Source of the DNA: a virus
DNA: 16,164 nt
Reading direction: 5' to 3' (one strand)
Virus genome (UHGV): UHGV-0142489
Shown here: positions 1-16,164 of the stretch, in pieces
Layout: each line of letters starts with the position of its first letter
Numbering within the stretch: position 1 is the stretch's first letter
Notes under the pieces: model-generated
Told to the model about the DNA's origin: nothing
Databases searched by the model: none
What the model saw: the letters and a program-made list of their open reading frames with translations, nothing else
Made by a program: the position numbers and the translations under genes

Positions 1-140
1 TGATTGAAATCAAAATAACGATGGGTTTATTATTACCAAAATGGTAAATTTACAACCCATTCCCATTGTGCCATAGTAATCGGGCACTGGCAAAATCCAG
101 TGCCGGGATTGGCGTCCTGGGTTACTACAGAGGCACATAT

Positions 141-160
141 GCCGCATAAGCGGTTTTTTT
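141..160 (+). terminator. Weak candidate intrinsic terminator at the extreme 5' end of the window
   Basis: 4-bp GC stem ccgc(142-145)/gcgg(150-153) with ataa loop, followed by seven consecutive T (154-160). The stem is short, so this is weak; it would end a transcript arriving from upstream of the window. Confidence 0.3.
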
Positions 161-313
161 ATGTGTAAAGCGCACCTATTCTATGGTGGGCTGTGTGGGG
201 GCACCGAAAGGTGCGCCGGGTCCTTTGTAGCCGGTTACGCCAACCCTGCACAGTTCACCACCAACCGATTGGCGTCGGTAGTGGTGATTAACCTAACTAC
301 AAAGGTGATCACT

Positions 314-1000
314 ATGAGTGCTAACGTAACCCCATCTGTTTTTCATTTTGAATCAGAAGCAACCATTCGAGCCATTGTTATTGATGGAAATCCTTGGTTT
401 GTTGCCAAAGACGTTATTAAAGCTCTTCAACTGACAAACCCCACTATGTCAATAAAATCTCTTGATGATGATGAAAGGGCTAAATTTAACTTAGGCCGTC
501 AAGGCGAAACCAATATTATCAACGAGTCAGGCCTCTACACACTGATCCTCCGCTGCCGCGACGCAGTGACACCAGGCACTATCCCCTACCGCTTTCGTAA
601 ATGGGTTACAGGTGAGGTTCTTCCTCAGATCCGCCGCACCGGAAGTTACATTAAAAACTCGCTCCCGCAGGAAGAACGCATAAAGATGGTTGCCGACCAG
701 GTAGCCAACGCCACAGCATCAGCAGTGATGCAGGCAATCAAGATAGAGAACAAAACCTACAGCGCCCCACTGAAGCCCGGCTACCGCAGCCTGATTCACT
801 CGCCGTCTGGTGTTCTCGGCCTGACGGAAAACTCACTGCTGATGAATCTGCTGAACCAGTTACAGGAAGACGGGCACGATGTATCGGGCGCGGCGGCGGA
901 GCTGACCACCATGTTCTGTTACATCGTTGGTGTGAGCAAATGCCTGCGTGATATCCAGACGCACGCGGAGTACATCAACGACAAGGCAGGGTTCTTCTGA
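314..1000 (+). CDS. Bro-N domain protein (phage antirepressor / KilA-type family), 228 aa
   Basis: ORF-track frame 161..1000 trimmed to the ATG at 314, which has an AAAGGTGA Shine-Dalgarno at 301-308 with a 5-nt spacer. The N-terminal ~110 aa (FHFESEATIRAIVIDGNPWFVAKDVIKAL ... GLYTLILRC ... RKWVTGEVLPQIRRTGSY) fit the Bro-N domain pattern, which normally starts within the first 10 residues. The C-terminal half is not recognised. Confidence 0.8.
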   Translation: MSANVTPSVFHFESEATIRAIVIDGNPWFVAKDVIKALQLTNPTMSIKSLDDDERAKFNLGRQGETNIINESGLYTLILRCRDAVTPGTIPYRFRKWVTGEVLPQIRRTGSYIKNSLPQEERIKMVADQVANATASAVMQAIKIENKTYSAPLKPGYRSLIHSPSGVLGLTENSLLMNLLNQLQEDGHDVSGAAAELTTMFCYIVGVSKCLRDIQTHAEYINDKAGFF

Positions 1001-1042
1001 CGGCGGCGGCACAGGGATGTGCCTTTAAATAATTCTGTACGA

Positions 1043-1101
1043 TTGCAGACCGGGGGTGAATAGCGTACTATTACCTTAAAGGTAAACCATGTGTTTACAT
1101 G
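1043..1101 (+). promoter_or_regulatory. Candidate sigma70-like promoter with two adjacent palindromes (possible operator) upstream of the 69-aa gene
   Basis: TTGCAG (1043-1048), 17-bp spacer, TACTAT (1066-1071). Perfect 7-bp inverted repeat TTACCTT-a-AAGGTAA (1071-1085) begins at the end of the -10. Second palindrome CATGT-gttt-ACATG (1088-1101) abuts the GAGGAGGAG ribosome-binding site (1101-1109). Confidence 0.3.
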
Positions 1102-1111
1102 AGGAGGAGAT

Positions 1112-1321
1112 ATGGGATTTTGGTTCGCTCGTACAAAAACGAGGGATAATGCACCCAGCCCTCAGGCAAAAAATGCAGAAGTTCCGGCGTCAGCGCAGGT
1201 TAACAAGCGTGGTGGTGTGTATATCTCATCACAGCAAATTTCTGAGCTTCCTGAGGTTAAGGAGATGCGTCGTCTCGCTGCTGCAATCGTTAAACAGGAT
1301 CTTGCCACTGTAAGGAAATAG
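1112..1321 (+). CDS. Small hypothetical protein, 69 aa, soluble
   Basis: ATG at 1112 preceded by an exceptionally strong Shine-Dalgarno GAGGAGGAG (1101-1109). Balanced, hydrophilic composition. TAG stop (1319-1321) overlaps the GTG start of the next gene by 1 nt. A hand-counted 100-nt sample (1141-1240) has 50 G+C, like the phage backbone. Confidence 0.65.
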   Translation: MGFWFARTKTRDNAPSPQAKNAEVPASAQVNKRGGVYISSQQISELPEVKEMRRLAAAIVKQDLATVRK

Positions 1322-2184
1322 TGTTGTTAGCTCTTCTAATTATCCCCATTCTGGTTAGTGGTTATATTATGATAACCGCTAACCAGTATCATTATTTCCG
1401 TTTATACCGACATGAAGGCCAGCTTCTTTATATGAAAGTAGCTGCATTAGGTACATATTGCCTTGTTGCTTCGGTAATAATTGCCGCATTTATAAAATAT
1501 AAATATCCTGATTTTCACCTAGTTCACGATATGGTGGAAACTTTTAATGTAACGTCAAAACCAGAAACAGATAGAATTTACATGTGGCTACTTCTTCTGT
1601 CAGTCACATCAATTTGCTTCTCTTTGTGTTATGTATCTTTTGTTTGGCTAAAAGATCTTCTTTTAGGTTGTTTTTATAAACGTGATATTTATGACAAAAT
1701 ATCAGAGGCAATGAAAGCTAGGGTATTGCGAAAAACGTACTCCCAGGGTTCTTTAGATTTGCTATTGCTTGATGCAATCGAATCAGATCCTAAGAAACCA
1801 ATGTTAATTACTTTATCATCAAATAAAGTATACGTTGGAATAATAAATGGTTCTGGTGAGCCAACGGAAAATCAAGGGCCACACCAACACATATCTTTTG
1901 TTCCTTTAATGTCAGGGTACAGAAACAAAGAAAATTTATCTGTTACATTTACAAACGCTTACCCAGGTGAAATCCAAATTAAGCGCAGTGCTGCGATAAA
2001 AGGGATAAGCAAAAAGAAAGTTCAAGGTCTAGAAATTATGGTATCTATAGACGAAATAAGTCATATATCATGGTTTGACTTTGAAGTATATAAGGCAACA
2101 AATAACAAAGTAGAAACAAAGGGGCATGTTGTTAATGTGACCAAAAATGGTCGCAACATATACTACAGAAGTGGCAGGAAATAA
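1321..2184 (+). CDS. Hypothetical membrane protein, 287 aa: three N-terminal TM helices plus ~175-aa cytoplasmic domain of unknown function
   Basis: GTG start at 1321 with AAGGA (1312-1316) upstream. Hydrophobic segments LLALLIIPILVSGYIMI, VAALGTYCLVASVIIAAFI and MWLLLLSVTSICFSLCYVSFVWL, followed by a basic stretch (KDLLLGCFYKRDIYDK), which by the positive-inside rule places the C-terminal domain in the cytoplasm. AT-rich (38 G+C in 1321-1420, hand count). An alternative start at ATG 1366 would delete the first helix. Confidence 0.7.
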   Translation: MLLALLIIPILVSGYIMITANQYHYFRLYRHEGQLLYMKVAALGTYCLVASVIIAAFIKYKYPDFHLVHDMVETFNVTSKPETDRIYMWLLLLSVTSICFSLCYVSFVWLKDLLLGCFYKRDIYDKISEAMKARVLRKTYSQGSLDLLLLDAIESDPKKPMLITLSSNKVYVGIINGSGEPTENQGPHQHISFVPLMSGYRNKENLSVTFTNAYPGEIQIKRSAAIKGISKKKVQGLEIMVSIDEISHISWFDFEVYKATNNKVETKGHVVNVTKNGRNIYYRSGRK

Positions 2185-2209
2185 ATTTTACGCAGTTTAG
2201 GTGGCTTAT

Positions 2210-2713
2210 ATGGATAATACTATCTTAGGCGCATTGATAGGTGCAGTTATTGCTATAGTTTCCACTTATATAAATGCAAGACAAGGATACAAAAACAGCA
2301 TAAGATTAGAGCGACAAAAAATATTAAGGGATAAACGCGAGCAATTATTTATAAATTGTATACTTGCTGAAAAAGTCATAAATTCAAGCGCAATTACCAT
2401 TCTCAATTTTGTAAAAAATGCCAGATACCACTCTGATAGTAAATTTGACGTATCAAGAGCGAATCCGTTGCAAACGATGGAAATGCTAATAAACATATAC
2501 CTTCCTGAGTATAAAAAAGAATTACAAGAACTCAATAATGCGTATCAAGAATTTCACAAATACTACTCTCAATATACATGTGCACATACCTTCAAAAATA
2601 TGCCTGATAATGAGAAGTCGAAGTTTATTGAGGAGGCTGATTTTTATGCAAAAAAGATATATGGCAAACTTAATGATATTAAGGACAAGATATCATTTAA
2701 CTCAATAGTATAA
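2210..2713 (+). CDS. Hypothetical membrane-anchored protein, 167 aa: single N-terminal TM helix plus helical K/E/N/Y-rich cytoplasmic domain
   Basis: ORF-track frame 2201..2713 begins at a GTG that is part of the AGGTGG Shine-Dalgarno (2199-2204); the in-frame ATG at 2210 sits 5 nt downstream and is the likelier start. TM segment ILGALIGAVIAIVSTYI followed by basic NARQGYKNSIRLERQKILRDKREQ. Very AT-rich (34 G+C in 2221-2320, hand count). Confidence 0.7.
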   Translation: MDNTILGALIGAVIAIVSTYINARQGYKNSIRLERQKILRDKREQLFINCILAEKVINSSAITILNFVKNARYHSDSKFDVSRANPLQTMEMLINIYLPEYKKELQELNNAYQEFHKYYSQYTCAHTFKNMPDNEKSKFIEEADFYAKKIYGKLNDIKDKISFNSIV

Positions 2714-2788
2714 CAGCGATACTGCCGCTGACGGCTCCCGCTGCGGTGGGCGTTCTGCGGATTCCCGCCCGGGCGGCGGTGGCATTCG

Positions 2789-2815
2789 TTAAAAACAAGG
2801 CCGCGAAAGCGGCCT
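2789..2815 (-). terminator. Intrinsic terminator closing the minus-strand virion operon
   Basis: Perfect 7-bp GC-rich stem AGGCCGC/GCGGCCT with GAAA tetraloop (plus-strand 2798-2815). On the minus strand the hairpin is followed directly by TGTTTTTAAC. It lies 9 nt downstream of the TGA stop of the 98-aa gene (2824-2826). Confidence 0.65.
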
Positions 2816-2823
2816 GTGACATG

Positions 2824-3120
2824 TCACGTTCCTTTTCTGAATGATAGCCGTTCGAAAAATGATGACATTCCACCGCAGACAATAGCAAAGATGATCCCAC
2901 CAAAGAAGAGAAGGCCAGCCTGCCACCACTCCCACCGCCATACATCCACAGCACCAACCATACCAACAATCGCTCCAACAAATGGAATATAGCTCACGAT
3001 GAAAGCAATGGGGGCTGCAATTATCCAGTGCAATCCCCACCATGATTCAAGCCCAGCCATAATTGCTGCCAACTGAAAAAGGCCAACGACGATATAAACA
3101 ATGAATCCTATCGCTTGCAT
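2824..3120 (-). CDS. Small integral membrane protein, 98 aa, three TM helices (holin-like topology or exclusion/immunity protein)
   Basis: ATG at 3120 with AGGTGA Shine-Dalgarno. Three hydrophobic helices separated by Trp-rich loops (ESWWGLHW, DVWRWEWWQ) and a short basic C-terminal tail (ERLSFRKGT). Last gene before the operon terminator. The two overlapping alternative-frame ORFs in the track were not chosen. Confidence 0.7.
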   Translation of the reverse strand: MQAIGFIVYIVVGLFQLAAIMAGLESWWGLHWIIAAPIAFIVSYIPFVGAIVGMVGAVDVWRWEWWQAGLLFFGGIIFAIVCGGMSSFFERLSFRKGT

Positions 3121-3132
3121 GTAGTCACCTAT

Positions 3133-3306
3133 TTACCCAGTAAAAATCAGAGGCCTCCCCTCAATAAGGCTTGCAACAAGAACTATTCCCTGCACAACAA
3201 AGATGAACCAGCAAATAGCTTGAGTCTGAGGGTTAAGAAAATATTTGTAGCGGTCAATAAATAACAACCCACCAGAAATTATCACACTCAAAATAATTAA
3301 AAACAC
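3133..3306 (-). CDS. Possible small two-TM membrane protein, 57 aa (not in the supplied ORF track)
   Basis: My own translation of the minus strand: GTG at 3306-3304 preceded by AAGGAAG, reading (M)FLIILSVIISGGLLFIDRYKYFLNPQTQAICWFIFVVQGIVLVASLIEGRPLIFTG and ending at TAA 3135-3133. No ATG is present in the frame, and AT-rich DNA gives hydrophobic codons by chance, so confidence is low. Confidence 0.3.
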   Translation of the reverse strand: MFLIILSVIISGGLLFIDRYKYFLNPQTQAICWFIFVVQGIVLVASLIEGRPLIFTG

Positions 3307-3315
3307 AACACTTCC

Positions 3316-5790
3316 TTATTGCGGAGTGACATCCTGAGGTCGCCACCAGTATGTCTGATTAAACTCTTTCTTCGAACGTTGCTCCATTTTACGCAAATAG
3401 CCTGGTGAAAAATACTCCTGCATCTGGTTAAAGATCATATGATCGAGAGCCGCCTTTAAGTACCAGAGATTCGCACCTGGCATCAAACCTTTCCCCAGCT
3501 TCACCAGATCACCACCAGTCTGCTCACTCTTCCCTTCCACAGCATTTAACGGTATGCCCTGAGCAATCTTCACTACGTCATCAACCAGACCAGCTACCGG
3601 GCCAAGCATCGACGCCAGCGCGCCGCTTCCGTACCTAGTGTGATCTGACAATAAAAAGTCACCGTAAAGGCCAAGGCCACCACCTTTCAGTAGAGCACCA
3701 AGCCAGAATTTTGCGGCACCTTCTCCTGTCATCTCTCGAGGATTACGACCAGACGCAAGGTCGTTAAGTTGCTGCGACAAAGCGCCAAGAATGGTCGTAC
3801 TGGCAATAAACGTCGCAATATATGCCGCACGCCCACCAGCAGACGGCATACCCATAGCGCGTGACCAGTGACGCATAACAACCGAGATAGGGAACGATTT
3901 AAACAGGAAAACACTTCTCGTTAATTCACCTTTCCATGTTCCACGCTGAATACCAGAACCGGTTATCAGTTGCTCACGTGCTCCCGGTGTAATAATAGCC
4001 ATATCAACTTCTTCAGTTACGGCACCGAGCAGTTTACGCATTGCCTCAAATTTCACTCGTTCAGGCTCACCAAGATGTTTAACTGCTGAATCAGGGATAC
4101 GCATAATGCTTTCCGGTGTCAGCATCGTATTATTACCGTTCCCCCAGTCCTCCTGTTGCGCCAGCTTCCATACGTTCCAGTCTGTGTCAGTAATCCCTTT
4201 GCTTTTCAGGATACGAAAATCAGAGTCATCGAGGCTACGAAGGTCTGGTGTCCGTGACACTACTTCTCCCAGGCTTCCCATCATGGTTACGCCATAGGCG
4301 CGCTTGTGCGCATCTGACCATGCTGTAAGCCCACTGGCACGCATTACGGCCGTTGCCGCCCAACGAGACACTGACGGCCCCATATTATCCATCGCCCAGC
4401 GGTTAACGCTGCCAAGTAGAGATTCCATCGCCAGACCAGCGCGGCGCGCCCGCGCAAGTTCTGTACGGTTCGTTGGGTCCATAGCTTCAAGCTGGTTGCG
4501 GAATAACTGGTTCATTGGAAGGTTGGTAACCTTCGCAGACAGATACATGGTTCCAAGATCAGAGAACGATGACAGCAACGCGGATCCGAGTCTGCTGGCA
4601 ACCAGCCAGTTGCGGATATTGTCAGACCATCGCGCGATGTGCGGATTCGCTACAGGCTGTGTCTTTCCAGAAATAAAGTTGTACAGATTCTCTGTGTTGT
4701 TCGCCAGCCGCTCGACTTTACCGGTTTTACTCGGGTTAGCTGTTGCCGTTTCTGCCTTAACCTGATCAAGAAGAGAGCGGAAAACATGATCGGGGTTTGG
4801 GCCATATGTTTCCACCAGCGCAATATCTTTACTGATACCTTCCAGGTGACCGACCATGATTTCCCATAGAGAGCGATCGCCATAAAGTTGCTGATATTGC
4901 AGATAGGAATCTGCATCTTTGAAATGTATCTGTCGTGATGCATTACCACGGTTAGCACGCACGCCGGAAATTCGCATTCCGGTATCAGTAAGCTTATTCA
5001 GCCCACCAGTAGCGATCGTGTTATAAGCCTCTCCAAGAAATGCAGACAACTCGGCATCGTTCATCAGTTGCCCATCGGCTCGGGTATAATATTTGCGATC
5101 CAGCTTACCTATAACATCGCTAACCCATTTATCTTTTGATACCGCCCCAACCTTTTCCATAGAATGATGTTGAGGGATCCCCCAGTTTTCGAGATAGCCA
5201 ATGTCCCCACCAGCATCATTAAACCGGCGGCGCAGTAGATCTGTCACTTCTCTCCACGCCTTAGCACCTTTTCTTGCTTTAGCATTGCCAGTATTTTGCC
5301 CTCGCATTTCATATACCAGGTCACGCACGCCCGCTTCATCTTCAAACAGACTAAAAAAGCGAGGATCAACTGCTTCGAATGCCTCCTGCAATCGACTCAA
5401 TGCATAATCACGGGTGGCTTTTGTTCTGGATTCAACAGAGAGGAAATTCGATTTACCGTCTGCATTAAAAGCAATAGTACGGTTAAGAGCGCCAAGTTTC
5501 CCATCAGCCCCTTGATAGCTATTGATAAATTTATCCAATCTCTGACGTGCGGCTATAGTGAGGGCCACACGACGTTTCTTTAATGCCGCTTCTCGCTGTA
5601 ATTCTTCAGATGCCAATTGTGCTGCTCGATATAGCCGCTCTGATTCGGAAAGTTGTCGCCACGAGATCGGGTCATCACGAGCAATGGAGCGCATATTTCG
5701 ATAAATGCGGTCTTCAATGTTCTGTATTTCTCGCGCCGTTAAAGTGCGCTGCGCCGCCTGCTGGACCGCTTGTATACATTCCTGTCTCAT
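3316..5790 (-). CDS. Large internal virion / ejection protein, 824 aa
   Basis: ATG at 5790, 5 nt after the stop of the upstream gene. Long, largely helical-looking protein with hydrophobic stretches near the C-terminus (AAYIATFIASTTILGAL, GAAKFWLGALLKGGGLGLYGDFLL). Its position after the tail tubular genes matches the internal core/ejection proteins of T7-type podoviruses. No tail-fibre-like repeats. Confidence 0.75.
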   Translation of the reverse strand: MRQECIQAVQQAAQRTLTAREIQNIEDRIYRNMRSIARDDPISWRQLSESERLYRAAQLASEELQREAALKKRRVALTIAARQRLDKFINSYQGADGKLGALNRTIAFNADGKSNFLSVESRTKATRDYALSRLQEAFEAVDPRFFSLFEDEAGVRDLVYEMRGQNTGNAKARKGAKAWREVTDLLRRRFNDAGGDIGYLENWGIPQHHSMEKVGAVSKDKWVSDVIGKLDRKYYTRADGQLMNDAELSAFLGEAYNTIATGGLNKLTDTGMRISGVRANRGNASRQIHFKDADSYLQYQQLYGDRSLWEIMVGHLEGISKDIALVETYGPNPDHVFRSLLDQVKAETATANPSKTGKVERLANNTENLYNFISGKTQPVANPHIARWSDNIRNWLVASRLGSALLSSFSDLGTMYLSAKVTNLPMNQLFRNQLEAMDPTNRTELARARRAGLAMESLLGSVNRWAMDNMGPSVSRWAATAVMRASGLTAWSDAHKRAYGVTMMGSLGEVVSRTPDLRSLDDSDFRILKSKGITDTDWNVWKLAQQEDWGNGNNTMLTPESIMRIPDSAVKHLGEPERVKFEAMRKLLGAVTEEVDMAIITPGAREQLITGSGIQRGTWKGELTRSVFLFKSFPISVVMRHWSRAMGMPSAGGRAAYIATFIASTTILGALSQQLNDLASGRNPREMTGEGAAKFWLGALLKGGGLGLYGDFLLSDHTRYGSGALASMLGPVAGLVDDVVKIAQGIPLNAVEGKSEQTGGDLVKLGKGLMPGANLWYLKAALDHMIFNQMQEYFSPGYLRKMEQRSKKEFNQTYWWRPQDVTPQ

Positions 5791-5795
5791 TTAAT

Positions 5796-7598
5796 TTAAC
5801 CTCTCAAGAAACACGCCACAGCGACATCAAACAGGCTGGAATCCTGTATTGCCTGCTCACTTTCCCTGTTCGCTTCATCCAGTACTTCACGCGCACTGCG
5901 CGATTGTGGATTACCATCATCATCCAGCACGGTGATTATCATGTCAGGTGATTCAAGCAGCGAGTCTTCAGCTATGCGCAGATCAATATCTCCTGCCTTA
6001 TCTGACATCATTTTTTGTTCTGCCTGTTGCAATATTTTATCAGGCTCAAAAGGAGCTACTTCGTCTGGCGTCCTGACCTCTGCTGTTTTATAGAATGAAA
6101 CAGCCTGAGCATTAAGTTCACTTTCTGCCTGCTGTCTCCGAGCCAGTTCTGCTCGAGCTTCAAAAAGCTGACCGCCAGGCTCGTGCGGTGCCAACGCGTT
6201 ACGGGAAAATTCCAGGCGTTCTTGTGCCTGCCGGATTCGTTGATCAATATCGCGAAGTCTGGCCTGTTTATCTGATCGAGCACGAGACAAAGCTTTACCG
6301 CTACCGGTTGGCTCTTCTGCAAGAATTTGTGCACGCTGTTCAGTGAGATTTTCAATAATTCGTTGGCTATTAGCGATTTCAGACTGGTAAACCTGTCTAT
6401 CTCCACGCGGCAAAAGCTGCGCGGCCTGTTCTTCAAGCAACCGATTTTCTATAGCACGCGCCGTTACTCCATCATCTACAGATGACAGAGCCTCATTAAC
6501 TGCCTGAGACAGCAGACTCTTGCGCCCAGGAATTTCACTGAAAGATGCAGACTCAACAATGCTGGCAACGTCTACAGGTCTCCCCTGGCTAACATCAGAC
6601 ATAGCTTTTCGCAGAGCCTGAATGTGAGAATTGCGCGAAAGCACGTTGATCGGCACGCCGGGCGCAATATCAATTTCAGCATGATGAGCGGCATTCGCCG
6701 CCAGTGCAGCATCGATATCAACTGGTGAAAAATTTGGTGCGTTTGTAGACTCGCCGCGAGAGTTAATAAATCTGCCGACACCACCAAACGCCACCCCAAG
6801 AACAGCATCAATAGCAATTGCCTGTCGATCCAACACATCATACTGGTTAGCCATTTCGCTATAGCCACCATCACGAAGTGTTTTTGCAGTAAGCCCACGC
6901 TGTGCCATACCGAACGCAATATTTGTACCTGCGGCATAGGCAATATCTGGCGTTGCACGTACTGCTGTTGCTGCGGCGCGTCGCACTGAACTCTCACCCG
7001 TCCGCGCAAGCTGAGCCGCCACACCTTCCGCCAGCGCACCACCAGCACGTAACCCGAGGCTCATAGGGATCAGTGTTCCGGCACCAGCAGTAATGCCCTG
7101 CACTAATCCCGCTTCCTGCGCCGTCCTGAAATCAACACCCTGTGCTGTCAGCCGTTCAAACTCAGAAAAACCCTGTAGCGAAGTTACCGCCGCCGCACCT
7201 CCGACAGGACCACCGAGCGTTGTACCGACAACAGCCTGCCCGCCCATATCGAACAACCCATAAAGAACCTGCCCGGCGGTTCCGGTTGTCGCGGCATCAG
7301 GCGTCAGCCGCTTAACCTGCTGCTCTGCTAGTTTTCTCTGCTCGGCAATGTATGAAACTGAAGTATCATTGAGCGAGGTGTTTTCGTTAATAAACTGAGC
7401 AATCGGGGATACGATTTTATCCATCCCTGCCCATAGCAACTGATCTGGCTTTGCCACCAGCCCGGAGTACAAACCAGACAATGCCGCTCCTACAGCATTG
7501 TCGAAAAAACCAACATCGCTGTTAAAGCCCGCTGGATTTGATGCTGCTTCGTCAAGTTGCTGATTCTGGTTTACTGGATTAAGGCCAAAGTAACTCAT
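5796..7598 (-). CDS. Internal virion protein, 600 aa, with Gly/Ala-rich N-terminal third
   Basis: ATG at 7598 overlaps the TGA of the upstream gene (ATGA, 4-nt overlap). Gly/Ala-rich low-complexity segments (GTTLGGPVGGAAAVTSL, GITAGAGTLIPMSLGLRAGGALAEGVAAQLARTG) followed by a charged, coiled-coil-like C-terminal half. Confidence 0.75.
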   Translation of the reverse strand: MSYFGLNPVNQNQQLDEAASNPAGFNSDVGFFDNAVGAALSGLYSGLVAKPDQLLWAGMDKIVSPIAQFINENTSLNDTSVSYIAEQRKLAEQQVKRLTPDAATTGTAGQVLYGLFDMGGQAVVGTTLGGPVGGAAAVTSLQGFSEFERLTAQGVDFRTAQEAGLVQGITAGAGTLIPMSLGLRAGGALAEGVAAQLARTGESSVRRAAATAVRATPDIAYAAGTNIAFGMAQRGLTAKTLRDGGYSEMANQYDVLDRQAIAIDAVLGVAFGGVGRFINSRGESTNAPNFSPVDIDAALAANAAHHAEIDIAPGVPINVLSRNSHIQALRKAMSDVSQGRPVDVASIVESASFSEIPGRKSLLSQAVNEALSSVDDGVTARAIENRLLEEQAAQLLPRGDRQVYQSEIANSQRIIENLTEQRAQILAEEPTGSGKALSRARSDKQARLRDIDQRIRQAQERLEFSRNALAPHEPGGQLFEARAELARRQQAESELNAQAVSFYKTAEVRTPDEVAPFEPDKILQQAEQKMMSDKAGDIDLRIAEDSLLESPDMIITVLDDDGNPQSRSAREVLDEANRESEQAIQDSSLFDVAVACFLRG

Positions 7599-10108
7599 TG
7601 CGGAATATCTCCGGAGAATCTCTGACGCTTCTGTGTCAGATCAAGAACAACAGGAGAACCATCATCTTTCAGCAGATAACCAGTACCAAGTTTCACCAGG
7701 TACTGACTATCGCCGTAACTTTGCAAACCATACTGACCAGGCGGTGTTTTTATCCCGGTGCCGACCACTTGTTCATTCCAAGCCTGATTAACCTGCTTAT
7801 CGAATTGCTCTGCAGACATTCCCCACGGCAAAAGGACATTCCCCATTCCGTTATAGTCATGCACGCCACCTGTAGCTACGTTAACAGCCTGCTTCCAGAT
7901 ATCAGTGTCAATTTCGCCTGATATCACGCCTTTTTTCGCCATCACACCAGCGTAATAGTCCTTTGCGATCTCGTATGCCATTGATGCCCCCTGAGCATCA
8001 CCAGCAAATGCATCCTTCACCATGTCAGAAAACTCAAGGCGAAGATCAGCATCTTTAGGCATCGGAATACCTTTCGCATCATCAGTACCTTTACGAGCCG
8101 CCGCGCCAGTAAGAATTGTCTGCGCAGCGGTTTCAGGAGACACGGAAACATCCGGATTAAACCAGTTTTTTTCTGCCAAAATACCACCAGGCTTGTCCAT
8201 CAGTATCCCGGCAACGGCAGCAGATGGAGCGTTGGCACTGATCTGCTGTAGTGCTGACATATACACCTGCCCACCACCAGTGCTCTGCCTGATGGTATCG
8301 AGATATGCTGCCTGTTGGGAAACTGGAGCATCACGAAAGAAAACACCGATCTGATTGGCCTCGTCTTTGGAAAAGAACGTCAGTGGAGTGCCATATGACT
8401 TAGCAAGGTCACTGACCTGAGCAGCACGCAAGGCAACGCTCTGTCCAAAGTTATCCTTATTGCTCATGTCGATAGGCTTTGCCTGTCCGGCGGCAAGAGA
8501 GAACTGTACAGGATCAGCCTGTCGCTGCTTTATCACCTGACTTGCAGCCGACACAACGTTGTCATAAAGAGCGGCTCGTGCCGCATAACCCTCCCCTGTC
8601 TCACCAGTATCCGGGCGTAATTGCTCAACATATGCTGTAATGCTGCTTGTCGGCATGTTGCGGAAAGAGCCTATATACTGTCCGGCGATTTGCGTATTTC
8701 TGAACTCGGTATATCGCAGGTTTCCTTCTCTGACTCCATAAGCTGCAATAAAATCAGCCTCACCAGGTGGGTTAGGAAATTCAACGCCCCGCATATACGC
8801 AGCTGTCGCATCGCGAACCTTGCTGTCAATCATCGTTTTATATTCAGCCTGCTGCTGCCGACGCAGTTGATCCGCCTGTCGCATAAAACTTGCCTGCGCC
8901 TCAGGAGATGCCGCATCGAATGCTGCATTACCGGTATAGCGTTTGGTGTTGGTTGGAATTGTTGATAAACCAAGTGCTGCACTGACACCAGCAGTTAACT
9001 GCTGATCACTGTATGGCTGGCTACCGTTCTCATGATGGATAATGGCTGCACAAAGCGCCTTCAGGGTATCAGGATTTGATGCATCGAGAGGCTCATCAGC
9101 AGAAACGCCAAGTTGTTCGCACACTGCTTTGATATACGACATAGTGTCATTTTTATCAGTAGGCGGTGCCCAGCGATTAATTATCTCGCTGACGGTATCA
9201 ATACCCTGCCGCTGATACGACATCAGGTTCCGCCCTAATGCACGAATCCCGTGTTCAGGTGTTTCGAATTTAGCAAATCTACCATCATCACCGGTCTGGC
9301 CTACCCACGGATTAGTTTTGCTGTATTCGAGATTTCCGGGGTTATTGTTGCGTATGCCACGGACACGCTCGGAAGAGCCACTATCTGTTACAGCACGGCG
9401 AGCTCCAGCAGCAGTATCACTTAACTCGCCATTACTTTGGATGAATGCGGTCGCATTGTTTGCCGACCACTGGGACAATGCTGCATCAGCAACCTTCTCT
9501 TTAAACTCGATTTTCTTGGTCTGTATTTGCTCGTCGCTCCAGCCATGTGCAGCACCGTACTCCTCAATTTGCTGGAAAGTTTGCTTATTAGCCAATACGT
9601 ATGCGGCATTGTCGCCATACAATGCTGCGGCATTTTTACCATTGTTCAGCAGCGTCGCCTGAAACTGACCTTCTTCGTAGGCATTAATTTGCCCTATCTC
9701 GTGCCGCCCGGCCTGCGTAGTGAACTGAATGCGCTGCTGCTGCGCCTGCTGCATGAAAGCATTACGAGCCTGTTCATCCGGCAGCGACATAGCCAGTTGT
9801 TCGACCTGAGCATCAAACTGCTGCGTATACTCATGGCCTTTTCCAATAGCATTTTTCCCTTTCAGGTTAAGCAAACCTGTTTCAGGGTTATTCAGCAGAT
9901 CACTGCTTATCTGACTGAGGTTAAGAGATGCCTCCTGAGCCAGAGCGATATTGGCACGCTGTTTTGCCTGCCCCAAAACATCAATTGCCTCTGTCCCTGC
10001 CCGAACAAAAGCATCACCAATACCTGGCTGAGAAAACGTCTGCAAGCCTGCTGACTGAACTCCACGGCTCTCAACCTGGCGTCCGGATACTGTTGGTACG
10101 ACTGGCAT
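7595..10108 (-). CDS. Large internal virion protein, 837 aa
   Basis: ORF-track frame 7595..10183 trimmed to the ATG at 10108, which has GGAGG 6 nt upstream and overlaps the TAA of the upstream gene by 1 nt (TAATG). The longer form would overlap the upstream gene by 76 nt. Contains a conserved-looking block GIRNNNPGNLEYSKTNPWVGQTGDDGRFAKFETPEHGIRALGRNL (residues ~250-295). Confidence 0.75.
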   Translation of the reverse strand: MPVVPTVSGRQVESRGVQSAGLQTFSQPGIGDAFVRAGTEAIDVLGQAKQRANIALAQEASLNLSQISSDLLNNPETGLLNLKGKNAIGKGHEYTQQFDAQVEQLAMSLPDEQARNAFMQQAQQQRIQFTTQAGRHEIGQINAYEEGQFQATLLNNGKNAAALYGDNAAYVLANKQTFQQIEEYGAAHGWSDEQIQTKKIEFKEKVADAALSQWSANNATAFIQSNGELSDTAAGARRAVTDSGSSERVRGIRNNNPGNLEYSKTNPWVGQTGDDGRFAKFETPEHGIRALGRNLMSYQRQGIDTVSEIINRWAPPTDKNDTMSYIKAVCEQLGVSADEPLDASNPDTLKALCAAIIHHENGSQPYSDQQLTAGVSAALGLSTIPTNTKRYTGNAAFDAASPEAQASFMRQADQLRRQQQAEYKTMIDSKVRDATAAYMRGVEFPNPPGEADFIAAYGVREGNLRYTEFRNTQIAGQYIGSFRNMPTSSITAYVEQLRPDTGETGEGYAARAALYDNVVSAASQVIKQRQADPVQFSLAAGQAKPIDMSNKDNFGQSVALRAAQVSDLAKSYGTPLTFFSKDEANQIGVFFRDAPVSQQAAYLDTIRQSTGGGQVYMSALQQISANAPSAAVAGILMDKPGGILAEKNWFNPDVSVSPETAAQTILTGAAARKGTDDAKGIPMPKDADLRLEFSDMVKDAFAGDAQGASMAYEIAKDYYAGVMAKKGVISGEIDTDIWKQAVNVATGGVHDYNGMGNVLLPWGMSAEQFDKQVNQAWNEQVVGTGIKTPPGQYGLQSYGDSQYLVKLGTGYLLKDDGSPVVLDLTQKRQRFSGDIPQ

Positions 10109-10653
10109 TATAATCCTCCGGGTAATCTGGTTCCTGCTGCTGCCCCGATTGGCGCAGGGGTGCTTTGAGTAAACGGACTCCACGTCCCACCAAACATCTG
10201 GTACGCACCGTATGCCTTCAGAGGCGCAGTGAGCAATGTTGTTGCTGCTCCCACATTCCCCTGTTTACGGGCTGAACTGGCTTCTGCTTTATAGTTGGCA
10301 GCCTGAACCTGATAACCGTAAGCCTCGCGTTGCGCGTTATTCACCGTCGTCAGCGAATCAAGAGCGCCAAACTGAGCAGTGTCACCAAATATATCCAGCG
10401 CGTTACCGGTAGATAAATCAGCGCCGGTAGCCCCCATTGTCGCCGCCTGTGTACCAAGCCGCTGTCGGGTCTCTCTGCGCCGTTGCTCAGCTTCAGCGTT
10501 ACCCCTGTTTATTGCATCATTTGCCTGAGCTGTGGCTATATCTGCGTTCGCTTCTGCAACCTTCGAGGCATACTTTCCCTGTTGGTACTGGGTGTATGCC
10601 TGAATGCCACTCATGGCGAGCATTGCGCCACCAGCAATAACCGGATCGCACAT
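10108..10653 (-). CDS. Internal virion protein, 181 aa
   Basis: ATG at 10653 with GGAGAG upstream, overlapping the TAA of the upstream gene (TAATG). Ala/Gln-rich with a hydrophobic N-terminus (VIAGGAMLAMSGI). Size and position resemble T7 gp14-type core proteins. Confidence 0.7.
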   Translation of the reverse strand: MCDPVIAGGAMLAMSGIQAYTQYQQGKYASKVAEANADIATAQANDAINRGNAEAEQRRRETRQRLGTQAATMGATGADLSTGNALDIFGDTAQFGALDSLTTVNNAQREAYGYQVQAANYKAEASSARKQGNVGAATTLLTAPLKAYGAYQMFGGTWSPFTQSTPAPIGAAAGTRLPGGL

Positions 10654-11117
10654 TATTTTCTCTCCATGTGAAATCTGTGGAAATTAAGACCAAGAGCACC
10701 ATAAGGCGCGGCTTCTTCAAGCCTGAATCCAAGCCAGTGCAGCCATGCTTTGGCAACATGGTTTCGCTCGTCGACATAGTTTTCCAGGCGCGGATAAACT
10801 GCCAGCATCTGCTGCAATACAGGGCGGCAGTGGCGAAGAAATGTCTTCTGATATTTTTCGATACGGCTGGTTCCGACCAGCCAGGGCGTACCATTGCCAC
10901 CGATCATTGACGCCGGAGATACGCCAAACATGGTTACCAGTTCTCCGTTCGCAAATCCTGACCAGGCCATAGTCGCAGTACGCAGACCAACACGCAGCGC
11001 ATCTTCGGTAGTCATCAGCGATACCGCATACAGTTCGTCAATATCAGCCTGACGAACATCCGGCAAAATCATCTGAAGATGCTCTTCGGTAGCGGGAATA
11101 ATTTGAACGTCGATCAT
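10653..11117 (-). CDS. Virion-associated protein, 154 aa (position equivalent to T7 gp13)
   Basis: ATG at 11117 overlapping the TGA of the tail tubular B gene (TGATG). Immediately downstream of the tubular pair, as gene 13 is in T7-type phages. Function not recognisable from the sequence. Confidence 0.65.
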   Translation of the reverse strand: MIDVQIIPATEEHLQMILPDVRQADIDELYAVSLMTTEDALRVGLRTATMAWSGFANGELVTMFGVSPASMIGGNGTPWLVGTSRIEKYQKTFLRHCRPVLQQMLAVYPRLENYVDERNHVAKAWLHWLGFRLEEAAPYGALGLNFHRFHMERK

Positions 11118-13594
11118 CAGAATCCCCCAACAGTAAGGCGAGGAATAACGGCAAGAACAGACAGCGGCAACGGGTCAAGCTGACGGATTTTTACACGTCC
11201 GTTTTTGCCCCAGTTACTGTCCAGTTTCACTTCTACTTTTCCGGTAGCATCATCAACAGGATCATCGTAGAACTCGAATTCACGCTGTGGATATTCGTAC
11301 CATTTACCGCCAGGCGTAGTCGCCCAGATGCCGCGACTGGCGTTGACCACTAGTGTCACGGTATTGATCAGCTGTTTCTTATCGAGCAGCGTCTCCTGCC
11401 CGTTAATATTGATGTCCAGGGTTTCAAACTGGGCGTTAATCGGCAGTCCGATGTGGACCACGGCGCCGGGTTTCTCCAGCGTAACGGCGCCGCCGGTGAC
11501 GACTTTCTGCGGCTCTACGCTGGCGTCAGACAGTACATTCACGGTCTGTCCTTCGAGGTGATCGAGTCCGGCGAATGTCTGGCGGGCCATGTACCAGTTA
11601 GTGGTGGCGGTATTGCGCAGGGCAGGAGGAATATTCCGGTTGGCTGTGACGGTTACCGAGTTGCCGCTTTCAACCGAAATAATGTCGCAGCGCAGCTGCA
11701 TGGCAACGGCGCTACCATCTTCAGGATCGGTTCCTGTGTAGGGGAACTGGATCTGTGCGCCGACGTCTCCTGCGGTAAAATAGCTGGCCCCGCTCATCGT
11801 CAGGGTATACGGCACCTGATAACTCCAGTCCCCGCTTCCACCGGTTATAGTCGCCGCCCGGCTGCCGGTGTTGCGTCCGTCATAGGTCAGTCCGCTGTCG
11901 ACAAAGAAAGCGTCAAGGTCATCGGTGAACTGGCGGCTTGCCAGCCTCTCGATATAGCGTTTCGTCTGGCCGTTGATAGTGCGGTTAACCACGAAATAGA
12001 TCGCATCCTCGCTGCCTTCACTGATACCGCAAGTGCTCTCATATTTCCCGGCGCTGGATTGCGGAGACCAGGCGAAAACCTGCTGATCGCGCAGATAGGT
12101 CAGCACCAGCAATTTTCCATCATCACGCACGCAGAACGCGCTGGAGAACGGGACAATACAAAACGCCCAGTCGACAATGCTGCGCTTCTGGAAAAGGTGA
12201 TTAGCAAGGATTGTCAGGTCGTTGCCCTGGAATCCATCCACATCAAACGAGTAGGCCAGATCCCGCACGACGCTGCCCTTCTCCTGGATAAAGAGCGCGA
12301 TATTCGAAACTGCGATAGGTGGGACATCGCTGCAGCCGTTTGAGCCCTGAGAACTCAGGGAGAATGCAGAAGGCGTAAGCACTTTATTCTGGTCACCGGT
12401 CACAACAAACTCACCGCCGGAGGTCAGAACAACCAGCGATCCAACATCGATAAGGTGGCGAATTTCGTTAACCTGCCGGCCAGCGTAGGTATAAACGATC
12501 CTGTCATCGTCCTGCGTCGGGTTACTCTTGCCGAAGTCTTTATAGTCACCGGTACGGCTGGCCCAGATGGTTTGCGGATAGGCAGGGGATGCAGCGAAGT
12601 ACAGCCTCTGCTGGTAGTAGACGACCGTCGCCGGATAGCCATTGACGCTGTTCCACGCATAGCGTGCCCACTTGTAGCTGGCCTTGTCAGCCCCGACAAC
12701 GTTCTCAGGGATACGAGAAACCACATCAGCGGTTGCAGTCAGGCCGTCACCGGCGACGGCAGTGATCCGCACAATGCCAAAACCACTATGCAGGTATTCC
12801 CACTGCACGCCTGTATCATCATCGCCGGTTCCGCCCCAGCCATCCCACGCCATACCTTCGGTGTGTGATGGGCGTAACGTCCCGGTTTTTCCTTCGGTAT
12901 TGGCGCGATAGTAGTTGCTGTCGGCGCGCCGGATATCCTCGATCGATGTGCTCTTGCTGGTTTCCCATACTGGTACAGAGTCAACGGCTGGCTGCTCGAG
13001 GTAGAACAGCTTTCCGACCTGCTCGGCGCCGAATATTGCAGAGCTCGAGGTCAGAGTGATTGTGCCAGTAGTGGCGCTGGCCCAGACAGTTTTGGACTCG
13101 TCGACATTGATATCTTCAAACGGGCCGTTAGTTGTCTGCACATCGACGATCTGCCAGTTGTCATGCGCATACCGGCGCAATTCTTTAGGCGGATAGGACG
13201 GGTGCACGATCGTCATCACATCGGCGCTTTGGGTGAATTTCAGGCCGAAAACATCATTTTCTGTATAAGGTGTCGCCAGCTCGTAGATTACATTGCCGGT
13301 GGTCAGCACCAGGCCGCCGTCTTTGATGACGCGCATGTAATTGTGGCCAAACTCCAGCGCATAGGTCTGCACCGTCGAAAACTGGAAAGGGATAAGGCGG
13401 CATTTGCGATCCGGGTATTTCGCCGCGGCGATGAACTGCGTGCCCGGGCGGTTCTCTACCCCGCCATACTGCCGCACGATAAAGTTATCGCACTTGCGCA
13501 GCGCCACCTGGTACTTGGCCATATCGATGCGGCCATAGAGCGATGGAGCAATTTCTCCACCTGAGAAGCTCGGTTGTATCCAGCTAACAGCCAT
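11117..13594 (-). CDS. Tail tubular protein B (T7 gp12-like), ~825 aa
   Basis: The N-terminus (SWIQPSFSGGEIAPSLYGRID ... GGVENRPG) follows the pattern I remember for T7 gp12, and the size is close to gp12 (~800 aa). It follows the tubular protein A gene directly. Start set at ATG 13594 (1-nt TGATG overlap with the upstream stop); the track's GTG at 13600 is the alternative. Confidence 0.8.
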   Translation of the reverse strand: MAVSWIQPSFSGGEIAPSLYGRIDMAKYQVALRKCDNFIVRQYGGVENRPGTQFIAAAKYPDRKCRLIPFQFSTVQTYALEFGHNYMRVIKDGGLVLTTGNVIYELATPYTENDVFGLKFTQSADVMTIVHPSYPPKELRRYAHDNWQIVDVQTTNGPFEDINVDESKTVWASATTGTITLTSSSAIFGAEQVGKLFYLEQPAVDSVPVWETSKSTSIEDIRRADSNYYRANTEGKTGTLRPSHTEGMAWDGWGGTGDDDTGVQWEYLHSGFGIVRITAVAGDGLTATADVVSRIPENVVGADKASYKWARYAWNSVNGYPATVVYYQQRLYFAASPAYPQTIWASRTGDYKDFGKSNPTQDDDRIVYTYAGRQVNEIRHLIDVGSLVVLTSGGEFVVTGDQNKVLTPSAFSLSSQGSNGCSDVPPIAVSNIALFIQEKGSVVRDLAYSFDVDGFQGNDLTILANHLFQKRSIVDWAFCIVPFSSAFCVRDDGKLLVLTYLRDQQVFAWSPQSSAGKYESTCGISEGSEDAIYFVVNRTINGQTKRYIERLASRQFTDDLDAFFVDSGLTYDGRNTGSRAATITGGSGDWSYQVPYTLTMSGASYFTAGDVGAQIQFPYTGTDPEDGSAVAMQLRCDIISVESGNSVTVTANRNIPPALRNTATTNWYMARQTFAGLDHLEGQTVNVLSDASVEPQKVVTGGAVTLEKPGAVVHIGLPINAQFETLDININGQETLLDKKQLINTVTLVVNASRGIWATTPGGKWYEYPQREFEFYDDPVDDATGKVEVKLDSNWGKNGRVKIRQLDPLPLSVLAVIPRLTVGGF

Positions 13595-14199
13595 CAGCAC
13601 ATCCTCGCTACGGTAAACGGATCGTCAGGCATTTGCGGTTCCTGCGATTCGTTCATGCTGTGAGAGCCAGCGCTGAGGATGATCCGGCTATACATGCTCA
13701 GGGCATTATTGCCAAGGTCGGCATTACCCGTGAGAACCATGTTAATAGCCGCGGCCAGGCGCCAGGATAGAGCCTCCTGGAAGATGGAATCGAACATGTT
13801 CACGTCGGTGATGCGGGCAACATACCGAAGCCAGGCCTGCGGCAGATCGGTGTAAATCAGGCGCCCCGTGCCGGCGCTGTCCGCGCCGACCACGTACTGC
13901 ACGCGCATAGCAGCCGTCGGATACCGTACGCCAGGCAGCGGGATCTCAATAATACGGAGGCAGTCAGTGGGATAGGTATACGCATAATCCCAGTCCTGCG
14001 GCGGGTTATTGGTGTCAGCCAGCGCGATATTCTTGGTCGCAAAATTCCAGTCAAAATCGGCCAGGACAGCATCACGAATCGACTCGTAATACAGGGAGCA
14101 TTGCCCGGCTTCTTTGCTGGCTTCCTCCAGGCTGTTGATGCTCCGGTTATTACCGATGTTGCTCAGCGCCCGGTTGCAGATCTCAATGACAGAGGCCAT
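13594..14199 (-). CDS. Tail tubular protein A (T7 gp11-like), 201 aa
   Basis: Size ~200 aa; N-terminal ICNRALSNIG...SINSLEE, a central DFDWNF block and C-terminal EALSWRLAAAIN parallel the T7 gp11 pattern as I remember it. Lies immediately upstream of tubular protein B. ATG at 14199 overlaps the upstream TAA (TAATG). Confidence 0.8.
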   Translation of the reverse strand: MASVIEICNRALSNIGNNRSINSLEEASKEAGQCSLYYESIRDAVLADFDWNFATKNIALADTNNPPQDWDYAYTYPTDCLRIIEIPLPGVRYPTAAMRVQYVVGADSAGTGRLIYTDLPQAWLRYVARITDVNMFDSIFQEALSWRLAAAINMVLTGNADLGNNALSMYSRIILSAGSHSMNESQEPQMPDDPFTVARMC

Positions 14200-14522
14200 T
14201 ACTCGCCCCCTTCACCGTAAAGCGTCTGCGCCGCCGTCTTCGGTGCCTCACCTGAAACAGGTGCCAGCGCCATATCGGTGATTTGCAGATCCGCGCTGCG
14301 GAAAGTGCCATCGTCGCCTTCACGCGCCGAAATACCCTTAATCACTGCTTTTGCGGTGATCATCACCTCAGTGCCTACATTCTGTGGCTGCGCTTTCAGC
14401 TTGTTCAGGGTGTCATTGTTCAGCGTGATGCACAGCCCCCACGGATATTCGTCGCGGGTTTTGGTCTGGCCGCTTTCATCCTGGTAGCTGTCGGTGCCGG
14501 TTTTGAGATTGACCATTTCCAT
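14199..14522 (-). CDS. Hypothetical small virion protein, 107 aa
   Basis: ATG at 14522 with GGAG 6 nt upstream. First gene after the inter-module hairpin and translationally coupled to the tubular A gene. Acidic and hydrophilic. Confidence 0.65.
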   Translation of the reverse strand: MEMVNLKTGTDSYQDESGQTKTRDEYPWGLCITLNNDTLNKLKAQPQNVGTEVMITAKAVIKGISAREGDDGTFRSADLQITDMALAPVSGEAPKTAAQTLYGEGGE

Positions 14523-14530
14523 AGAACGCT

Positions 14531-14557
14531 CCTACAAGAAAGGGGCCGAAGCCCCCT
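14531..14557 (-). terminator. Candidate partial intrinsic terminator / RNA-stabilising hairpin between head and tail gene blocks
   Basis: GC stem GGGGC/GCCCC with CGAA loop (plus-strand 14542-14555). On the minus strand it is followed by TTTCTTGT, and it sits between the stop of the 113-aa gene (14573) and the ribosome-binding site of the 107-aa gene. Comparable in position to terminator T-phi after the capsid gene in T7. Confidence 0.45.
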
Positions 14558-14572
14558 GGTTTATTCTGAGGC

Positions 14573-14914
14573 TCAGACGCCTAAATCTTTTCGCTTTTCG
14601 TCGATCTTCTCGCGCAGCGTTTCGGCTTTGGTGTTGTGATGCGGCTTCTCGTTAAAGAGCAACTCGTACTCTTCGCGGAGCTTATCCAGCTCGTCATCGC
14701 CACCACCGCCTTCGTTCAGCGGCTCAGGTTTAACAACAGCAGGAGCCACAACCTTTTGCGTTGCCTTCGCCTTTGCTTCCTTCGCCGCTTCGTTCAGCGG
14801 CTCCAGCGCCGAGCCAGGCACCCCGTCATACTCAATCTCTGAACCCTCCGGCCAGAGGTTGTTATGGATATGGGACAGACGCAGCACGCGGTATTTTGCT
14901 TTTTCAGCTGACAT
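14573..14914 (-). CDS. Hypothetical charged protein, 113 aa (K/E-rich with a GGGG linker)
   Basis: ATG at 14914 with a strong AAGGAG 5 nt upstream. Highly charged low-complexity C-terminal half (EAAKEAKAKATQK ... NEGGGGDDELDKLREEYE ... REKIDEKRKDLGV). Located in the head gene block. Confidence 0.7.
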   Translation of the reverse strand: MSAEKAKYRVLRLSHIHNNLWPEGSEIEYDGVPGSALEPLNEAAKEAKAKATQKVVAPAVVKPEPLNEGGGGDDELDKLREEYELLFNEKPHHNTKAETLREKIDEKRKDLGV

Positions 14915-14924
14915 CGATATCTCC

Positions 14925-15368
14925 TTAGCCGGTCACTTTAGAGCGGGTCGGGTACAGGGTATTCGCATCAACGTCCAGGTTGATACCGGAGGTGAACGCG
15001 CCAGCAGTCAGCGGGCCGGTGGCTACGGAGTAGTTCACACGCAGATAGCGCTGAACGCCCGCCGGTACCTTCGCCGACACAACGCGCTTACCAGCTTTAA
15101 GCGCTGCCAGAGCCAGGGGGCCGCTGTCATAAATGGTCGTCCAGGTGCTGTTGTCAGGACTGGTCTGCAACTGCACGTTGACGGTAGCGGCGCCAGCAGC
15201 GGTAGCCGTGGTGTTAACGAGAGCCCAGAACTCCAGCGGATAACCAACGCCGATATCACGGCGGGTGCCGTCGACAGGCGCCAGGTCAATCACATCGGTA
15301 GAAGCAGCAGTAGCCGTAACCGCCTGCGCTTCGGAGAACATCAACAGTTTGTCGAGGATCATCTTCAT
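14925..15368 (-). CDS. Small beta-rich virion protein, 147 aa (possible capsid decoration / cement protein)
   Basis: Directly downstream of the capsid gene. Thr/Ala/Val/Gly-rich composition typical of beta-sandwich head accessory proteins. GGAG lies only 2 nt from the ATG at 15368, so the ATG at 15362 may be the real start. Confidence 0.65.
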   Translation of the reverse strand: MKMILDKLLMFSEAQAVTATAASTDVIDLAPVDGTRRDIGVGYPLEFWALVNTTATAAGAATVNVQLQTSPDNSTWTTIYDSGPLALAALKAGKRVVSAKVPAGVQRYLRVNYSVATGPLTAGAFTSGINLDVDANTLYPTRSKVTG

Positions 15369-15415
15369 TTCTCCATTTAGCAGCCCGTTACCGGGCCGCT
15401 GGTTATAGTCAGGGG

Positions 15416-16164
15416 TTAAACCACGCGAGCTTCAGTTTCCAGAAGCGCATCGGTTTCGCGAATCGGAACGCCGCGGAAACTGGTCCACCAATCGCCTTCA
15501 GTCTCTTTGACGCTAATCGCCAGAGAGGATTTCTCCAGAGATTGCAGATCAAGAGCCTGGGCAACAGTGCGGTTCATGTAGAACACCGGGCGCCCCATGC
15601 CACGGTTAGGGATGCGATGCAGCGCTTTCACCATGAGCTTGGCGATGTTTGCTGCCGCAGCAGGATCGGACAGGTCGCTGATATCGATGTTCGCGATGCG
15701 GACAACGTAGCGCCAGTCGCGCAGGCACAGGCCGTTATCCCACTTATAGTGGGTGCGGTAGCCTTCATACTGGCCGCCGCTGGCATCTTTCAGAGTCTGC
15801 TGGCCTTTATCTTCCATCTGCAGACCTGCTTTCTGGCCTTTCGGGAAGATACCGTGAACGGTGTTTTCGCCCCATACAATGAGCCAGATTGAAGTGTTAT
15901 CGGTGCCAGTACCGCCGGCGTCGATAATGTTTTGCGCGTTGGTAGCCGTCAGGTCGGAGTAGCGAGAAGACAGGCCCATGAACTGCTGCGGGTTAACGCT
16001 GGAGTCGCCATAAAAAAGCGTTTGAGCCATCTGCTGATTCATCGCCTCGAGGAAAGCGCGATCTTCTGACAGCCGAAATTCAGCGGTATTTCCGTTCAGA
16101 TCTGCCAGAGATTTATCAATCTCCGCATAGGTTTCCAGCATGCCAATGCCATCGGTAACCTGCA
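15416..16164 (-). CDS. Probable major capsid protein, C-terminal ~249 aa (5' end lies beyond the window)
   Basis: The open frame runs to the window edge without a credible start; the M at 16141 in the track is internal. It is the first gene of the head-tail block and has a composition consistent with an HK97-fold coat protein. The call rests on position and general character only. Confidence 0.6.
   Translation of the reverse strand, partial: QVTDGIGMLETYAEIDKSLADLNGNTAEFRLSEDRAFLEAMNQQMAQTLFYGDSSVNPQQFMGLSSRYSDLTATNAQNIIDAGGTGTDNTSIWLIVWGENTVHGIFPKGQKAGLQMEDKGQQTLKDASGGQYEGYRTHYKWDNGLCLRDWRYVVRIANIDISDLSDPAAAANIAKLMVKALHRIPNRGMGRPVFYMNRTVAQALDLQSLEKSSLAISVKETEGDWWTSFRGVPIRETDALLETEARVV

What the first reader, a model, noticed from the sequence alone, without database searches (positions are those of the whole stretch)
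14531..14557. Hairpin plus T-tract between the head genes and the tail genes, resembling T7 terminator T-phi in position
A GC stem with a CGAA loop followed on the coding strand by TTTCTTGT sits only ~20 nt upstream of the next start codon. That fits a leaky terminator or RNA-stability element that lets head proteins be made in excess over tail and core proteins.
Basis: partly seen in the sequence, partly recalled or inferred. Interest (0 to 1): 0.35.

Follow-up and report, generated by a model that had tools for sequence, protein, structure and literature searches.

The report
Conserved leaky terminator hairpin before gp10
The hairpin and T-run are real and conserved, and look like an ordinary leaky transcription terminator in the late operon of an epsilon15-like prophage; the matching site is already annotated in phage epsilon15, and it sits before a capsid-decoration gene, not at the head/tail boundary.

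Summary
All structural genes here lie on the minus strand. The RNA reads A-GGGGGC-UUCG-GCCCCU-U (14557..14540), followed by the run UUUCUUGU, the ribosome-binding site AGGAG and the ATG at 14522. The window is an epsilon15-like (Uetakevirus-type) temperate podophage.

The hairpin lies between homologues of epsilon15 gp9 and gp10. gp10 is the capsid decoration ("staple") protein (PDB 3J40_N, E=6e-20). The first tail gene, gp11, starts one gene further on.

On a terminator discriminant, only two sites on the 16-kb coding strand score above zero: this one and the operon-end terminator. Shuffled sequence gives 0.016 such sites per strand.

A hairpin plus T-rich tract sits 18-23 nt before the gp10 ATG in all 56 distinct relatives examined, across four clades. 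The loops vary and one stem pair has a compensatory change.

RefSeq already annotates a "rho-independent terminator" at this spot in epsilon15.

My best reading is a partial intrinsic terminator for host RNA polymerase that also protects the 3' ends of upstream capsid-module transcripts. No transcript mapping exists, so how efficiently it terminates is unknown.

The resemblance to T7 T-phi is only loose. Novelty is low.

The parts
14540..14557 (-). Stem-loop A-GGGGGC-UUCG-GCCCCU-U. The core is 5 G-C pairs (14555..14542), extended by a G.U and an A-U pair. The loop is UUCG (14550..14547).
   Evidence: Sequence. RNAfold gives -9.6 kcal/mol for the core and -12.4 kcal/mol for the 7-bp form. In 26 distinct hairpin cores from relatives, the six pairs nearest the loop always form.
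14534..14541 (-). U-rich tract UUUCUUGU immediately 3' of the GC core. Its first two U also close the extended stem.
   Evidence: Sequence. In 56 distinct relatives the 8 nt after the GC core hold 4-8 T, mean 5.7.
14529..14533 (-). Ribosome-binding site AGGAG of the gp10 homologue, 6 nt before the ATG at 14522.
   Evidence: Sequence. AGGAG or GGAG is conserved in all relatives. Tyrion annotates a ribosome-binding site at the equivalent place.
14573..14914 (-). Upstream gene: homologue of epsilon15 gp9 (113 aa, function unknown). Its stop codon TGA is at 14575..14573, 17 nt before the GC core.
   Evidence: phrog_590, E=8e-53.
14199..14522 (-). Downstream gene: homologue of epsilon15 gp10, the capsid decoration ('staple') protein (107 aa).
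   Evidence: PDB 3J40_N, E=6e-20. Pfam PF21628 Gp10-like, E=2e-47.
13594..14199 (-). First tail gene (gp11 homologue, similar to T7 tail tubular protein A). The real head/tail boundary is at 14199, where its ATG overlaps the gp10 stop codon.
   Evidence: phrog_394 'tail protein', E=2e-80, and phrog_9239 'tail tubular protein'.

Best explanation
This is a Rho-independent (intrinsic) terminator-type hairpin for host RNA polymerase. It lies on the coding strand of the late structural operon of an epsilon15-like temperate podophage, in the 50-nt spacer between gp9 and the capsid-decoration gene gp10.

Proposed mechanism (inferred, not shown):
1. As RNA polymerase transcribes UUUCUUGU, the short and very stable G/C hairpin with its C(UUCG)G loop forms in the exit channel. 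It releases a fraction of the transcripts just upstream of the gp10 ribosome-binding site.
2. The remaining polymerases read through and express gp10, the tail genes gp11-12 and the internal/ejection proteins. No promoter-like site follows the hairpin, so termination must be partial or overridden.
3. Released or processed transcripts end in a hairpin that shields the portal-protease-capsid-gp8-gp9 message from 3' exonucleases.

The net effect would be more and longer-lived mRNA for the upstream capsid module than for the downstream genes. gp10, which is needed in high copy, would be compensated by a strong AGGAG ribosome-binding site preceded by a U-rich leader.

The element is the orthologue of the stem-loop already annotated as a rho-independent terminator between gp9 and gp10 of epsilon15.
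For: - Anatomy: GC stem, 4-nt loop and 6 U in the 8 nt after the core, on the coding strand, 17 nt after the gp9 stop codon.
- Rarity: it is one of only two sites with discriminant d>0 on the 16-kb coding strand. The other is the operon-end terminator at 2814..2799. Shuffles give 0.016 such sites per strand.
- Conservation: all 56 distinct upstream sequences (140 loci) carry a perfect GC hairpin and T-rich tract 18-23 nt before the gp10 ATG. The sources are phages and prophages of Escherichia, Salmonella, Klebsiella, Enterobacter and Citrobacter, a clade typified by a Pantoea prophage, and Pseudomonas. gp10 protein identity falls as low as 43-50%. 50 of the 56 score d>0.
- Stem under selection: the loop varies (UUCG, UUAG, UCAG, GGWU, GGUC, AUUC, UUUC) while the stem always pairs. 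L144 has a compensatory G-C to A-U change, and Buttiauxella has a C-G to U.G change.
- The T-tract is specific to this hairpin. In the enteric and Pantoea-type relatives, the other conserved hairpin of the operon, after the capsid gene, lacks one.
- Relatives of the Pantoea-type clade carry textbook versions: GGGGCC-GGUU-GGCCCC followed by 7-8 U, d=35-42.
- RefSeq NC_004775.2 annotates 'rho-independent terminator' stem-loops at 7647-7686, between gp9 and gp10.
- No promoter-like site occurs on the minus strand between the hairpin and 11706.
- Precedent: terminators after capsid genes in T7 and LUZ100 (PMC10134795).
Against: - No RNA 3'-end or expression data exist for any phage of this group. 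Termination, and its efficiency, are inferred.
- The stem is short (5 GC pairs) and the U-tract is interrupted. The discriminant score is only just positive (d=4.6) and the formula was recalled from memory.
- A terminator directly in front of gp10, a protein needed in roughly capsid-protein amounts, does not fit a simple stoichiometry argument.
- The hairpin keeps a near-constant distance to the gp10 ATG (18-23 nt) while its distance to the gp9 stop codon varies (about 4-25 nt). This could instead point to a role tied to gp10 translation.
- Very strong versions upstream of essential genes in the Pantoea-type clade imply either tolerated attenuation or an unknown anti-termination mechanism.
Confidence: 0.62

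Rival explanations
1. It is a pure RNA-stability or processing barrier. The hairpin does not release RNA polymerase to any useful degree. It blocks 3'-to-5' exonucleases after endonucleolytic cleavage downstream, so the upstream capsid-module segment of the polycistronic mRNA outlives the tail and internal-protein segment.
For: A second conserved hairpin with clear covariation but no U-tract sits after the capsid gene at 15399..15380. Intercistronic hairpins that are not canonical terminators are therefore selected in this operon. The C(UUCG)G loop maximises hairpin stability for a short stem.
Against: A stability barrier does not need a U-tract, yet 4-8 T in the 8 nt after the stem are kept in all 56 distinct relatives. 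They expand to 7-8 consecutive U in the Pantoea-type clade. The capsid hairpin shows that the spacer between a hairpin and a ribosome-binding site need not be T-rich.
Confidence: 0.17
2. It is a translation element for gp10. The hairpin locks upstream sequence into a compact structure, and the U-rich single-stranded leader acts as a landing site for ribosomal protein S1 (a standby site). This would give the decoration protein the high, insulated translation it needs.
For: The stem end keeps a near-fixed distance to the gp10 ATG (18-23 nt) while the distance to the gp9 stop codon varies. A strong AGGAG follows directly. gp10 is a high-copy capsid protein (copy number from my own knowledge).
Against: Escherichia phage EC.W1-9 has lost gp10 but keeps the hairpin, U-tract and ribosome-binding site in front of the low-copy tail gene gp11. 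Distant high-GC relatives have a gp10-like gene with no such hairpin. The fixed distance equals the minimum space for a U-tract, a ribosome-binding site and a spacer, so it may simply reflect compaction.
Confidence: 0.12
3. It is a bidirectional or antisense terminator. Its main job would be to stop transcription entering the structural operon on the opposite strand.
For: epsilon15 annotates terminators on both strands at this spot, and its hairpin is flanked by AAAAGC and GCUUUU. 13 of 56 relatives score d>0 on the antisense strand.
Against: In this window the antisense side reads CUGGUUUAUU and scores d=-37. Most relatives are also negative on that strand. No gene or promoter-like site on the plus strand nearby needs terminating.
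Confidence: 0.04
4. It is a chance GC palindrome with no function.
For: The loose consensus scan finds 26 terminator-like sites in the window against about 16 expected, so short hairpins near T-runs are common.
Against: The stricter score is reached 0.016 times per shuffled strand. The element is kept in all 56 distinct relatives across four clades while the flanking spacer diverges.
Confidence: 0.02

Closest known systems
Stem-loop annotated as 'rho-independent terminator' between gp9 and gp10 of Salmonella phage epsilon15 (RefSeq NC_004775.2, 7647-7686)
   Same: It has the same flanking orthologous genes and the same position, about 20 nt before the gp10 ATG. It shares the GGGGC...GCCCC stem core followed by a T-rich tract.
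   Different: The epsilon15 version is longer (AAAAGC-C-GGGGCC-AUUC-GGCCCC-GCUUUU) and is annotated on both strands. The window version is shorter, has a UUCG loop and is terminator-like on the coding strand only (antisense d=-37). Neither has been tested experimentally, as far as I could find.
T7 terminator T-phi, and the terminator after the major capsid gene of T7-like phages such as LUZ100 (PMC10134795)
   Same: It is a hairpin with a U run inside a head-to-tail-to-internal-protein gene order that is syntenic with T7. Downstream lie a gene similar to T7 tail tubular protein A, a large tail protein and internal virion proteins. All of these depend on read-through.
   Different: It is not directly after the major capsid gene, because gp8 and gp9 intervene. 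It is not directly before the tail gene, because gp10 intervenes. It presumably acts on host RNA polymerase rather than a phage single-subunit polymerase, since no gene in epsilon15 is annotated as an RNA polymerase. The stem is far shorter than that of T-phi (from my own knowledge of T-phi).
C(UUCG)G extra-stable tetraloop hairpins in phage T4 intercistronic regions (Tuerk et al. 1988, from my own knowledge)
   Same: It is a short GC stem closed by C-UUCG-G in an intercistronic spacer of a phage late operon.
   Different: The tetraloop identity is not required here. Relatives have UUAG, UCAG, GGWU, GGUC, AUUC or UUUC loops.
Intercistronic stabiliser hairpins that set differential mRNA segment stability, such as the Rhodobacter puf operon and the malE-malF REP element (from my own knowledge)
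   Same: It is a stable hairpin between cistrons whose products are needed in different amounts. This operon has two such hairpins, at 15399..15380 and 14557..14540.
   Different: Those elements lack a U-tract and are not terminators. The element studied here has a conserved U-tract.

Membership tests
Rho-independent (intrinsic) terminator of bacterial RNA polymerase | GC-rich stem of at least about 5 bp with a short (3-8 nt) loop | tested here: met
   The core is 5 G-C pairs, or 7 bp with the G.U and A-U pairs. The loop is 4 nt. The energy is -9.6 to -12.4 kcal/mol.
Rho-independent (intrinsic) terminator of bacterial RNA polymerase | U-rich tract immediately 3' of the stem on the transcribed strand | tested here: met
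   UUUCUUGU has 6 U in 8, with the first three consecutive. The tract is conserved at 4-8 T in 8 nt in 56 relatives.
Rho-independent (intrinsic) terminator of bacterial RNA polymerase | Intergenic position downstream of a stop codon, on the same strand as the genes | tested here: met
   It lies 17 nt after the gp9 TGA (14575..14573), on the minus strand like all the structural genes.
Rho-independent (intrinsic) terminator of bacterial RNA polymerase | Positive score on a terminator discriminant, and rare in shuffled sequence | tested here: met
   d=4.6, ranking second on the strand. 16 sites with d>=0 occurred in 1000 shuffles. The formula was recalled from memory (d'Aubenton-Carafa type), so the absolute threshold is approximate.
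Rho-independent (intrinsic) terminator of bacterial RNA polymerase | RNA 3' ends in the U-tract and reduced downstream transcription | not testable with these tools
   No transcript-mapping data for this group of phages were found.
epsilon15 gp9-gp10 terminator stem-loop (orthologous element) | Flanked by orthologues of gp9 and gp10 in the same order | tested here: met
epsilon15 gp9-gp10 terminator stem-loop (orthologous element) | Same distance to the gp10 start codon and a shared stem core | tested here: met
   The stem end lies 19 nt from the ATG here and 23 nt in epsilon15. The GGGGC/GCCCC core is shared.
epsilon15 gp9-gp10 terminator stem-loop (orthologous element) | Bidirectional (annotated on both strands in epsilon15) | tested here: not met
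   The antisense strand in the window scores d=-37; the tail there is CUGGUUUAUU.
T7 T-phi-type late terminator | Immediately downstream of the major capsid gene | tested here: not met
   The capsid gene ends at 15416. gp8 (15368..14925) and gp9 (14914..14573) intervene.
T7 T-phi-type late terminator | Immediately upstream of the tail tubular protein A gene | tested here: not met
   The next gene is gp10, the capsid decoration protein. The gp11 homologue starts at 14199.
T7 T-phi-type late terminator | Acts on a phage-encoded single-subunit RNA polymerase | tested here: not met
   No gene in the complete epsilon15 genome is annotated as an RNA polymerase. The window itself covers only part of the phage.

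The most novel reading that the evidence does not exclude
The element may be more than a simple attenuator. Together with the covarying hairpin after the capsid gene that lacks a U-tract, it would bracket gp8-gp9 and form a two-step system of segmental stability and termination. The very strong versions in the Pantoea-type clade (7-8 U, d=35-42) lie upstream of essential tail genes. That would imply that late transcription in epsilon15-like phages is made terminator-resistant by a still unidentified phage factor. The hairpin would then act as a checkpoint that keeps unmodified polymerase, for example leaky transcription in lysogens, out of the genes for tail and ejection proteins, including the ejection protein with a cell-wall-cleaving (lytic transglycosylase) domain.
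Probability: 0.12. Interest if true: 0.45.

Novelty: already known. Interest (0 to 1): 0.14.

Why it matters
The practical value is modest. It marks a likely transcript boundary inside the late operon of epsilon15/phiV10-type phages, which are used as E. coli O157 reporter phages. That bears on where to insert reporter genes, and on how expression of the capsid, decoration and tail proteins might be balanced. It does not open a new question. The kind of element is textbook, and the orthologous site is already annotated in the type phage.

Tried and rejected
- Rfam search of the whole window (gathering threshold) and of 14400-15500 (permissive E-value): nothing at the hairpin.
- RNAalifold on the MAFFT alignment of 28 upstream regions gave a meaningless consensus (-1.55 kcal/mol). 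The aligner shifted the clades with 6-bp stems by one column. I replaced it with a loop-centred pair count in Python.
- Literature search for transcript mapping or terminator assays in epsilon15, phiV10, ZX5 or Uetakevirus found none. The epsilon15 genome paper (Kropinski 2007, PMC2698709) is not held, so the published basis of the RefSeq terminator annotation could not be read.
- I tested whether epsilon15 encodes a recognisable Q-like antiterminator next to its late-operon terminator. gp49 has no Pfam hit and matches only a generic 'transcriptional regulator' PHROG. There is therefore no support for, and no exclusion of, anti-termination.
- A local weak hairpin that sequesters the gp10 ribosome-binding site appears in the MFE fold. 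It is not conserved in relatives, so I dropped it.
- Whole-spacer folding energy is not unusual (z=-0.5 on the coding strand, -0.26 on the other). The signal is the specific hairpin plus T-tract and its conservation, not overall stability.

Full report
**What is in the sequence.**
From 3316 to the right-hand end of the window, all long ORFs lie on the minus strand. Read on that strand, the finding's region is:

...GGCGUC UGA(gp9 stop, 14575..14573) GCCUCAGAAUAAACC A-GGGGGC-UUCG-GCCCCU-U UCUUGU AGGAG CGUUCU AUG(14522).

- The core stem has five G-C/C-G pairs (14555..14542). A G.U and an A-U pair can extend it to 14557..14540.
- The T-tract UUUCUUGU (14541..14534) runs directly into the ribosome-binding site AGGAG (14533..14529).
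- The hairpin folds at -9.6 kcal/mol (core) to -12.4 kcal/mol (extended) and appears in the MFE and centroid structures.
- The 71-nt spacer as a whole is not unusually stable (z=-0.5).

**Is it more than chance?**
The simple consensus scan is not informative: it finds 26 terminator-like sites against 15.9 +/- 5.0 expected. I therefore scored every perfect hairpin on both strands with a d'Aubenton-Carafa-type discriminant. This combines hairpin energy per nucleotide with a position-weighted T score. I recalled the formula from memory, so the zero threshold is approximate, but the ranking does not depend on it.

- On the coding strand only two sites in 16 kb are positive: 2814..2799 (GGCCGC-UUUC-GCGGCC followed by UUGUUUUU, d=10.6), at the end of the structural operon, and the hairpin under study (d=4.6).
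- In 1000 dinucleotide-preserving shuffles of that strand there were 16 sites with d>=0 in total, and 8 shuffles reached d>=4.5.
- On the plus strand the same hairpin scores -37, so in this window it is terminator-like in one direction only.

**What the surroundings are.**
The window is 97% identical to Klebsiella phage ST11-OXA245phi3.2. It is 76-78% identical to Enterobacter phage Tyrion, Escherichia phages phiV10 and TL-2011b, and other members of the genus Uetakevirus.

| Window coordinates (minus strand) | Gene | Evidence |
|---|---|---|
| ..16141-15416 | major capsid protein | phrog_212 |
| 15368-14925 | gp8, Bbp16-type cement protein | PF21190 |
| 14914-14573 | gp9, function unknown | |
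| 14522-14199 | gp10 | |
| 14199-13594 | gp11, similar to T7 tail tubular protein A | |
| 13600-11117 | gp12, tail | |
| further downstream | internal virion proteins gp13-gp17 | |

The 107-aa product of the gene immediately after the hairpin matches chain N of PDB 3J40 (epsilon15 gp10) at E=6e-20 over its full length. It also matches Pfam 'Gp10-like'.

gp10 is the epsilon15 capsid decoration protein. It binds as dimers at two-fold axes and is dispensable for maturation and infectivity (PMC7602432). The hairpin therefore sits inside the head module, one gene before the head/tail boundary.

**Conservation.**
I collected the region upstream of gp10 from several sources:
- 11 annotated phage records;
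- 11 prophages in bacterial genomes: Scandinavium, Kluyvera, Pseudocitrobacter, Erwinia, Buttiauxella, Pseudescherichia, Superficieibacter, Pantoea, Pseudomonas and two Citrobacter;
- about 120 IMG/VR contigs.

The 140 loci that could be used give 56 distinct 75-nt upstream sequences. Every one has a perfect GC hairpin with a 4-nt loop whose stem ends 18-23 nt before the gp10 ATG. It is followed by 4-8 T in the next 8 nt, mean 5.7. 50 of the 56 score d>0.

Four forms occur:

| Clade | Hairpin and tract |
|---|---|
| Enteric | GGGGC-UUCG/UUAG/UCAG-GCCCC-UUUNUU |
| epsilon15 and Citrobacter | AAAAGC-C-GGGGCC-AUUC/UUUC-GGCCCC-GCUUUU |
| Clade typified by the Pantoea prophage | GGGGCC-GGWU/GGUC-GGCCCC followed by up to 8 U (d=35-42) |
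| Pseudomonas | GGGGC-UUCG-GCCCC-UUUCUU |

In a loop-centred register, the six pairs nearest the loop form in all 26 distinct hairpin cores.
- Pair 2 is G-C in 17 cores and C-G in 9.
- Pair 5 is G-C in 25 and A-U in 1 (L144, GGAGGCC/GGCCUCC, a compensatory double change).
- Pair 1 becomes U.G in Buttiauxella.

The spacer between the gp9 stop codon and the hairpin varies in sequence and in length (about 4 to 25 nt). Very distant high-GC relatives, with a gp10-like gene at 44-51% identity over 65 residues, have no such hairpin. Escherichia phage EC.W1-9 has lost gp10 but keeps the hairpin, T-tract and ribosome-binding site directly before gp11.

**Already annotated.**
The RefSeq record of the type phage epsilon15 (NC_004775.2) carries two 'stem_loop: rho-independent terminator; transcriptional termination' features at 7647-7681 (-) and 7664-7686 (+). 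These lie exactly between gp9 and gp10. It is the only internal terminator annotated within the gp3-gp18 structural operon, and another closes that operon after gp18. The window shows the same two-terminator layout. I found no experimental mapping of transcripts for any phage of this group, and the epsilon15 genome paper could not be retrieved.

**Mechanism.**
The best-supported reading is a partial intrinsic terminator for host RNA polymerase. No gene in the epsilon15 genome is annotated as an RNA polymerase.

- A fraction of transcripts would end in the U-tract, just short of the gp10 ribosome-binding site.
- The rest continue into gp10, the tail genes and the internal-protein genes. These have no promoter-like site of their own and are mostly translationally coupled through overlapping stop and start codons.
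- The hairpin would also protect the 3' end of the upstream portal-protease-capsid-gp8-gp9 message.

What is shown: the anatomy, the statistical rarity, the strand specificity and the purifying selection on stem and T-tract. What is inferred: that termination occurs, that it is partial, and what it does to protein ratios.

The T-tract is the key discriminator against a pure stability element. The operon's other conserved hairpin, after the capsid gene (15399..15380), shows abundant covariation. In the enteric and Pantoea-type relatives it is followed by UAAAUGGAG-type sequence with only 2-3 T.

Points against a simple 'heads over tails' rationale:
- gp10 is itself a high-copy head protein.
- The hairpin's distance to the gp10 ATG is nearly fixed. 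This leaves room for a contribution to gp10 translation, with a U-rich leader in front of a strong ribosome-binding site.
- The strong versions in the Pantoea-type clade raise the possibility of anti-termination. I found no evidence for it: epsilon15 gp49 is only a generic 'transcriptional regulator'.

**Comparison with known elements.**
- It works like, and meets every sequence-level criterion of, a Rho-independent terminator.
- It is orthologous to the annotated epsilon15 gp9-gp10 stem-loop, although unlike that one it is not bidirectional here.
- It resembles T7 T-phi only in the broad sense of a hairpin with a U run inside a T7-like order of capsid, tail-tube and core genes. It fails the positional criteria: it is not adjacent to the capsid gene or to the tail gene. 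It also presumably acts on a different polymerase. For comparison, the T7 and LUZ100 arrangement is described in PMC10134795.
- Its C(UUCG)G loop recalls the T4 intercistronic CUUCGG hairpins (from my own knowledge). However, loop identity is not conserved among relatives.

**Verdict.**
It is an ordinary, previously annotated kind of element. It is wrong about the head/tail position and only loosely right about T-phi. Interest is low.

Noticed in passing
window 15380-15399 (minus strand): A second conserved intercistronic hairpin, GCGGCCCG-GUAA-CGGGCUGC (-16.2 kcal/mol), lies between the major capsid gene (stop codon at 15416) and the gp8 (Bbp16-like) start at 15368. It has no U-tract and ends 5 nt before the GGAG ribosome-binding site. 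Enteric and Pantoea-type relatives keep a hairpin there with quite different stem sequences: phiV10 GUGGGUC/GACCCAC, Tyrion UGGGCC/GGCCCA, L059 GCCGCUCG/CGGGCGGC, L129 GCGGGGC/GCCCCGC, L016 ACGGGCUGG/CCAGUCCGU. This is real covariation. The Pseudomonas clade has a version followed by UCCUUUCU, and epsilon15 has only a 4-bp remnant. It is probably an mRNA 3'-end stabiliser for the capsid message.
   Followed up: partly
window 2799-2814 (minus strand): This is the best-scoring intrinsic terminator on the coding strand: GGCCGC-UUUC-GCGGCC followed by UUGUUUUU, d=10.6. It closes the structural operon after the small ORFs at 3306..3133 and 3120..2824. This matches the terminator annotated after gp18 in epsilon15.
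   Followed up: partly
window 84-265 and 161-1000 (plus strand): Rfam hits above the gathering score were found for the isrK Hfq-binding sRNA (84-160, 72 bits) and the C4 antisense RNA (179-265, 79.5 bits). They lie directly in front of, or overlap the 5' end of, an Ant anti-repressor gene (161-1000; phrog_130, E=3e-57). This is a P1/P7-style c4-ant immunity module inside an epsilon15-like prophage. The plus-strand terminator-like site at 141-154 is the 3' end of isrK.
   Followed up: partly
L011 (Escherichia phage EC.W1-9, PP445227.1) 2626-2690: This Uetakevirus-like phage lacks the gp10 decoration gene entirely. The conserved hairpin, T-tract and AGGAG are retained and now sit directly before gp11.
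   Followed up: partly
L128-L138 (IMG/VR contigs of the clade typified by the Pantoea prophage L019), about 20-45 nt upstream of position 3001: The orthologous hairpin is much stronger there: GGGGCC-GGUU-GGCCCC followed by 7-8 consecutive U, d=35-42. Yet it lies upstream of essential tail genes in the same operon. This raises the question of whether late transcription in these phages is terminator-resistant.
   Followed up: no
window 14573-14590 (minus strand) and equivalents in relatives: The bases just after the gp9 stop codon (UGA/UAA-GCCUC) are conserved across the enteric clade and can pair with the last gp9 codons (GGC...GCC, 3-4 bp around the stop codon). The Pantoea-type clade has a different small hairpin (UCGGU-CUCUG-ACCGG) over its stop codon. 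The pairing is too weak to judge.
   Followed up: no

What the first reader, a model, noticed from the sequence alone, without database searches (positions are those of the whole stretch)
15381..15401. GC hairpin in the 47-nt gap immediately downstream of the capsid gene
GCCCG-ttac-CGGGC (15383-15396) lies between the capsid TAA (15416-15418) and the next start. It has no T-tract, so it looks more like an mRNA stability or processing element after the most highly expressed gene than a terminator.
Basis: seen in the sequence. Interest (0 to 1): 0.2.

Follow-up and report, generated by a model that had tools for sequence, protein, structure and literature searches.

The report
Conserved RNA hairpin after capsid gene
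A short, very stable RNA hairpin sits between the major capsid gene and the next head gene of this epsilon15-like phage, and relatives keep its shape while its sequence changes; it most likely protects the capsid message from degradation rather than stopping transcription, which makes it a real but ordinary kind of element.

Summary
The hairpin is real and larger than described. On the mRNA (-) strand it is a 9-bp stem with a GUAA loop, AGCGGCCCG-GUAA-CGGGCUGCU (15400..15379, -17.8 kcal/mol). This is the second most stable perfect hairpin in the window.

It starts 15 nt after the capsid TAA and ends 4 nt before the GGAG of the next gene. That gene probably starts at 15362, so the gap is 53 nt, not 47.

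In 46 unique enterobacterial relatives the junction always holds a hairpin, with 32 different stem sequences. Compensatory changes and G·U pairs favour the sense strand. The stems diverge faster than synonymous sites.

No relative in this clade has a U-tract after the hairpin. Two other hairpins in the same window do: the gp9/gp10 junction and the operon end. It is therefore not a canonical intrinsic terminator.

The best reading is an intercistronic stem-loop that blocks 3'-exonucleases and stabilises the capsid segment, as at malE-malF or puf (confidence about 0.45). Translation-related roles and a 5'-protective role are not excluded.

The downstream gene is homologous to the BPP-1 cement protein, which weakens the idea of a step down in expression. 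No record I opened annotates the hairpin and Rfam has no match. New member of a known kind; low interest.

The parts
15379..15400 (-). Full RNA hairpin on the mRNA strand. 5' arm AGCGGCCCG 15400..15392, loop GUAA 15391..15388, 3' arm CGGGCUGCU 15387..15379. Nine pairs including one G·U; -17.8 kcal/mol.
   Evidence: single copy in the window; structure conserved in relatives
15383..15396 (.).
15416..16164 (-). 3' part of the major capsid protein gene (epsilon15 gp7 type), open to the window end; stop TAA at 15418..15416
15401..15415 (-). 15-nt single-stranded spacer between the stop codon and the stem (CCCCUGACUAUAACC). Its length is held at 13-16 nt in the enterobacterial clade.
15371..15374 (-). 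Shine-Dalgarno GGAG of the downstream gene, 4 nt after the stem. The distance is 0-4 nt, mostly 4, in relatives.
   Evidence: invariant in alignment A1
14925..15362 (-). Downstream gene (Pfam Bbp16, homologue of epsilon15 gp8 and the BPP-1 cement protein). Likely start ATG 15362..15360; alternative in-frame ATG 15368..15366.
14540..14557 (-). Second hairpin of the head-gene block, GGGGGC-UUCG-GCCCC followed by UUUCUUG. It resembles a canonical intrinsic terminator and probably defines the 3' end of transcripts that contain hairpin 1.
   Evidence: the equivalent is annotated as a rho-independent terminator in epsilon15

Best explanation
The element is an intercistronic RNA stem-loop in the late (head-gene) mRNA. 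It stays folded because it lies beyond the reach of ribosomes terminating at the capsid stop codon and just upstream of the next ribosome-binding site. It does not terminate transcription.

Its most likely job is to act as a barrier to 3'-to-5' exonucleases (PNPase, RNase II). Once the mRNA is cut somewhere downstream, or ends at the terminator after gp9, decay runs back only as far as this hairpin. The capsid-gene segment then outlives the downstream segment.

Shown: the hairpin exists, its pairing is under selection, it favours the sense strand, it lacks a U-tract and its position is fixed.

Inferred: the exonuclease-barrier function and any effect on capsid mRNA half-life.
For: 1. Stable structure on the mRNA strand: 9 bp, GNRA loop, -17.8 kcal/mol, z = -3.45 against -1.5 for the opposite strand.
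2. Selection for pairing rather than sequence. There are 46 unique enterobacterial intergenic sequences with 32 distinct stems; 29 of the 32 beat shuffles at p <= 0.011.
3. Covariation in ungapped subsets that share a register. A3: 97% of cells paired, 4 of 9 pairs with double changes, covariation score 0.40 against 0.14 in shuffles (0/500), slid controls 30-48% paired. A4: 90% paired, 4 of 8 pairs with double changes, covariation score 0.319 against 0.226 (0/500 shuffles reach it; 61/500 reach the 90% paired).
4. Stem arms have 0.49 mean pairwise identity, against 0.62-0.70 at neighbouring third codon positions.
5. Loop sequence is free: GUAA, GAAA, GUGA, GCAA, UUAC, UGAU, UUCU and hexaloops. 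This argues against a sequence-specific protein site and for generic stability.
6. G·U pairs are frequent on the sense strand. The sense hairpin is more stable than the antisense one in 32 of 46 sequences (mean -14.2 against -10.2 kcal/mol, Wilcoxon p = 0.0004).
7. No U-tract in any enterobacterial lineage. In the same window the gp9/gp10 hairpin and the operon-end hairpin have U-rich tails, and the gp9/gp10 one keeps its tail across relatives.
8. The stem always starts 13-16 nt after the stop. From my own knowledge of ribosome helicase reach, that is beyond what a terminating ribosome unwinds.
9. Strong hairpins occur at the same junction in distant relatives (BPP-1, Burkholderia KL4 and BcepC6B, metagenomic L142 and L124, a Pseudomonas clade). 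Their distances to the SD vary, which ties the feature to the end of the capsid gene rather than to the next RBS.
10. The mechanism is well documented in enterobacteria, for example malE-malF and many other operons (PMC5927463, read).
Against: - There are no transcript 3'-end or half-life data for any of these phages. The literature searches found none.
- The downstream gene is homologous to the BPP-1 cement protein, which is as abundant as the capsid protein in BPP-1 (PMC3863775). BPP-1 also has a U-less hairpin at this junction, so lower downstream expression may not be the aim.
- The tight 0-4 nt distance to the SD within the clade could mean a link to translation initiation.
- Epsilon15, SPN1S-type, Ab31, MPK9, Vibrio, Stenotrophomonas and PfDIW6 relatives lack the hairpin, with gaps of 4-38 nt, so it is dispensable for this head module.
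- A few single contigs carry a mismatch or a deletion in the stem (L030, L037, L158).
Confidence: 0.45

Rival explanations
1. Translation-related insulator or decoupler. The always-folded hairpin separates terminating ribosomes on the capsid gene from the RBS of the next gene. It would block scanning or re-initiation by post-termination ribosomes, or keep the SD free of long-range pairing, so that gp8 output is set by its own RBS alone.
For: The stem ends 0-4 nt (mostly 4) before an invariant GGAG in all 46 enterobacterial sequences. Relatives without the hairpin have the SD directly after the stop, with 4-12 nt gaps in epsilon15, Ab31 and MPK9. That is the layout expected for translational coupling, so the hairpin replaces coupling. 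The predicted energy to open the RBS is slightly lower with the hairpin than without it, and the native sequence is easier to open in 45 of 72 cases.
Against: The predicted effect on RBS opening is negligible: 5.83 against 6.23 kcal/mol on deletion. In BPP-1, KL4, BcepC6B, L124 and the Pseudomonas clade the hairpin lies 12-23 nt from the SD. A 12-18 kcal/mol GC-rich stem is stronger than simple insulation would need.
Confidence: 0.2
2. Weak, non-canonical or factor-assisted transcription terminator or pause site. It would lower transcription of everything downstream of the capsid gene.
For: It is a GC-rich hairpin directly after the most abundant structural gene, the classic position of phage attenuating terminators such as T7 Tphi (my own knowledge). 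In the Pseudomonas-clade relatives the equivalent hairpin GAGCCGC-CGGGU-GCGGCUC is followed by UCCUUUCUC.
Against: There is at most one U in the first three bases after the stem, and the tail is A-rich in all 46 enterobacterial sequences. The site was not picked up by the terminator scan, whereas 14557..14541 and 2815..2798 were. Selection keeps U-tracts at the gp9/gp10 hairpin in the same genomes but never created one here. All tail and ejection genes, and the gp10-like cement gene, lie downstream and need transcription.
Confidence: 0.12
3. A 5'-protective stem-loop of the papBA type. RNase E cuts in the AU-rich spacer upstream of the stem. The hairpin then sits at the 5' end of the gp8-gp9 mRNA and shields it from 5'-end-dependent RNase E attack.
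For: The single-stranded, moderately AU-rich spacer (CUGACUAUAACC, or CUGUUAUUAAC in relatives) immediately precedes the stem and is better conserved than the stem (0.68 against 0.49 identity). The hairpin lies a few nt upstream of the downstream SD, as in papA. The mechanism is documented in E. coli (PMC5927463). It would suit a downstream gene that needs high expression, such as a cement-protein homologue.
Against: By inspection, the spacer has no clean RN|WUU motif with U at +2 in the window. Cutting there would strip the capsid mRNA of its 3' hairpin, which seems counter-productive for the most needed protein. In BPP-1 the stem starts only 2-6 nt after the stop.
Confidence: 0.1
4. Specific protein-binding operator (lambda boxB/nut-like, or a translational-repressor hairpin), or an RNase III site.
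For: The 5-bp GC core with a GNRA loop superficially resembles boxB. GNRA loops (GUAA, GAAA, GUGA, GCAA) recur in several lineages.
Against: Loop sequence and length vary freely among close relatives, from 3 to 7 nt. No boxA-like motif lies anywhere near, upstream or otherwise. The location is in the late head operon. Nine base pairs is too short for RNase III, by my own knowledge. There is no Rfam match.
Confidence: 0.03
5. Chance palindrome or neutral relic with no function.
For: It is absent from several relatives. A few contigs carry stem mismatches.
Against: Expected 0.0006 times per gap. There are 32 different stems that all pair, with compensatory changes, while the sequence diverges faster than synonymous sites.
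Confidence: 0.02

Closest known systems
Intercistronic 3'-protective stem-loops: the malE-malF REP hairpins, the Rhodobacter puf 'mRNA decay terminator', and the internal protective structures catalogued in E. coli operons (PMC5927463)
   Same: A stable GC-rich hairpin in the spacer after the upstream gene of a polycistronic mRNA. It lies on the sense strand, has no U-tract, and its structure is conserved across relatives. The host range (Enterobacterales) has the relevant PNPase, RNase II and RNase E machinery.
   Different: It is not a REP element: it is single-copy, 22 nt long and its sequence is not conserved. It lies in a phage late operon. The function is untested here. The downstream gene may also need high expression.
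papBA-type 5' stem-loop stabiliser generated by RNase E cleavage
   Same: A hairpin a few nucleotides upstream of the RBS of the downstream cistron, preceded by a single-stranded AU-containing spacer.
   Different: No cleavage-site evidence and no clean RNase E motif. The upstream gene here is the one expected to need the most stability.
Intrinsic (Rho-independent) terminators after phage capsid genes, for example T7 Tphi, and the gp9/gp10 terminator annotated in epsilon15
   Same: Position right after the major capsid gene; a GC-rich stem with a stable tetraloop.
   Different: It lacks the U-tract in all enterobacterial relatives. The true terminator-like hairpin of this head module (14540-14557) is a separate element with a conserved U-tract.
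Hairpins at the same MCP/cement-gene junction in BPP-1 (GGGGGCGG-GCGA-CCGCCCCC) and in Burkholderia phages KL4 and BcepC6B (GGCGGCGC-UUCG-GCGCCGUU)
   Same: Same gene junction in homologous head modules; strong GC stems with GNRA or UUCG loops; no U-tract.
   Different: Unrelated sequence and different distances to the stop and the SD. These are probably independent acquisitions, and they are also uncharacterised.

Membership tests
Intrinsic (Rho-independent) terminator | GC-rich stem-loop of about 5-12 bp | tested here: met
   9 bp with 7 G-C pairs, -17.8 kcal/mol
Intrinsic (Rho-independent) terminator | U-rich tract immediately 3' of the stem | tested here: not met
   The tail is AAAUGGAGA. 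The terminator scan did not report the site, although it reported 14557..14541 and 2815..2798. No U-tract in any of the 46 enterobacterial relatives.
Intrinsic (Rho-independent) terminator | Transcripts end at the site | not testable with these tools
   No RNA data; no transcriptome paper found for Uetakevirus
Intercistronic 3'-protective (decay-barrier) stem-loop | Stable hairpin in the spacer downstream of a cistron, formed by the mRNA strand | tested here: met
   z = -3.45 sense against -1.5 antisense. Sense more stable in 32 of 46 relatives, p = 0.0004.
Intercistronic 3'-protective (decay-barrier) stem-loop | Structure, not sequence, conserved among relatives | tested here: met
   32 distinct stems. 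Covariation 0/500 shuffles in A3 and A4. Arms 0.49 identity against 0.62-0.70 at third codon positions.
Intercistronic 3'-protective (decay-barrier) stem-loop | Hairpin not melted by ribosomes terminating upstream | tested here: met
   The stem starts 13-16 nt after the stop in the clade. The threshold comes from my own knowledge of ribosome helicase reach.
Intercistronic 3'-protective (decay-barrier) stem-loop | Processed 3' ends at the stem, and a longer half-life for the upstream segment | not testable with these tools
   Needs 3'-end mapping and a rifampicin chase
REP/BIME element | Repeated element with a conserved consensus sequence, in many copies | tested here: not met
   Single copy in the window even with 3 mismatches. 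The stem sequence differs between close relatives. Host genomes were not searched.
lambda-type nut site (boxA + boxB) | Conserved boxB loop and a boxA motif a few nt upstream | tested here: not met
   The loop varies from 3 to 7 nt with unrelated sequences. No boxA-like match near 15400-15440.
RNase III processing site | About 20 bp or more of double-stranded RNA | tested here: not met
   9 bp here, 7-12 bp in relatives
papBA-type 5' stabiliser | RNase E cleavage (RN|WUU) just upstream of the hairpin | tested here: inconclusive
   Inspection of the spacer found only partial matches. There are no cleavage data.
Any Rfam family | Match to a curated covariance model | tested here: not met
   Only a chance hit to P36 (E = 2.3), next to the hairpin and not on it

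The most novel reading that the evidence does not exclude
The U-less hairpin, held 13-16 nt from the capsid stop and about 4 nt from the next SD, could be a dedicated stoichiometry device of GP7-type podovirus head modules. It would uncouple translation of the cement-like protein from the capsid protein and at the same time define a processing point. Its repeated independent appearance at the same junction (phiV10-like phages, BPP-1, Burkholderia phages, metagenomic relatives) would then reflect a general rule for setting capsid-to-cement ratios.
Probability: 0.15. Interest if true: 0.4.

Novelty: new member of a known kind. Interest (0 to 1): 0.2.

Why it matters
The finding gives a clean, covariation-supported example of a structured intercistronic RNA in a phage late operon. 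In the same operon, selection keeps U-tracts on the terminator-like hairpins but not on this one. That contrast is useful for annotating Uetakevirus-like prophages of Klebsiella, Enterobacter, Escherichia and Salmonella, and for engineering capsid expression.

It also offers a simple test case for how phages tune head-protein ratios after transcription. It does not change any concept: such hairpins have been known since malEFG and puf.

Tried and rejected
1. A single consensus structure on MAFFT alignments of all relatives (A1, and N-padded A2) failed. RNAalifold found only 4 pairs at -0.36 kcal/mol, because the stems of different lineages are offset by one column. I used per-sequence hairpin statistics and two ungapped subsets that share a register instead.
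2. Rfam with permissive thresholds found nothing on the hairpin.
3. boxA/boxB (nut) reading: rejected.
4. Recoding (frameshift or read-through) stimulated by the hairpin: rejected by inspection. There is no slippery heptamer at GUG GUU UAA. The +1 and -1 frames stop within 2-3 codons. The in-frame read-through product would add 12 non-conserved codons.
5. Terminator for the opposite strand: rejected. The + strand stem has an A·C mismatch, its tail GUUAUAGU is not U-rich, and it was not flagged.
6. RBS-accessibility modelling gave a negligible effect.
7. Literature searches for transcript maps of epsilon15/phiV10-like phages, or for this hairpin, found nothing relevant.
8. Records opened for Tyrion and MK416010 carry no feature at the site; the epsilon15 record, which lacks this hairpin, annotates stem-loops only at gp9/gp10. 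The feature summaries for the other DNA hits, including phiV10 and TL-2011b, list none either.

Full report
**Context**

The window is part of the late (structural) region of an epsilon15-like podovirus or prophage. Its best DNA match is Klebsiella phage ST11-OXA245phi3.2 at 97%. It is 78-81% identical to Enterobacter phage Tyrion, Escherichia phages phiV10 and TL-2011b, and Salmonella PAT1.

The structural genes run on the - strand. ORF 15416..16164 is the 3' part of the major capsid protein (Pfam GP7, E = 1e-111, profile positions 70-313) and is open to the window end. The next gene, 14925..15368/15362, matches Pfam Bbp16, the BPP-1 cement protein. It is followed by a 113-aa ORF and a Gp10-like gene. 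This is the epsilon15 order gp7-gp8-gp9-gp10.

**The observation**

The palindrome GCCCG-ttac-CGGGC is at 15383-15396, as reported. Read on the mRNA strand, the structure is larger: AGCGGCCCG-GUAA-CGGGCUGCU, 15400..15379. It has nine pairs, a GNRA tetraloop and a free energy of -17.8 kcal/mol. One pair is G·U on the mRNA strand and an A·C mismatch on the other strand. The 71-nt region folds with z = -3.45 on the - strand and z = -1.5 on the + strand.

It is the second most stable perfect hairpin on either strand of the 16 kb window. Shuffles predict 0.0006 such hairpins in a gap of this size. It is a single copy in the window.

The stem starts 15 nt after the TAA (15418..15416) and ends 4 nt before GGAG (15374..15371). 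The downstream gene most likely starts at ATG 15362. That ATG is 8 nt from the SD, it is the only ATG present in most relatives, and it is the annotated start in MK416010. The gap is therefore 53 nt rather than 47. There is no U-tract: the tail is AAAUGGAGA, and the terminator scan did not report the site.

**Comparative evidence**

I collected 219 loci that hold both genes. They came from IMG/VR, GTDB genomes and GenBank phages and gave 79 unique junction sequences. In the enterobacterial clade, defined as a capsid C-terminus at least 75% identical and a gap of 44-50 nt, there are 46 unique stop-to-start sequences. The main findings are:

- **A hairpin is always present.** Every lineage carries a 7-12 bp GC-rich hairpin of -11.7 to -18.5 kcal/mol.
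- **The stems differ.** There are 32 distinct stem sequences. Twenty-nine of them are more stable than shuffles of their own spacer at p <= 0.011. The three exceptions are single contigs with a mismatch or a deletion.
- **The position is fixed.** The stem starts 13-16 nt after the stop and ends 0-4 nt, mostly 4, before the SD.
- **The loop is free.** Loops include GUAA, GAAA, GUGA, GCAA, UUAC, UGAU, UUCU, AUUC and hexaloops.
- **No single column-wise consensus exists.** Stems of different lineages are offset by one column, so global MAFFT alignments gave a meaningless consensus.
- **Covariation is clear in ungapped subsets that share a register.**
  - A3 (11 sequences): 97% of cells paired, 4 of 9 pairs with changes on both sides, covariation score 0.40 against 0.14 in shuffles (0/500), and 30-48% pairing when partners are slid.
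  - A4 (15 phiV10-type sequences): 90% paired, 4 of 8 pairs with double changes including G-C/A-U/G·U and C-G/U-A/U·G series, score 0.319 against 0.226 (0/500 shuffles reach the score, although 61/500 reach 90% paired).
- **The stems evolve fast.** Stem arms are only 0.49 identical on average between relatives, against 0.62-0.70 at adjacent third codon positions and 0.94 at first and second positions. The loop-anchored comparison may slightly understate stem identity.
- **The sense strand is favoured.** G·U pairs are common on the sense strand. The sense hairpin is more stable than the antisense one in 32 of 46 sequences (mean -14.2 against -10.2 kcal/mol, p = 0.0004). The sequences are related, so this p value is indicative only.

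The conclusion is that pairing, in the mRNA, is under selection.

**Not a canonical terminator**

None of the enterobacterial sequences has a U-rich tail. The same genomes do maintain U-tracts elsewhere:

- The hairpin between gp9 and the gp10-like gene (window 14540-14557, GGGGGC-UUCG-GCCCC + UUUCUUG) keeps both its sequence and a U-rich tail in 63 unique sequences. Its epsilon15 equivalent is annotated as a rho-independent terminator.
- Similar terminators close the head block in BPP-1, Ab31 and AF.
- The end of the late operon in the window has AGGCCGC-UUUC-GCGGCCU + UGUUUUUAAC.

These are the only two spacers longer than 30 nt inside the - strand gene array. Each is filled by a hairpin, but only one hairpin looks like a terminator.

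**Wider distribution**

Epsilon15 itself, Ab31 and MPK9 have 4-12 nt gaps with no hairpin. Vibrio, Stenotrophomonas, PfDIW6, AF and Shamal have 23-38 nt gaps without a strong hairpin.

Unrelated strong hairpins without U-tracts occupy the same junction in other relatives:

- BPP-1: GGGGGCGG-GCGA-CCGCCCCC.
- Burkholderia phages KL4 and BcepC6B: a GC stem with a UUCG or UGCG loop.
- Metagenomic contig L142.

Their distances to the stop and to the SD differ. A Pseudomonas clade has two mutually exclusive hairpins, the second followed by UCCUUUCUC. The feature is therefore recurrent at the 3' end of the capsid gene but dispensable.

**Mechanism**

The best-supported reading is a permanently folded intercistronic stem-loop that blocks 3'-to-5' exonucleases. 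After cleavage downstream, or after termination at the gp9/gp10 terminator, the capsid segment would keep a protected 3' end. This is the malE-malF/puf mechanism, which is widespread in enterobacterial operons (PMC5927463).

The following features fit this reading:

- high stability;
- free loop sequence;
- sense-strand pairing;
- no U-tract;
- a distance from the stop that keeps the stem outside a terminating ribosome;
- recurrence at the end of the capsid gene.

None of this is direct evidence. I found no transcript maps for these phages.

Two observations argue for caution. First, the downstream gene is a homologue of the BPP-1 cement protein, which is equimolar with the capsid protein there (PMC3863775). 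BPP-1 also has a U-less hairpin at the junction, so a drop in downstream expression may not be the purpose. Second, the tight distance to the SD in the enterobacterial clade is what a translation-related role would predict, either decoupling from the capsid gene or insulating the RBS. However, modelling showed almost no effect on RBS opening, 5.83 against 6.23 kcal/mol.

A papBA-like 5'-protective role and a weak or factor-assisted terminator remain possible. A specific protein operator (boxB-like), an RNase III site, a REP element, recoding and chance are rejected.

**Verdict**

The element is not annotated in the related records I opened (Tyrion, MK416010) or in the feature summaries of the other DNA hits, and it is absent from Rfam. 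It is a new, well-supported member of a long-known kind of element, so interest is low.

Noticed in passing
window 14540-14557 (- strand): Second hairpin, GGGGGC-UUCG-GCCCC followed by UUUCUUG, lies between the gp9-like and Gp10-like genes. Its sequence and U-tract are conserved in 63 unique relatives. The equivalent is annotated as a rho-independent terminator in epsilon15, and similar terminators close the head-gene block in BPP-1, Ab31 and AF. All tail genes lie downstream, so it must be read through.
   Followed up: partly
window 2798-2815 (both strands): Canonical terminator AGGCCGC-UUUC-GCGGCCU + UGUUUUUAAC at the end of the - strand late gene array, facing the + strand genes. It served as an internal contrast to the U-less hairpin.
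   Followed up: no
window 1351-1386 (+ strand): A 15-bp perfect palindrome, CTGGTTAGTGGTTAT-ATTATG-ATAACCGCTAACCAG, is the most stable hairpin in the window (-21.8 kcal/mol). It lies at the 5' end of ORF 1321-2184, which has no Pfam hit. It could be an operator, a terminator or a recombination site.
   Followed up: no
window 15360-15368 (- strand): There are two in-frame ATGs for the Bbp16-like gene. The ORF list takes 15368, but SD spacing, relatives and the MK416010 annotation favour 15362.
   Followed up: yes
window 14199-14522 and 14925-15362 (- strand): The phage encodes both a Bbp16-like protein (BPP-1 cement-protein family) and a Gp10-like protein (epsilon15 capsid staple family). Which of the two decorates the capsid, or whether both do, is unknown.
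   Followed up: no
loci L100-L123 (Pseudomonas-associated relatives), about 1445-1500: Immediately after the capsid stop there are two mutually exclusive hairpins, CCCGGC-UGAGCC-GCCGGG and GAGCCGC-CGGGU-GCGGCUC. The second is followed by UCCUUUCUC. The layout looks like an attenuator in which the terminating ribosome could choose between the folds.
   Followed up: no
L159, L163, L194, L085 against the window, capsid/gp8 junction: Identity jumps across the spacer; in L159, for example, the capsid C-terminus is 98% identical but gp8 is 86%. This suggests that the junction is a recombination (mosaic) boundary. The first 25 nt of gp8 (ATGATCCTCGACAAACTGTTGATG) are unusually conserved at the DNA level.
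   Followed up: no
L023:1439-1512: This hairpin (AGCCGCUCG-UUAC-CGGGCGGCU) is closer to the reverse complement of the window hairpin (3 differences) than to its direct sequence (5 differences). That is consistent with an inversion of the stem-loop by template switching.
   Followed up: no
L095 (BPP-1), L224 (KL4), L225 (BcepC6B), capsid/cement-gene spacer: Strong GC hairpins with GNRA or UUCG loops and no U-tract follow the capsid gene in these betaproteobacterial phages. None is annotated.
   Followed up: partly
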